In this document: positions 1-64,000 of the stretch, in pieces
How the letters are laid out: each line of letters begins with the position of its first letter
Numbering within the stretch: position 1 is the stretch's first letter
DNA from: Candidatus Latescibacterota bacterium
Lineage (GTDB): Bacteria; Latescibacterota; UBA2968; UBA8231
Reading direction: 5' to 3'
Length of the DNA: 64,000 nt
Assembly: GCA_965206595.1 (NCBI GenBank)
Contig: OZ242214.1
Span: forward strand, 2,912,001 to 2,976,000
The notes under the pieces: model-generated
The model's input: only the letters and a program-made list of their open reading frames with translations
The model's database searches: none
Told to the model about the DNA's origin: nothing
Made by a program: the position numbers and the translations under genes

Positions 1-489
1 CAGGAGGACCCGGCGTTCACATTCGATTTCCAAGCCCGCAACCGAAGGCCCCCGCGCGACCCCGTCAACGCGCTGCTGTCCCTCGGCTACAGCCTGCTGG
101 CCAAGGACCTGACCATCGCCTGTTACGCGGTCGGCTTCGATCCTATGATGGGATTCTTTCACCAGCCGCGGCACGGACGGCCCGCTTTGGCGCTTGATTT
201 GATGGAGCCCTTGCGGCCGTTGATCGCCGACTCCGCGGTGCTCAGTTCCGTGAACACCAGGATGGTTTCCGAGCGCGACTTCGTGACCGCGGGGCCGGCC
301 GTTTCGTTGACGGCCGCGGGTCGAAAAAGCTTCCTGCGGGCGTACGAGGCACGGATGGACACACTGGTTACCCATCCGCTATTCGATTACCGCGTCAGCT
401 ACCGGCGCCTGCTCGAGATCCAGGCTCGCCTTCTGGCGAAAACGCTTGGAGGAGAGCTGGAAGAATACCCGGTTTTCGTGACGCGATGA
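1..489 (+). CDS. cas1: CRISPR-associated endonuclease Cas1, 3' part (5' end outside window; possibly Cas4-Cas1 fusion)
   Basis: Frame 1 is open from base 1: [21 protein letters not shown]...[27 protein letters not shown]...[22 protein letters not shown], the Cas1 C-terminal catalytic motifs; adjacent to the array. Confidence 0.97.
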
Positions 490-671
490 CCTTGCGAGCG
501 GCGAGGCGGCGCGGCGAATCCCCCCGGCGCTCGCGTTGGCGTAAGTGACGTATTATCAATGAGATCCATACGGGAAACAATCAGGACACCGATCGATTTA
601 GAGACGGCGGCGGTCGCCGCTCGCATTTACGCTTCCAAGTGTTTGAGAATACTATAGATAGGGTGCAAGCC
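490..671 (+). promoter_or_regulatory. CRISPR leader
   Basis: 182-bp non-coding stretch before the first repeat; GCGAGCG (494-500) / CGCTCGC (528-534, 618-624) inverted motifs and a partial IHF-like TATCAA (554-559); repeat 3' end ATTGAAGC indicates + orientation. Confidence 0.8.
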
Positions 672-3600
672 CTTTCCGCGATCTGTTGATCGCGGCCTCA
701 TTGAAGCGAGCCCGTGCTTCCATTTTGGACTTTCCGCGATCTGTTGATCGCGGCCTCATTGAAGCGAAACGGTCCCGTCGTTGACGGCCCGGCTTTCCGC
801 GATCTGTTGATCGCGGCCTCATTGAAGCCGGACCGTTCCCGCTGCGGCCCAACGCGTCTCCGGGCACGCGCTTTCCGCGATCTGTTGATCGCGGCCTCAT
901 TGAAGCGACGCTTGAACTGCGTTTGCCTTTCCGCGATCTGTTGATCGCGGCCTCATTGAAGCGGCGATCACCGGGACCGGCCTTTCCGCGATCTGTTGAT
1001 CACCACGCTTCGGAACTTTCCGCGATCTGTTGATCGCGGCCTCATTGAAGCGGAGGTCGTATAAGTGGATCACCAAATTGCAGCACAGGCTTTCCGCGAT
1101 CTGTTGATCGCGGCCTCATTGAAGCTATGGAATCACCCGCCGGCAGAGCTTTCCGCGATCTGTTGATCGCGGCCTCATTGAAGCGACGTTTTTCGGCGAC
1201 TTTCCGCGAGGTGGTAGACACCACATCGCTGATCGCGGCCTCATTGAAGCGACGGCGAGAGCTTTCCGCGATCTGTTGATCGCGGCCTCATTGAAGCATG
1301 TTTTTTCCTTTCGTGGTTTACTGCGAGAGCCTTCTTTCCGCGATCTGTTGATCGCGGCCTCATTGAAGCCAGGAATATCGCTTCGCCGCGGACTTGTCCG
1401 GCATCGCTTTCCGCGATCTGTTGATCGCGGCCTCATTGAAGCGCGGGACGCACCCGAACCAGGTGCCGAGCATCACGACTTTCCGCGATCTGTTGATCGC
1501 GGCCTCATTGAAGCTGGGAACCGGTTCGCAAAGCCAACATGGCTGTTTTCTTTCCGCGATCTGTTGATCGCGGCCTCATTGAAGCCAGCAGGGCCTTCTT
1601 GGCGTCGGCCAGGTGCCAAAACCCCTTTCCGCGATCTGTTGATCGCGGCCTCATTGAAGCACCTCTCCGGCGAGCAGGACCAATGACCTTCAGTCCGTCA
1701 ACTTTCCGCGATCTGTTGATCGCGGCCTCATTGAAGCCCAGCCCGAATTGGGAAGCGGCCCTTTCCGTCGATACCTTGGCTTTCCGCGATCTGTTGATCG
1801 CGGCCTCATTGAAGCCAGGCTCCATGCCCGCAAAGGATAGCTGCCGGCTGCTTTCCGCGATCTGTTGATCGCGGCCTCATTGAAGCGTCCCGCTCCCGGG
1901 TCCGTCCTTCGGCCGCCGCCTGGTCTTTCCGCGATCTGTTGATCGCGGCCTCATTGAAGCCAAATCGAGAAAACCCTGTACCGCTGGACCATCCGGCACT
2001 TTCCGCGATCTGTTGATCGCGGCCTCATTGAAGCCGGAGCGGTTGGGGAAGAATTCGTTCGGCGCTACCTCTTTCCGCGATCTGTTGATCGCGGCCTCAT
2101 TGAAGCCCCGGGCGCAACGCGGTAGCCGGAACCGTGAAAAGAAGCTTTCCGCGATCTGTTGATCGCGGCCTCATTGAAGCTCGGATACCGAACTCAGTGC
2201 TGGATGTAAGCCCGTAGAAACTTTCCGCGATCTGTTGATCGCGGCCTCATTGAAGCCGCCCGGTTCGCTGGACAGGACCATGCGCGGGAATCTTTCCGCG
2301 ATCTGTTGATCGCGGCCTCATTGAAGCATGTTTGCGCTATTCACAATAAGGCCCCCGCAGAACCGACTTTCCGCGATCTGTTGATCGCGGCCTCATTGAA
2401 GCCAGGACCTGCTGGTCGAAGGGATCGAGGAAGCCGACTTTCCGCGATCTGTTGATCGCGGCCTCATTGAAGCCGGGCGCGTCTGCTGCCTGCCGGTACA
2501 CGCGCCACACCTTTCCGCGATCTGTTGATCGCGGCCTCATTGAAGCTTCTGTTGTGCGCCCTTCCCTGAACCCTACGGGCCGCTTTCCGCGATCTGTTGA
2601 TCGCGGCCTCATTGAAGCGCCGCGCATGTTGTTCGGTTTGTCGGCTATCAGGTTTCCGACCTTTCCGCGATCTGTTGATCGCGGCCTCATTGAAGCGACC
2701 TGGTCCAGGGATTCGCCCACAAGAGACACGTCCTGCAGCTTTCCGCGATCTGTTGATCGCGGCCTCATTGAAGCTGCTGGCCGTCGTCCTGGTCCTACTT
2801 TTCGCCGCCCAACTTTCCGCGATCTGTTGATCGCGGCCTCATTGAAGCGAACAAATGCATAGCATTCAGGCCCAGATACAACAGCTTTCCGCGATCTGTT
2901 GATCGCGGCCTCATTGAAGCTTGTTCCCTCCGGTCCCTGAAACCCGAACCGCCCCGGCTTTCCGCGATCTGTTGATCGCGGCCTCATTGAAGCACAGTTT
3001 ATTCGTTCGATAGGGAAAGGTATTGGAAGCTTTCCGCGATCTGTTGATCGCGGCCTCATTGAAGCGCGGCCGATGCCGTTACGGAGCCAAAGCTGGACGC
3101 CACCAACTTTCCGCGATCTGTTGATCGCGGCCTCATTGAAGCCACAGAGGCAGGGGGAACCGTCACCCAAGTCCAATTGCTTTCCGCGATCTGTTGATCG
3201 CGGCCTCATTGAAGCTTCCGACGGGTAAAGGCCAAGAAGGAGAAGGCCGGCTTTCCGCGATCTGTTGATCGCGGCCTCATTGAAGCCCGGTTTCCATTTG
3301 GAGACCCGCGTCCGGTGCACCTTTCCGCGATCTGTTGATCGCGGCCTCATTGAAGCGCGGCCGGCTCTCGAAGCCGATGGCGCGTCCGGCAGTTCCTTTC
3401 CGCGATCTGTTGATCGCGGCCTCATTGAAGCACGGCGGCTTGCGAACCTTCGCCGTATCCTTGCGAGACCTTTCCGCGATCTGTTGATCGCGGCCTCATT
3501 GAAGCACTCCGTCCACCAACACATCTACCTGTCGCTTTCGCTGCACGACTTTCCGCGATCTGTTGATCGCGGCCTCATTGAAGCAACACTTACAGCCGCT

Positions 3601-6600
3601 CCTTGGATATTCGCAGTATGAGAGCTTTCCGCGATCTGTTGATCGCGGCCTCATTGAAGCTGGCGCAACACCCGCTGCTGTTCGAGCGATGCGGCGATGC
3701 TTTCCGCGATCTGTTGATCGCGGCCTCATTGAAGCAGGGTGACCATAAACCCCCTCGACGGCGGGCCGACCACGGTCGCCTTTCCGCGATCTGTTGATCG
3801 CGGCCTCATTGAAGCGCGCCGCGGCCGTCCTGGACCCAGAAGGTGAGATCGGCCTTTCCGCGATCTGTTGATCGCGGCCTCATTGAAGCACCGTCGACGA
3901 GTTCTTCAACACCGACGAAACCACCCAGCTTTCCGCGATCTGTTGATCGCGGCCTCATTGAAGCCCCGGCGGTGAACTTCCACGACGAACTTGGCGAGTA
4001 TGACTTTCCGCGATCTGTTGATCGCGGCCTCATTGAAGCTGGGCCGGCCGTTTCATGCCTGCCGCTCGGCCTCCCGGCTTTCCGCGATCTGTTGATCGCG
4101 GCCTCATTGAAGCCGGGAGCCGGGCCTACCGGACGAAGTCCGCCGGTGGGCCTTTCCGCGATCTGTTGATCGCGGCCTCATTGAAGCCCGAAACGATCAG
4201 GACAGCGTCGCCGACGGGTTCCGCTTTCCGCGATCTGTTGATCGCGGCCTCATTGAAGCCTTGGCCTTGGCCTTCGTCTTGACCGGCCTGGCCGGCCGAC
4301 TTTCCGCGATCTGTTGATCGCGGCCTCATTGAAGCCTGTACGTCGGCCGCATGGTGCCCGAAAAAGGAACTTTCCGCGATCTGTTGATCGCGGCCTCATT
4401 GAAGCGAGGCACAATGTGCAATATCGGCCGGTGCGGGGCCTTCTTTCCGCGATCTGTTGATCGCGGCCTCATTGAAGCCCGGCCGACCCCGCGCGGATCG
4501 CGGCCGCGGCGCCCCTTTCCGCGATCTGTTGATCGCGGCCTCATTGAAGCCTGGAGAGCGTCAGGACTCGCAAAGGCTCCTGAGCTAAACTTTCCGCGAT
4601 CTGTTGATCGCGGCCTCATTGAAGCGGGGAGACGGGCGACGTGGAAGACGGCACCACTACGCTTGCAGCTTTCCGCGATCTGTTGATCGCGGCCTCATTG
4701 AAGCGGGGGACCGGGCGCTGGAAAGCAGGTCGACGGTGGCACTTTCCGCGATCTGTTGATCGCGGCCTCATTGAAGCGTCTATTACGTTTTCTTCAGCTA
4801 CCAGGAGGCCGGCGCTTTCCGCGATCTGTTGATCGCGGCCTCATTGAAGCCTTGGTGTGTGCTGTGTTTCTCATGTATTAAGTATAGCTTTCCGCGATCT
4901 GTTGATCGCGGCCTCATTGAAGCGCAGCCGTACACCTTGTAAGCAAAAGCCGACGAGGGCTTTCCGCGATCTGTTGATCGCGGCCTCATTGAAGCTGCGT
5001 GTTCGAGGGCCATGCATTGCAGGTGCTCTTTTCTTTCCGCGATCTGTTGATCGCGGCCTCATTGAAGCATGCGCGTTTCGGCCGTCGATTCGCCGACCGT
5101 CCACTTTCCGCGATCTGTTGATCGCGGCCTCATTGAAGCGACGTTAGTTGCATTTTGAACATACCTAAAGCTAAGGGCTTTCCGCGATCTGTTGATCGCG
5201 GCCTCATTGAAGCACTCGCCCACCCGGCTTTCCAAGCTCCGGACCTGGAGGGTCTTTCCGCGATCTGTTGATCGCGGCCTCATTGAAGCCGAGCAGCAGC
5301 AAGGTGTTGCAATGCGAAGACTGCGACTTTCCGCGATCTGTTGATCGCGGCCTCATTGAAGCACCATTTCAGCAATCTTGTCGTTCGGAAGGTATGCTTT
5401 CCGCGATCTGTTGATCGCGGCCTCATTGAAGCCGCTAGACGCAGCCTCAACGAAAAACCCGTACGCGTCCTTTCCGCGATCTGTTGATCGCGGCCTCATT
5501 GAAGCGCTGGACGAACACCCCACCCACTTGGACGACGAACCCGACTTTCCGCGATCTGTTGATCGCGGCCTCATTGAAGCCCGTTGGCGAGAACGACATC
5601 ACCGACATTCTGACTGCTTTCCGCGATCTGTTGATCGCGGCCTCATTGAAGCCGTGCCAACTCGGCGAACTGTGAATCGCTGACCCGCTTGGGCCTTTCC
5701 GCGATCTGTTGATCGCGGCCTCATTGAAGCCTGAGGTCGAGCAGCAGGCGGGTGGTCAGATCTACGGCTTTCCGCGATCTGTTGATCGCGGCCTCATTGA
5801 AGCTTCTTGAAACCCTCCTTGTGAGGTTATTCCATCAATGAACTTTCCGCGATCTGTTGATCGCGGCCTCATTGAAGCTCCGGGGCTCCTGTTTCACCAA
5901 CTTCCACTCCACTTCTTTCCGCGATCTGTTGATCGCGGCCTCATTGAAGCGGCAATAGCTTGTTCGTAAAACTGCTCGGCTTGAGCTTTCCGCGATCTGT
6001 TGATCGCGGCCTCATTGAAGCATTTGGCGGTATCGAGTTTAGTTTTCAAGTGGGCCGGCCTCTTTCCGCGATCTGTTGATCGCGGCCTCATTGAAGCCAG
6101 GTGAAATAGATCGCGAAGATCGGACACGAGACGAGCCTTTCCGCGATCTGTTGATCGCGGCCTCATTGAAGCGGGATTTATCGACCGCGCAACGTTTGTG
6201 GTCGGCAACTTTCCGCGATCTGTTGATCGCGGCCTCATTGAAGCCCGCGGGATTTTTTGCAGGTCGGGCAACCGGAGGAGGGCTTTCCGCGATCTGTTGA
6301 TCGCGGCCTCATTGAAGCAGGTGATCGAGGGTCAGGTGTGCTTCTCCTTCAACAGTGCTTTCCGCGATCTGTTGATCGCGGCCTCATTGAAGCGTTGGGG
6401 GCGGTCGCGCCTTGGGGCCTGATCTGGAAACTTTCCGCGATCTGTTGATCGCGGCCTCATTGAAGCGCCCTTTCTTCCGGATCCTTGGTGGACTCGAACT
6501 GCTCACGGGCTTTCCGCGATCTGTTGATCGCGGCCTCATTGAAGCGGATTTGCCCGGACGATAGGGAAGAATCTTCATCACCCTTTCCGCGATCTGTTGA

Positions 6601-8305
6601 TCGCGGCCTCATTGAAGCCCATCAGGCGATGATAGCCTCGATGCCCGTGGCGGCTTTCCGCGATCTGTTGATCGCGGCCTCATTGAAGCGCCCCTGATAA
6701 CCTTACGAAACAGAATAAAACGAGGGGGCTTTCCGCGATCTGTTGATCGCGGCCTCATTGAAGCGCGAGCAGTTTCAGGCGCTGTTCGGTGCCGACCTAT
6801 CGCCTTTCCGCGATCTGTTGATCGCGGCCTCATTGAAGCGAGCCGCTGGAAATCCTCAATGGCTCCCGCTGCGCCCTTTCCGCGATCTGTTGATCGCGGC
6901 CTCATTGAAGCCGTGAAGGTCCGCATCCTGATACATGGACTGCCTTTCCGCGATCTGTTGATCGCGGCCTCATTGAAGCTCGACCGCTGGCGCTTGGCGA
7001 ACGACCTGGCGGGCCGTTCGAACTTTCCGCGATCTGTTGATCGCGGCCTCATTGAAGCCGGCCGTCGAGCATCTGCAGGCCGCCATACGGGTTGGCACTT
7101 TCCGCGATCTGTTGATCGCGGCCTCATTGAAGCAAGTTCGGAATGAGGCTCGAGGTATTTGTAGATCTCGTCTTTCCGCGATCTGTTGATCGCGGCCTCA
7201 TTGAAGCGCGCAGAGCATGGCCGTTGCTGTTCGCACCATGCAACTTTCCGCGATCTGTTGATCGCGGCCTCATTGAAGCGTCGGGGTGCTGAAGCCAGCC
7301 GGAAGGCCACCACGCCGCCGCTTTCCGCGATCTGTTGATCGCGGCCTCATTGAAGCCCGCCGGTCCGCCCGGCTGACGCGCTGCGGATACCGGGCCTTTC
7401 CGCGATCTGTTGATCGCGGCCTCATTGAAGCAAGGCGGCGCCGGCTGCTTTCGATCCTATGGGCGCCTCTTTCCGCGATCTGTTGATCGCGGCCTCATTG
7501 AAGCGAGCCGGGAGATCCGCTGATAACGACCGACGATATCGTCACTTTCCGCGATCTGTTGATCGCGGCCTCATTGAAGCCAAGGGACTACTCGCAGTAC
7601 CGGCAGTACCTTGAGACGACTTTCCGCGATCTGTTGATCGCGGCCTCATTGAAGCCAGCTGTCGGCCGGTCGCGTCGAGCTTTTTACGGCGATGGCCTTT
7701 CCGCGATCTGTTGATCGCGGCCTCATTGAAGCGGCTATGGTAATATCTCCAGTAGCCCACAAAGACCCCTTTCCGCGATCTGTTGATCGCGGCCTCATTG
7801 AAGCGGCTCGGCCGGCGTCTGCTACGCGTCGGCCTCCGCTTTCCGCGATCTGTTGATCGCGGCCTCATTGAAGCTCTACAAACTCCCTTAGGGGTATCCA
7901 TTTAAGAGGACTGGCACAGGAGGGCAATAATCTTATTCGCTTCCTGTTCGGGCAGCCCTCTAAATTCAAGTTTTTGAATCGTTCAGCCCGGCTTGGCGTC
8001 CAGTTACCCTCGTCGAGATCTTCCACGATACGCCCCGTTCCGCGAAGAATGCCGACACCGTCACCCCAGCACACACCGTCGGCCCGAGGGATCCCCTGGA
8101 TATGCCATGGCGAAGGCTGCCCGAACAGAATGAGCCTGGATTGGTTTGCCGATTCTGAGAAGAACCGCCGCCAAAACCAATATTTCGTTTCTTCGCTCAA
8201 ATTTATATGGCGGGGTCCAGTTAAATGGATACCCCTAAACTCCCTTTTACTATCGGCTACTTGCGGCATCTTTCCGCGATCTGTTGATCGCGGCCTCATT
8301 GAAGC
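672..8305 (+). CRISPR. CRISPR array, ~101 repeats / ~100 spacers, 36-bp repeat CTTTCCGCGATCTGTTGATCGCGGCCTCATTGAAGC (type I-G/I-U-like)
   Basis: Manual count of the repeats; internal hairpin CCGCGATC..GATCGCGG; typical spacers ~32-43 nt; last repeat (8270-8305) separated by a MITE-interrupted spacer. Subtype is inferred from repeat and Cas1 style only. Confidence 0.99.
7890..8236. mobile_element. MITE / non-autonomous IS derivative inserted in the last CRISPR spacer
   Basis: Perfect 16-bp TIRs AGGGGTATCCATTTAA (7890-7905) / TTAAATGGATACCCCT (8221-8236); direct repeat AAACTCCCTT at 7880-7889 and 8237-8246; removing the element restores a 38-nt spacer; no transposase. Confidence 0.93.
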
Positions 8306-8606
8306 CGATATAGCCGGGGACGGGGTAGCGGCGGCGCGCTTGGAGGAGCTGCGCGACCTGCTCGGGCGGTACCGGGAACGCCACGAGTTCCTGCTGACTG
8401 CGGATGAGAAGCTGAGGGGAAAACGCCTGGTAACCGGGCCGCTGATCAGCGGCAGGAAGCGTCCGTTAAGTTAATTGTGAGGTTGGAAGATCGGCCGGAA
8501 GGATCTTGTGGTCACCGCTTGAATGAAAGGATTCTTCCACCGGTGGGCTAACTAAAGGATCAATACCTGTATCCTTTCTTCTCCGCTTCGGCCGTCTCCG
8601 GAATAA

Positions 8607-10019
8607 TTACAAGCATTCCCCTTCACCATTTAGCGATTGGCCTTCGGGACAGCATTGCGACGATAGACCTTCAAAATGGCTTAGGTATTCACCTTCGGGA
8701 CAGCAAACCCGCACCAATTTCCATTCATATTCGCAAGGTGGAGATTCACCATTTGAGCACGTAGTGGCAGGATCTTCCATCGCCTTGCAAAGGTCATTTT
8801 TTCTATTCTGGTATTCCCCGGGTGTTGCATTGTGGCCGCAAACTATGGTATACGGACTGTTATAAAGCGGAATTGCTGTATTGCCCGGCGAATTCCCATC
8901 CACGGTATAGCGCTCCCAACTCTTGCTGTGAGGGAATAAACGAGACCTTGGCTGGTCCCCGGGGGCGGGGTATCGCGCACCGTTCGGGCGGCAATCAGTG
9001 GGAATCGTGTTCTGTGGAGGAGGCGGAGGTGGCGGGGGAGGAGGCGGAGGAGGAGGAGGAGGTGGTGGGGGTGGTGGCTGCCCGTCGTCCGTGCCGTCCC
9101 CAGTCGTGGTCCCATCGTCGACACCGTCATCCGTCGTCGTGCCGCCGTCATCCCCCTGACCGTCGCCCGTCGTGGTGCCGCCGTCGTCCCCCTGGCCGTC
9201 GCCCGTCGTCGTGCCGCCGTCATCCCCCTGACCGTCATCCGTCGTCGTGCCGCCGTCATCCCCCTGACCGTCATCCGTCGTCGTGCCGCCGTCATCCCCC
9301 TGACCGTCATCCGTCGTCGTGCCGCCGTCATCCCCCTGACCGTCGTCCGTCGTCGTGCCGCCGTCATCCCCCTGACCGTCGTCCGTCGTCGTACCGCCGT
9401 CGTCCCCATCGTCGACGGTTCCGTCATCCGTCGTGTCTACATCGCCCCTTTGTCCGTCGTCGGTGGTGCCTCCGTCATCACCCTTCCCGTCACCCACCGA
9501 GCCCCCGTCGTCCGTCTGTCCGTCGTCACGGGGCCCTCTGCCATCGTCGTCGCCCTTGCCGTCGTCCGTGGTGGTGCCTCCGTCATCGGCCGTCCCGTCG
9601 TCCGTGGTGGTGCCTCCGTCATCGGCCGTCCCGTCGTCCGTGGTGGTGCCTCCGTCATCGGCCGTCCCGTCATCCGTGGTGGTGCCTCCGTCATCGGCCG
9701 TCCCGTCATCCGTCGTGCCTGCATCATCGACCGTCCCGTCATCCGTCGGACCTCCATCGTCGACCTGGCCTCCGTCAGCCGAGCCTCCGTCCTCACCTCC
9801 GGTGCCGGTCGCGTCCGTGGGTTCCCGGCGCTCTCCGAAGTGGTCGGCGAAGATGAAGAAGTCGTCGAGGTCGACCAGCCCGCCGTCCCCATCGAGGTCG
9901 TACTTCGGGGCCACGGTGCCGAAGTGATCCTTGAACAGCCAGTAATCCTCCCATTCGACCACCCCATCCCCGTTGAAATCGGGAAATACCATCATCCCTA
10001 CCGCAAGCAAGAGCCACAT
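8607..10019 (-). CDS. Secreted protein: dockerin/EF-hand-like N-terminus, Asp/Gly/Thr repeat stalk, poly-Pro linker, Cys-rich C-terminal domain
   Basis: Short hydrophobic N-terminus; DFNGDGVVEWEDY and DLDGDGGLVDLDDFFIFADHFG Ca-binding loops; DDGQGDDGGTTT repeats; long poly-Pro run; two CCPEG motifs. Confidence 0.85.
   Translation of the reverse strand: MWLLLAVGMMVFPDFNGDGVVEWEDYWLFKDHFGTVAPKYDLDGDGGLVDLDDFFIFADHFGERREPTDATGTGGEDGGSADGGQVDDGGPTDDGTVDDAGTTDDGTADDGGTTTDDGTADDGGTTTDDGTADDGGTTTDDGTADDGGTTTDDGKGDDDGRGPRDDGQTDDGGSVGDGKGDDGGTTDDGQRGDVDTTDDGTVDDGDDGGTTTDDGQGDDGGTTTDDGQGDDGGTTTDDGQGDDGGTTTDDGQGDDGGTTTDDGQGDDGGTTTGDGQGDDGGTTTGDGQGDDGGTTTDDGVDDGTTTGDGTDDGQPPPPPPPPPPPPPPPPPPPPPQNTIPTDCRPNGARYPAPGDQPRSRLFPHSKSWERYTVDGNSPGNTAIPLYNSPYTIVCGHNATPGEYQNRKNDLCKAMEDPATTCSNGESPPCEYEWKLVRVCCPEGEYLSHFEGLSSQCCPEGQSLNGEGECL
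9125..9745 (-). repeat. Intragenic 36-bp tandem repeats (DDGQGDDGGTTT about x7, DDGTADDGGTTT about x4)
   Basis: Direct reading of the sequence and translation. Confidence 0.9.
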
Positions 10020-10408
10020 GGCCTACAACTCCTTCTCCCCCCGTAACCGTTCCCCTTCCCGGTCGCTGGGACCGGGAACAGGGACGCAGGGAGCTACGTT
10101 TACGGCGGTAGTTCGAGGTCGAACGCGGTGCTGCCGAAGGCTGCCGGGGGGAGAACCGCTCGGATGGCTCGCCTTCTTCGATGAAACCAGGGAACGCGCC
10201 GCCGGGGAATGCGACACTAATCACTGGTTTAAAATACGAAGACGGGGAAATTCTTGCCCTTGGGTTTTTGGATCCCGTCCTGGCGATTCTGCGGGACTTC
10301 CTGACAGGCGGGATCAAATAGGGATTTCAATCCATTCTCCTGCTCGGAGTTTCAGGATCTCCGGATCTGCGCCGGACGGATACTCCCGGACCCCGGTTTC
10401 GGACCTGG

Positions 10409-13030
10409 CTATTTGAGCAGGAGCATCCCCATGGAGAGGTGCCCCTGCGGCGTGCTCAGGAGGGCATGGTAGCGGCCGCTGGCCAGCGGCCGGCCCGCCC
10501 GGTCGGTTCCGTCCCAGGCGATTCGGTAGGCCCCCGGGTCCCGGTGGCCTTCGTCGAGGATCCGGATCAGCTGCCCGAGGCTGTTGTAGATGCCGAGGCG
10601 TACCGGTCCGGCCGCGGCCAGTTGAAAGGGGATGACGGTGAGGGCGTTGAACGGGTTGGGGTGGTTGGGCTCGAGGAGGAACCGGTCCGGACGGCCCGGT
10701 TCGGATTCGACCGCGGTGGGCCACCCCTCCCCGGGAGAGAGGATCGGCCGGTCGGCGAGGTGGACGGCGGTCAGCCGGGCTTTCCCGTTGCGGGTGTCGG
10801 AATCGAGGTACATGCGCAGCAGCTCCCCCTCCCCGAGGGCCGGCCGGGCCCCGGCAAATGCGATCCGGGTGCCGCCCTCCCCGTGCCGGTAGTCCAGCAG
10901 AAAACCGGCCAGGTCGGCATCCAGCTCCACCCGCCCCCGGACGCCTTCGAGAAGCATGCTGCCGGACGGGGCTGCCGAGCGCTCGTCTATCCAGACCGCC
11001 AGGTAGCCGGGATGGACCTTCAAGGCCAGCCGAGGCTCGAGGTGTACCGCTTTGGGCGCCGGGCTGAGGATCCGGGGATGGTTGTCGGATCCGTCCTCCT
11101 GCACGGGGAAGCGGCTGATCAGGCCGACCCGATGCTGCAGAATGAGAGAGGCGTCCAGGGGGGAGATGCTGCCGGCCGCGGCGTCGAAGGCCTGGGCGTC
11201 GACATTGGCCGCGAGCGAATCGAGGCCGGTCAGGAAGGGCTCCAGCACGTGGGAAAGCACCCGGGCCGCGTCGAAGGTCTGCAACCTGCCGTTGCCGTCG
11301 GCATCGCCGAAGAGGCCGACGATGGCCGTCGCCGCGGTTCGCACTTCGGGAATGCCCGTCTGCGTCAGGGCGTCCGCGTAGCTCACTTCGACCCGGTCCC
11401 CCCGGGCCACGGCCAGGGCAGTCCCGGACCCCGTCAGGGTTACCGGCAGGCGGCCGGCGAACTGGCTGTCGTCCGCACCCGCCTCCAGCAGGCTTACGGC
11501 GACAGGGATGCCCGCGAGGTTGCGCCGCGCCTCCACGGCGACCCGCTCGCGGACCAGTGGATCGAGGTTGAGGTCCAGGTCGGTCACCAGAATCCGCACC
11601 GAGTCCCCCGGCTCGGCCGCGGTTGTGACGGCCAGCACGCCATCCTCGCCGCCCACCGATACCGGGACACAGTGTTTCAATGCGCCTCCCGCGGCGTCGA
11701 GCTCGTCGTCGTAACAGGCCGTCAAAGCGCTGCCAGCTCCGACTTCGATCCGGTCGTTTCCAGGCACCGGGGTTCCCCGGACCGTGCCGAGAGAGCCCTG
11801 GAACAGACCGGTGCTGGCGTCGACTTCGAGGAGGTTCACCTCTTCGCTGTCGGCCCCCCCTTCGACGCGAACCGCCAGTTGGTCCGGAGCATCGGGGTCG
11901 AGATCTCCATCCCCGTCCCGCACCTTCAGGGTCAGGGCCGTCCCGGGAAAAAGCAGCGTAGGCTCGGCTTCGAGGGTGCCGGTGACCCCGGTCCAGCGCA
12001 GCCGGCCGTCGGTCTTGAAGACCCCCAGGGCGCCGTCGTTGAGCAGGGCGTGGGTCAGGTAGAGCGGGGCCGTGGTGACCTGGCGGCGCTCCGCGGTGTC
12101 GAAGGAGAGACGCACCAGGGTGCCGTCCTCCGCCAGCGGATCGCCGGTGGAGGCCAGGACGATCTTGAGGGTGTTGAAATCGGTGCCGGCCGCGTTATTC
12201 ACCTCGAGAACCCAGTCGGTCGTCAGGTCGGTGAGAGCGACCGCTGCCGGAGCCGCGGTCAGCAGGTCGGGGTCATAGGCCACGAACAGCTCGACCGCGA
12301 CGATGCCCTCGCCGGTGACCCCGGTCAGCCGCACCGGAAGGTCGATGCGCGTTCCGTAAGAGGCCGTCGTATCGGGCAGGACCAGCCTCGGGCCCGAGGG
12401 GGTGCCGCTCCCGGGTGTGGAAGGTTGGCCCGGACCCGGCGGGGATGCACCGGTCCCGGGGGTAGGAGTATCCTGGGCGGTGAAGTCGGCCAGATTGTCG
12501 CCGGTGTCCGACCCGTCCGCGGCCCGGGAGAGACTCTGGCCCGCCTCCACCTGAGGCGCCGGAGTCCCCTCGCCGGCGTTGTGCTCGCCTGCATCTCCGT
12601 ACTGAAGGGCGTCGACGACCTGGTCCTGGGGATCGCGCAGCTGAACCGCGTCGGGGCCGTTCTGCCAGTCGACGTTGGCGGTGAAGTCCCGGTGAGTCAG
12701 GGCCGCCCCTGTGGCATTTTCGTGGGCCACGACCAGCAGGCCGTCCGCCGGAATGGTCGCCCCGTCGAGGGCGATGGTGCGATAGGCCTCCCCGTTGCTG
12801 CCGTTGACGCCCACCAGGCTCCAGCCGTCGAGAGCCGTCCCGGCCTCCCCGGCGATTTCGGTGAATGCCTCTTCCGCATCGCTGCCGGACCCGTCGTAGA
12901 GCACCTCCTGAATGCGGGGCGGGGGGTTCTGGCCTGCAGCCGGGTGGACGGTGGAAAGGGCGAGAGCCAGCAGACCGCTGACAAGGCCGAGGGTTCGGGG
13001 GTGTGAGGATGCAGCAGTGCGCTGTGTCAT
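10409..13030 (-). CDS. Secreted modular protein: lamin-tail-like domain, cohesin, dockerin, C-terminal FlgD-Ig/T9SS-like domain
   Basis: Signal peptide; IQEVLYDGSGSD..EAFTEI (LTD-like); LPVRLTG..ELFVAYDPDLL (cohesin-like); GDADGNGRLQTFDAARVL (dockerin); NHPNPFNALTVIPFQL...WDGTDRAGRPLASGRY. Confidence 0.85.
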   Translation of the reverse strand: MTQRTAASSHPRTLGLVSGLLALALSTVHPAAGQNPPPRIQEVLYDGSGSDAEEAFTEIAGEAGTALDGWSLVGVNGSNGEAYRTIALDGATIPADGLLVVAHENATGAALTHRDFTANVDWQNGPDAVQLRDPQDQVVDALQYGDAGEHNAGEGTPAPQVEAGQSLSRAADGSDTGDNLADFTAQDTPTPGTGASPPGPGQPSTPGSGTPSGPRLVLPDTTASYGTRIDLPVRLTGVTGEGIVAVELFVAYDPDLLTAAPAAVALTDLTTDWVLEVNNAAGTDFNTLKIVLASTGDPLAEDGTLVRLSFDTAERRQVTTAPLYLTHALLNDGALGVFKTDGRLRWTGVTGTLEAEPTLLFPGTALTLKVRDGDGDLDPDAPDQLAVRVEGGADSEEVNLLEVDASTGLFQGSLGTVRGTPVPGNDRIEVGAGSALTACYDDELDAAGGALKHCVPVSVGGEDGVLAVTTAAEPGDSVRILVTDLDLNLDPLVRERVAVEARRNLAGIPVAVSLLEAGADDSQFAGRLPVTLTGSGTALAVARGDRVEVSYADALTQTGIPEVRTAATAIVGLFGDADGNGRLQTFDAARVLSHVLEPFLTGLDSLAANVDAQAFDAAAGSISPLDASLILQHRVGLISRFPVQEDGSDNHPRILSPAPKAVHLEPRLALKVHPGYLAVWIDERSAAPSGSMLLEGVRGRVELDADLAGFLLDYRHGEGGTRIAFAGARPALGEGELLRMYLDSDTRNGKARLTAVHLADRPILSPGEGWPTAVESEPGRPDRFLLEPNHPNPFNALTVIPFQLAAAGPVRLGIYNSLGQLIRILDEGHRDPGAYRIAWDGTDRAGRPLASGRYHALLSTPQGHLSMGMLLLK

Positions 13031-13259
13031 GGCCGTACCGCCTTGGATTCAGATGAGCTGGGATCAGGGCAGTTGGTTCGTCGGCCAGCTCTTCTGCACG
13101 GACCGTGCCAGCGCTGCCGGGGGGCTGCCCCGGGCGGGTCATCTGATTGTGGGGCAGGGCGATAGGACCGAGCCCCCGGGGGCGGTCCACCGGTGAGGGG
13201 TGTCACCTGTTCGGGGCACTGGGTGGGGCGGTATGGGAACAGTTCGGGGACCGTCGCAG

Positions 13260-13520
13260 GATCGCGGGTGAGATAGACGCCGGTGGCCACTGCAGCGCCC
13301 TGTTGATCACGGGCGTCCCAGGAGACCTGGTAGGAGCCGGCGGTCTGGAATTCGTCCACCAGCGTGCGCACCGGCTGCCCCAGGGTGTTGAAGATCGCCA
13401 GCCGCACCGGACCGGAGGCGGCAAGGAGGTAGGGAATTCCGGTGGTGCCGTTGAAGGGGCCAGGGTGCGGCCGTCCGGAGAGAACGCCACGGATCTGACC
13501 CAATCCGAATGGGAATTACA
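13260..13520 (-). pseudogene. Remnant: WD40 repeat fragment fused to FlgD-Ig/T9SS-like domain fragment
   Basis: HSDWVRSVAFSPDGRTLA in one frame; PFNGTTGIPY...WDARDQQGAAVATGVYL in another; no intact start or end. Confidence 0.7.
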
Positions 13521-13926
13521 TCGGATGTTACGAAGAGAAAACCGAGGAGAAGGACACCCGATTCTTACTGTTTCGCCGGGAACTGGGAGATGTCGGCTGG
13601 CTGGCAATTCACAGGGTTCGTGCTGAAAGTCGGGCAATCTGCATCGGCAATTCCCCGATCTCGGGTGAACGACACAGACGGCCCGAACACGGAAGCATGT
13701 CAAATCGGCACCGTGGATCGGAGAGTCCCCGGATCTGATCGGGGAGGGGATGCGGGCATCGGGACCTGATCCCCCTGGGGTCTGCAAGCCGTCGCCGGGG
13801 AGCTGCAACCGAGCCGTCGAGGAGTTGCCTTTGGTCGAGGGGAAAAGCAGTGGAGAAACCGCGGGCAGAAAAACAACTCCGAGCAGGGGGAAAGTGTCAG
13901 GAAATTACCATGTGCCGTACATCCGA

Positions 13927-14694
13927 TTAGTCGGGATAACTAACAGAAGGTGATATACTTCTTTTTATCTTTCCCCAGGAAGTAGCCTGTACATTGGTAG
14001 ACGTCGATACTCGAATGACCCGAAGATTTCCTGGATGTTGTCCCTTGCGGCCTATCCGGTAAACAATCAGGTCTCCGGCGGGGCTAAAGCTGGGACAGCA
14101 GTTCCATTGTTTATCGAAGGTAAGCTGTTTAATAACTTCCGGGTTATCACTTTCTATAAAAAACAATTCCCTGATATCTGTTTCTCCTGATTGCAGAACA
14201 TCGAATACCAGGATCCGGCCATCCGGAGACCACGATGCCCCATTTACATCAAGGTTTTTACCTATTTCAATCTGCTCTCCGTCTTCATAAATGATGCCGA
14301 ATTCCTTTTCTCCAAGGGGACCAGGAGGACTGTCGCGGTTTGGATCAAACGGAATCCAAATACACGCAATCAGTGCAGTAACTGGGGATGGGATTGTACG
14401 GGAACCTATTCCACATATGTCGTCGTTTTGATCGTAGGCGATCTCACCTGTATCGGGGTTAATATATTCCTTATGTGTATACTGTGATGTATTTATTCCC
14501 CATCCGGCCACCTCCATTTCCATCATTGTTCCGGACGCCGTTGGGATACAGTCTACAAGCGGAGGAGCGTAAGAGGGCGTACAACTGCTGCTGATCAACT
14601 GAAGTTGATCCCTGCGGGGTTCTATTTCCTCAAGAAGGCGCTTGAGGCGGTCGTTTTCCCCGGCAAAGCTCGGCGATCTTTTCCTTTTCCACAC
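13927..14694 (-). CDS. TolB/PD40-like repeat protein with C-terminal ATSWGKIK motif (5' end uncertain, possibly chimeric)
   Basis: ASWSPDGRILVF and PSFSPAGDLIVY PD40-like motifs; C-terminal TNVQATSWGKIK; lower GC than flanks. Confidence 0.65.
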   Translation of the reverse strand: MWKRKRSPSFAGENDRLKRLLEEIEPRRDQLQLISSSCTPSYAPPLVDCIPTASGTMMEMEVAGWGINTSQYTHKEYINPDTGEIAYDQNDDICGIGSRTIPSPVTALIACIWIPFDPNRDSPPGPLGEKEFGIIYEDGEQIEIGKNLDVNGASWSPDGRILVFDVLQSGETDIRELFFIESDNPEVIKQLTFDKQWNCCPSFSPAGDLIVYRIGRKGQHPGNLRVIRVSTSTNVQATSWGKIKRSISPSVSYPD

Positions 14695-14699
14695 CCAGT

Positions 14700-16133
14700 T
14701 TATCCTCCGTTTCGCGCAGCTTGTTGCGGAGCTACTGAATCCCCCTGGGCGGACTCGATGTCAACGGGAAGCTGCGAAGTGGCGTCGCCGTCGGCTCCGG
14801 GGTGCGCCCCCGAAAGGCGAAACACCAGCTCCTTTCCGGCCCTGAAAAGGTCGTGGAGATGCACGTAGCGGAACAACGAGCTCCTGCCGGTCAGGTGGAG
14901 ATTCTCGAAGGTCCGGAAGTAGCCGACGAGAAGCTCCACATGCTCCGAAAGGCCCTTTTCGAGCACGGGGTATGCGAAAGGCAGCCGGAAAGTCCCGGAA
15001 CAAACGACTTCCTCTTCCGCAATCGGCCTTACCCGCTGCAGGGCTTCCCAGGCAGAACGGCGCAACTCCTCTTCCGGCATTTTCCAACCCGCGTCCCCGG
15101 CGAAGCAGGGCAGCTCGAGCACGATGGCGGTCTGTCCCTCGGGCGCCATGTGACGGCTGCGGTTCTTCGGTTCGTACAGCCGCGTGAACGGGAACTCGGC
15201 GCCGGGAAAATAGATCGAGGCGTTGGGCGAGAAGGAGGGCCTGTCCAGGCCGAACACGCACAGCACCAGGTTGCGGAACCTGACGGCATCGGCGGCGGCC
15301 AGCACCTCCGGGGGCGGCGGGGGATCGAGGATCTTCGCCGAAAGGCTCAGCGGCAGCGTGTTGACCACGGTCGACGCCTCCATCTCGGTGCCGCCGTCCA
15401 GAAAGACCCGGTCGAGCCGCCCCTCCGAGTGCTGGATCCGGCTCACCCGGCTTCCGAGCCGGATCCGCTCGGAGCCGATGAACTCGCTCATCCGGTCAAC
15501 GATTGCTCCGAATCCGTACCTGGGGTACAGGAAGGAGCCGTCCAGATGGCCGGGCCGGCCGGCCTTTCCCAGCAGGGTCTCCCGAATGAAGCCGCCCAGG
15601 TCCAGCCCTTTCATCCGGCCCCCGGAGACTTCGGCGGTGAGCCGGTGCGGATCCGTACCCCACAGTTTTTCCGAGTAGTTGAGCAGGAAGAGGTTGGCCA
15701 GCGTCGGACCGTACTGCTCCAGGGCGAATTCGCCGAAATTCGCCGCCTTCTTCCGGCGTTTCGGACGCAGGTTCTCGGCGGTGATCCGCAACAGGGTCCC
15801 GCGGTCGAGCCGTTCGACGAGGTTTCTCAGCTGCAGTGGAAAGCGGAAAAAACGGCCCTGGGAAAAGATCTCGCTCGGCGCGTCGACCTCGGCCAGCTCG
15901 TTCCCCAGAAGCGCCCTGATTTCCCCGGTGACCTCCGGGTCCTTGTCGTGCAGGCGGTGGGCGCCCGTATCGAACAGGAACTCCCCGAGGCGCAGGGTGC
16001 GGCAGTTGCCCCCTGTCTGCGGACCGGCCTCGAAAACCAGGAAGTCCAGTCCGAGCTTTCGGGCGTAGTAGCCGGCAGCCAGACCGGCCGGCCCTCCGCC
16101 GAGGATCTGAATGTCCGCGCCGGGTGCTTTCAA
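14700..16133 (-). CDS. FAD-dependent oxidoreductase (protoporphyrinogen oxidase/UDP-galactopyranose mutase-like)
   Basis: ILGGGPAGLAAG dinucleotide-binding motif, GGNCRT..FDTGAHRLH, C-terminal TGRSSLFRY; probable TTG start at 16133. Confidence 0.85.
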   Translation of the reverse strand: MKAPGADIQILGGGPAGLAAGYYARKLGLDFLVFEAGPQTGGNCRTLRLGEFLFDTGAHRLHDKDPEVTGEIRALLGNELAEVDAPSEIFSQGRFFRFPLQLRNLVERLDRGTLLRITAENLRPKRRKKAANFGEFALEQYGPTLANLFLLNYSEKLWGTDPHRLTAEVSGGRMKGLDLGGFIRETLLGKAGRPGHLDGSFLYPRYGFGAIVDRMSEFIGSERIRLGSRVSRIQHSEGRLDRVFLDGGTEMEASTVVNTLPLSLSAKILDPPPPPEVLAAADAVRFRNLVLCVFGLDRPSFSPNASIYFPGAEFPFTRLYEPKNRSRHMAPEGQTAIVLELPCFAGDAGWKMPEEELRRSAWEALQRVRPIAEEEVVCSGTFRLPFAYPVLEKGLSEHVELLVGYFRTFENLHLTGRSSLFRYVHLHDLFRAGKELVFRLSGAHPGADGDATSQLPVDIESAQGDSVAPQQAARNGG

Positions 16134-16152
16134 GGCACGGGTCGCACCCGGC

Positions 16153-17559
16153 TCAGTACTCGTACAGTGTGAGTTCCGGCCACAGGCGGTTGACGTAGGG
16201 GTTGTGGTAGAAAGTCCGGGCCGCTTTGGGCTCCCGGTCCGGCAGGGGGCTGCCGATGACGAACAGCCCGCCGCCGCGGGTCTCGTCGAGGGCGTGCAGA
16301 TCCTCTGGATCCTCAATTGGTATATAGACGGCCCGGAGCCCCTGGGAGGCCAGGAAATACTTGATCAGGGGCACGGAGGCGATCCGCAGGTCCTCACTCT
16401 TCCTGGCCGACAGGTGCTGGTGGATCTGGGTGATGGCGGTGGGGTTTCGGTGCTGGGCCACCAGGTACAGGGTCGCGTACCCGTAGCAGGCGAGAAAGGC
16501 GAAAGGCACCAACAGCAGCAACCGCTTGCCTTCCCTGAAGATCCGGTCGCAGGCAAAGGCCGGGACGAGCGCGAGGAAGGGCAGCAGCGGCAGGACGTGC
16601 CGGCTTTTTTGGACCACGTTCTGAAAAAGGAAGATCCAACCCAGGTAGATGAGGCAGCCGATGAGGGGGGCACTGAGCAGGACCGTGCGGTTTGCCCGCG
16701 GGGCAACTCCGCGCCAACCGGCCGCCAGAACGCCGAAGAGGGCGACCGCGGTACAGGCCGTCACCCAATGACGCCCTTCCCAGTAGAGCCCGAAACCATC
16801 GGCCCAGATGCTCTCGAACAGCGCCGCCGAACGCAGGGCCAGTCCGGGCTCGGTGGAAACCGTGCCTCCGAACTCGGTGAAGTGGCCCCGGGTCTGGGTC
16901 TGCGCCGCCGCAACCAGCTCCTCCCAGCCGGTTGTCGCGATCAGGGGGATCAGCCAGACAGCCACCCCGGCGGCACAGGCCCCGGCGAGCCGCAGGCCCT
17001 TCAACCGCGACAGCAGGGGGGCCAGCAGCAGGGGGGCATAGGAGAGGCGCACCCCGAGGGAAAGGCCGGCAATGAAAAATCCCCAGGCGGCCTGGCGCGG
17101 CTCCTGCCTGGCGGCAAGGCAGAAGACGGCCAGGACGAACGCGACCCCCATGGCGTCGGGCATGTAGCGGTTGCTCATCAGCCATGTCAGGGGGTTGAAG
17201 AACACCAGGAAGGCGGCCGTCAGGCCCAGCGGCGTGGTGATCGGGATGCGGGCGATCTCGAGCGCGAAACGGATGATCCCGAACGTCGACAGGCCGCCGA
17301 GGAGGGCGAAGGACAGAGCATAGCTGCCGGTGAGTGCGTAGATCCCCTTGGCGAGAAAGCAGAAGACCGGGTAGGCCGGGAAGTGGGGCTGCAGGCGGGG
17401 TACGTCATAGTCGACGACCCCCAGGGCGAAGCGCAGGCTGTCGAGATCCTCTATGTAGTAGACGGCGCTCAGCAGCCGCGATCCCAGGCATAGGATCAGC
17501 AGCGCCCCCCAGGCCTTGCCCCCACTCACGCCCTGATCGCTTTCCGAAAGGTTGCCCAT
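16153..17559 (-). CDS. Polytopic membrane protein, possible GT-C-type glycosyltransferase
   Basis: About 10 hydrophobic segments; N-terminal loop EDLDSLRFAL..QPHFPAYP. Confidence 0.6.
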   Translation of the reverse strand: MGNLSESDQGVSGGKAWGALLILCLGSRLLSAVYYIEDLDSLRFALGVVDYDVPRLQPHFPAYPVFCFLAKGIYALTGSYALSFALLGGLSTFGIIRFALEIARIPITTPLGLTAAFLVFFNPLTWLMSNRYMPDAMGVAFVLAVFCLAARQEPRQAAWGFFIAGLSLGVRLSYAPLLLAPLLSRLKGLRLAGACAAGVAVWLIPLIATTGWEELVAAAQTQTRGHFTEFGGTVSTEPGLALRSAALFESIWADGFGLYWEGRHWVTACTAVALFGVLAAGWRGVAPRANRTVLLSAPLIGCLIYLGWIFLFQNVVQKSRHVLPLLPFLALVPAFACDRIFREGKRLLLLVPFAFLACYGYATLYLVAQHRNPTAITQIHQHLSARKSEDLRIASVPLIKYFLASQGLRAVYIPIEDPEDLHALDETRGGGLFVIGSPLPDREPKAARTFYHNPYVNRLWPELTLYEY

Positions 17560-17652
17560 ACAGCCTCACATTTTCCCGCAGGCTGACGGGCGAAATCAAG
17601 GCATCGGTCCGGGGATGGCCAGTGCCAGACCGAATCACCTCGTCAGGCAGGC

Positions 17653-17693
17653 AAAAAAACGCGGCGGTTGACCGGACGCCGGACGCCGCGTTT
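17653..17693 (-). terminator. Rho-independent terminator after the DUF4856 gene
   Basis: AAACGCGGCG...CGCCGCGTTT stem with a T7 tail on the minus strand. Confidence 0.6.
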
Positions 17694-17741
17694 GCAGCCC
17701 CGCCCCCCCGAGGGGAGCGGCAGCTTCCCAGACCGACCTCT

Positions 17742-19037
17742 TTACCAGTTTGCCATGTTTCCGACGGAGAACCCGTAGACTCCCTGGAAGATCTCCTTGG
17801 CGCGCCCGTAGCTGCGCACGGTCTCGTCGTAGGCATCCGATCCCGGGGCGTCGTACGCGGGCGCCTGTCCCATGATGCCGTGCAGCTCCTCGAGCTCGCC
17901 CCGGCCGATCAGGGCGAAGGGATTGTACTGCAGGGCGACGGTGAACCCCTTCATCTCGGCCCAGTGCTTGTTGAGGTTTACGAGGTTCTCGTCCCCCGTT
18001 CCCAGGTCCGCCATGTCGGCCAGGGTGTCGTTGATGTAGTGCACCACCGTTGCGGCGATGACCTTCTCCATGCCGTTGGCCGCGGTTTCGCGCCGGGCGG
18101 AGATCTCGGCGGCCGAGCCCTGGTTGACGATCAGGGTGCGCCCGGCCAGGAAGGCGGCGAAGATGTCGCCGGTGAGGTCGACCCCGGCCCCGCCCTTGTC
18201 CCGCTTACCGGCGTTCCGCGACAGGCCGAAGTTGTACTCCGAATTGAAGTCGATGTTTCCGTCCCCGTTGGAGTCGGAGGTGTAGTCCCCGACACTGCCC
18301 GCCAGCTGCTCGTCGGTGTAGCGGGCGTAGTCGCGAGCCGCCCCGAAATATCCGAAGGCCTCGTCCCAGGCATGCTCCATGGACGTGGATGCGTTGCCCT
18401 CGCTACGGGGCTCGCCGTTGTCGCGGTCGAGGAGGCCGGCCAGGTAGACCCCGGTGGCCTGGTAGTAGGGCACCGCGCCGATGAGCACCTTGTTGATCAT
18501 CTGGGTCAGGTCCAACCCGTTGTCGTCGGTGTAGACCGCGGGGGTGCCCAGCTTGTCTCCGTCCTGGGAGTTCTCGGCGATGACCTCGAACCACCCGCGC
18601 ACCAGCTCGTCGGCAGTCCTGCCGTAGCCGATGACGACGTCGCTCGAGATCTTGCCGTTCAGGTTTTTTCCGGTCGAAATGGAGGAGTAGCGGTTCTCGA
18701 CCACGGGCATGGATCCGGCCGTGGTCAGCGATTCCAGGTCGTAGGCGTCGTCGTAGGCGTAGAGATTGAGCATGTCCTGCACGGAAGCGGACTGAGCCCC
18801 ATCCTTTCCCAGGTTGTCGATGAAGATCTTCAGGTCCTGAAGCAGCAGGTTTCGCACCACCTGGCCGGAATAGGAGACGCTGCTTTCCCCCTCGTTGAAG
18901 CGGCTGTCGAAGACGTAGGCGGTGGGAATGTCGATGGTCTGCCCGCCGCCGCTGCCGACGGGATTGTCGTCGTCGTCCCCCCCGCAGGCGATGAGCAGGG
19001 CCGCGGCGAGCGGAAAAAGGCGTTCGAGGTTTCTCAT
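17742..19037 (-). CDS. DUF4856-family lipoprotein (imelysin-like, TonB-associated)
   Basis: Lipobox LIAC; SSVSYSGQVVRNLL; MEHAWDEAFGYFG; KHWAEMKGF. Confidence 0.85.
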   Translation of the reverse strand: MRNLERLFPLAAALLIACGGDDDDNPVGSGGGQTIDIPTAYVFDSRFNEGESSVSYSGQVVRNLLLQDLKIFIDNLGKDGAQSASVQDMLNLYAYDDAYDLESLTTAGSMPVVENRYSSISTGKNLNGKISSDVVIGYGRTADELVRGWFEVIAENSQDGDKLGTPAVYTDDNGLDLTQMINKVLIGAVPYYQATGVYLAGLLDRDNGEPRSEGNASTSMEHAWDEAFGYFGAARDYARYTDEQLAGSVGDYTSDSNGDGNIDFNSEYNFGLSRNAGKRDKGGAGVDLTGDIFAAFLAGRTLIVNQGSAAEISARRETAANGMEKVIAATVVHYINDTLADMADLGTGDENLVNLNKHWAEMKGFTVALQYNPFALIGRGELEELHGIMGQAPAYDAPGSDAYDETVRSYGRAKEIFQGVYGFSVGNMANW

Positions 19038-19100
19038 GTGGATCTCCTTTTGTTGCGATGGATGGAAAGGCTTGTAAACAGGGTCGGCGGGACGGAGGGT

Positions 19101-21611
19101 CTACAGGCCGCGCTTGAAGCCGGCGTTCACCTGGCGCCGGGGACCGACGAGGATGCCGGAGCTCAGGTGGGCCTGGGGCTGGCCGGCGTTGGAGTGCAGC
19201 CTGGATCCGATGTAGACCTCGTCGAGCAGGTTCTTGGCGGTTACGAAGGCGCTCCAGCGCGGAGAGAAGGCGTAGTCGGCGCTGGCGTTGAGGACGGAGT
19301 AGGCGGGGATCGGGCCGGTGTCCCCGCGATTGTAGGTGCGCCGGATGTTCTCGAAGTCGGTGAAGACCCCGTCGACGAAACGCAGGTCGGCGCGCAGGCG
19401 CAGCCCCCGCTTCGTCCGCTTGACCAGGCTCACGGTCAGGGTGTGCGGCGGCGCGTAGGGCAACTGGTTGCCGGTGAGGTCCACGGCGACGTTGCCGGCC
19501 ATGGTGGCCGAGGTGATGATGCCGCTGCGGATCCGCGTCTGCAGCCAGGTGTAGGAGAGGTCGACGTCGGGCAGGAGCGAGCCGAGTCGGGAGGTCGCAA
19601 GGGCCAGGGCCGTTTCGAGGCCGTAGGTGTCGACCTTGCCGAGGTTGCGGAACGCCGTGCCGCGGCCGGCGGCGACGAGATCCTCGATCTTCAGCAGGAA
19701 AGCGGAGGCTTCCAGGGTCAGCCACTGCCCCCCGGAGCGCAGTCCGGCTTCGATGTTCCAGCTCTTTTCCGCCTCGAGATCGAGCCCGCCTGCATCGGCG
19801 TCCTGGCCGAAGTTGGTGACCTTCAGCGCTCCGCTCGAAGGGGGGGTGTAGCCCCGATGGACGCCGGCGAAGGCGTTGAAGCGGCCGAACCGGCAGTTGA
19901 GGCCGAAACCGGGCAGGAGCACCCAGGAGACCTTGTCGGCCAGGATGGAACCGCGCAGGCGGTCCACCCGGTCCTGCTTGAAGATCTCGAAGCGCATCCC
20001 CGGATCGAGGGTCAGCCGTCCCCATTCGATCCGCTCCTTGGCGTAGAGGGCCAGGGCCGCGGTTTCGTAGTGGTGGCTCTGTCCCACGATCTGCACCGGG
20101 TCGCCGGGGTCGCCCGGAGTGCCGGTGTAGTAGACGCCGTCCCGCGCGTCCGGGGCGCCGCCGATTTTCTTGTCGTCGATGAAGCGCTCCCAGTGGGCGC
20201 GGACCCCGGCCTCGGCCTTTGCCGCGTGACCGCCGATACCGTGTTTGAGCGTGTAGTCCTGCGCGACGCCGGCGACGTAGAAGGTCCGCAGGATGCCGAA
20301 GTTGCCGGCCCCGCCTCCGATCCGCACCAGGTCTCCGCTCTGGTAGTAGGGGACCGGAGTGAGGTCTCCTGTCTCGAGGGCCGAGGCGCGCACGAAAACG
20401 TCGTCCTCCCGCCACCAGCGGCGGTCGAAGAGATTGAGGTAGGCCGTGGTATTGCCGACGAGATTCGCGGTGATCCTGCTGGTGTACATCAGGTCGAGGG
20501 AGGTGCGCAGGAGCCTTAAGTTGTCGTCTTCCTTGGGATTGAAACGCGGATCGGTGCGGAAGGAGTACTCCGTGAGACCAGTGTAGGTCGCGTTGGAGTT
20601 TTCGTAGTTGGCGTTGGCTTTCAGGTAGAGGACCTTCCTGCTGCTCAGGCGGACCTGCGTCTTGACCGTGCCGTTGACCTGGTCGAAAGCGTTGTTTTCC
20701 CGGAAGCCGGCTCCGTGTTTGTAGAGCAGCTGCATGTCGGAGGTGACCGCTCCGCCGCCAAGCCCCCTCCACTCCGAGAAGGCGCTGTAGTAACCGTTGT
20801 TGCCCAGGGTAAGCTGGTTGACCATCCCCCTGGTGCCGTCCGGTCTCCGCGTCGTGTAGTTGATGACACCCCCCATGGTCTGGGGGCCGAAGCGGATGGC
20901 CGAGCTCCCCTTGACCACCTCCATCGCGTCGATCCGTTCGGACGGGGGGTTGTAGTAGGCGTTGGGATAGATGTAGACCGCAGGCTGGATCGGCACCCCG
21001 TCTTCCATGATCAGCACCCGCGAGCTGCGGCGGGGATTCAGGCCCCGGATGCCGATGCTCAGGCGGGAATTGCCGAAGCCGTCGTCGGCGTAGCCGTTGA
21101 TGCCGGGCAACAGCTCGAGCAGTTCCTGCGTGCCGACCGGCCTGATCAGCTCCACGGTCTGCCGTCTCAGCTTCGAGGCGGTCCCGGGGCGCTTCCGGTT
21201 GACCAGCGGGGACTCGTCGATGATTTCGATCGGGGCCAACTCGATAGGATTGCTCAGCAAGGGGATGTCGAGAGCGAGGGTCGATCCCGGCGCCAGGGAG
21301 ATTTCCTCGAAAAACGGGTCGTAGCCTATCAGGCTCACGGCGATCCGCCCCGGTCCCGGCGGCACATCGGTGAGGGAGAAGGAGCCGTCCTGCCCGGTCG
21401 TCGCCCACTGGATCCCGCCCCCGTTCAGCTCGACCCTGACGACAGCACCGAATACCGGCTGCCCGGTATCCTTGTCGATCACCTCCCCGCGGATCTCCGC
21501 CGGCGCGCTGACGCCTGTCGGCTGCTGGCTCGGAGCAGGGCTGCCCATCAGCATGCCCGACATCATCACGAGGCCCACAAGTCCCCACATGTGCGGCTTT
21601 CCCGCTGCCAT
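19101..21611 (-). CDS. TonB-dependent receptor (FecA-like)
   Basis: Signal peptide, carboxypeptidase-regulatory-like N-domain, plug IGIRGLNPRRSSRVLIMEDGVP..EVVKGSSAIRFGPQTMGGVINY, C-terminal KNLLDEVY..GPRRQ. Confidence 0.93.
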   Translation of the reverse strand: MAAGKPHMWGLVGLVMMSGMLMGSPAPSQQPTGVSAPAEIRGEVIDKDTGQPVFGAVVRVELNGGGIQWATTGQDGSFSLTDVPPGPGRIAVSLIGYDPFFEEISLAPGSTLALDIPLLSNPIELAPIEIIDESPLVNRKRPGTASKLRRQTVELIRPVGTQELLELLPGINGYADDGFGNSRLSIGIRGLNPRRSSRVLIMEDGVPIQPAVYIYPNAYYNPPSERIDAMEVVKGSSAIRFGPQTMGGVINYTTRRPDGTRGMVNQLTLGNNGYYSAFSEWRGLGGGAVTSDMQLLYKHGAGFRENNAFDQVNGTVKTQVRLSSRKVLYLKANANYENSNATYTGLTEYSFRTDPRFNPKEDDNLRLLRTSLDLMYTSRITANLVGNTTAYLNLFDRRWWREDDVFVRASALETGDLTPVPYYQSGDLVRIGGGAGNFGILRTFYVAGVAQDYTLKHGIGGHAAKAEAGVRAHWERFIDDKKIGGAPDARDGVYYTGTPGDPGDPVQIVGQSHHYETAALALYAKERIEWGRLTLDPGMRFEIFKQDRVDRLRGSILADKVSWVLLPGFGLNCRFGRFNAFAGVHRGYTPPSSGALKVTNFGQDADAGGLDLEAEKSWNIEAGLRSGGQWLTLEASAFLLKIEDLVAAGRGTAFRNLGKVDTYGLETALALATSRLGSLLPDVDLSYTWLQTRIRSGIITSATMAGNVAVDLTGNQLPYAPPHTLTVSLVKRTKRGLRLRADLRFVDGVFTDFENIRRTYNRGDTGPIPAYSVLNASADYAFSPRWSAFVTAKNLLDEVYIGSRLHSNAGQPQAHLSSGILVGPRRQVNAGFKRGL

Positions 21612-21614
21612 CGT

Positions 21615-21836
21615 TCAGAACAGCTCGGGATTTGCTTTTGCGCGGGCCTGGCCAGCGGGGTCGCTGCCCGGGAGGGTGCTGGCGGCGTAGCTCCCCTCCT
21701 CTTCTTCTCCGGACTGCGGAGCCAGCACGGGATCGCTCTCGCATCCGGAAATCAGGTGCCAGCACAGGCCGCACAGCAGAAATGCCAGAAGCCAGGAAGC
21801 GGCCTTACTCTTCATAATCAAACCCTCTGTTGCCAT
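21615..21836 (-). CDS. Small putative lipoprotein
   Basis: Hydrophobic stretch plus lipobox-like ISGC; 3-bp gap to the TonB receptor gene; start uncertain. Confidence 0.5.
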   Translation of the reverse strand: MATEGLIMKSKAASWLLAFLLCGLCWHLISGCESDPVLAPQSGEEEEGSYAASTLPGSDPAGQARAKANPELF

Positions 21837-21919
21837 GCGAACGGGATCTCCCCGTTCGGTATGTGTCGTCAATCGTCGGTATGCATCGTCAATCGGAAAT
21901 GTTCATTGCCAATCGAAAG

Positions 21920-21990
21920 TAGGCATTACTAATCTATTATTTGTATTATCAATCAAATGTTTGATATACAGAACAACAGTTTGCTAATAT
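21920..21990. promoter_or_regulatory. AT-rich divergent promoter region with palindrome ATCAAATGTTTGAT (21952-21965) and partial Fur-box-like TGATAAT on the minus strand
   Basis: Very AT-rich island between the TonB locus and the epimerase gene; regulator identity not established. Confidence 0.4.
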
Positions 21991-22137
21991 AGACCAGCGT
22001 TTTTCCCGCCGTCAACCGCTTTTTTCGCGTTGACCCGCTGGCTATTGTATCGGAAAGGGCTTTGGGAAGAGTTTTCTGCAGGCGGGATTTCCTGACATAA
22101 TTCCATGTTTTACAATGGGTTGAACCGATAGGATGTC

Positions 22138-23112
22138 GTGCGGATCATCGTAACAGGGGCCGCGGGGTTTGTCGGGTCGCATCTATGCGAACGGATGGCC
22201 GCCCTGGGGCACAACACAGTCGGCGTCGATTCCTTCACTGACCACTACCCGGTCCGGCTGAAGGTGCGCAACGCCGGCGAGCTGGCGGATGCGGGGGTCC
22301 GGCTCGAGCGCCTCGACCTGGCCTCGGACCGGTTGGAGGAGGTGGTTGCCGATGCCGAACTGGTCTTCCACCTCGCGGCCCAACCCGGCATTTCCGCGCA
22401 CGTACCCCCGGAGGCGTACGTTCGCAACAACCTCGTCGCAACCAGCGCGCTTCTGGACGCGTGCGCCGCCCTCAGGCCGCCCCCCTTCCTGGTCAACGTC
22501 TCGACATCGTCCGTGTACGGGCGGCGCGCCACCGCTGCGGAGACCGCCCTGCCCGAACCGATCTCCTGCTACGGGGTGACGAAGCTCGCCGCGGAGCAGC
22601 TGGCGTTGGCGCACTGGCGCGGGGGCAGACTGCCGGTCTGCTCCTTGCGCCTGTTCTCCGTCTACGGCCCGCGGGAGCGCCCCGAGAAGCTCTACATGAA
22701 GCTGATAACCAGCATCCTCGAGAGGGAGGAATTTCCCCTGTACGAAGGCAGTCAGGACCACGAGCGCGCCTACACGTTCGTCGACGACGCCGTCGCCGGA
22801 CTCCTCGCGGTCCTCGATCACAGGGACCGGTGCGCCGGGGAAATCTTCAACATCGGATCGGAAACCGGGACCTCGACGCGCAGGGGTATCGAGATCGTGG
22901 AGGAGATCCTGGGCAGGAAGGCACGCCTGAAGGTTCTCCCTCCGCGTCCCGGCGATCAGACCCACACCCGGGCAAACATCGACAAGGCGAGAGGCGTGCT
23001 CGGGTTCGTCCCCGCCACCGGACTGGAGGAGGGCCTGGAGACCCAGGTTGAATGGTGCAGGAAGCTGTTGGCCGAGGAGCCTGGGAAATCGTCAGCTCCG
23101 TATTCTCCTTAG
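22138..23112 (+). CDS. NAD-dependent epimerase/dehydratase (UDP-glucuronate 4-epimerase-like)
   Basis: TGAAGFVG, HLAAQPG, STSSVYG, YGVTK, FSVYGPRERP. Confidence 0.93.
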   Translation: MRIIVTGAAGFVGSHLCERMAALGHNTVGVDSFTDHYPVRLKVRNAGELADAGVRLERLDLASDRLEEVVADAELVFHLAAQPGISAHVPPEAYVRNNLVATSALLDACAALRPPPFLVNVSTSSVYGRRATAAETALPEPISCYGVTKLAAEQLALAHWRGGRLPVCSLRLFSVYGPRERPEKLYMKLITSILEREEFPLYEGSQDHERAYTFVDDAVAGLLAVLDHRDRCAGEIFNIGSETGTSTRRGIEIVEEILGRKARLKVLPPRPGDQTHTRANIDKARGVLGFVPATGLEEGLETQVEWCRKLLAEEPGKSSAPYSP

Positions 23113-23678
23113 GAGACTCCGGGCATCGCCGGCTTCCCGACGGCCTCGAGGGCAGCGGCCTCTACATCCAGGGGCACAATCGCAGCGACGACCTCTTCAT
23201 GTTCTTCAAGAGGCAGGTCGGCGGACTGAAGGCCGATGCGGAATACACCGCCGTCCTGTACCTCGATCTGGCGACCAACGTCCCGGAAGGTCTGGTCGGC
23301 ATCGGCGGCTCTCCCGGGGAGAGCGTGTTCGTGAAAACGGGAGCGTCCACCGTCGAGCCCCTGGCTCCCGAGGACGACAACGGATACTTCAGGATGAACA
23401 TCGACAAGGGAAACCAGTCCAAGGGGGGCCGGTCGATGGTTGTTCTGGGACACGTCGCTCACCCGGAGGTGACCGGCGAGGAGTACCGCCTGAAATCCCT
23501 CGACAACTCCGGCAGTCCGGTGCATGTCACCGCGGACGGAGAAGGCAGGCTGTGGCTGATCGCCGGCACGGACTCCGGATTCGAGGGCCTGAGCGCCTTC
23601 TACTACGCACGCATCGCCTGCACGCTCACCCCGGTGGAAACTCCGGGCACGGGGGCTTCCCTTCTCGGGGTCGAATAG
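23110..23678 (+). pseudogene. 5'-truncated conserved hypothetical protein
   Basis: Protein-like frame (GHNRSDDLFMFFKRQ...NIDKGNQS...WLIAGTDSGFEG) begins abruptly at the epimerase stop, with no separate start. Confidence 0.55.
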
Positions 23679-23702
23679 AGTTCGGACAGGTCGGGTTTAC
23701 GA

Positions 23703-26700
23703 CTACGGCCTCCGGGCTTCCGCTGAGAACGCGCAGACCCCGTTGGCCAGCCGCATCTGCCGCACCGAGCGGCACTCCGGCTCGAACAGCTTCGGGCTCG
23801 CCACCAGGACGCAGACGCAGCGGGCGCGGCTGGTGGCGACGTTGAGCCGGTTGAGGCTGTACAGGAACTCCATGCCGCGCGGCGCATCCTCCGGGCTCGA
23901 GGTCGTCATGCTGTAGACGACGGCCGCGGCCTCCTGCCCCTGGAACCTGTCGACGGTGCCGACCTTCGCCCGGGGGCCGAGCTTCAGTTGCAGCTCCGCC
24001 ACCTGGGCGTTGTAGGGGGCCACCACGAGGATGTCATCCAGCTGCAGCGGTTTCGCCCTGCCGTCGGCGCCCCTCCAGGTCACCCCCTCCCGGGTCAGCT
24101 CCGCCACCACTTCCGCGACCCGCGCCACCTCTTCCGGGCTGGTGCCCTGGTTCCCCTCGTGTTCCACCTCCTCCACCCACAGGCCGGCGCCGCGGTACTT
24201 CGTCGGTCCGGCAACGGCCTGGCGCTCCATGCCTTCGCGGGACGTCAGCTGCCCCTCGTAGAACTGCCGCGAGGTGAAGCCGCAGATCGCCGGGTGCAGG
24301 CGCCAGGTCTGCTCGAGGAACAGGCCCTTCTCCGCCGGCATGACGCTGCCCTCGCCGATCACGTGCTGCAGCGCCGACACGTCGGTCCCTTCCGGGTGGC
24401 TTCCCTTCTGCGGCTGTTCCAGCTGCTGCGGGTCGCCGAGCAGCACGAGGTTGCGCGCGCACGGGCTCATGGCCAGGACGTTGGCGAGGCTCATCTGCCC
24501 GGCCTCGTCGACGAACAGGACATCCACCGACCCGGCGTACTGCTCGCGCGACCACAGCCAGGCGGTACCGCCCACCACGTTGGCTTCCCCCGCCTCGAGG
24601 GCGGCGAGCAGCGCGTCGTTGCTATTGGTCTCCTCGATTCCCTCGGGCGGCTCGGCCGAGAGCTCGGTCACCTTGTGAATACAGGCCAGTTCCACCCGTT
24701 CGTCCGCCGCGGCTCCCAGGGCGCTCTGCAGCAGGTTGTCGATCACCTTGTGGCTCACCGCGGAGACCCCCACCCGCTTTCCCCGCTTCACCAGCTCGAC
24801 GATCATGCGGCCCCCGGTGAAGGTCTTGCCGCTGCCCGGCGGACCCTGGACCGGCAGCGCCCCCCCGTCGAGCTCCCCGGCGAGGCGGCGTGCCGCATCG
24901 ACCGCGGATTCCCCTTTGCTGCGCAGGAGACCGGGGGCGTTCCGCCGCGGATCGAGGCGCTGCAGCAGGTCGCGGCCGGCGCGGGCGCAGCTGCCGGCAT
25001 CACCGGCGTCCACTCCGTTTTCGGCCACCCACTCCCCGAGGCGCATCAGGCTATCCCGCAATACGTTCGTGCGCACTACGCCGAACTCGTACAGGCAACG
25101 CGGACGGTCCTCTTCCCTCCCTCCCGCCTGCTTGACATCCACCGTCCCGGCGATGAGGTCGATGCCGACGAGGTTCCCCAGCTTCGCGCCTTCGCCGTCG
25201 TACAGCCCCGCCCCTTCCCCGATCTCGACGATCTGCTCCGGGTAGGAGTACCGGTGGCGAGGGTTCCTCTCCTTTCCCACCTTGGGCAGCTGCTCCTTCC
25301 AGACGAGCCCGGCGATCGCCGCCTTCTCGTCGAGGAGCTCCTCCTCGGGCAGGTCGCGGAGCCGGAAGAACTCCCACCAGGCCGTCTTCTCCTCGCGCCA
25401 GTGCCAGTCGAGCAGGTAGGCAAGCAGCCAGCGCCCCTGCTCATCCCCGTTGCGCTCCTCGGGCAGCGGCGACACCCCTTCCGTCAGCCGGCCGCGCAGA
25501 TCCTTCAGCTCCTGCTGCCGCTCCGTCAGCTCCTCCCCGGGCTCGCCTTCCTGCAGCTGCGGCCGCGGCACCTCTTTCCCCTCCTCTACCTGGCGGGCGC
25601 GCAGCTCCTCCAGCCACTGCCGCAGCCGCCACGTCGACACACAGTCGTCCTCGTTGTACCCGCGCACGATCTCGCGAATCTCCTCCGGCGCATCCTGCCC
25701 CTGTCCGGTCTCCAGCAGGGCCTCCAGTAGGCGCTTGGGGCGGCTCACCTCCCGCAGGGCGATGCGGCGCTCGTACCCGAAGAACCGCTCCAGCTCCTTG
25801 ATCGAGTAGCTCTCGACGCCGGCGCGCACCGCCTGCCGCGTCACCCGGTAGAGGTCGACGAAGGCCTCGGCGCGCAGCAGCTCGTCCACCTCCTGCTCGC
25901 ACGTGGCGTAGCGGCCCATCAGCCGCTTCAGGGCCGCCGGCTCGTACGCGGCGTAGTGGTAGACGTGCATCCCCGGATGCCGCCGGCGCCGCTCCATGAC
26001 CATGTCGATGAAGCGCTCGAAGGCAGCTTTTTCCGATAGCCCGTCGTGCGCCCAGACGTGGCAGTAGTCCGGATCCCCGCTGCTCCCGCCCGGGACGGCC
26101 GCCCATCCGAACAGGTACTCGAGGCCTCCTTCTCCGGCGAACGGGTCCCCCTCGAGATCGAAGAACAGGTCCCCGGCATCCGGCTCGGGCAGGCGCGTCA
26201 GGCCGCTGTCCTCGCAGACCGGGAGCATCTCGAAATACGGCTCCTCGCTCGTGCGGTCCTTCAGCTGCACATGCGCCTGGTGCCGGGAATGGTCCAGGCT
26301 CTCGCGGCTGCCCCGGTTCGGCCTCAACCCGGGGGCAAGCGGCGCGCGGCCGAACCGCTCGAGAGTGTCGATCTCCCACCCGGTCAGCTCGCTCCGCTGC
26401 CCGCGCGTGATCCCCGCCACCAGGCTGAGGTGATCGTCGGCGCGGCGCTGTTTGTCGCACAGCCTCCACCAGTCGCAGACGTTGCAGTGCTCGCACGGCT
26501 CAGGGTAGGTGCCGGCTCCGTTGCGGGCGGCCTCTTCGAGGCGCGCCTTCACCCGCCGGTAGTAGGCCTCGTAATGATCGACGCGGTACACCTCCGGCTC
26601 GAAGCCGCTGCCCGGAGTGACCACCTTGACCACGTCCGGCCGCCTGCCCTGCAGCTTGCCCAGCATCTCGGCGTAGAGGCAGAGCTGCAGGATGGTCCCC

Positions 26701-27113
26701 GGTTTCGTCTGCGCCGACAACTTGGTGTCCACCACCTCGTAGTGGTACTCCCCAAGGTCGCTCGGGCCCTCGACCCGCAGCAGCACGTCGGCGCGGCCGT
26801 TCCAGCAGCCGTCCTCCAGCCAGGCCTGGGAGATCGCGCCGGCACCGTCGGCCATGGCCTGGCGGGTCGCTGCGAGGTTCTGGTTTCCCCGCACCTCCAC
26901 CACTCGGACGCCCTGATCCCTGAGGTGGTCCAGGTAGGAGCGCTCGTGCTCCATCCCCTTTTGCTGCAGCACATCTATCCCGGGGTCGTACCAGTAGGGC
27001 CTCTTCAGCTCCTTTCGGGCGCAGCGCAGGTCGAGCTGGGTCTTGTGGCGGCAGGCGAGGTGACTGGCGAGGTCGGTGGCTGACAGCCTGAGACGGGATC
27101 CTGAGAAATGCAT
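23703..27113 (-). CDS. TM0106-family RecB-like nuclease / RNase H-like / SF1 helicase fusion
   Basis: SATDLASHLACRH; GRADVLLR..VVDTK..LQLCLY; CxxCxxCxWxxxC; FFDLEGDP; QGPPGSGKT, VDEAGQ, GDPQQL, GTVDRFQGQE, RLNVATSRA. Confidence 0.93.
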   Translation of the reverse strand: MHFSGSRLRLSATDLASHLACRHKTQLDLRCARKELKRPYWYDPGIDVLQQKGMEHERSYLDHLRDQGVRVVEVRGNQNLAATRQAMADGAGAISQAWLEDGCWNGRADVLLRVEGPSDLGEYHYEVVDTKLSAQTKPGTILQLCLYAEMLGKLQGRRPDVVKVVTPGSGFEPEVYRVDHYEAYYRRVKARLEEAARNGAGTYPEPCEHCNVCDWWRLCDKQRRADDHLSLVAGITRGQRSELTGWEIDTLERFGRAPLAPGLRPNRGSRESLDHSRHQAHVQLKDRTSEEPYFEMLPVCEDSGLTRLPEPDAGDLFFDLEGDPFAGEGGLEYLFGWAAVPGGSSGDPDYCHVWAHDGLSEKAAFERFIDMVMERRRRHPGMHVYHYAAYEPAALKRLMGRYATCEQEVDELLRAEAFVDLYRVTRQAVRAGVESYSIKELERFFGYERRIALREVSRPKRLLEALLETGQGQDAPEEIREIVRGYNEDDCVSTWRLRQWLEELRARQVEEGKEVPRPQLQEGEPGEELTERQQELKDLRGRLTEGVSPLPEERNGDEQGRWLLAYLLDWHWREEKTAWWEFFRLRDLPEEELLDEKAAIAGLVWKEQLPKVGKERNPRHRYSYPEQIVEIGEGAGLYDGEGAKLGNLVGIDLIAGTVDVKQAGGREEDRPRCLYEFGVVRTNVLRDSLMRLGEWVAENGVDAGDAGSCARAGRDLLQRLDPRRNAPGLLRSKGESAVDAARRLAGELDGGALPVQGPPGSGKTFTGGRMIVELVKRGKRVGVSAVSHKVIDNLLQSALGAAADERVELACIHKVTELSAEPPEGIEETNSNDALLAALEAGEANVVGGTAWLWSREQYAGSVDVLFVDEAGQMSLANVLAMSPCARNLVLLGDPQQLEQPQKGSHPEGTDVSALQHVIGEGSVMPAEKGLFLEQTWRLHPAICGFTSRQFYEGQLTSREGMERQAVAGPTKYRGAGLWVEEVEHEGNQGTSPEEVARVAEVVAELTREGVTWRGADGRAKPLQLDDILVVAPYNAQVAELQLKLGPRAKVGTVDRFQGQEAAAVVYSMTTSSPEDAPRGMEFLYSLNRLNVATSRARCVCVLVASPKLFEPECRSVRQMRLANGVCAFSAEARRP

Positions 27114-27251
27114 TTACCTGTTTCCTGGGTCAGGCAGCGGCGGAAAGGTTGCTGCGGTGGGGAAAGAGGCCATTTCCATCATTGCTCCGGATTGGGTAAG
27201 GCGGGTCCTCGACGCCGCGGCCTCGGCGCAGGCGGTATGCTCCATCACGCC

Positions 27252-27683
27252 TCACAGCGGCGAGGTGTGCATCTTGAGGATTGTGAAACCCCCGGCCGCG
27301 GCGTGCCGCACCTCTTCGGCGAACTCAACCGGCGAACAAGGCCGCGTCCAGGCCGCCAGCGACACGGCATCGCGCCGCTTCTGCCCCATCAGCTTGTAGG
27401 CCGGGACCTCGAGCCGCTTCCCCATCAGGTCGTACAGGGCCGCCACCAGGCCGTGGTTGAGGTTGCTGCCGACGAAGTCGAACGGGTCGCGGCCGATGAC
27501 CGGTTCGACCGCGGACCGAGGCGGCACCGGGCCCCGCGTCTCCCCGTAGCCGACCAGCCCGGAGTCGGTGGCGACGCGGTACACGGCGATCTTGGAGACC
27601 TGCCCGTAGAAGGCGAAGTTGCCGCGGTTGCGGGCCTGGTTTCGGGGGTGGATCTGGAAGACGTCTACGTCGGTGATTTTCAT
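27252..27683 (-). pseudogene. Mandelate racemase/enolase-superfamily gene, 3'-truncated copy A
   Basis: MKITDVDVFQ...ALYDLMGKRLEVPAYKLMG..ILKMH then stop; paralog of the gene at 35723. Confidence 0.8.
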
Positions 27684-27689
27684 GGCGGG
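27340..27689. repeat. Direct repeat copy 1 (~350 bp; copy 2 at 30652-31001)
   Basis: Near-identical sequence with mostly synonymous differences. Confidence 0.92.
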
Positions 27690-28077
27690 TTCGAATTTTG
27701 GAGGGGTTGAGCAGGATCGCATCACCGGAAGCCGCGGACACCGACTGGTCTTGCATAGTGCACGCAATAGCACTATTTTCGTTATCTCGCCAGATGGCCG
27801 GAACCAAGGGAAACCCCTCGCGGGAAAATCCCTAGGGTGGAAGCCGCGCCGCCTTCCGCGCAGGCCGGTGGCGCCTAACATGGCCGTTCCGCACTTTGAC
27901 CAAGCGCAACTGCACGACCCAGACAACCTGATCGGACGCTGCGGAGGTGGCCAAAGATGATTGAGTTTTTTGTGCTTGGACCCGAATATGTTATGTACAG
28001 TACGGGGGCGGTGTGGAGTGTGGAGGGGGTGAGCGGGTGAGGTAAAAGGTAACGGCAATGGAGGAAAAGGAAAAATT

Positions 28078-28680
28078 ATGAAAACGATCCATGCGACCGA
28101 GATAAAAGACCTGATACAGCGCGCCGATGAAGGCGATGCAGAAGCACAGTATGACCTTGGCTGGAGGTACTCCGCCGGTCATGGTGTGGGGCAAAACGAT
28201 GAAAAGGCGGAGAGCTTGCTCCGCAAGGCAGCCGAGCAAGGACATGAAAAAAGTCAGAACATCCTTGGCGTGATGTATTCCATTGGTCATGGTGTGCGAC
28301 AAGACTATGTAGAGGCGGCAAAGTGGCTCCGCAAGGCAGCCAAGCAAGGACTTGCTCAAGCCCAGAAAAACCTTGGCGCGATGTATGCCATTGGCAATGG
28401 TGTGCGGCAAGATTATGAAGAGGCGGTGAAGTGGCTGCGTAAGGCAGCCGAGCAAGGGTTTGCTCAAGCCCAGCACGACCTTGGAGTGATGTATGCAAAT
28501 GGCCAAGGCGTGCGGCAAGACTATATGGAAGCCCACATGTGGTGGAATCTCGCCGCGGCACAAGGTAACGAGGAAGCACGCGAAAAACGCGATACGGTGG
28601 CCAAAATGCTGACCGCTTCTCAAGTTGCCGAGGCCCAGTGCCGGGCGCGGAAAAAAATGGACGAGATTCACAATGAATGA
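28078..28680 (+). CDS. Sel1-repeat protein
   Basis: 36-aa repeats AQxxLGxMYxxGxGVRQDYxEAxKWLRKAAEQG; strong RBS. Confidence 0.95.
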   Translation: MKTIHATEIKDLIQRADEGDAEAQYDLGWRYSAGHGVGQNDEKAESLLRKAAEQGHEKSQNILGVMYSIGHGVRQDYVEAAKWLRKAAKQGLAQAQKNLGAMYAIGNGVRQDYEEAVKWLRKAAEQGFAQAQHDLGVMYANGQGVRQDYMEAHMWWNLAAAQGNEEAREKRDTVAKMLTASQVAEAQCRARKKMDEIHNE

Positions 28681-29125
28681 AGAACAAAAATTAACAGAGG
28701 AACTCGATCAGCAGCTCCGCCAAAAAAATAAAATACACTGGAATCTGGAGCGGGTTGTTATTGGCACCACCGAAGACAAGCTCCGGCTCTGTCTGCACAA
28801 CGCTATTGACCGTCTCGGCACCAAACGGGAGTGGAGGACACCATCGGCCCTCCTGGTGACACTCATTCTTGCACTAACCACGACTGAATTCAAAGACCAA
28901 TTCGCTATTCCCGCAGCAACCTGGCACGCGTTTTTCTTACTCTTGGCGGTAGTCACATTCTTCTGGACTATTAAGGCTATATGGAAAGCGACCAGGGTCG
29001 AAGTATCTGTTGAATCAATCGTATCCGAAATCAAGCAGCAACCTGCAGAAAGCAAGAAAAGCACCAAAATAAATAGGTTTACCGCTTTTGTGAAGAAGCT
29101 GTTCCCCAAAGGGAAAAAGCAATGA
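28673..29125 (+). CDS. Hypothetical 2-TM membrane protein
   Basis: ATG overlaps the Sel1 gene end; two hydrophobic helices; low GC. Confidence 0.7.
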   Translation: MNEEQKLTEELDQQLRQKNKIHWNLERVVIGTTEDKLRLCLHNAIDRLGTKREWRTPSALLVTLILALTTTEFKDQFAIPAATWHAFFLLLAVVTFFWTIKAIWKATRVEVSVESIVSEIKQQPAESKKSTKINRFTAFVKKLFPKGKKQ

Positions 29126-29253
29126 TCGTGATTGAAGCAACCCTACCGCCAGTCCAGCCCCCGGATTGGGCCGTGTTGGAACGGCAGCTTTTTCCAAGTC
29201 GTGGGGGTGTGTGAGAGGAAGTTTCAGGCGGAGCCGGCTGCCCGGCTCGTCGA

Positions 29254-30035
29254 TTACGACCGGTCCGGGTCGGGCAAGTCCGCGCCGGCGGCGCGAGCCG
29301 AAGGGAGTTCGGCGACAAGGATAGCCCAGCGAAGCTCCAGCCGCTTGACCCGCTCGGCCATATCCAAAGGATAGCGCCAATCCGGCTCATTCCTTTTGTC
29401 CATGCTGCATGAATCGAGATCCTTGAAAAGATCCATGCGGCAAGTCTTGTATTCCCTGAATTTGTACTGGTAGAGGCGGGACTGCCCGGGTGCAACCCTG
29501 AAAGTTTTCGGAGTGACGAGGGCGACGTAGACGCGATCGGCATACCTTCCCCGGCCCTGGAAACAGAGGGCATTCTCCGCCACGCGGGCCAGTTGGTTCC
29601 GGTGAGGGTCATGGGTAACGTCATGGGATAGATCCGAATACATCTTCATCTCGCAAAAACATACCCAGGGCTCGAAAACATCGTCGAGCTCTACCCCTCC
29701 CCTGGTATCGCCTCGGCCGCTGATGGTGCCGACAGCGAGGTCGAGGTGGGTATTCCCTTCCTGTTTTCTCGGGGGCATCGGCATGGCTTCCAGCCATATC
29801 CTGGGATTGGGGTTGAACAGGTTGGCACCGGTCAGGATTTTCGTGAGCCGCGCCACGCCCTGGGAACCCGCAATCGCGTACCCGCAGGAGGCCAGGAAAG
29901 TCCAGAGCTGCTCATCCCGCCCAACCGAACCTCCGCACACCCGCGCTACCAAGTCCTTCCAGTCGACGCTGCCCAGAGTGAGCGTGCTTTTACCGAGTCC
30001 TTGTTATCATACAACAAATCAGCAAGTGGATTCAC
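29254..30035 (-). CDS. Putative PD-(D/E)XK nuclease-like protein, frameshifted near the 5' end
   Basis: NTHLDL...FCEMKMYSD..RNQLAR motif; GTG start at 30035 joins the main frame if one A is added in the AAAA run near 29990. Confidence 0.55.
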
Positions 30036-30117
30036 CGCATGTCTCCTTGTTTGGGGTGCTTTCTCCCGCCGCACCCGGGTTGAATAAGGGGGATGGGGAT
30101 ATCCAGCCGGCCGCGAG

Positions 30118-30995
30118 CTACCCGGCACTACCGGGCCGGAAAAAGGGCGCCTGTGCGGGCGGCCGCAATGCAGTCGCCCCTTCCTCCCCCTCCTCGGCGA
30201 ACGGCCCCTCCCTTTCAAGCCGTTCCCATACGCGCCGGAACTCCTCGCTGCCGTCCTCCTGCCAGAGCTCGAAACCGATGCCGCGGATCGCCCCTTCCTC
30301 GGTGCCCGTCTCCCTGCCGACGTTGGGGAAGGACTGGGTGTACAGGGTCGTGCCGTAGGGCAGGCGCAGCACCCCGATGCTTCTCGGTATGCTCTCGTAA
30401 GGATCGGGGTTGGCCGCCAGCCGGTGCAGGGCCTCCTCGTCGACCTCGACACCGAGGCCGGGAGCCTCGGGCACGCGCGCGCAGCCCTCGCTCACCCGGA
30501 TCGGCTCGCGCAGGACGTCCTCCTCGTACTGCTCCATCTGCGTGATCGCGTGGCCGGTATGCGGTGGGCAGCACCGCGGCGAGGTGCAGAACCAGGGCGG
30601 TGCTCAGCCCGTTGTCGACCAGCTGGAACATCACCTGGGTGCGGAGAGCAGGGCCGCGTCCAGGCGGCCAGCGACACCGCGTCGCGCCGCTTCTGCCCCA
30701 TCAGCTTGTAGGCCGGGACCTCGAGCCGCTTCCCCATCAGGTCGTACAGGGCCGCCACCAGGCCGTGGTTGAGGTTGCTGCCGATGAAGTCGAACGGGTC
30801 GCGGCCGATGACGGACTCCACCGCGGACCGGGGCGGCACCGGGCCCCGCGTCTCCCCGTAGCCGACGAGCCCGGAGTCGGTGGCGACGCGGTACACGGCG
30901 ATCTTGGAGACCTGCCCGTAGAAGGCGAAGTTGCCGCGGTTGCGGGCCTGGTTTCGGGGGTGGATCTGGAAGACGTCTACGTCGGTGATTTTCAT
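30118..30995 (-). pseudogene. Mandelate racemase/enolase-superfamily gene copy B with internal deletion and frameshift
   Basis: N-terminus same as copy A, jumps at ~30640 to ALVLHLAAVLP, then EQYEEDVLREPIRVSEGCARVPEAPGLGVEVD in another frame. Confidence 0.8.
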
Positions 30996-31001
30996 GGCGG
31001 G
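30652..31001. repeat. Direct repeat copy 2
   Basis: Matches 27340-27689. Confidence 0.92.
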
Positions 31002-31052
31002 CCTGGGGCTCCCGGCGGCAGCAACAGGGGCAGGAGGCCTGGAGGGGGAACG

Positions 31053-31248
31053 TCAGAAGGCTTTTTCGCCGCCGGATTCCTTCAGTATGTGGTTGGCAGG
31101 TGTGACGAGATTTTATTTGTCGGGCAACGGTAACGTGTCTTTTTGTCAGAGGGCTATACCAGATCTCGTGACTGCCCTTTCCATCTCGAACTTTATGGCA
31201 CCCCATATCCGTGAGCAGTCTTCTGACCTGCCTTGAAAAATCCGCCAC
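31053..31248 (-). pseudogene. hicA: HicA mRNA interferase toxin, +1 frameshift near the 3' end
   Basis: RDGKGSHEIWYSP..KSRHT, then ANHILKESGGEKAF* after removing one C near 31100. Confidence 0.8.
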
Positions 31249-31481
31249 TACACAAACTCAAGCACTGTTTCGCCGTGTATTTTGCAGGGAAGGGGGGCGG
31301 CCGTGTCGCCTGTAACGCCGTTCAGGCGCAGCAATTCCGGCACCAGACTGCGCGCCTCCTCGATTATGCCATCGAGGGTGTCTGCTTCAATGACCAAGCC
31401 CGGGACCTCCTCACTGGTGGCAACCCATACCTTCGCTTCGGAATCCCAGATCGAATTGATAGTGATCTCTCTGACAACCAT
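31248..31481 (-). CDS. HicB-like antitoxin (DUF1902)
   Basis: WDSEAKVWVATSEEVPGLVIEADTLD; TAGTG overlap with hicA. Confidence 0.88.
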   Translation of the reverse strand: MVVREITINSIWDSEAKVWVATSEEVPGLVIEADTLDGIIEEARSLVPELLRLNGVTGDTAAPLPCKIHGETVLEFV

Positions 31482-32082
31482 ATCGCTCCTCCTTTGATTC
31501 GAAACAGAGCCGGAACCGATCAGCACGTTTTCGCCCCTTGCTCCCTCTGGACAGAAGCCTTGCTGGTCCGGGTACCCCATGCCGATGGGTCCGGCGCCGC
31601 CTTGCGGCGGCGAAGATCACCTTGCTAAATCGTTCTGTCAACGCGATCTCCCCTCCCAAATCAGCAGGCAACGGGGTTCGGCGAAATGGTCCGGGCCAGG
31701 GAGGCAGCCGGACCCATCGGCGAAACCGAGAGGAGCTCCGATCCTGATGGGAAAGGGGATTCTTCGACCGGGCCTGGAGGCTCAATGGGGGCGGACGGAG
31801 GGACACAGCCCGCGTCACTTGACCGGTTCTGGATGACGGCCTTATTAGTTGAAGACGACAGGCTTCCATTCCATGGACCTGGTACTGACGGTTCTGCAAG
31901 AAGAAGCCGGAGGAAACTCGAAGGCGCGAAAAGATCTGGACCATGGTGATGAAGGCATGGCTGAAAACCCGTATTCCCGAAAAAATCCAGTTGCGGGTGG
32001 CGTCTGACTGGCTACCATCCTGCAATCTGATTCAGCGACTCAACGCGATGTCGAGGGGATCAGCATCGGGGCAGAATGAGAA

Positions 32083-33177
32083 ATGCAAACCAAGAAGCAG
32101 ACGCAACTAGACGTTGTATCCAGGGTCAGATCCAGGCATGACTTGCGGTCCAAGGACGTCTGCGAGGCCGTCGGAAACGATCTGCTTTTACTGGATCTCA
32201 TCGAAACTCCAGCGTTCCAGCGTTTGAAAGATATCCGATTCCTCGGAGCTATTGATTACCGTCTGATCTCTTCGCCAAATGGAAAACCAGGGGCAATCAG
32301 GTACACTCGCTACGAGCACAGTCTTGGAGTCGTTCGGTTGGCAAGCATGTACTGCGCAAGCCAGGAAATGCCATCGGCTGATCAACGGTTGGTTTGCGTT
32401 GCGGCCTTGCTCCACGACGTCGGACATCCTCCGCTGTCACATTCGATGGAATCCGTCTTCAGGGAGAAATGCAGTATCGATCACCATAGAGCGACGGAAG
32501 AAATAATCCGTGGCCGAGTCTCTCTGGGCGAAATGGTCTTTTCAACGCTTCGACGCCATGGTGCAGATGTGGATAGGTTAATCGCAGTTATTTCCGGTGA
32601 ATGTACGGAGTTCCATGGTTTCTTTAACGGTCCAATCAGTTTCGATACCATCGAAGGCATTCTTCGTTCTTTCCGTTATACCCAAAAAACTCCTACTACC
32701 CCGAATCCAGACAGCGTAACGTTTGCTGCCATAAGACGAACAGCCTTACAAGACCGGGTAATGGTTGATGAGTTCTGGCAGACCAAAAACCTCGTTTATA
32801 AGACCATTGTCAATTCACGAGAGGGGATTCTTTCAGACTTCGCATGCCGGCTCTTCCTGCTGCGCAATCCTGAGTACATTAATCTCGAATATTACTTTGC
32901 AACTGAGGCCAGGTTGTTTCGGAAACTGCCGGGTTTGAGAAAGCTGCTGATAAGTAGCTCGTTCGAGGAGGAAATTACGAGAATGATTGATGAACCTGTC
33001 CGTTATTGGTATCGTGATTACTATATTGATCAAAAGGGTGACTTCTTTACTCGGCAAGACAGTGTCCGTTACCGGCATAGTCGCAATATAGCCACTTTGC
33101 AACTCAAGGATTGGTCTAGGTTGGCGACCACGGAAACCGATTTTCAAGGAGGGTTGTTCGATGACAACCGCCTATGA
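32083..33177 (+). CDS. HD-domain phosphohydrolase (SAMHD1/dNTP triphosphohydrolase-like)
   Basis: FQRLKDIRFLG, TRYEHSLGV, ALLHDVGHPPLSHSME; low GC. Confidence 0.9.
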   Translation: MQTKKQTQLDVVSRVRSRHDLRSKDVCEAVGNDLLLLDLIETPAFQRLKDIRFLGAIDYRLISSPNGKPGAIRYTRYEHSLGVVRLASMYCASQEMPSADQRLVCVAALLHDVGHPPLSHSMESVFREKCSIDHHRATEEIIRGRVSLGEMVFSTLRRHGADVDRLIAVISGECTEFHGFFNGPISFDTIEGILRSFRYTQKTPTTPNPDSVTFAAIRRTALQDRVMVDEFWQTKNLVYKTIVNSREGILSDFACRLFLLRNPEYINLEYYFATEARLFRKLPGLRKLLISSSFEEEITRMIDEPVRYWYRDYYIDQKGDFFTRQDSVRYRHSRNIATLQLKDWSRLATTETDFQGGLFDDNRL

Positions 33178-34093
33178 GCGCAATTTTGAATATTCCGGAA
33201 ATACCCTTGCCCAAATCAGAAAGCATTTTAAAGAGAATGAACTTGGCGATAAAATACTTGTGGTATGCGGTTCATATGCTCGACGGGAGGCTTCCAAGAA
33301 CTCGGATATCGATTTTTTCCTAATTTCTGGCGACACAACCGAAGATGCTTCGTTAATCCATACTGTAGGATCTGCCATCAGGGAAGTCGTACCGCACGCA
33401 TCGGCAAAAAATGGACCTTTTCAAGGAAATGAAAACAGCTCCGAGATGCTTCGAAATATCGGGGGTGAAAATGACGACAACCCGAAGCTTACCCGTCGCG
33501 TACTGCTTCTTCTCGAAGGCGAATGGTTGTTCAATGAAAAAGGGCTTAGAGATTTTCGGCGAAAGATCCTCGAGCACTATATCCGGGACGAAATGAAAGA
33601 TCAGATGTTGGCGCTGTTTTTACTCAATGACATCATCAGGTACTACCGAACCATTGCCGTAGACTATGAATTCAAGACCTATGGAGGTGAAGACCCAAAG
33701 CCCTGGGGTATACGAAACATAAAACTGGTTTTTTCAAGAAAACTTCTCTATGCCAGTGGTTTGTTTAGCATTGCCATGACAGCCGACCGCGCGAGAGATG
33801 TTAAAATCTCATTACTGGAAGAATTGCTCGCCCTTCCCGTAATTGAACGAATGAAGTCGATATGTGGAGAATCCGAAATAGATCCCGGTCTGAGGAGTTA
33901 TAACCTCTTTCTTGAAAAGCTTGCCGATCCCAAGGTCCAGGATTGTTTGAATAAACTACAGCACTCAGAACGTCAAGACCCACTTTTTCGGGAACTTAAA
34001 AACGAGGGACATCAGTTCACTCGTCAATTGTTGAAACTATTTGAGAACACATTTGACTCTACTCATCCGATTCGACGGGCCGTAGTATTCTAA
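33161..34093 (+). CDS. Pol-beta-superfamily nucleotidyltransferase
   Basis: GSYARREASKNSDIDF (GS..DxD); TRRVLLLLEG; FLLNDIIRYYRT; overlaps the HD gene by 17 bp. Confidence 0.88.
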   Translation: MTTAYERNFEYSGNTLAQIRKHFKENELGDKILVVCGSYARREASKNSDIDFFLISGDTTEDASLIHTVGSAIREVVPHASAKNGPFQGNENSSEMLRNIGGENDDNPKLTRRVLLLLEGEWLFNEKGLRDFRRKILEHYIRDEMKDQMLALFLLNDIIRYYRTIAVDYEFKTYGGEDPKPWGIRNIKLVFSRKLLYASGLFSIAMTADRARDVKISLLEELLALPVIERMKSICGESEIDPGLRSYNLFLEKLADPKVQDCLNKLQHSERQDPLFRELKNEGHQFTRQLLKLFENTFDSTHPIRRAVVF

Positions 34094-34217
34094 AGTGTTT
34101 CCCTTTCGGGCACTTAGCGCCTTTTCATCCTGCGTCCAGCGCCCGCTAAATTGATCTCGCCGGGGCATAAGCCGTCCCTCCAGAAATTCCTCCGCACCAC
34201 CAATCCGGCATCCACCA

Positions 34218-35597
34218 ATGAACCCATTCACCAACGCCCGCCCTGAACTCGAGGCCCTCCTCGGGGAGCGCCTGTCGGTGGCCGGCGACGTCCTCGCCTC
34301 CCACTCGAAGGACGCCTCCCACCACCGGCCGCAGCCGCCCCAGGCGGTCGCCTTCCCGAACGGCAATCCCGAGGTCGCGGCCCTGGTCGAGATCTGCCGG
34401 CGCCACCGCCTGCCGGTCATTCCCTTCGGCAAGGGGACCGCAGTGGAAGGGGGCGTGGTCGCGGTCAGCGGCGGGCTCAGCGTCGACCTCTCCCGCATGA
34501 ACGCCATCCTCGAGGTCAACCCAGGCGACCTCGACGCCAGGGTCGAGGCGGGGGTGACGCGCAAGCAGCTCAACCGCCATCTCGCGGAGGCCTTTACCGG
34601 CCTGCACTTCCCCGTCGACCCGGGGGCCGACGCCAGCCTCGGCGGCATGGCCGCCACCCGCGCCTCCGGCACCGAGGCGGTCGGCTACGGGACCATGCGC
34701 GAGAACGTGCTGGGGTTGACGGTGGTGACCGCGGACGCACGGCTGGTGCGGACCGGCGGCCGGGCGCGCAAATCCGCCGCCGGGTACGACCTCACCCGGC
34801 TGCTGGTCGGCTCCGAAGGGACCCTCGGCATCATCACCGAGGTCTGCGTCAGGCTGGCGCGCCTCCCAGCGGCGATCGCCGCCACGGTCTGCCCCTTTCC
34901 CGGCATCGAAGCGGCCGCCGCCGCGGTGATCGAGCTGATTACCTCAGGCATCCGGATCGCCCGCAGCGAGCTCCTCGACGAGATCCAGATCGACGCCGTC
35001 AACCGCTACGCCGGCTTCGACCACCCGGTCACGCCGACGCTGTTCCTCGAGTTCCACGGCAGCGAGCTGGCCGTTGCCGAGGAGGCCGCGGCAGCCGGGG
35101 CCATCGCCGCCCGCCACGGCGGCGCGGATTTCCGCTGGGCCACCGAGGCTCCGGAGCGGGAGCGCCTATGGCAAGCCCGCCACGACGGGTACTACGCCTG
35201 CCTGGCCCTGCGCCCCGGCTCGGTCGGGTACGTCACCGACGTCTGCGTGCCGGTTTCACGGCTGGCCGACTGCATACTGCGAGCCAAGCAGGACCTCGCC
35301 GGCTCGGAGCTGATCGCCCCGGTCTTCGGGCACGTGGGGGACGGCAACTTCCACGTCGTCTACCTGCTCGACCCGCAGCGGCCCCAAGAGCTGGAGGAAG
35401 CCCGCCGGCTCGGGGACCGCCTGGTCGCCCACGCCCTCGAGCTGGGCGGCACCTGCAGCGGCGAGCACGGCATCGGCATCGGCAAGCTCGACGCCCTCGA
35501 GCGCGAGTGCGGCGAGGGGGTGTCGCTCATGCGCGACATCAAGCGTGCCCTGGATCCGGACAACATCATGAATCCGGGAAAGGTAGTGCGGCTGTAG
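34218..35597 (+). CDS. FAD-linked oxidase (D-lactate dehydrogenase/GlcD family)
   Basis: PVDPGADASLGGMAATRASG, GSEGTLGIITE, GHVGDGNFH, SGEHGIGIGK, MNPGK. Confidence 0.93.
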   Translation: MNPFTNARPELEALLGERLSVAGDVLASHSKDASHHRPQPPQAVAFPNGNPEVAALVEICRRHRLPVIPFGKGTAVEGGVVAVSGGLSVDLSRMNAILEVNPGDLDARVEAGVTRKQLNRHLAEAFTGLHFPVDPGADASLGGMAATRASGTEAVGYGTMRENVLGLTVVTADARLVRTGGRARKSAAGYDLTRLLVGSEGTLGIITEVCVRLARLPAAIAATVCPFPGIEAAAAAVIELITSGIRIARSELLDEIQIDAVNRYAGFDHPVTPTLFLEFHGSELAVAEEAAAAGAIAARHGGADFRWATEAPERERLWQARHDGYYACLALRPGSVGYVTDVCVPVSRLADCILRAKQDLAGSELIAPVFGHVGDGNFHVVYLLDPQRPQELEEARRLGDRLVAHALELGGTCSGEHGIGIGKLDALERECGEGVSLMRDIKRALDPDNIMNPGKVVRL

Positions 35598-35722
35598 CCC
35601 CTCGGAGGGGCCGCGAAGGCCGCGATCGGCTTTACCCTCGGCAGGCGATTTTCTATCGTTTGCCGCCCTCGACGGCGCCGGTACCCCGCGCCGGAAGCAA
35701 GCCTCCCACCCGGAAAAGCCTC

Positions 35723-36949
35723 ATGAAGATCACCGACGTAGAAGTCTTCCACATCAACCCTCGCCTGGCCGACCGCAACGCCGGCCAGAAGCCGCGCTTC
35801 GCCGGCATCGACACCCAGACCGTGTACAAGGTCACCACCGACAACGGCATCGTCGGCTACGGCGAAACGCGCGGCCACTCCCACCTCCCCGAAAAAACCC
35901 TCGACGCGCTCGTCGGCCGCAATCCCTTCGAGCTCGTCAACGCCCCCTGGACCGGCGGCCTCGCCGGGGCCCTCTTCGACGTCATGGGCAAGCACGTCGA
36001 GCTGCCGGCGTACCGGCTTATGGGGGAGAAGGTGCGGGAGCGCATTCCGGTGGCGGCCTGGACGCGTCCGGCTTCCCCTGAGGATCTGGCCTCTGAGGTG
36101 CAGCGCGCCGCGGACGAGGGGTACACCCTCTTCAAGATCCACACCTGCACCTACTACGACGTGCTCGAGCAGCACCGGGCGGTCGAGGACGTCGCCCCCC
36201 CGGGATTCCTCATGCACTACGACTTCAACCACAACCGCACCCCGGGCTCGGTGTCGCGGCTGATCGAGGAGCTGGAGAAGTCGCCGTTTACCGGCTTCAT
36301 CGAGGATCCGATGCGCTGGCAGGACCTCGACGGCTGGCGCTCCCTGCGGGCGCGGACGCGGCTGCCGCTGGTGATGCACGTGCCCCAGCTCGGAGGCGGA
36401 CAGGAGATCATCCACGGATGCGCCGACATGTACATGGTCGGCGAAGGGGGTCCGTTCACCCCGGTGCAGCGCGGCTTCGCCTGCGCCCAGGCCAACCTGT
36501 CGGTGGTAATCCAGATGACCGGCGGCACCCTGTGCAAGGCCCTGGCCATGCACCTGGGGGCGGTGCTGCCGAACCTGTCGCATTCCATCAACCTCGACGA
36601 CCAGTACGGCGAGGACGTCACCGGCGGCCGCCTCGAGGTCGCCGAGGGCAGCACCCCGGTCCCCGAGGAGCCGGGGCTCGGCGTCTCCGTGGACGAGGCG
36701 GAGTTGGCGCGCATGGCCCGAAACCCGAAGACGGTGCTGCCGCGCTACATCACGGTGATGCGCCTGCCCCGCGGCGGCGTCTACTCGATGGCGGGCTGGC
36801 CCAAGGTCGAAAGCGCGACCGGTTTTGCCGAGGGAAACATCAGGGGGATCCGCCTCGACGTGCGCGACGACGACGGCAGCGACGAGTTCGACCGCCTCTA
36901 CCGGGAGCTCTCGGAGCAGGGCCCCCGCTTCGACAACCCGAACGCCTGA
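35723..36949 (+). CDS. Mandelate racemase/muconate-lactonizing enzyme family protein
   Basis: MKITDVEVF, ALFDVMGK, FKIH, YDFN, IEDP, PGLGVSVD. Confidence 0.88.
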   Translation: MKITDVEVFHINPRLADRNAGQKPRFAGIDTQTVYKVTTDNGIVGYGETRGHSHLPEKTLDALVGRNPFELVNAPWTGGLAGALFDVMGKHVELPAYRLMGEKVRERIPVAAWTRPASPEDLASEVQRAADEGYTLFKIHTCTYYDVLEQHRAVEDVAPPGFLMHYDFNHNRTPGSVSRLIEELEKSPFTGFIEDPMRWQDLDGWRSLRARTRLPLVMHVPQLGGGQEIIHGCADMYMVGEGGPFTPVQRGFACAQANLSVVIQMTGGTLCKALAMHLGAVLPNLSHSINLDDQYGEDVTGGRLEVAEGSTPVPEEPGLGVSVDEAELARMARNPKTVLPRYITVMRLPRGGVYSMAGWPKVESATGFAEGNIRGIRLDVRDDDGSDEFDRLYRELSEQGPRFDNPNA

Positions 36950-37047
36950 GCGCAGCCGGCCCGGTATCCACCACCCCACAAGCCGGCCGCCCTGTGCGGC
37001 CGAGCGATAGCGGAGACAGCTCGCGCTGTGCTCAAGAGCGACATCGA

Positions 37048-38187
37048 ATGACTCTCATCGACCAACTGACCCGCATCGGCAAGGGCAGGACGGGCCGCGC
37101 CTCCTCGTGGGACACCAGCGGCCGCAACGCCGACTTCTGGGCCTTCGAACCGGGGGAATCCCGGGTGCTCGCCGACATCGACGGCCCCGGCGCCATCACC
37201 CACCTGTGGATGACCCAGCCCAACCACTACCGCGAGGTGCTGCTGAAGATCACCTGGGACAATGCCGGGCAGCCGAGCGTGCTCTGTCCGCTCGGGGACT
37301 TCTTCGGGCTCGGCCACGGGATCGTCAACTCCTACCAGTCGCTCCTGTTCAGCGCCTCGACCCGCCGCGACAACTGCTTCAACGAGGGGTGCGCCCTCAA
37401 CAGCTACGCGCGCATGCCGTTCCGCGAGCGCGCCGTCGTCGAGCTCGTCAACGAGAGCAGGGAGCTTCACCGCCAGTACTTCTACGTCGACTACGAGCAG
37501 GACGCCTCGTCGCCGCCCGAGGACGCCGGGTATTTCCACGCCGAGTTCCGCCGCGAGAACCCGTTCGGCGGCTGGTCGCACGACATCCTCGTCAACCACC
37601 CGGAAGCCGACGTCGTCAACAAGGAGCGCACCGCCTGGGAGAACAACTACGTCATCCTCGACACCGCGGGCCGCGGCCACTACATCGGCTGCAACCTCAG
37701 CGTCACCAACTTCCAGGGGACCTGGTGGGGGGAGGGGGACGACATGATCTGGGTCGACGGGTACAAGTGGCCCCCCGACCTGCACGGCACCGGCAGCGAG
37801 GACTACCTCAACCAGGCCTGGGGCATGCAGGACAACGCCTTCCTGCGCAACGGCTCGTCGATCCACGAGGAGAACACCGGCGGCTACCAGACCAGCTACG
37901 TCCACCACCTCGAAAACCCGGTCCGCTTCGAGAGGGAGATCAGGGTCACCATCGAGCACGGGCACGGGAATCACCTCTGCAACGAGATGAGCAGCGTCGC
38001 CTACTGGTACGCGGCGGAGCCGGGACGGGTGAAGAAGCCGCCCCCGGTGGCCAGGCGCATGCCGGTGCTGCGCGACAACCAGGGGAACTGGCTGGACCAG
38101 CGCCGCAACCAGACGACGTCGAGGCGGGTCGAGCCGAACCGCGAGATGCGGGTAATGGCGGAGAAGTGGAAGAAGCGGGGCTCATAG
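37048..38187 (+). CDS. DUF2961 / glycoside hydrolase family 172 protein
   Basis: GPGAITHLWMT, PLGDFFGLGHG, WWGEGDDM, GTGSEDY, SSVAYWY. Confidence 0.9.
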   Translation: MTLIDQLTRIGKGRTGRASSWDTSGRNADFWAFEPGESRVLADIDGPGAITHLWMTQPNHYREVLLKITWDNAGQPSVLCPLGDFFGLGHGIVNSYQSLLFSASTRRDNCFNEGCALNSYARMPFRERAVVELVNESRELHRQYFYVDYEQDASSPPEDAGYFHAEFRRENPFGGWSHDILVNHPEADVVNKERTAWENNYVILDTAGRGHYIGCNLSVTNFQGTWWGEGDDMIWVDGYKWPPDLHGTGSEDYLNQAWGMQDNAFLRNGSSIHEENTGGYQTSYVHHLENPVRFEREIRVTIEHGHGNHLCNEMSSVAYWYAAEPGRVKKPPPVARRMPVLRDNQGNWLDQRRNQTTSRRVEPNREMRVMAEKWKKRGS

Positions 38188-38398
38188 CGGGTGGACGCGC
38201 GATGCCGCTTTCATCCGTTTGCCGCGGCATCCGGGGATACATCACGGTCCGATCCAGCACCGGATCATCTGTGCCATCTTGTTCCTCGCTCCCCGCTGAC
38301 AGGCATCGCTCCCCCTGAGGCCCGGCTTTCGACGCGTTTCCTGATCCCTGCCGCAATGTCCTCACCCACCCGCATGCAAGACGAATCCGCGGACTGCC

Positions 38399-39337
38399 TT
38401 GGTTGAACCGTCCTTCGAGCCGGCCGTCTTCGCGCCCTCGGGACTCGAGGGCGAGGCCCTGTACTTCGCCTTCCGCGGCGACCGCCTGCTGGTGCGGATG
38501 GCGGAAGGCCGCGCCGAGGTTCCGCGGCTGACCTCCTTCGCCGAAGCCGGAGTGAAGACGGACACGGGTCCGGGGGAACGGAAAGATGGCGGCCCTGCAC
38601 AAGGGGAATCCCCGGGAGCCGGCGGCGCCGTCCCGGCCGAGCATTACCTCGGGGCCATCGCCGATGCCCACCCCGGCAAGCACGCCGGCCTCCCCTGCTT
38701 CGCCGTCGATCTTCCCGCCTCCGCCGAGGCGGCCGACGGCCTCGCCTTCGAGGGGCTGAGGCAGCTCTTCGGCCTCATCGACGAGGAGCTGTTCGCCGTG
38801 GCCGGCCGCGCCTTCCAGGTCGTTCAGTGGGACCGCACCCACCGCTTCTGCGGGCGCTGCGGCGGCGCCACCGTCCACCACGAGCGGGACCGCGCCCGCC
38901 AGTGCCCGGGCTGCGGCCTGGTCTCCTACCCGAGAGTATCGCCGGCCGTCATCGTCCTCGTCAGCCGCGGCGACCGCTTCCTGCTCGCCCGCAACGCCAG
39001 CTTCCCCGGAAAGCGCTACAGCATCCTCGCCGGTTTCGTCGAGGCCGGGGAGACCCTCGAGACCGCGGTGGTCCGCGAGATCCGCGAGGAGGTCGGCATC
39101 GAAGTCCGCGCCGTCACCTACTTCGGCAGCCAGCCGTGGCCGTTCCCCCACTCCCTGATGGTCGGCTTCACCGCGGAGCACGCCTCCGGGGAGATCGCCA
39201 TCGACGGCGAGGAGATCGTCGACGCGGGGTGGTACAGTGCGGACCCGGAGCAGCTTCCCGAGCTGCCGAACCGGATCAGCATCTCGCGCCGGATCATCGA
39301 TTCGTTCCTGAACGCCCACGGGGTGCACCTCCCGTGA
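38399..39337 (+). CDS. nudC: NADH pyrophosphatase
   Basis: FCGRCG..CPGC zinc ribbon, YPRVSPAVIV, Nudix box GFVEAGETLETAVVREIREEVG, SQPWPFPHSLM. Confidence 0.95.
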   Translation: MVEPSFEPAVFAPSGLEGEALYFAFRGDRLLVRMAEGRAEVPRLTSFAEAGVKTDTGPGERKDGGPAQGESPGAGGAVPAEHYLGAIADAHPGKHAGLPCFAVDLPASAEAADGLAFEGLRQLFGLIDEELFAVAGRAFQVVQWDRTHRFCGRCGGATVHHERDRARQCPGCGLVSYPRVSPAVIVLVSRGDRFLLARNASFPGKRYSILAGFVEAGETLETAVVREIREEVGIEVRAVTYFGSQPWPFPHSLMVGFTAEHASGEIAIDGEEIVDAGWYSADPEQLPELPNRISISRRIIDSFLNAHGVHLP

Positions 39338-39996
39338 CGGCCCGGGGCAAGCCCTTCACCCGGGCGCAGAAGGCAGAGGTGATCGCCAGCACCCTCGACG
39401 AGCTGTTCCCGGCGCCGGCGATCCCGCTGCGGCACCGCGACCCCTACACCCTGCTGGTCGCCGTGGTGCTGTCGGCGCAGTGCACGGACGCGCGCGTCAA
39501 CGAGGTGACCCCGGTGCTGTTCGCCGCAGCGGATACCGCCGAAAAGATGGCGCGGCTGACGGCGGCGCAGATCGAGAAGATCATCAAGCCCTGCGGGCTG
39601 GCCCCCACCAAGGCGAAGAACATCCGCGAGACGTCCCGCATCCTGGCCGAGCAGTACGGGGGGGAGGTGCCGCGCAGCCTCGCCGAGCTGGAGGAGCTGC
39701 CGGGAGTCGGGCACAAGACGGCGCAGGTGGTGGTGTCGCAGGCTTTCGGCATCCCCGCCTTTCCCGTCGACACCCACATCCACAGGCTGGCTTACCGCTG
39801 GGGGCTGTCGACGGGCAGGAACGTCGTGCAGACCGAGAAGGACCTGAAGCGCACCTTCCCGAAGGAACGCTGGAACGACCTCCACAAGCAGATCATCTAC
39901 TTCGGCCGCCAGTACTGCCCGGCCCGCGGCCACGACCCGGAGGAGTGCGTCCTGTGCCGCGTCGTCGGCCGCAGGAGCCTGTTCGCGAAGCGGTAG
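39334..39996 (+). CDS. nth: Endonuclease III
   Basis: LSAQCTDARVN, LPGVGHKTA, FPVDTHIHR; GTGA overlap with nudC. Confidence 0.95.
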   Translation: MTARGKPFTRAQKAEVIASTLDELFPAPAIPLRHRDPYTLLVAVVLSAQCTDARVNEVTPVLFAAADTAEKMARLTAAQIEKIIKPCGLAPTKAKNIRETSRILAEQYGGEVPRSLAELEELPGVGHKTAQVVVSQAFGIPAFPVDTHIHRLAYRWGLSTGRNVVQTEKDLKRTFPKERWNDLHKQIIYFGRQYCPARGHDPEECVLCRVVGRRSLFAKR

Positions 39997-40044
39997 GGTG
40001 AGGAGGGAAGGTGGGTGGGGGTCTGGGGGTCTTGAATCCTTCGG

Positions 40045-42711
40045 TTACCAGTACTGGACTCCGAACCGTTCGTTCAGGTTGTCCAGCTCCCGGTTCGCCT
40101 CCACATGTGTAGGCCAAATCCGTTCCAGGCGTCGAAACTCAGGGGTGTGGCCTGCATGGAGGTGGACGTGGAGGAACTCGTGCCAAAGCAGGAACCGGAT
40201 CGTTTCCGAGGAGATGTCGGGACTGTTCAGCAGGCAGTTGATGCGGATTCGCGGAGGCCGCTCTGCATAGTAGGCTTTCCCGTACCATCCCTTCAGGATC
40301 CGACCCGTCCACCCAAGGACCCCGTGGTATTCCAGCTTGGGGAGATCCAGCAACTTGGCTCCTGCATGGCGAACCTCTGCCATCAGTACTTCAAGGTTGT
40401 GTGCAGGTCCTTGCGACAGCGTCTCTTCTTCACGAGGGTGAAAGACCGGAACCGCCTTGGCTCGCTGAGTTGCCTCCTCTGGGTGGTAGATTTCCCACTT
40501 GGCGTCGTCGATTGCCGCCTGATACTCCCGAGGACTTGGATAAATCGCTTTCGCCAGAGGGGAGTCAGCATAGGTACTCTCCACAAGCTGTCGAATACCG
40601 CTAGACCCAAGGTCTTCCTGGACGATGCGATGTGCGACTTCATGGGGGTCGCACTGCTTCCGGTTGCTCAAAGGATGGAATTCAGGAGCCGCTCCGCCTT
40701 GCACGAAATGCTCCACGATCATGCCGACGTGATGCTGCGATGGTGCAGGACTGTCGCAGTCTCCGAAGAACTCCTCGTAAAGCGTATCCCTATCCCCCGG
40801 TTCTGAGCCGGCATTCCGCGATTTCAAGCACGCGACAAGGGCGTCGTAGCATGGGCGCTGGTGTTCGTAGATCGCAATCGGAACGCGGATGCTCTCTCCC
40901 TCATCCTCCCGTTCGAGAAGAAACCAGCCATCAGGTACAGCCTCGAAGGCGTCTGCCTTGTGTTCCACCGAAAGGCGGCGCATCGTGGCTGCGACCGCCC
41001 GAATCGTCTCCCAGTGAAGGTGTTCGTACAGAGACTCCACATCGCGAATCGGGGCACTCTCGATATCCTCAGGTTTTGCGATGGCCTCGACATCGGGAAC
41101 GAGATCGAAGGGGCTATCCCAGTCCCTGAATCGATCCCATGCGTCTTCAAAGCTCACAAGGAACGCTTCCTGTGAACCGCCCATAGCGGGTCCACGAAGA
41201 GCACGCCCGATCATCTGCCGCATCAGGATCTCGCTACTCGTAGGCCTGGCCAGAAAGACCGTCTTTATCATTGGCAGATCGACGCCCTCCGTGATCATCT
41301 GGACGTTCACGAGCACGTCAAGGTCCCCATCCCGAAACCGCTGAATCACGCTGGAAGGTTCCCCGTCGCTTCCATCGGGTCGGTAGCTGGCGACGTAGTC
41401 CGCACGAACACCGACGGCCTTGAGCGCATCCGTGAGAAGGGCGGCGTGCCTGACGTTGATGGCAAATACGAGGGTCTGCCCGTATTTGTCGTGCCGTTGC
41501 AGATAGTGCTGCACGATAGTTCTGTTGCGCTCGGACAGGTGGGCAATGCGGTCGAGCCAAGGTTCGCTGAGTTCTCCGAAACGGTCATAATGGCGCCGGT
41601 CCTCGTCGGTCAGCCCTTCTTCGATCTTCGCATTGGTCCGCACCACAACCGGAATCGGGCGGGCGAGGATTCTTTTCTCCACGAGTTGGGGAAGATCGAC
41701 CTTGGCGATTACGTTGCCCCCAAACAGCCGGGTCAACAAGGGGCGTTCCTGCTCGAGGGTCCGCGTCGGCGTGGCGGTCAGGCCAAGAATGCGCCACTGT
41801 TTCTTCGCCTTGAACTCATCGATGATGTCCCTGTAGGATTTCGCCGGGGCATGGTGCGCCTCATCGATGACGATGAACAGTTTCGGGTCATCCAGCAGCT
41901 GACTTCTGACTTCCGGATTTCGCGCAAGGCTTGAAACCGAAGCGACGACGACATCGTCCGCGGGATCGATCTGCGTCGTGGCGCAGTGTTCCCCGGATAC
42001 GATCCGGACTCGCAGCTGTTCTTTCGTGGCCACGAGCCCCGAAAGACCGTGGAATTCCGCCGCTGCCTGTTCGAGAAGTTCGCTTCGATGTGCCATCCAC
42101 AGGACCCGAAGTCCCTCATCCAGAACCCGCCTGCACAGCCAGTGAACTGCAGTGAACGTCTTGCCGGATCCGGTGGGCATGACGAGCAAACCCTGAAAAA
42201 CGCCGGTGGTGTTGGACTCTGCGAGGGTCGTGTTCAGCTTGTCCCAAGCCTCGGTTTGGTAGGAGTGAGGGCGGGTCGGATTTTCCGGTTGGGCACCGGG
42301 GTTCAAGACGATAAAACGGCGTATGAAATTGAAATCAAATTCACCTTCGTCCTGCTTGTCCTGATCCCCATACCGGATCATCGCTTCGCACAGGTACTGA
42401 CGAAGGCGCTTCGAATTCCTGCACGCTGCGATGTAGCCCACGTACCCGCGTTGGGACCGAGGACGGCCCATGGGCCCGACGCCGATGTCCAGCAGTCGGT
42501 CCACAATTTCCTTTGCTCCGGGGTATTCCGGCAGCCAGACTCGTTGAAGAACCTCCTTGGTTTCCCCTACGAACTCCGGGGTAGGTCGCTTGACCCTCGT
42601 AGAGAGCCATTTCCTCGATTCCGCGGCCGGGCCGTCGAATCCGATCTCATTGGCCAAGTGGAGAACCGTTCGATCATTGAATGTGTCCCATGAAAAACGG
42701 TACGATGGCAT
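40045..42711 (-). CDS. SF2 (ResIII-like DEAH) helicase fused to a C-terminal HExxH zincin-like domain
   Basis: MPTGSGKT, DEAHH, GLTATP, TEGVDLP, QMIGRALR; C-terminal IRINCLLN..LWHEFLH...HTPEFRRLE. Confidence 0.88.
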   Translation of the reverse strand: MPSYRFSWDTFNDRTVLHLANEIGFDGPAAESRKWLSTRVKRPTPEFVGETKEVLQRVWLPEYPGAKEIVDRLLDIGVGPMGRPRSQRGYVGYIAACRNSKRLRQYLCEAMIRYGDQDKQDEGEFDFNFIRRFIVLNPGAQPENPTRPHSYQTEAWDKLNTTLAESNTTGVFQGLLVMPTGSGKTFTAVHWLCRRVLDEGLRVLWMAHRSELLEQAAAEFHGLSGLVATKEQLRVRIVSGEHCATTQIDPADDVVVASVSSLARNPEVRSQLLDDPKLFIVIDEAHHAPAKSYRDIIDEFKAKKQWRILGLTATPTRTLEQERPLLTRLFGGNVIAKVDLPQLVEKRILARPIPVVVRTNAKIEEGLTDEDRRHYDRFGELSEPWLDRIAHLSERNRTIVQHYLQRHDKYGQTLVFAINVRHAALLTDALKAVGVRADYVASYRPDGSDGEPSSVIQRFRDGDLDVLVNVQMITEGVDLPMIKTVFLARPTSSEILMRQMIGRALRGPAMGGSQEAFLVSFEDAWDRFRDWDSPFDLVPDVEAIAKPEDIESAPIRDVESLYEHLHWETIRAVAATMRRLSVEHKADAFEAVPDGWFLLEREDEGESIRVPIAIYEHQRPCYDALVACLKSRNAGSEPGDRDTLYEEFFGDCDSPAPSQHHVGMIVEHFVQGGAAPEFHPLSNRKQCDPHEVAHRIVQEDLGSSGIRQLVESTYADSPLAKAIYPSPREYQAAIDDAKWEIYHPEEATQRAKAVPVFHPREEETLSQGPAHNLEVLMAEVRHAGAKLLDLPKLEYHGVLGWTGRILKGWYGKAYYAERPPRIRINCLLNSPDISSETIRFLLWHEFLHVHLHAGHTPEFRRLERIWPTHVEANRELDNLNERFGVQYW

Positions 42712-42996
42712 CGCTAGTTTGCTCGCTCCTGTGTCGTTCGGCTTTTAGAAAAACAAGGGGTGGTTTTATCCCATCCCCGCTACCTTGACGAGCCTTCCGG
42801 CTTCGAAGATGGGCATGAATTTGGATCGACAGCGCGTGCGTTTCGGTTTACGGGGAATCTTCCCGCGGCCCGATGAAACCTTCAGGCGACTACGGGTTAT
42901 GGTTTGGTTCCAAGTGGACCACCCATGCAGGGTGTGATCCCCTGTGAGGTTCGGCAACGCCGTTCTCCGGTCATCCGCTTGGGCTTGCCGAGTTTT

Positions 42997-43150
42997 TCAA
43001 GTGGGTTTGAGGGTTTGCAGGTACTCCACGAGGCAATGAACCTCGGTCGAAGGGTCGTATCTTGCCGTCGCCTCGACATCTGACAGCGCGAGTCTCGCGT
43101 TGGACTTCGCGCTTTCCATCCGGTCTTCCAATTCTTGGAACACGCCTGTG
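42997..43150 (-). pseudogene. RloB-like C-terminal remnant
   Basis: AKSNARLA...DPSTEVHCLVEYL directly after the RloA-like ATPase stop; no start codon of its own. Confidence 0.6.
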
Positions 43151-44407
43151 TTACCCTCGGATGTAGGGAAGCGCTCCAAAGCGCCCGGCCAGATATGCCT
43201 TTTCCAGGTTGTCAAAACCCCTCCTTAGCCGGAAATCGCTGAGCGGAAAAAGGCTGGTCTCCAGGCGTTCATTGCGTTCACAGAACCAGATCTGATCTGA
43301 TCGAAACAAACCCTGATCGAGAATAGACGTATCGTGGGTCGAGAAAACGAGCTGTGCTCCGTGCGGATTCGCTTCCGGATCGTGGAAACGGTTGACCAGG
43401 AACCGGACAAGTTCCGGATGCAGATTGTCATGCAGTTCATCGAACACAATGACGTTGCCTTCAGCAAGGGAATCGAGCCAGGGGCCGGCGAGAGCGAACA
43501 TTTTTTGGGTTCCGTCCGACTCTTCATCAATATCCAGTTCCGCGGATTTACCACCTATTGGTTGATGCCTCAAGAAGACATCTACGGTCTTTTTTCTCGT
43601 GAGTTCTTTGGCGACATGCTCTTTCAATTCCTTGGGCATATCTGCGGGAAGCATATCCGGGGAGAAATCCTTTTCGACGATCCGCATGCCGGCAACCGCA
43701 AGATCGGCTGCCGCGAGAAACTCAACGACGCCGGCTTTGTCGTTGTTGTTACAGTATTCCAAGGAAAAACCGGGGTTCCATCCACCCACGTCGGCGATGT
43801 GGAGCCGCTTGCGGAACCAGTCGAAAAGGGGTTGCATCTGAGTGCTGTTGAGCGAAACAGCCGTCGACAAGAACAGTGCTTGGGGACGGGTTGCTCTTCT
43901 CCAGACCTCACGGTCCCCCGTGAGCTTCCCGCCGAGCTTCCAGGAGGGTTCACCGGACGTCTCGCTGCGGCTTCTCTCGAACCAGACCTGCATCCTTCCG
44001 CTCGGCCACGCATAAAGCCACTCGCCGGTCACCTCTTGGGGTGTGGCGGAAAAGCCGTATTGGTAGCGAACGCCATCCGCGATACACACTACCTCGAAAG
44101 ATGTCGGCCGGTCGTTGCATGCGGGATCGAATCGGAACGTCGTCACGGGGAGTCCTTCGAGACTGCCGGAGGCTCGGAGCACGATGTCGTGCATCGTCTG
44201 CAGGCCCCTGAGGAGATTGGTCTTGCCCGAGGCATTCGCACCGTAGATCGCCGCCGATCGCAGGAGCCGAATCGGTCGTGCGTCTTCGGAAAGATTGGGC
44301 ACGACCACGTTGGAGTCACCATGCTTCTTGTCGTTGCCGGCGACGAGGCTGAGACGTGCCTCTTCCTTGATCGATCTGAAATTGGTAACCGAAAATTCAA
44401 CAAGCAT
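43151..44407 (-). CDS. AAA_21 ATPase, RloA-like
   Basis: FSVTNFRSI, YGANASGKTN, ESDGTQK, FDELHDNLHP, QLVFSTHD, YLAGRFGALP. Confidence 0.9.
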   Translation of the reverse strand: MLVEFSVTNFRSIKEEARLSLVAGNDKKHGDSNVVVPNLSEDARPIRLLRSAAIYGANASGKTNLLRGLQTMHDIVLRASGSLEGLPVTTFRFDPACNDRPTSFEVVCIADGVRYQYGFSATPQEVTGEWLYAWPSGRMQVWFERSRSETSGEPSWKLGGKLTGDREVWRRATRPQALFLSTAVSLNSTQMQPLFDWFRKRLHIADVGGWNPGFSLEYCNNNDKAGVVEFLAAADLAVAGMRIVEKDFSPDMLPADMPKELKEHVAKELTRKKTVDVFLRHQPIGGKSAELDIDEESDGTQKMFALAGPWLDSLAEGNVIVFDELHDNLHPELVRFLVNRFHDPEANPHGAQLVFSTHDTSILDQGLFRSDQIWFCERNERLETSLFPLSDFRLRRGFDNLEKAYLAGRFGALPYIRG

Positions 44408-44640
44408 ATTTCTAAGGTTCCGCGAAATTACCTCACCGGAAGACGCGAATCGTCTTCGGGCACCAAGGTTTTCAAATCAGGCATAATAAGGCGCCATCTA
44501 TCGATATTCAAGGCGATAGGAACGTGCGAAAAGGTCACGCAAGGTCTCTGACGAGAATGTTTGCGGTTGCTCGAGGCGCGACGAAAAAACCCCCATCGGG
44601 CAGACCATTGCCGTCGGCGGCGGCTTCCCGGAGCCACCGC

Positions 44641-47600
44641 GTGACGATAAGTGCGGCGATCCTCCTTCTATGCGCCCCTCTGCTCGCCCCGGTCCCGGGA
44701 AGCGCCGTCGAGTTCTTCGTCGCACCGGACGGGGACGACGCCAACCCCGGCACCCGGAAGCGACCCTACGCCAGCCTCGAGCGCGCCCGCGACGCCGTGC
44801 GCGCTTCCGCAGCGGGCGATACCGGAAGCGCAGGCGCTGCTGTCTGGATCCGGGGAGGCCGTTACTTCAGAGACGCCGAGTTCCGCCTCGGCCCCGAGGA
44901 TTCCGGCAGCGAGGGAGCGCCGGTTGCGTACAAGGCCTTCGACGGCGAGATCCCCCGCTTCATCGGCGGGACCGCCATCGACGCGGACTGCTTCACCCGA
45001 ACGGGGGCGGACTCCCCCGTCTGGCACCGGGTCGATGCGGCGGCCCGGGGAAACCTCGTCGAATGCGACCTTCCCGCCCTCGGCATCGCCGACTTCGGCG
45101 ACCTCACCAGCGCGCACTACCGGCCGATCCACTCCGAGCTGAGCTTCAACGGCGAGATCCTTCCCCTGGGCCGCTGGCCGAACGAGGACTTCGCCCTGAT
45201 CTACCGGGCCCTCAGCGAGACGACCTTCGTGTACGACCACGACCGCCCGGACCGCTGGACCGAAGCCACCGCCCCCTGGGTCAACGGGTACTGGCGCTAC
45301 CTGTGGGCGAACAAGTACCTGCCGGTCACCGCCATCGACACGGTCGCCAACGTCTTCACCATCGCCGATCCCCCGGGGTACCCGATCGCGACCGGCCGCT
45401 TCTGGTACGGCCTCAATCTCCTCGAGGAGATCGACGGGCCCGGGGAGTGGTACCTCGAACGGGACCCGGATGCGCCCGAAGGGACCTACGGCAAGCTCTA
45501 TCTCTGGCCGCCGGACAAGCTGGATACCGCCGAGATCATACTGTCCCTGCACGGCGGCGACGGCTCGGCCCTCGTCCGTCTCGACAGCGTCCGCCATGTC
45601 CGCTTCGAGGGATTGACCTTCGAGCTGACCCGCGGGGACGGGATCGCCATCGAGAACTCGCGGGACGTGGCGATCGACCGCTGCGTTCTGCGCAACATCG
45701 GCGGCCAGGGGATCACGACCGACAGCTGCACCCGCGTCGGCGTGCTCGACAGCGAGCTTTACGGCATCGGCTCCGAGGCGGTGCGCCTTTCGGGAGGTGA
45801 CCGCCGCACCCTGATGCCGGGGGGCAACTATGTGCGCAATTGCCACATCCACCACTTCGGCCGCTGGAAGCGCACCTACTCGCAGGCGGTCCGGTTTGAC
45901 AAGGGAGTCGGCAACGAGGCGACCCACAACCTCATCCACGGCACCCCCCACATCGCCATCCAGTACAGCGGCAACGAGCACCTGATCCAGTACAACGAGA
46001 TCTTCGATTCCTGTTGGGAGACCGGCGACGCCGGCGTCATCATGGGGGACTGGGGATGGGACAGCCGCGGCAACCGCATCGTCGGCAACTACCTCCACGA
46101 CAACGTCAGCCGCGTCCCGGGCCGCGGAGGCTTCAACGCCGTGTACCTCGACGGGTCCTGCGCCGGCGACACCATCGCCGGCAACATCATCTACGACTCC
46201 GGCGAGTTCGGGGTCATGCACAACAGCGGCCGCGAGGTCGTGATCGACAACAACATCTTCGTCGGCGGCAAAGCGGCCATCCACGCGACGGCGCATGGGT
46301 GGTACGACACGACCGAAGGCCACGCGATGAACTTCCTCGAGCGCATCCAGAAATTCGACTACCGCAATCCACCCTGGAGCCGGGCCTACCCGGCGCTCGC
46401 CGCCACCCCGGACGACCGCCGCCACCCGGACTTCGAGCGGTTCAAGCTCCCGATCGGCAGCGTGCTGGTGCGCAACGTCGGGTGGCGCAACCGCTACTGG
46501 CTCGACCCGCGCCGCCTCGAGGCGTACGACCACTACGAGCGCATCGCCGACAACATCGACGGAGAAGACCCCCGGTTCCTCGACGAGGCGGGGCGCCAGC
46601 TCGCGATTCGCGACGATTCGCCGGCGTGGGAAATCCCCGGTTTCCGGCGTATCCCCTTCGAAAAGATGGGCCGCCTCAAGCCGGGCAAGGCCTCCCGCCC
46701 GCATCCCCCGCACGGACACGACTACCCTCTGCCGGCGGACGGTGGCGTAGTGCTGCGCTGGGCTCCCGCCCTCGACGGAGTCGCCCGCGATCTCTACCTG
46801 GGCGAAGATCCCGGCGACCTCGGGGGCAAGCCCGCGGCGAGCCGGCTGGGAAGCGAGGAGTTCGCCGCGGCCAACCTGAAACCGGGGAAGCGCTACTTCT
46901 GGCGCGTCGACGAGCGCGGGGCCGGCGGTGAGGTCCTTGCCCGCGGCGAGGTCTGGAGCTTCACAGTCGGGCTGGGCCCGGATGTCCCGGCCGGGGGCGC
47001 TCGACACCACCCGTCTCACCGCCGAGGTCGACGGCGGGATGGTGCGCGGCGAGGTTGAAGACGGGGTGGCCGTGTACCGGTTCGATGACCTCGAGATCCC
47101 CCCCGGGACGACCGTGGCCGCCACCGGGCAGCGGCCGCTCGAGCTGAGAAGCGCGCGCGATATCGCGGTCCGCGGCGTCATCGACGTTTCCGGTGAGGAC
47201 GGCGGGGACGGTTTCGCCGGCCTGGCTCGCGGAGGCCAAGGCCGGCTGGGAGGTTTCGATGGAGGAGACGCGGGCGCGACCGATTCCACCGGCAGCGTGG
47301 GAATGGGGCCGGGGGCGGGAGGTGCGAGCACCAGCATCTTCCTTGCCGGTGGAGGGGGCGGGTTCGGCGGCCGCGGAGGGGACGCGACAATCGAGCTGGA
47401 ACAGACCGTGAAGGCGGGACGCACCGTCACCGCAAGTGAAGCAGCTGCCGGGGGCTCCGTGTACGGTCAGGCCGACGGGGAAGGCACCCTGTCAGGGGGC
47501 AGCGGGGGCGGAGGAGGCGGAGGGGGTACCACTGCGGGGGCCTCAGGCCCGGGGGGCGCCGGGGGTGCCGGGGGCGGTGCCGTCAGGTTGCGGGCTGGCG

Positions 47601-47995
47601 GAAACATACTGGTCACCGGATCCATCCTCGCCGACGGGGGCGGCGGCAGCGGCTTTCGCCGCACCGGAGGGGGCGGCAGCGGGGGCATGATCGCGCTGCG
47701 GGCGGACGGCGCCGTCGCGATCGAAGCCGGAGCCCTGCTCAGCGCCCGCGGCGGGAAGGGGGGAAACTCCGCCTGGATGGGGGCCAACGGCGGAGGCGGC
47801 GGGGGCGGCCGGATCGCCATTGCCGCGAAGGCCCTGACGATCGGAGGCGTTCCGCACCAGTCCGGGCAGGTCGCCGACGTTTCCGAGCTGGTGGTTTCCG
47901 GAGGCCGCGGGGGCTACTACGCCGTGGACGCGGTCAACAACGCCCCTGCGGGCGAAAGCGGCACCGTTTTCTTTGTCGCCCGCGGCGGGCAATGA
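44641..47995 (+). CDS. Secreted right-handed beta-helix glycan-active protein (GH141/pectin-lyase-like) with Gly-rich C-terminal domain; single +1 frameshift at a G5 run (46993-46997)
   Basis: Signal peptide, FFVAPDGDDANPGT, beta-helix repeats; removing one G joins ORF 44524-47058 to ORF 46928-47995. Confidence 0.75.
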
Positions 47996-48264
47996 AACCG
48001 GATTCGAGACTATAACCGGGAGCAAGCCATCCCTCTTTCGTTTGTTTATGGCTCGCTCACAGGCTGCCCTACCCCTTCATGCCTTCATGCCCGATGCACT
48101 ACGGGGCTTGGACATCGCCACCGGAGCCCCGTCCAGGCCGTGCCCGGACTGCGATGCGAGAAACCCTGGCGAGAACGAAAACCCTGCTCACCGCAAGGAG
48201 AACGGACACATGAGATTGGGCGTGGCTTTCTGGGACGGAGTCTCTCTCGACGATCCGCAACAGA

Positions 48265-48367
48265 CCCGGACGACCTCATCGGCGCCGCCCTGTTCCTGGC
48301 GAGCCCGGCTTCGGATTTCATCACCGGGCAGACGATCGTCGTCGACGGCGGCTATTCCGTGCAGTAG
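48265..48367 (+). pseudogene. SDR oxidoreductase C-terminal remnant
   Basis: PDDLIGAALFLASPASDFITGQTIVVDGG with no upstream domain. Confidence 0.7.
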
Positions 48368-48396
48368 CAGGAAGGGTACCGCGTTCCCTATAACAT

Positions 48397-49182
48397 TTAC
48401 CACGACAGGGCCTCCGGCACGTTCGCAAACAGGTTTTTCAGGCTGGGCAGCTTATACTGACGCTTCATTTCTCTCCATACGGTGGGATGAGGACGGGAGA
48501 GAAATCTCGACTTGAAAACCTTTAGGTCGGTAGGGCTGGCGCCGCCATTCCGGATCTGTTGGTACTCGACCAAACGGGCCCGATTATCGTCAAAAGTCAA
48601 AGACATTACGGCGAGCAGCAGCAAGGGCTTCCCGATTTAGTTTCAGGAGGTCTATCGTGTATCCTGCCCGCTCCCGCTCGGGGAACGACAAGCCATACTT
48701 CGGTTGGAACCGGAAGGTATCCACCATCTCAAGTTCCAGGAATTCCAAGGGGTCTTCATATCGCGGGTCGATTAGCGCCGGGTCACCGGACGGTGGCGGA
48801 ACAATGGATTGGTTTGAGCGGCGGGTTACGTCGATCACATTCTGATTACTCAAGATCGCGAATCGATCACCCTTGCCGTTGTTGCACACGCCACAGGCCG
48901 GAACGATAGTTCTCCCAAACAAAGGTGCGCTCCGGATAGAGAGCCTTCGGCCTGATGTGGTCGATGTTGATTTGCCTCGGAGTCTTCGCACCAGCCGCAG
49001 CGATCCGGAGAAGCGCACATCTGGCGTAATCGCCTTCGAACTACTCGAAATGTGGCGTTCTGGGTCCGGCTCGCGAAAAGCCTGCGGGCCGCAGCGACCT
49101 GATCCCCGTAGTTGCCGGCGGAGTCAACTTCCGCTTGGTATCCCCAGCGTGCGGGTAGTGCTGGCGTCGATACCTGGATCAC
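48397..49182 (-). pseudogene. HNH endonuclease (Septu PtuB-like), multiple frameshifts
   Basis: RCGWCED..DHIRPK..WENY..ACGVCNNGK..LIDPRYEDP spread across several frames. Confidence 0.8.
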
Positions 49183-49201
49183 ATAGTCTGAGCACCGTGC
49201 C

Positions 49202-50035
49202 TCAACCGCGCGTCGTTCCGGTTGGCGAGCTGGGCATGGCGCTTCGCAGCGAGCGCACTTCCTCTTCCTCTTCCGGCGTGAGCTCTTCGTGCAACTGCTT
49301 CTGGCTGAGCTCTGCCAGCCGCTCGACTTTCTTCTCGGACTGGCGGGACCGGGTGATGTCGTCGCCGAACAAATTGGTGGAATAGGCATCCAGTATGTTG
49401 CCATCCACCAGCCGGTCGTACTCCGGGACCGTCGCACGGCGAAATGTTTCGCTTGAACCCGGTGGAGGCAGTTTCCAGACGCTTGTGGCGGCACGACAGA
49501 TAATGGGGCTGTGCGTTGTCACGAAGAACTGTGTCTCCGGGAATCGCCGAACAAACCACTCACCGATTCGTTGCTGCCATTGCGGGTGCAAATGGGCGTC
49601 CACTTCATCTATTGCCACGACGCCGGGAAGATCTATTGTGCCGTCCCTTTCGCCCGGAGTGAGACGAGTAGAGGAGATATGGGACATCAGCCGCAGCAGT
49701 TCCAAAGTCATGCTGAGGATCGAACGGTAACCATCGCTCATTTCTTCAATCGCCACTCGGGCGCCCTGGCCGTCAACCATGGTCACTTGCGTGGAAGTCA
49801 CTTCCGCACTGCCCTTCTGCTCACCTTCCCGCAGCCAATTCGACCAGTCTTGCCGGGATGCATGGGCATTAGCGGCTCCCATCAGAACGGTCGCAAGAGC
49901 CCGAACCAAGGTCGACTTGCCTGAGCCGTTCTCGCCGAGCAGCACATGCCATCCCGGACATTCTTCCTCCTTGAGGCTCAGTTCGAACTCCGAGATGGAA
50001 CGGATATTCCGGATGGTCAGTCGTCGGATGTACAT
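49202..50035 (-). CDS. ABC/AAA ATPase (Septu PtuA-like), apparently internally deleted
   Basis: GENGSGKST, MSDGYRS, IDEVDAHLHPQWQ, VTTHSP; spacing from Walker A to the signature is unusually short. Confidence 0.75.
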   Translation of the reverse strand: MYIRRLTIRNIRSISEFELSLKEEECPGWHVLLGENGSGKSTLVRALATVLMGAANAHASRQDWSNWLREGEQKGSAEVTSTQVTMVDGQGARVAIEEMSDGYRSILSMTLELLRLMSHISSTRLTPGERDGTIDLPGVVAIDEVDAHLHPQWQQRIGEWFVRRFPETQFFVTTHSPIICRAATSVWKLPPPGSSETFRRATVPEYDRLVDGNILDAYSTNLFGDDITRSRQSEKKVERLAELSQKQLHEELTPEEEEEVRSLRSAMPSSPTGTTRG

Positions 50036-50374
50036 GGGATGTTTTTGAACAACGCGTTCGAGTTCATCTTGGGGGCAAGCAGTCTTGCCGGAAAACGGCG
50101 TAAAAAAGCATTCTTTTTCCGATACTCTGTCAAGGCGCATGGCGCACCCAGGAGTTACTGACAACCCTGTGCTTCTTCCAGGTACGCCGTGGCTCCCCTA
50201 TTCCCTTTCCAACACCGCCGACAGCAACGCTTTCTCAGCCTTCACTTCCCCAAGCAGGGGTTCTCTTTCCCCCATGCCCGGCATTCCTCGACAGCTCGTG
50301 AAACACCGTCAGCCTATGCGGAGGAGAGCGCCGGAGAGACCACATGCTGACCATACCAATCGCAAGATTACGGT

Positions 50375-52063
50375 TCATCGGGCCAAAAGCATGGTCACCC
50401 GATGCGGCTCGGTTCCCGGCGGCTGCTTCCGGGCTCCGTGAGCATCCCTCAGGGTGAACGGGTGATGCACGAGGATGTCCTGCTTGCCGTCCCTGTCCAG
50501 ATCCACCAGCCAGGCGAACTCCCCGTCGTGCAGCGACACCCCCACCTTCCGGGGCCGCCGGGCGAACAGGTCCGGCCCCGGCACTCCGGCAAAGAGGTGG
50601 AGCTCTCTGAACTCCGGCTCGATCAACAGGTCGGAGCGGCGGTCGCCGGTCACGTCCCCGATGAGCAACGTCCGGTTGAATGCGCGCGGCCAGGCTTTTT
50701 GCCTCTTGCGGCTCTCGTGCGTTCCCCCCCGAAGCAGGATGTCCAGGGGCACCCACCCCGGCTCGCGATGGCTGGGCACACCGTCCAGCGCGATTCTGCG
50801 GATGGCGTCGGGTTTGTCCGGGAAGAAGCCGTCCCCCGTTCGGTAGAACTCGAGATTCAGGACGACGTCGTCCCCCATGAAGCCCTTGATTCTCTTCCAG
50901 AGGCTGCTATCGAGGGATTCGACCCCGATGGTTGTGAACATCAGGTCGACCCGGCCGTCTCCATCGAAGTCGTGACGGTCCATGCCGAGCTGGATGTTGC
51001 CGTCGGACTCGATCCTGGCTCCGACCTCCGAGGCGAACGCGGTGCCTCCACCGGGTGTCCGGGCGCCGAAATGCACCTCGAAGGCGGAACGCCTGGCGGA
51101 TATGTTCCGGCCCTCCAGCGAGAAAACCACCAGTTCGGCGATCCCGTCGCCGCTCAGGTCGGCCAACGAGTGCAGCACCCTCCCCGTCATCTCTCCGGCG
51201 GCGAGCGAGGAGAGATCGTCCGATTCGAACTCCACCTCGGTTGTGAAGGGCCTGCCCACCGGTGAAAACAGGCCGCGCTCGTTCTGGAGATGAACTTCGA
51301 AGTGGTCCTCGTTCCAGAACACCAGGTCCCCGCGACCATCTCCGTTGTAGTCCATCTCGTGGATACGGCTCTGGCTCCAGGGGTCGTATCGGTACCCGTC
51401 GGCTCCCAGGATCCGGCGCATGTCGGTGGAGGGGCCGATCTTCACCGGATCTGCGAAGGTTCCGCCGCTCATCTGGATGAACACCCGGAAGCCGTCGACA
51501 TCCGGCACCAGAAGGTCGTCGCGGCCATCGCCGTTCACGTCACGGGTGACGTCCACATGGGGGATTTCCGTTCTGCGAGGGGGGGCGAAGTTGGAAGAAA
51601 CCGCAAGCAGCGGGCGCTCCGTCCCCGATTCGGGATCGAACCAGCTGAGACGGCCGGGTTCGAAGGTGACCAGCCGCTCGCGGCCGCCGATGTCGGCCAC
51701 ATCGACGAAAGCCACTCCGGGACGCAGGGTTGCCTCGAGTCCCGGCACCCAGGTGCTGTCTCCGAAGGCGTAGATGCGCAAGAGGCGGTCGCCGCTGTCG
51801 TCGACGGTCAGCACCGCCAGTTCCGCGATGGGGCCGCCGAGAAGAAATCCCGTCAGAACGGTCTGGCGTTTCGCCAGGCCGGTGACTACCTCGAACCGTT
51901 CGAAACTGAATTCCGCGGCAAAAGATTCCCCTACCCAGGTTCCCTCCGGGGTCGTGAATCTCGACAGGAACAATGCAAGAACCAGCAAGGAGAACCGGCT
52001 GCGTCGATACTGCCTCCGACACCGTTCCAGGGGAACCCTATTCCCCTGGGAGGATCGAATCAT
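50375..52063 (-). CDS. FG-GAP/VCBS repeat protein
   Basis: DVNGDGRDDLL, DYNGDGRGDLV, DFDGDGRVDLM, DLDRDGKQDIL. Confidence 0.85.
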   Translation of the reverse strand: MIRSSQGNRVPLERCRRQYRRSRFSLLVLALFLSRFTTPEGTWVGESFAAEFSFERFEVVTGLAKRQTVLTGFLLGGPIAELAVLTVDDSGDRLLRIYAFGDSTWVPGLEATLRPGVAFVDVADIGGRERLVTFEPGRLSWFDPESGTERPLLAVSSNFAPPRRTEIPHVDVTRDVNGDGRDDLLVPDVDGFRVFIQMSGGTFADPVKIGPSTDMRRILGADGYRYDPWSQSRIHEMDYNGDGRGDLVFWNEDHFEVHLQNERGLFSPVGRPFTTEVEFESDDLSSLAAGEMTGRVLHSLADLSGDGIAELVVFSLEGRNISARRSAFEVHFGARTPGGGTAFASEVGARIESDGNIQLGMDRHDFDGDGRVDLMFTTIGVESLDSSLWKRIKGFMGDDVVLNLEFYRTGDGFFPDKPDAIRRIALDGVPSHREPGWVPLDILLRGGTHESRKRQKAWPRAFNRTLLIGDVTGDRRSDLLIEPEFRELHLFAGVPGPDLFARRPRKVGVSLHDGEFAWLVDLDRDGKQDILVHHPFTLRDAHGARKQPPGTEPHRVTMLLAR

Positions 52064-52172
52064 TTTCTGGAGTGTGCCGTGTTCGGGTACGCATGCCAGC
52101 GGCCGTCACATCGGAAAAAGCCCCAGCACCTGTCCAGTGCGTGTCGCCCCTCCCCGGAACGCCGGGCCTTGG

Positions 52173-52826
52173 TCAGCTCGGGACAGTCTGCCTGGACTTT
52201 GCCCTCAGCGCCCTGGAGAGCGAACTCTTCATCCGATCGTCGAGACGGTAGAAGGACTCTTCCCCGGGTCCGATGTATCCCGGAAACACGTAGTCCACCC
52301 GCAGCTTCTCGAGTTTGGCGAGCTGGGGACGCCAAAGGCTCACCCGGTGCGGGTTGAATTGCATGTCCCACTTGTTGTCCCGCAGGTAGAGGGCGTGACT
52401 CGTGAACAGGTAGTACTTGCCCCTGTGCCGCCACCGGTAAACGCTGTGTCCGGCTGAGCAGGTAGGGAAGAACAGCGCCTCGAAGTCCGAGCCGTGTTGT
52501 ACGCCTTCGTCCCCGAACTGCACTTCCGGACACTTCGTCTTCTGACGTACCCCTCTTCGATCGGTACGATGATGATGGAGCCTGCATCCGAATCGATCGT
52601 GCAGATCTTCGTGCAGGCCGTCGCGATAGATATCGTGATGGTGCGAGACCCATTGGCTGTCGAGGCCGCCCAATCGCTCGATTTCATCCATGTCCCCGGT
52701 CGAGGGGCCGCTTTGGTGGCAAACCATCAGATTGCCCTCTTTGCGCACGAGTAGATACGTGTGACTCGTCCCCCTCCTGTTGGGGGCGCCGCCAAAGCGA
52801 TAGAGGTTTGCGAAGATGCGTTCCAT
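52173..52826 (-). CDS. Metallo-beta-lactamase-fold protein
   Basis: SHTYLLVRKEGN, WVSHHHDI, AGHSVY, VFPGY. Confidence 0.6.
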   Translation of the reverse strand: MERIFANLYRFGGAPNRRGTSHTYLLVRKEGNLMVCHQSGPSTGDMDEIERLGGLDSQWVSHHHDIYRDGLHEDLHDRFGCRLHHHRTDRRGVRQKTKCPEVQFGDEGVQHGSDFEALFFPTCSAGHSVYRWRHRGKYYLFTSHALYLRDNKWDMQFNPHRVSLWRPQLAKLEKLRVDYVFPGYIGPGEESFYRLDDRMKSSLSRALRAKSRQTVPS

Positions 52827-52840
52827 GGTATGCTCCCTGG

Positions 52841-53030
52841 TTAAGTGTGAGTTGCGCTTGTTTCCGGCGGGAAGCTGATTCCTCGACGCAAATACTTCAG
52901 CGCGGAGCCCTCGGCCTCGCCGATCACCACCGGCAATCTGCGTTTGCCATCGCGGTCCAACAGCCAGACCAGGAACTGGTCGCCCCGGGAGATCACATCG
53001 GCGATTTCAACCTTGGTCATGTCCTGCTTC
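52841..53030 (-). pseudogene. Possible bifunctional nuclease (DUF151) fragment
   Basis: LVWLLDRDGKRRLPVVIGEAEGSAL, then abrupt end. Confidence 0.45.
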
Positions 53031-53131
53031 CTTTCATCGATATCGCGCAACTCGGCGAAGAGCGGCCAGCGCACGGTCCACCCGCACCCCGGTGCGCTGA
53101 AGGCGGGTTGAGAATCGTCCCGCCTGGGAAC

Positions 53132-53457
53132 TCACCCGGCCGCACGATCCGTTCTTTCAGATCGCCGAGGAGTCGACGGCGGTTCGTAGCGGACTACCTC
53201 GATCTGGTCTTCGCCCCTGCGAGCCTGCGCCAACTCGTACGAAGCCTGCCGGCGCAGCCAGAACTCCGCGCTCGACCATCCCGCCTTCTCCAGGCGAATG
53301 GCCATCTCCGGTGAAACGCCCGCATGGCCGTTCAATACGCGCGAAAGCGTGTGGCGGGCGACACCCAACACCCTTGCCGCTTCGGTGACGTTCAGACCAA
53401 GAGGTTCCAGGCAGTTCTTCCTGATGCTGAGGACGGGATGGGGGGGGTCATGGCCAT
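53132..53457 (-). CDS. higA: HigA antitoxin (frameshift in a C8 run near the start)
   Basis: [57 protein letters not shown]. Confidence 0.85.
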
Positions 53458-53474
53458 GGTTTCTCGCCTCTTCG

Positions 53475-53522
53475 CTAATGGTAGTCGATCAAGTCGACGT
53501 CGCTGGCGTCACCCTCCTCTAC
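53475..53522 (-). pseudogene. higB: HigB toxin C-terminal remnant
   Basis: [14 protein letters not shown] immediately upstream of higA; the rest is missing. Confidence 0.7.
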
Positions 53523-53964
53523 ACATGTCAATAGCCGGCAGGGCCGCCCGGCACGCCCATACCGTACCTCGGCAGGCTAATGGACCGCTGAACCCGCCGA
53601 ATTCTGGTAGCGGCACCCTGTAATGGCGATTATCTCGCCGGCGCGGCCGCGCTTGCGCCAGGGTTACGTCCACCGGCTCCAGCACCCGGACCCCATTCAT
53701 CCGAGGATCTCGTCACCATGGCTCCGCAAAGGTAAGCCGGCACGCCGCCATGGGCCTGCGAGCCGAAGCCCGCGCGCAGCCCCGTCCCGACTTCACCCTG
53801 TTCGTGCCCCGAGGAGGGGGGCTATGGAAAGCCCCATGCCCGGCGCCGGAAGCAGCCGTACCACCTCCTGGGCCAAGGCTGTGAGGCCACGGGCACTGCC
53901 GGGAACGGACCCCTGGTCGCCCGAGGCGACAGTGCACCATCGAAATCAATTGGGAGCTGAGTTC

Positions 53965-56900
53965 ATGAAGGCGGCAATCATCTGTTCCATCGCCCTGCTC
54001 GGGTCTTTCGGCCATGCAGAAGCCCAGACCCTGGTCGAGGGCCGGGTGCGGCTGGCATCGGGCCAACCCGCGGCCGGGGCCCAGGTGCGGTTGTTCGATC
54101 TGTCCGATCTGCGCCGCTCGCTGGCAGCCACGGCCGACGAGACCGGGTACTTCGCCCTTCCCTCCGGGGCCCTGCGGGGGCCCGCGGCCGGGGGCCTCCA
54201 CCTGGGGCCGAACTACCCCAATCCGTTCAACCCCTCCACAGTCATCCCGTTCCACCTGCCGGCCTCGACGCCGGTGCGGCTCGAGGTCTTCAACCTCCTC
54301 GGGCAGCGGATAGCGATCCTGGTCGACGGGGAGCTGACGGCCGGCTCTCACACGGCGACCTGGAACGGCACGGACGCCGCCGGGCGGCCGCTGGCCGCGG
54401 GGGTCTACCTCTACCGGCTGAGCTATCCCGGAGGGACGGGGACCGGGTCGATGGTGCTGACCGACGGGCGGGGCGGTACTCCCGGCGCTGGCGGGGGCGC
54501 GCCTGCCGCCGCCTCCGGGCAGACCGCGGAGTCCGCCCAGGTGTACGGGCTGACGGTCTCCGGACCTGGCCTGGAGACCTTCGTCGACCCGGCCTTCCGG
54601 GTGGAGGCCGGCATGGCCCCGGTCGACCTCGTAGTCGAAGCGCTCGACAGCAGGCCCCGCGGCAAGGCGGCGGCAGCCTCCGGGCTGTTGGGGGACGTCG
54701 ACAACAGCGGCCTCGTCGATATCGTCGACGCCCTGCTCCTCGCCATGTACAGCGCCAACCCCTCCATCGTCATGCCGAACGGCGGCGACATCTCCCTGGG
54801 GGACGTCAACCAGGACGGCACGACCGACTTCACCGACGCCTGGCTCATCGCCAGATACAGCCTCGATCCCTCCGATCCTCTGCTTCCCCCGGGGATCGGG
54901 GAGCCGGTGGCGCCCCCCGCGGCCCTGTCGCCGGACCCGTCCACCGTCGAGTTCGGGAACGACGGCGCCTGGCACGCCTTCACGGTCCAGGCCGGCAAAC
55001 CGGTCGTGGTCGTGGCCAACCCGGGCGAAGATCTCCCGCTGGTGGAGATCAGCGCCAGGAGCACCCGGTCCAGCTTCTGCCCCGCGGAAGCCGGGGACGC
55101 CGTATCGACCGAAGACGGCAGCTCCATCTACCTGTCCGGGTGCGAGGCCGGCACCGGCACGGTCGAGCTGCGGCGGGCGGAGGACCAGTCGGTCCTGCGG
55201 ACCTACACCATCGAGATCGAGGACACCGGCGGCAGCCCCCCCGACCTCGTCGTCGACCTCCCTGCGGTCAGCGACAGCAGCCTGAATACCGGACAGTCCT
55301 TCACCCTGAGCGTCACCGTCCGCAACGAGGGGGAGAAGGACTCGGAGGCGACCACCCTGCGCTACTACCGCTCTACGAACCGAACGATCTCCAGCTGGGA
55401 TACGGAAGCCGGCACCGGGGCGGTGGGTGCTCTTTCCGCGGCCGGCACCGGCACCTTGTCGATCTCCCTGACCCCACCGGCGAGCCCGGGAACCTGGTAC
55501 TACGGCGCCTGTGTCGAGAGCGTCAGCGGCGAGGGGAACACGCGGAACAACTGCTCCCGCGGGGTGCGGGTCAGCGTCGGCAGCGCCGACCTGATCGTCG
55601 AGGCCCCTGCGGCCAGCGACGCCAGCCCGGACGCCGGGGCGGCCTTCACCCTGAGCGCTACGGTCCGCAACCGAGGAGACAGCCGCTCGACCCTGACGGT
55701 GTTGCGCTACTACCGCTCGGATGACGCCGCGATCTCGACCAGCGACACTCAGGTCGGGACCGACGCGGTGAGCTCCCTTTCCGCCAACGGCACCAGCGCC
55801 GAGTCGGTCCGGTTGACCGCGCCTCCGAGCCCCGGAACCTGGTACTTCGGCGCCTGCGTCAGGCCGGTGCCGGGAGAATCCGACACCGGGAACAACTGCT
55901 CCGAAGCGGTCGAGGTGACCGTCGCAAGCTCCGACCTGGTGGTCGAGTCCCCCGCGGTCAGCGACAGCAGCCCGGAGACCGGGGCCTCCTTCACCTTCAG
56001 CGCCACGGTCCGCAACCAGGGCAGCAGCCAGTCCGCCTCGACCGTGCTGCGCTACTACCGCTCGCAGGACGCAGCGATCTCCACCAGCGACGCACAGGTG
56101 GGAACCAACGCGGTGGGTGCCCTCCCCGCCTCCGGCACCAGCGCCGAGTCGATCTCCCTGAGGGCTCCGGCGAGCCCGGCAACCTGGTACTACGGGGCCT
56201 GCGTTTCCCCGGTTTCAGGGGAATCCGATACCGGGAACAACTGTTCGTCCGCGGTGGAAGTAACGGTCACGGCCCCGGAGCCTCGGCTCTCGAAGTTGTA
56301 CTGGACCGACTGGGGCACCGACACGATTCGCCGCGCCGATCTCGACGGCTCTCAGGTGGAAGAGCTGGTAACCGGAGCCGGACTGGAGGGACCTGACGGG
56401 CTGGTCATCGACGCGGCCGGCGGCCGGATGTACTGGACCGACGCCGGCACGGCCAGAATCCAGCGGGCCAACCTCGACGGCTCCCAGGTGCAGGACCTGG
56501 TCACTTCCGGACTCACCATCCCTGCGGGGATTGCCCTGGATACGGGTGCCGGCAAGATGTACTGGGCCGACGCCGGCACGGGGAAAATCCAGCGCGGAAA
56601 CCTCGACGGCTCGGGAGTCCAGGACCTCGTCACACGCGACGACGGACTTGCCTTTCCCACAGGATTGGCGCTCGATCCGGCGGCCGGAAAGGTCTACTGG
56701 ACCGACCCCGGCACCGACAGGATCCAGCGCGGAAACCTCGACGGCTCCCAGGTGCAGGACCTCGTTACCAGCGGGATCGACAATCCATCGGCGATCGCCC
56801 TCGATTTGAACGGGGGCAGGATGTACTGGACCGACCGCGGCACCCGGAAAATCCAGCGGGCAAGCCTCGATGGTTCCGGGGTGGAAGACCTGGTCGCCAG

Positions 56901-57087
56901 CGGCCTGGATCTTCCCGGTGGGCTGGCGCTGGACCTGCGTGGCGGAAAGATGTACTGGACCGACCGGGGCACCGGAAAGATCCAGCGGGCAAACCTCGAC
57001 GGATCCGGGGTCGAGGACCTGTTGACCACTGCCGACGGGCTGGAGCATCCAACGGGGCTGGCCCTGGCTGCGGAACCAGGGAATTGA
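53965..57087 (+). CDS. Large secreted modular protein: FlgD-Ig-like domain, dockerin, 3x CARDB-like Ig, YWTD (LDL-receptor class B) propeller
   Basis: Signal MKAAIICSIALL; NYPNPFNPST; GDVDNSGLVDIVDA; three DLVV..FTLSATVRNxG..YYGACV..NNCS modules; six YWTD/YWAD repeats. Confidence 0.9.
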   Translation: MKAAIICSIALLGSFGHAEAQTLVEGRVRLASGQPAAGAQVRLFDLSDLRRSLAATADETGYFALPSGALRGPAAGGLHLGPNYPNPFNPSTVIPFHLPASTPVRLEVFNLLGQRIAILVDGELTAGSHTATWNGTDAAGRPLAAGVYLYRLSYPGGTGTGSMVLTDGRGGTPGAGGGAPAAASGQTAESAQVYGLTVSGPGLETFVDPAFRVEAGMAPVDLVVEALDSRPRGKAAAASGLLGDVDNSGLVDIVDALLLAMYSANPSIVMPNGGDISLGDVNQDGTTDFTDAWLIARYSLDPSDPLLPPGIGEPVAPPAALSPDPSTVEFGNDGAWHAFTVQAGKPVVVVANPGEDLPLVEISARSTRSSFCPAEAGDAVSTEDGSSIYLSGCEAGTGTVELRRAEDQSVLRTYTIEIEDTGGSPPDLVVDLPAVSDSSLNTGQSFTLSVTVRNEGEKDSEATTLRYYRSTNRTISSWDTEAGTGAVGALSAAGTGTLSISLTPPASPGTWYYGACVESVSGEGNTRNNCSRGVRVSVGSADLIVEAPAASDASPDAGAAFTLSATVRNRGDSRSTLTVLRYYRSDDAAISTSDTQVGTDAVSSLSANGTSAESVRLTAPPSPGTWYFGACVRPVPGESDTGNNCSEAVEVTVASSDLVVESPAVSDSSPETGASFTFSATVRNQGSSQSASTVLRYYRSQDAAISTSDAQVGTNAVGALPASGTSAESISLRAPASPATWYYGACVSPVSGESDTGNNCSSAVEVTVTAPEPRLSKLYWTDWGTDTIRRADLDGSQVEELVTGAGLEGPDGLVIDAAGGRMYWTDAGTARIQRANLDGSQVQDLVTSGLTIPAGIALDTGAGKMYWADAGTGKIQRGNLDGSGVQDLVTRDDGLAFPTGLALDPAAGKVYWTDPGTDRIQRGNLDGSQVQDLVTSGIDNPSAIALDLNGGRMYWTDRGTRKIQRASLDGSGVEDLVASGLDLPGGLALDLRGGKMYWTDRGTGKIQRANLDGSGVEDLLTTADGLEHPTGLALAAEPGN

Positions 57088-57756
57088 TCTGGTCCCGTCA
57101 GGAGCTTTTTCAGAACGAGATGAACCCTGGCTCCACCTATACGAGACCTGATGTCCGGGAATGGTTGCGCAAGGCCGCCGTCACCGAAGCCGCGGAGATA
57201 GCACAGGGGCTGGTACGAAAGATTGCAGAATCGTGGCATTGGACACTGCGACCCCCTGCCTCAAGCATCGAGATCCCAGTCGAAGGACAACGCGGAAATT
57301 GAACTGATGGTGCCGGTCAGCGTTCCGTAATGGGACGACTCTCCGGGTTCAAGTATCGAGAAGTCTTTGGGCGGCTTCGATATTTTAAGCGCAAGCTTAC
57401 CCTCTTGCGGTAGGCGCTTAAAGAATCTTCAGCTTCAGACGGCCATATGGCGTCCTTGCCGGACATGCGGGGCCGCCACTACCAGAACATTGAAACTCTC
57501 CCAGGCTCAGCGGCCAGGTTTTGTCCCCTTGCACTTATGCCTTGCCCTCCAGCCAACTGCCCGTCAATTGCAGCTTTACAGCAATCGGCTGCATTCCCAT
57601 GCAGGTCAGGCATTGAATCCTGTCGATTCGAAGCACGCTGAATGGTGTCGGTCTATGAGCCGGCCTTTCTGATTTACGGTTTCGATCTCCAGATTGCGTT
57701 TGACGCGCCGCACGCGTCCTGACTAGGATACAGGCCATGCAAAAGGTGAACCCTGC

Positions 57757-59115
57757 ATGGTAGCCAAAGGTGTCACGATGCTTCGATCCCTTTCCCTTGT
57801 CCTGATATTGACCGCACTGGCTGCGCCGGCTGTGGGGCAAACCGTCCCCACCGCAGCCGCAGAAACCGACACAACCGACGTCTACGAGACGCGGCGCAAT
57901 CACGTGCTCGCCTTCCCGAAGTACGTCTGGAACGCCCTGGTTTTCCCGCTCGGCAAGTTCACCATCTGGCTCGAGCGGAAAGAGATTCCCCAGCGGTTGA
58001 TCGAGATGTTCACCTTCCAGGACATCTTCGAGCTGTATCCGAACGCGACCCTGGGTGGAGAGACGGGAACCGCCGGCGGCATTTCCTTGCTTTACACCGA
58101 TCTGTTCGGACGCGGCAAGGGGATCTCGACAAGCTTTATCGCCAACCCCTCCAACTACAGCGGACTCGTCCTGTTCGAGGACCCGGGGATCGGGGGCGGT
58201 CCCTGGTACTGGAGCGCCACACTCGAAGCGCTGAAGACGGGAAATGAGGACGCCACCATTAACGGCGAGTTGCGCAGGTCCGGGTCCCTGCTCGATCACG
58301 AACGGAGAGATACCAGAATTTCTTTTGGGCGCCGCACCAACTACGGCGTGACCGAGGGGTACGAACCGGATGCGGTCCTCGAGCTGCGGCTGTCCCAGGG
58401 CTTCCGCAAGTTCGCCGCCGCCGATTTCGACCCCGGCGACTTTCCCGGTCTGAACGAGGCGATCAACCTGTTCTCCGTCGGTGGCATGGCCGCTTTCGAC
58501 GACCGGGACTTCAAGCCGCCGACCGCCTCGATCCGCCTGCCGCTGAACTACCAGCTGCCCGGGCGGGTGCTGCTTTTCGCCGACGACCGCTACTACAGCT
58601 TTCGCGACACCGCCTTCCCGGAGCACGGCGGGCTCGCGCGCATCGAGGCCGATTACGCAACTGGCTCCAATGACGTCCGGTATTTCCGCTACTCAGCGGA
58701 GCTTCAGCGCTTCTTCACCCTGTTCTTCAGGAACCGCATCCTCGGTGTCAGGGCCCGGCTCGAGAAGGCGCACGCCCTGGGAGACGGCAGCCTCATCCCC
58801 TATTCCGACCTGCCCACTCTGGGCGGGGATGGGCAGTTGCGCGGGTACCGGCGCGGATTCTTTCGCGACAAGGGCAGCCTGCTGTTGAGCGCCGAATACC
58901 GCTACCCGATCTGGGACACCTGGAACGCCGTCCTCTTCTGGGATGAAGGGCAGGTGTTCGACAGGTACGGCGACCTCGAAGCGGGCGGGTTCGAGTACAG
59001 CTTCGGCGCCGGAATCAGCGTGCGCACCGAGCGTTCCTTCCTGTTCGGGCTGCGCATCGCCCACAGCAAGGAGGAGAAGGCGTTGACCGGCTTCTCGCTG
59101 GAAAAGGAGTTCTGA
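57757..59115 (+). CDS. Omp85 (BamA/TamA-family) outer-membrane barrel without evident POTRA domains
   Basis: Signal peptide; LGGDGQLRGYRRGFFRDK..AEYRYPI lid motif; C-terminal Phe. Confidence 0.88.
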   Translation: MVAKGVTMLRSLSLVLILTALAAPAVGQTVPTAAAETDTTDVYETRRNHVLAFPKYVWNALVFPLGKFTIWLERKEIPQRLIEMFTFQDIFELYPNATLGGETGTAGGISLLYTDLFGRGKGISTSFIANPSNYSGLVLFEDPGIGGGPWYWSATLEALKTGNEDATINGELRRSGSLLDHERRDTRISFGRRTNYGVTEGYEPDAVLELRLSQGFRKFAAADFDPGDFPGLNEAINLFSVGGMAAFDDRDFKPPTASIRLPLNYQLPGRVLLFADDRYYSFRDTAFPEHGGLARIEADYATGSNDVRYFRYSAELQRFFTLFFRNRILGVRARLEKAHALGDGSLIPYSDLPTLGGDGQLRGYRRGFFRDKGSLLLSAEYRYPIWDTWNAVLFWDEGQVFDRYGDLEAGGFEYSFGAGISVRTERSFLFGLRIAHSKEEKALTGFSLEKEF

Positions 59116-60788
59116 TGAGTTCCCCGCAAGCCGCCATGCTGCTGGTCCTTGTGCTGTTGTCGCCGATCGCCGGCGGGGCCGTCACGGAGCTGACCACCGA
59201 TCCCGTCAAGTGGTTCGACGCCGACAACAAGCCGACCCCCGAGCCGGCCGAGGCCAAGGAGAACAAGGTCTGGGACTTCATCGACAAATCCTCCTTTTAC
59301 CAGGTCGGCAAGGTGCTGGACCTGGGGTGGACCGGGCGCCGGGTCGGAGACCTCCTCGGAATCGTAGGGCCGCGCCAGGCCGACAACGTCAACGCCCTCG
59401 ACGAGGTCCCCAACTCTTCCTGGTTCACCAACCGGCACTTCCTGATGCCGATGACCCTGGAAGAGCTTGCCGAGGGACCCGGCTTCGCCGAACCGGACGA
59501 CAGCGGACCCTGGGAGGTCGTCGCCGGCAAGTTCGAGGGGATCACCGCGGGCTTCACCATCAAGGACGCCTCGAAGCGGTACTTCCTGCTCAAGTTCGAT
59601 TCCGAAGGGAACAACGAGATGGGTTCCGGGGCCGAGGCGGTCGTCACCAAGGTGCTGTACGCCGCCGGCTACAACGTTCCGCTCAACTCGGTGGTCTACT
59701 TCGATCCCGGACAGCTGCAGATCGGCCCGAAGGCCAGGGTGCCGGCGAAAGAGGGCGGCAAGCGGCCGATGACCCCGAAGGATCTGCAGAAAATCCTCGA
59801 CCACATCGCCCCGGAGCCGGACGGCACCCTGCGCTGCCTGGCCAGCCAGTTCCTCACGGGCAAGCCGGTCGGCGTCTTCAACTACAACGGCCGCCGCGGG
59901 GACGACCCCAACGACCGGGTCGACCACGAGCACCGGCGCGAGCTGCGGGGGCTGCGCGTCATCGGCTCCTGGCTCAACGACGCCGACCGCCGCGCCGCCA
60001 ACACCCTTGACATGTACGTGACCGAGGACGACCGCCGCTACGTCCGCCACTACCTGATCGACATGGGCTCCGCCCTCGGCAGCGGCAGCTGGAGACCGCA
60101 CCAGCCCAAGCACGGCAACGAGTACATGGTCGACCCGCGCACGATCTTGCGTTCGCTCGTATCGCTTGGGTTCTACATGAAGAAGTGGGAAGAGCCGGTG
60201 CCGATGCCCTACATCTCTCTCGGCTATTTCGAGAACGAGACCTTCCGTCCCGGGGACTGGGTGCCGGACTATCCCAACCCCGCGTTCGAACGCTGCACCA
60301 ACCGGGACGGGTACTGGGGCGCCAAAATCGTCATGGCCTTCCGGGACGACGAGATCCGCGCCATGGTGGAACGGGGGCGCTACTCGGATCCGGGCGCGAG
60401 CGCGGAGCTGACCCGGCTTCTGGCCGAGCGCCGGGACATGATCGGGCGCTACTGGTTCGAGCGCGTCAACCCGCTGGATCGCTTCGAAGTCGGAGACGGC
60501 CGGCTTCGCTTCGTCGATCTCGCCGTGGAGGGGGGGCTGGTGCCGCGCGCCTCGCGGCAGTGGCGGTATGCTGCTATCGATGCAGACGGGGACCGGATTG
60601 CCGATCCGCGGGTTGTAGCCGAGCCGGTCATCCCGATCGGCGAGGAGGCGCAACCCGGGCAGTTTTTCGGCTACCGGATCCGGAGCCGCAGCGGCGAGAG
60701 CGGGAAGTGGAGCAAGGATACCACGGTGTTTCTCTACAAACACGAAGACGGCCGCCTGCAACTGGTGCGGATCGAACGGGAGGAGTAA
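59115..60788 (+). CDS. Exported atypical kinase-fold protein (HipA/PI3K-like motifs)
   Basis: N-terminal signal peptide; YFLLKFD (Lys), EAVVTKVLYAAGYNVP (Glu), WLNDADRRAANTL (DxxxxN), YLIDMGSALG (DFG-like). Confidence 0.7.
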   Translation: MSSPQAAMLLVLVLLSPIAGGAVTELTTDPVKWFDADNKPTPEPAEAKENKVWDFIDKSSFYQVGKVLDLGWTGRRVGDLLGIVGPRQADNVNALDEVPNSSWFTNRHFLMPMTLEELAEGPGFAEPDDSGPWEVVAGKFEGITAGFTIKDASKRYFLLKFDSEGNNEMGSGAEAVVTKVLYAAGYNVPLNSVVYFDPGQLQIGPKARVPAKEGGKRPMTPKDLQKILDHIAPEPDGTLRCLASQFLTGKPVGVFNYNGRRGDDPNDRVDHEHRRELRGLRVIGSWLNDADRRAANTLDMYVTEDDRRYVRHYLIDMGSALGSGSWRPHQPKHGNEYMVDPRTILRSLVSLGFYMKKWEEPVPMPYISLGYFENETFRPGDWVPDYPNPAFERCTNRDGYWGAKIVMAFRDDEIRAMVERGRYSDPGASAELTRLLAERRDMIGRYWFERVNPLDRFEVGDGRLRFVDLAVEGGLVPRASRQWRYAAIDADGDRIADPRVVAEPVIPIGEEAQPGQFFGYRIRSRSGESGKWSKDTTVFLYKHEDGRLQLVRIEREE

Positions 60789-60791
60789 AAA

Positions 60792-62237
60792 ATGGAACTT
60801 GCGGGGTTCGGGTTCTTCCAGGGTTTCATGCACTACCTCGGCGTGCTGCAGTGGCCGCTGGTCGTCGTCTTCCTGCTTTACATCGCATGGCAGATAAGGG
60901 GTTTCGCACCGGAAGAGCGGCTGCAGACCGGCCTGATGTTCTCCTACTTCTTCCTGGTGATCACCACCTTCTGGATCCTCAAGCCGATCAAGAAGGGGCT
61001 CTTCATCGGCTACTACAAAGGGATCGGCGGCTTCGACCTGCTGGGCTGGCAACTCGACGCGGCGCAGGCGGAGCTGCTGGCCAAAGTCCTCAACATGGCG
61101 GTCGCCGCCGCGGCGGTCGCGGTCTTCACCCTTCTCGCCCGCTCCTTCCGGCGCCAGCAGCTCACCTTCATCCTGTCGGGCTTTTTCATCCTCTGTTACC
61201 TGGCCTTCAGCTTCCTCCTGGACAATGCCGGGGGCGGCACCGTCTGGACCTTCTACCTGTTCGGAGACCTGTTCAGCACGTTGATGGTCGCCACTTTCTT
61301 CGCCTTCCTCAACGACAGCGTCGATCCTTCCTCCGCCAAGCGGCTCTACGGGCTGATCGGTCTCGGGGGGGTTTCGGGGGGCTTCTTCGGCAGCGCCGTC
61401 GTCGGCGTCAACGTCAAGAGCCTGAGCCCGGCGCTGTCCATGTGGTTGTGCCTGGCGATCGCCGTCGCCATCGCCCTTATCGCCATGGCCGCGGGCCGGG
61501 TGGTAAACCGCAAGTTGGCGGCGAATGAAACCGGGGAAAGCAAGGCGGAGGAAGCATCCGATTCCCAAGCGGCCCCGGCTGAGGATCAGCCGCAGGGCAA
61601 TCCGGCATGGGAAGGTGCGCGGCTCGCTCTGCGCTCCCCTTACCTGCTGTCGGTTGTGGCCATCGTCGGCCTATACGAGATGGTCTCCACCATAATGGAT
61701 TTCCAGTTCACCTCCACGGTGCTGCACTACCTCGACGGCCCCCAGATCGGCGAGCATTTTCCGCGCGTGTTCACGTTCACCAACATGGTTGCGCTGGTCG
61801 TTCAGCTGTTCCTGACGAGCTTCGTGATGACCCGCTTCGGCGTCGGCCCGGCGCTGCTGTTCCTGCCGGTAGCAGCTCTTCTGGGTTCGGCAGGCTTCCT
61901 GATCGCCCCGGTGCTCCTCCTCGGAAGTTTGCTGAACACCACCGACAACGGCTTCAGCTACTCGATCAACCAGTCGGCCAAGGAAGCGCTCTACGTCCCC
62001 ACCACGCGAGACGAGAAGTACAAGGCCAAGGCTTTCATCGACATGTTCGTGCAGCGGTTCGCCAAGGCACTGGCCGTCGGCCTGAGTCTCCTGATAACGA
62101 CGCTCTTCGCAGGGTATTCGAGCATTCGCTGGCTGTCGCTGATAACCGCGGCCATCCTGCTGCTGTGGATCCTCGCCGCCCGTTACGCAGGACGAACCTT
62201 CCGCGAGAAAGAAGAAGCGGCTGCGCAGTCTGGGTAA
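60792..62237 (+). CDS. Npt1/Npt2 (TLC) family ATP/ADP nucleotide translocase, MFS fold
   Basis: ILKPIKKGLF, AKRLYGLIGLGG, YSINQSAKEALYVP..KYKAKAFIDMFVQRFAK; about 12 TM segments. Confidence 0.88.
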   Translation: MELAGFGFFQGFMHYLGVLQWPLVVVFLLYIAWQIRGFAPEERLQTGLMFSYFFLVITTFWILKPIKKGLFIGYYKGIGGFDLLGWQLDAAQAELLAKVLNMAVAAAAVAVFTLLARSFRRQQLTFILSGFFILCYLAFSFLLDNAGGGTVWTFYLFGDLFSTLMVATFFAFLNDSVDPSSAKRLYGLIGLGGVSGGFFGSAVVGVNVKSLSPALSMWLCLAIAVAIALIAMAAGRVVNRKLAANETGESKAEEASDSQAAPAEDQPQGNPAWEGARLALRSPYLLSVVAIVGLYEMVSTIMDFQFTSTVLHYLDGPQIGEHFPRVFTFTNMVALVVQLFLTSFVMTRFGVGPALLFLPVAALLGSAGFLIAPVLLLGSLLNTTDNGFSYSINQSAKEALYVPTTRDEKYKAKAFIDMFVQRFAKALAVGLSLLITTLFAGYSSIRWLSLITAAILLLWILAARYAGRTFREKEEAAAQSG

Positions 62238-62306
62238 GGGGCAGGACCTGAGCTTAAAAGAGATCGTGCAACCCCCTGGTGGATGCTCTACAACTTAAGT
62301 GCCTGC

Positions 62307-63230
62307 TCAAACATGGACACCGGGGATCGATGGTTCTCCGGTAGGGCATTCGAGCGAGAGATGGCGGTAGGCGAACTCTATCCGGTCGTTCTTGCCGAAA
62401 GCGTCGACGATTTTCCCCACGATCTCGCTGGAGATGCGTTCGCGCTCCACCGCAATGGACTTGTAGCGCAGCCGCATCGTTATGCCGGAATGAAAGAATT
62501 CAGCACGGACGAACGGAGTCTCTCCGGTCTCCTCGATGATCTCCCGGGTCACCTCGGAGGCGCAGTCGATCAAGGTCTGTTCTGACAACCGGTAGTCCGA
62601 CTGATAGGAGATCCGGACCGGCACTTCGTCAAGTATGTACTTGGCTTCGGTGGAAACCGCGTAGTTGGTGACCATCTGGTCGAACAGGATCGCATTGGGG
62701 ATCAGAACCGCCCGATTGGATGATTCTTCCCCGCCGATGGTCCCGCCCACTTCCCCGAGCATAATATGGGTGGGACTTATGTCGAGCACGTCCCCCCGCA
62801 CTCCCTGAAGTATGATCCGGTCCCCGATCTGGAAGGGCCGTTTGATCATTACCATGAGCCAGGCCGCCACCCCGGTGACCGGCCGTTGCAGAGACCAGCC
62901 CAGGATCATGCTGAGGAAGGCAGCGCTTATCCCCATGGCCGCGAATGAACCGGACAGGCTGACGACCATCAAAATGATCCCGGCCAACAGAAAGGTATAC
63001 TTCAACAGGGAGTGGACCCGGTGGATCTGCACCTCCCGGCGATTCTGGGCTCGCATGGCCCCCAGCACCAAGCGCTTGATAATTTTGTAGAGCAAAACAA
63101 TGACGGTAAGAGCCAAAGCCGCAGGAAGGAGATATACGATTATTTCAAGGATCTCCCTTAACAGTTCAGGGACATGGTGGGAGACCCATCCCTCGGTGCT
63201 GTTCAGCCAGTCAGTTATTACTTGTGGCAT
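62307..63230 (-). CDS. Small-conductance mechanosensitive channel (MscS family)
   Basis: LGWSLQ..RPFQIGDRI..GDVLDI..LIPNA..VTNY. Confidence 0.9.
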   Translation of the reverse strand: MPQVITDWLNSTEGWVSHHVPELLREILEIIVYLLPAALALTVIVLLYKIIKRLVLGAMRAQNRREVQIHRVHSLLKYTFLLAGIILMVVSLSGSFAAMGISAAFLSMILGWSLQRPVTGVAAWLMVMIKRPFQIGDRIILQGVRGDVLDISPTHIMLGEVGGTIGGEESSNRAVLIPNAILFDQMVTNYAVSTEAKYILDEVPVRISYQSDYRLSEQTLIDCASEVTREIIEETGETPFVRAEFFHSGITMRLRYKSIAVERERISSEIVGKIVDAFGKNDRIEFAYRHLSLECPTGEPSIPGVHV

Positions 63231-63608
63231 CGGTCGGTTTCTTCTCCTTTGCGATGGTAAAAGGCCTTTGGTGTTCTGTTTTCCTCGGGAAGCGGTGCCG
63301 AAGGCATCGCCGCCCGCCCGGCTCCCCCCCTTCCCTGCGCGCCGTCCGCGATCCTTCGATCCAAAAAAAGGAGCCTGTCATCTGCAAGCTATCCGGACAG
63401 AAAAAGCGCGTCAACGCACCCGGAATCCGGCTCTGTGCCAGGAAGGCCGCCATGGCCGACGATCCGGATGCCCGCATCGAGACGGTCCGGTCCTGATCCC
63501 CTCAAGGGTAAACCTGCCCATGCCCTGGCTACCATCCTCAACAGGGCTTCCGGTAAGTCGGAGCGGGATCCGCGTCTGTAGGGGAAGCGGCTTCGCTGGA
63601 ATTAAAAG

Positions 63609-63671
63609 GGACAGCAACTGTCCGCGTCGGGTTTTTTTTGACATGCCGGACGCAACGGACACCCCCTGTCC
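63609..63671. promoter_or_regulatory. Two GGACA-N5-TGTCC palindromes (63609-63623, 63657-63671) flanking TTGACA (63638-63643); putative operators
   Basis: Directly seen; immediately upstream of the HTH-WYL-like gene. Confidence 0.65.
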
Positions 63672-63708
63672 CCTTGGAGCCCATCTTTACCGTTGGGAGG
63701 ATGAAGCT

Positions 63709-64000
63709 ATGCTCATATCCGATGCGATCCACAAGGCGGATCGACTCGAACAGATCAAGGTACTGTTCCGGCGGCGGCCCGAAGGGGTAGGGACCGGTGA
63801 AATCGCCCGGCTGCTGGGCGTCAGCCAACGGACTGCCCGGCGCTATGTGAAGGAGCTGTCGGAGCACGGACGGCTGCCGGTGTACCGGGAAGGCCGTGTC
63901 TGGAAGTTGGTGGAAGGCGGGCACATCGACCTGCTTCGCCTCCAGCTGAACCTCGACGAGGCTCTCTCGCTCTACCTGGCGGCGCGGATGCTGTCCGCCT
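63709..64000 (+). CDS. Probable HTH-WYL transcriptional regulator, N-terminal part (runs off window)
   Basis: MLISDAIHKADRLEQI..GEIARLLGVSQRTARRYVKEL..LQLNLDEALSLYLAARML; GGAGG RBS; WYL domain itself lies outside the window. Confidence 0.8.
   Translation, partial: MLISDAIHKADRLEQIKVLFRRRPEGVGTGEIARLLGVSQRTARRYVKELSEHGRLPVYREGRVWKLVEGGHIDLLRLQLNLDEALSLYLAARMLSA

Follow-up and report, generated by a model that had tools for sequence, protein, structure and literature searches.

The three-gene locus analyzed here lies in a stretch of 64,000 nucleotides from Candidatus Latescibacterota bacterium (the window) and represents the smallest version of a cell-envelope module that is widespread but, as far as we could find, undescribed. 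It encodes an outer-membrane barrel of the Omp85 superfamily, a kinase-like protein with a predicted export signal, and a putative nucleotide transporter (NTT), and no description of a module combining a barrel, a kinase-like protein, and an NTT was found in the literature searched. The parts belong to known superfamilies; the novelty lies in their conserved combination and in its implication, and the mechanism is one that we infer.

RESULTS

Layout of the locus

The locus consists of three co-directional open reading frames on the + strand (Table 1). The stop codon of gene 1 and the start codon of gene 2 overlap at positions 59113 to 59117, read as ttcTGATGagt, and genes 2 and 3 are spaced by 3 bases, with gagTAAaaaATG preceding position 60792. 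The original prediction had described the three genes as tightly coupled, and the coordinates, the TGATG overlap, and the 3-bp gap were all as claimed. The region contains one promoter-like site, compared with 0.7 expected by shuffling, a number that is not evidence of function.

Table 1. Coordinates of features of the three-gene locus, given as positions in the window
Feature	Position	Strand	Description
Promoter-like site TTGACG-18-TAGGAT	57700..57729	+	28 bases before gene 1; weak consensus match
POTRA-less ("noNterm") Omp85 barrel (gene 1)	57757..59115	+	452 aa, N-terminal signal sequence, C-terminal Phe
Kinase-like protein, predicted to be exported, of a large unnamed family (gene 2)	59115..60788	+	557 aa
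Predicted Sec signal sequence of the kinase-like protein	59115..59180	+	aa 1-22, ...SPIAGG/AV; heuristic only
Kinase core	59517..60077	+	aa 135-321: Gly-rich loop, K160, E174, D291...N296, D316; hhalign
Catalytic loop D291...N296 of the kinase-like protein	59985-60002	+	
Metal-binding D316 of the kinase-like protein	60060-60062	+	
NTT/TLC inner-membrane transporter (gene 3)	60792..62237	+	481 aa, ~12 hydrophobic segments, short type without HEAT domain

Gene 1 encodes a POTRA-less Omp85 barrel

The gene 1 protein matched the Pfam family Omp85 (PF01103) over residues 279 to 424 with an E value of 6.8e-16 and a score of 59.1 bits against a cut-off of 24, and no further Pfam family was found for it at an E value of ≤0.1. 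The Omp85 match was present in 20/20 orthologous barrel partners, of which 0/20 matched a POTRA family at an E value of ≤1, as expected from the earlier description of a barrel lacking evident POTRA domains. A comparison of the N-terminal 112 residues of the barrel with a POTRA profile (25 sequences) yielded a score of 9.8 and an E value of 0.34. The barrel profile matched BamA barrels in the PDB, the best being 4k3c (E value, 1.1e-7). Within the LRGY loop-6 motif, R362 is invariant and G363 nearly so, EYR(Y)P and an FxDEGQ-type motif are likewise invariant or nearly invariant, and a C-terminal Phe is the last residue in 19/20 barrel sequences. A separate canonical BamA with POTRA matches is encoded elsewhere in the same genome. 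POTRA-less Omp85 proteins are an already known class (PMC4104836), and, judged by these matches, the gene 1 product is a noNterm-class member of the superfamily.

Gene 2 encodes a remote HipA homologue with a predicted export signal

Neither Pfam nor NCBIfam yielded a family for the gene 2 protein, and a PDB sequence search returned no match. It belongs to a family of about 2,900 clusters at 50% identity, all without annotation, and its layout comprises a signal sequence (residues 1 to 22), a conserved N-terminal region, a HipA_2-like core, and a C-terminal part of about 235 residues. Four kinase motifs occur in order, i.e., K160 in LLKFD, E174, D291-RRAA-N296, and I315-D316-M-G318. Among 140 diverse family members, K160 and E174 (as E or D) are each conserved in 130/140, D291 in 135/140, N296 in 133/140, and D316 in 134/140, and the kinase-type spacing (N five residues after D, and D 20 residues after N) is retained in the family. 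An invariant charged insert, DDPNDRV.HEHRRELR, is located ahead of the catalytic loop and is particular to this family. In one cluster, P0251, a GT4 glycosyltransferase is joined to the kinase-like domain.

Alignment of the family profile (140 sequences) with the HipA_2 profile (30 sequences) by hhalign gave a probability of 96.3% and an E value of 1.9e-9 over 147 columns. Residues 135 to 321 of gene 2 aligned with HipA_2 positions 14 to 160, and K160, E174, D291/N296, and D316 fell on the HipA_2 motifs YVlKF, ElI, N.DRt..N, and lIDHG. Over the range of HipA_2 profile-profile comparisons, the probability was 96.3 to 97.3% and the E value 1.9e-9 to 2e-11. With core-only profiles the score was 80.5, a value reached by 0/201 column shuffles (maximum, 20.2), and unrelated controls scored 13.0 and 11.8. 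The HipA_C profile (PF07804) gave a weaker, co-linear match (E values of 0.0017 and 0.00079; 0/251 shuffles). HMMER alone placed the family in neither HipA_2 nor HipA_C, the best E values among 33 members being 0.086 (1/33) and 0.14 (2/33), respectively, and the window's own gene 2 protein matched neither with the Pfam models. At the level of leads, every one of the closest named clusters in the Atlas is an atypical kinase, and the Fam20C and FJX1 clusters among them (scores of 0.78 to 0.81) are likewise leads only.

The N-terminus of the gene 2 protein, MSSPQAAMLLVLVLLSPIAGGAV, is hydrophobic, and a heuristic detected such a stretch in 139/139 family members with an assessable N-terminus and a lipobox-like motif in 53/139. 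A signal peptide, the motifs K, E, DxxxxN, and IDxG in order, and a kinase fold with intact ATP-site residues had all been proposed for this protein; the first was supported by the hydrophobic N-termini, the second by the conserved residues and their alignment to HipA_2, and the third by the HipA_2-like core found by profile comparison. Taken together, these results indicated that the gene 2 product is a remote homologue of HipA and a member of neither HipA_2 nor HipA_C, that by homology its core is of the HipA_2 protein-kinase-like type, with the residues for Mg-ATP binding and phosphotransfer all conserved, and that it is predicted to carry an export signal.

With HipA_2 (PF20613) and HipA_C, the protein shares a homologous core with an aligned Gly-rich loop, Lys, Glu, DxxxxN, and IDxG. 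Compared with HipA-like kinases, however, it is about twice as long and has conserved N- and C-terminal regions, two inserts, and a predicted export signal. The characterized HipA proteins that we know of act in the cytoplasm as the toxin in a toxin-antitoxin pair. No HipB-type partner was present in the three-gene operon or among the recurrent neighbor families checked, and we rejected the idea of a cytoplasmic HipA toxin with a HipB-type antitoxin, given the predicted export signal and the presence of Omp85, TLC, and phosphatase genes as neighbors instead.

Gene 3 encodes a divergent NTT/TLC transporter

The gene 3 protein, predicted earlier as a transporter of the Npt/TLC family, matched Pfam TLC (PF03219) with an E value of 5.7e-22 and 78.6 bits against a cut-off of 21, in addition to MFS_1, and it is similar to solved chains of "ADP,ATP carrier protein 1" (9j3n, E value of 4.8e-14; 9j3j, E value of 5.6e-11). 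TLC membership and this similarity are its likeness to the NTTs of Chlamydia, Rickettsia, and plastids, from which it differs as a short, divergent subtype in a free-living host with a 7-Mb genome, where it is the sole TLC gene. The motifs AKR.Y and KE..Y.P...K.KA.ID are retained, and a crude hydropathy scan showed 14 peaks, three of them overlapping, which corresponds to about 12 segments, and a hydrophilic loop in the middle of the protein. Since the protein scored 68.9 bits against a cut-off of 387.2 bits for NCBIfam TIGR00769 (NTP/NDP exchange transporter), it is a divergent family member and not a recognized equivalog. These matches identify gene 3 as a divergent, short-type NTT/TLC transporter for which adenine-nucleotide exchange is putative.

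Conservation and linkage of the three families

The kinase gene almost always lies directly after the POTRA-less barrel gene and very often beside one or two NTT/TLC genes. An Omp85 barrel was found upstream of 85/87 kinase-gene copies (78 directly and 7 with one gene between) and in 71/73 groups after dereplication; 17/106 loci are near-duplicates of others. A TLC gene is located directly downstream in 46/80 loci; in 7 loci, one immediately precedes the barrel. Where at least 5 kb of downstream sequence was present, TLC occurred in 44/54 loci, or in 39/48 after dereplication, the remaining 9/48 having none nearby. The counted loci and genomes are mutually related, so these counts overstate independence. 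Differing gene orders and TLC subtypes nevertheless show the link, as at L019, L025, and L009.

In a sample of 151 genomes of the phylum, the kinase gene was present in 23/28 TLC-bearing genomes, including 19/19 of those with short-type TLC, and the 5/28 without it carry only long, HEAT-type TLC genes. The source genome of the window has exactly one kinase gene and one TLC gene, which are adjacent. Conversely, no TLC match was detected in 14/37 kinase-bearing genomes of the sample, about half of which have an intact kinase gene; these include G033, G041, and G074, which are near-complete, single-contig genomes. An obligatory dependence of the kinase on TLC is weakened by these TLC-less genomes and loci.

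In genome G007, the kinase gene and TLC are 2.7 Mb apart and both are kept, the TLC genes adjoining the barrel in the order barrel, TLC, TLC-HEAT and the kinase gene lying at another site. This arrangement is equally consistent with a conduit formed by barrel and transporter and with ATP supply.

The predicted co-occurrence of the three families proved to be wide, spanning several gene orders and phyla, and the survey for fusions suggested at the same time yielded one natural kinase-barrel fusion, P0272. There, a lipoprotein signal and the kinase-like domain are followed by the Omp85 barrel, and the junction lacks a second signal sequence. The fused form is a single cluster, and its closest relatives (71 to 82% identity) are unfused. 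Carriers of the module include Latescibacterota, Gemmatimonadota-labeled MAGs, Zixibacteria, Calditrichia, Balneolales/Rhodothermales, and Omnitrophota, to which the Atlas adds Acidobacteriota and Myxococcota.

Additional module parts in relatives

In relatives, the locus is extended by an NTT-HEAT protein, a cNMP-binding protein, and phosphatases that are either lipoproteins or of the PAP2 type. Of 106 loci, 22 contain Metallophos genes and 13 contain PAP2 genes, whose position varies, and a lipobox was present in 10/10 Metallophos N-termini inspected. In G041, a phytase-like gene and a DUF4956 gene adjoin the kinase-barrel pair, and a PlpD-like patatin-Omp85 gene lies downstream of it.

The NTT-HEAT plus cNMP-binding arrangement of these loci is exactly that of Major et al. 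2017 (PMC5381601), an article in which the words export, kinase, outer membrane, and periplasm have 0 occurrences each. A kinase-like domain beside a PAP2 phosphatase also recalls the "phospholipid homeostasis" module of PAP2 and a PI-kinase-like protein (bioRxiv 10.64898/2026.09.18.752743). In the accessible part of that preprint, the kinase is reported to be intracellular and non-secreted, and Omp85 and nucleotide transporter have 0 occurrences each.

DISCUSSION

Proposed mechanism

The best reading of the module, in line with the original prediction, is that ATP export feeds an extracytoplasmic kinase, which we infer from sequence and consider plausible at somewhat less than even probability, the substrate and direction of the transporter being putative. 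Of the outcomes that the prediction had named as refuting it, none was seen in the computational checks of kinase core, signal sequence, and co-occurrence. The kinase-like enzyme would act beyond the cytoplasm, either bound to the outer-membrane barrel or exported through it, with an envelope protein, glycan, or lipid as its candidate substrate. The NTT would be an obligate exchanger that carries ATP to the periplasmic side and returns kinase-made ADP; ATP would be delivered outward because exchange would be obligate and the cell is ATP-rich inside and ATP-free outside. This direction is the reverse of that in parasite NTTs, and characterized NTTs are all importers of parasites and plastids (PMC5381601), which counts against ATP export. 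Where the module has more parts, the phosphorylation would be undone by lipoprotein metallophosphoesterases or PAP2 phosphatases, and NTT-HEAT with its cytoplasmic cNMP-binding partner would regulate nucleotide supply. That free-living diderms possess such a complete ATP-dependent, extracytoplasmic phosphorylation cycle, from the NTT exchanger and the Sec-exported HipA-like kinase at or through the barrel, acting on an envelope target, to the phosphatases and the NTT-HEAT/cNMP tuning of supply, is a possibility that we advance more tentatively.

Alternative explanations

Salvage of nucleotides or phosphate, which the original prediction had offered as its alternative and which we regard as unlikely, is the rival that survives best. 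In such a system, the barrel would be the outer-membrane entry, the exported kinase-fold protein and lipoprotein phosphoesterases would capture nucleotides or pieces of nucleic acid from outside or process them, and the NTT(s) would import the products, import being the mode of all characterized NTTs (PMC5381601). The barrel directly adjoining TLC and TLC-HEAT without a kinase gene in G007, the recurrent Metallophos and PAP2 phosphatases, and the phytase-like and DUF4956 genes in G041 are consistent with salvage, and two NTT types per locus could divide exchange from net uptake. The catalytic Asp, Asn, and Asp, however, are kept in 133 to 135 of 140 family members and would be needless for a mere binding protein, and an extracellular kinase step would still require a phosphate donor. 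Sediments and soils contain little free NTP, we know of no Omp85 barrels acting as solute channels, and the targets of HipA-type and PI3K-type kinases are to our knowledge proteins or lipids and not nucleotides, all of which argues against salvage.

A type V-like secretion pair would have the POTRA-less barrel export the kinase-fold protein to the surface or the medium, where it would act on external or neighboring-cell targets, the transporter link reflecting another need or regulation. As in two-partner secretion (TpsB/TpsA) and in PlpD of type Vd, an Omp85 barrel adjoins an exported cargo-like protein, and in P0272 it is fused after it in the passenger-then-barrel order of PlpD. TpsB has two POTRA domains and PlpD has one, whereas POTRA searches found none in the present barrel; nor was a TPS domain found in the module, and its partner is a kinase-fold enzyme where TPS and PlpD partners are adhesins, lipases, or toxins. 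We know of no TPS, PlpD, or noNterm system with a link to a nucleotide transporter. The patatin-Omp85 gene after the pair in G041 and the 53/139 kinase family members resembling lipoproteins favor secretion, as do the noNterm Omp85 genes of Leptospira, which are followed by lipoprotein genes and for which the authors propose a secretion role in the accessible part of their article (PMC11358297). The tight co-occurrence of a rare transporter family (19/19 short-type TLC genomes) would be left unexplained, and an ATP-dependent enzyme outside the cell would have no donor unless ATP were supplied, so secretion, improbable as a full account, leads back to ATP export.

With similarly low probability, the kinase-like fold may serve another chemistry or cofactor, such as AMPylation, another nucleotide-derived donor, or a regulatory role, and the NTT would carry NAD, a nucleotide sugar, or PAPS in place of ATP/ADP. 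Certain NTTs have NAD or other nucleotides as substrates, and for one NTT none of the nucleotides tested was transported (PMC5381601). The transporter scored far under the cut-off of the ATP/ADP-exchanger model, and the invariant insert peculiar to the kinase family and the glycosyltransferase-domain fusion of P0251 point in the same direction, but the full set of Lys, Glu, Asp, Asn, and Asp at kinase spacing is typical of Mg-ATP phosphotransfer. Finally, inherited synteny without shared function is very improbable: many loci come from related Latescibacterota, and near-duplicates exist among them, yet the association holds across gene orders, TLC subtypes, and phyla, with the genes apart on the chromosome of G007, and after dereplication, and a kinase-barrel fusion exists.

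ATP export to an extracytoplasmic kinase has a functional analogue in AXER (SLC35B1), the ATP/ADP exchanger of the ER and Golgi that feeds the secretory-pathway kinases Fam20C and FJX1. By analogy only, both would comprise a membrane ATP/ADP exchanger that supplies a kinase in a compartment where no ATP is made; AXER differs in being eukaryotic and of an unrelated transporter family, and the likeness to Fam20C seen here consists of Atlas leads.

Significance

The textbook periplasm is free of ATP, and the energy for envelope processes is therefore taken to come from the inner membrane. NTTs are widespread in free-living bacteria and have been called uncharacterized there by Major et al. 2017 (PMC5381601). 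The module joins these two puzzles, the ATP-free periplasm and the uncharacterized NTTs of free-living bacteria, in that a protein predicted to be exported, with intact ATP-kinase active-site residues, is genetically tied to an NTT and an outer-membrane barrel. These results suggest that, in some bacteria, an extracytoplasmic enzyme is supplied with ATP. If true, this would constitute a bacterial counterpart of the exchanger-plus-secretory-kinase system of the ER and Golgi and would, for the first time, assign a function to the NTTs of free-living bacteria. The module offers a first handle on an unannotated kinase-like family and on the function of POTRA-less Omp85 barrels, and through it the question of ATP-driven chemistry in the periplasm becomes assayable.

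RESULTS

The barrel (gene 1, 452 aa), the kinase-like protein (gene 2, 557 aa) and the NTT/TLC transporter (gene 3, 481 aa) are encoded by three ORFs located exactly where the original prediction had placed them, and the tight coupling it described was also found: the first stop codon overlaps the second start codon within TGATG, and a 3-base spacer (aaa) lies between the stop codon of gene 2 and the start codon of gene 3. A 670-base gap containing one weak promoter-like site precedes gene 1, and an MscS-like gene lies 3′ of gene 3 in convergent orientation; therefore, the unit comprises three genes. In the genome, which consists of one 7.05-Mb contig, the barrel-linked kinase family and the TLC family (PF03219) are represented by one gene each, side by side. 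The nearest public relatives at the locus (92% protein identity) are labelled Candidatus Latescibacterota. No Rfam family was found in the window. Elsewhere in the window are a large exported protein, to which a CARDB/fn3 giant upstream of the barrel-kinase pair in genome G041 is similar, and a low-GC stretch (0.47 versus about 0.63) that may be a small acquired cassette of two genes.

Coordinates of the three-gene unit and of other features in the window and in related loci
Feature	Position	Strand	Remarks
Gene 1, barrel	57757-59115	+	Omp85 barrel
Gene 1/gene 2 overlap	59113-59117	+	TGATG
Gene 2, kinase-like	59115-60788	+
Gene 3, transporter	60792-62237	+	TLC family
Low-GC stretch	32083-34093		Two overlapping genes: HD-domain protein and nucleotidyltransferase (NTP_transf_2)
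Large exported protein	53623-57087		FlgD-Ig, dockerin, three CARDB domains, six LDL-receptor YWTD repeats
Second Omp85 paralogue	G000:C1:3027611-3028990 (locus L131, 5612-6991)		POTRA-less; 69% identical to gene 1; about 54 kb beyond the window
Kinase-family remnant	L131, 4564-4632		23 residues of the family's C terminus; about 1 kb upstream of the second paralogue
Locus L134 (TLC-free genome)	G041:C1:4752000-4769000		Barrel-kinase pair, then PlpD-like patatin-Omp85, further Omp85-like, DUF4956 and phytase-like genes
Locus L135	G007:C1:4870000-4885000		Kinase-like gene, detached from the barrel, after two 7TMR-DISM sensor histidine kinase genes

Gene 2 matched no family in Pfam or NCBIfam, and neither its single sequence nor its profile matched a PDB entry at E ≤ 10. 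Its own family is large: more than 4,210 of the 8,000 candidates scored were matches, all named ones being "hypothetical protein," and 2,920 representatives at 50% identity had E ≤ 0.001, 821 of them below 1e-30. Of the 150 representatives listed, 126 were aligned with the window protein and 13 chosen family matches (140 sequences); the other 24 fell outside 480 to 620 aa. Since HipA_2 had no match among 151 genomes sampled from the window's phylum, a profile was made from 30 HipA_2 (PF20613) proteins of another phylum. As compared by hhalign, the gene 2 family matched this profile over 147 columns (probability 96.3%, E = 1.9e-9), with gene 2 residues 135 to 321 corresponding to HipA_2 positions 14 to 160; single-sequence HipA templates gave nonsignificant matches (E = 0.11 and 0.47). 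The Gly-rich loops of the two are aligned, as are K160 (LLKFD) with YVlKF, E174 with ElI, D291 and N296 (NDADRRAAN) with N.DRt..N, and D316 (LIDMG) with lIDHG of HipA_2. For the gene 2 core alone the score was 80.5 (probability 97.3%, E = 2e-11), a comparison in which none of 201 column shuffles exceeded 20.2 and unrelated controls scored 13.0 and 11.8. A HipA_C profile of 22 sequences yielded a weaker, co-linear match, made up of the N-lobe (E = 0.0017) and another segment at the catalytic loop, which was reached by none of 251 shuffles.

The five catalytic residues are conserved in 130 to 135 of the 140 family members, and the original reading of these motifs as those of a kinase proved right. 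About 20 more positions are at least 95% conserved, among them a family-specific charged insert, DDPNDRV.HEHRRELR, just N-terminal to the catalytic loop. The ESM Atlas model of a homologue is confident (pTM 0.86), and the named clusters nearest by features (0.78 to 0.82), which are leads only, are all atypical kinases: Fam20C, HipA_2, CotH, PI3/PI4-kinase and LepB_N. By profile comparison, the only basis for the predicted kinase fold, gene 2 is remotely homologous to HipA-type kinases, placed outside both the HipA_2 and the HipA_C Pfam families, and its kinase active site is intact. In genomes G059, G113, G118, G071, G018, G043 and G066, the kinase-like gene is present only as fragments, split or stop-containing copies, which suggests that it has been lost repeatedly within the phylum.

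The N terminus of gene 2 was read heuristically as a hydrophobic stretch followed by an AGG/A-type cleavage region. By the same heuristic, every family member whose N terminus could be assessed (139) has a hydrophobic stretch there, and 53 of them have a lipobox-like motif.

Gene 1 matched Omp85 in Pfam (E = 6.8e-16) and no other family. Its 20-orthologue profile matches BamA barrels in the PDB, positions 299 to 380 aligning with residues 585 to 667 of E. coli BamA, and the hallmark loop-6 arginine (LRGY), EYRYP, an FxDEGQ motif and the terminal Phe vary little or not at all among the orthologues. The barrel had been described as lacking evident POTRA domains; indeed, none of the 20 orthologues matched a POTRA family at E ≤ 1, and the N-terminal 112 residues are unlike a POTRA profile. 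POTRA supplied in trans was rejected as well: against the POTRA profile, three parts of the kinase-like protein (N-terminal, middle and C-terminal) and the N-terminal part of the barrel scored 9.8 to 15.2 (E = 0.035 to 0.36). The genome encodes a canonical BamA, complete with POTRA repeats, at a distance of 2.6 Mb; therefore, gene 1 is an additional barrel and belongs to the "noNterm" class, a POTRA-less class of Omp85 that is already known (PMC4104836). Leptospira genes of this class have lipoprotein genes downstream of them, and a role in secretion has been proposed (PMC11358297). The second POTRA-less paralogue of the window's genome has no kinase-like gene 3′ of it; a probable sulfatase gene and a BipA gene, named by matching ORF sizes and order to relative L005, are found there instead. 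At the matching place, the relatives L003 and L005 carry an intact second barrel-kinase pair.

Gene 3 scored above the Pfam TLC cutoff and far under the NCBIfam exchanger cutoff. Its residues 150 to 472 align with the solved "ADP,ATP carrier protein 1" (9j3n; E = 4.8e-14), and it also aligns with the chloroplast carrier 9j3j; AKR.Y..(F/I)G.G and KE..Y.P......K.KA.ID are common to all three. A crude hydropathy scan gave about 12 hydrophobic segments.

The gene neighborhood was surveyed in 106 loci, 26 of them from species-representative genomes and 80 from metagenomes, the window's own loci being left out, with genes labelled by tblastn using several diverse queries per family. The barrel lies directly upstream of 78 of the 87 kinase-gene copies whose upstream flank is 1.3 kb or longer and one gene further upstream of 7 more, the intervening gene being Metallophos in 5 of 5 cases identified; both copies without it were upheld as misses by profile search. 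A TLC gene follows directly on the same strand in 46 of the 80 loci whose downstream flank is 1 kb or longer, precedes the barrel directly in 7 loci, and occurs anywhere in 64 of 96 assessable loci. Where this flank is 5 kb or longer (54 loci), 44 loci have TLC, 26 a phosphatase, 47 either of these and 21 a cNMP-binding gene. Dereplication at 95% nucleotide identity (17 near-duplicates, 89 groups) left the barrel upstream in 71 of 73 groups and TLC in 39 of 48. The arrangement varies: barrel-kinase pairs are duplicated in tandem in L002, L004, L006 and L068, TLC lies upstream with a DUF5329 gene between in L025, a TLC-HEAT fusion stands alone in L019, and short TLC is followed by TLC-HEAT in L009 and many other loci. 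Chance synteny was rejected, as the association spans gene orders, TLC subtypes and phyla and holds after dereplication. The co-conservation that the original prediction had proposed to survey was thus found (barrel upstream of 85 of 87 copies), as was a fusion, described below.

Across the 151 genomes sampled from the phylum, tallied by hand from the listed genomes, 23 have both the kinase family and TLC, 14 the kinase family alone, 5 TLC alone and 109 neither (Fisher P = 4e-13, a value that overstates the case because the genomes are related). Judged by open-frame lengths, all 19 genomes with short-type or operon-type TLC have the kinase gene, and the five TLC-only genomes carry long HEAT-type genes exclusively. 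TLC was matched in none of 14 control genomes.

P0272 (981 aa, on 4 contigs) carries a lipoprotein signal, a complete kinase-like domain and a C-terminal Omp85 barrel, and the junction of the two domains lacks a hydrophobic stretch. No other match listed is fused, and the nearest relatives of P0272 (71 to 82% identity) are unfused. The fusion, in which the passenger precedes the barrel as it does in type Vd proteins, supports a putative physical cooperation of the kinase-like enzyme with the barrel. In P0251 (955 aa), an N-terminal GT4 glycosyltransferase is followed by a membrane or lipobox segment and the kinase-like domain; this may be either a true fusion across the membrane segment or a gene-calling merge. 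The long members also include P0234, P0249 and P0273-P0280; several of 740 to 1,180 aa (P0234 and seven more) have C-terminal extensions of 200 to 600 residues not assigned to a family.

When 850 neighboring ORFs were clustered without prior labels and representatives scanned against Pfam, further components emerged. Metallophos phosphoesterases occur in 22 loci, where their genes separate barrel from kinase, follow the kinase gene immediately or lie downstream of the cNMP gene, and PAP2 phosphatases, whose active sites face the periplasm, occur in 13. All 10 Metallophos N termini inspected have a lipobox; therefore, these phosphoesterases are also extracytoplasmic, and many versions of the module include such phosphatases. 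A 143-aa cNMP-binding protein directly follows TLC-HEAT in 22 loci. The same NTT-HEAT and cNBD pair was noted by Major et al. in 2017 (PMC5381601) as uncharacterized, with ATP exchange between cells as a speculation; the words export, kinase, outer membrane and periplasm do not occur in the available text of that article.

DISCUSSION

The barrel, an exported kinase-fold enzyme and an NTT form a conserved module. Facing ATP inside and none outside, an obligate exchanger can run only in the ATP-out/ADP-in direction and needs an external source of ADP; this direction is proposed here for that reason. A periplasmic kinase would be such a source. We favor, tentatively, a reading that places the action of the enzyme in the periplasm or at the outer membrane, where it would touch the barrel; the NTT would supply it with ATP and take ADP away. 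However, intact kinase genes are present in TLC-free genomes, such as G033, G041 and G074 (one genus; 98 to 99% complete, single contigs), TLC-HEAT is found without a kinase gene, and the barrel of genome G007 pairs with transporters (TLC and TLC-HEAT) 2.7 Mb from the kinase gene. Of the main alternatives, a salvage or import pathway is an unlikely explanation for the module. A type V-like secretion pair, with cargo active outside, appears quite improbable. A different chemistry or cofactor is an equally poor candidate, given the conserved catalytic residues.

Full-text literature searches yielded no paper on the combination of barrel, kinase and NTT, and the available text of a preprint on new bacterial kinase-like families (bioRxiv 10.64898/2026.09.18.752743) mentions neither Omp85 nor nucleotide transporters. 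Every part belongs to a known superfamily, and it is the conserved combination that is without a described bacterial counterpart. In eukaryotic cells, an ATP/ADP exchanger of the ER/Golgi feeds secretory kinases, and this pairing would be the nearest functional analogy to the module.
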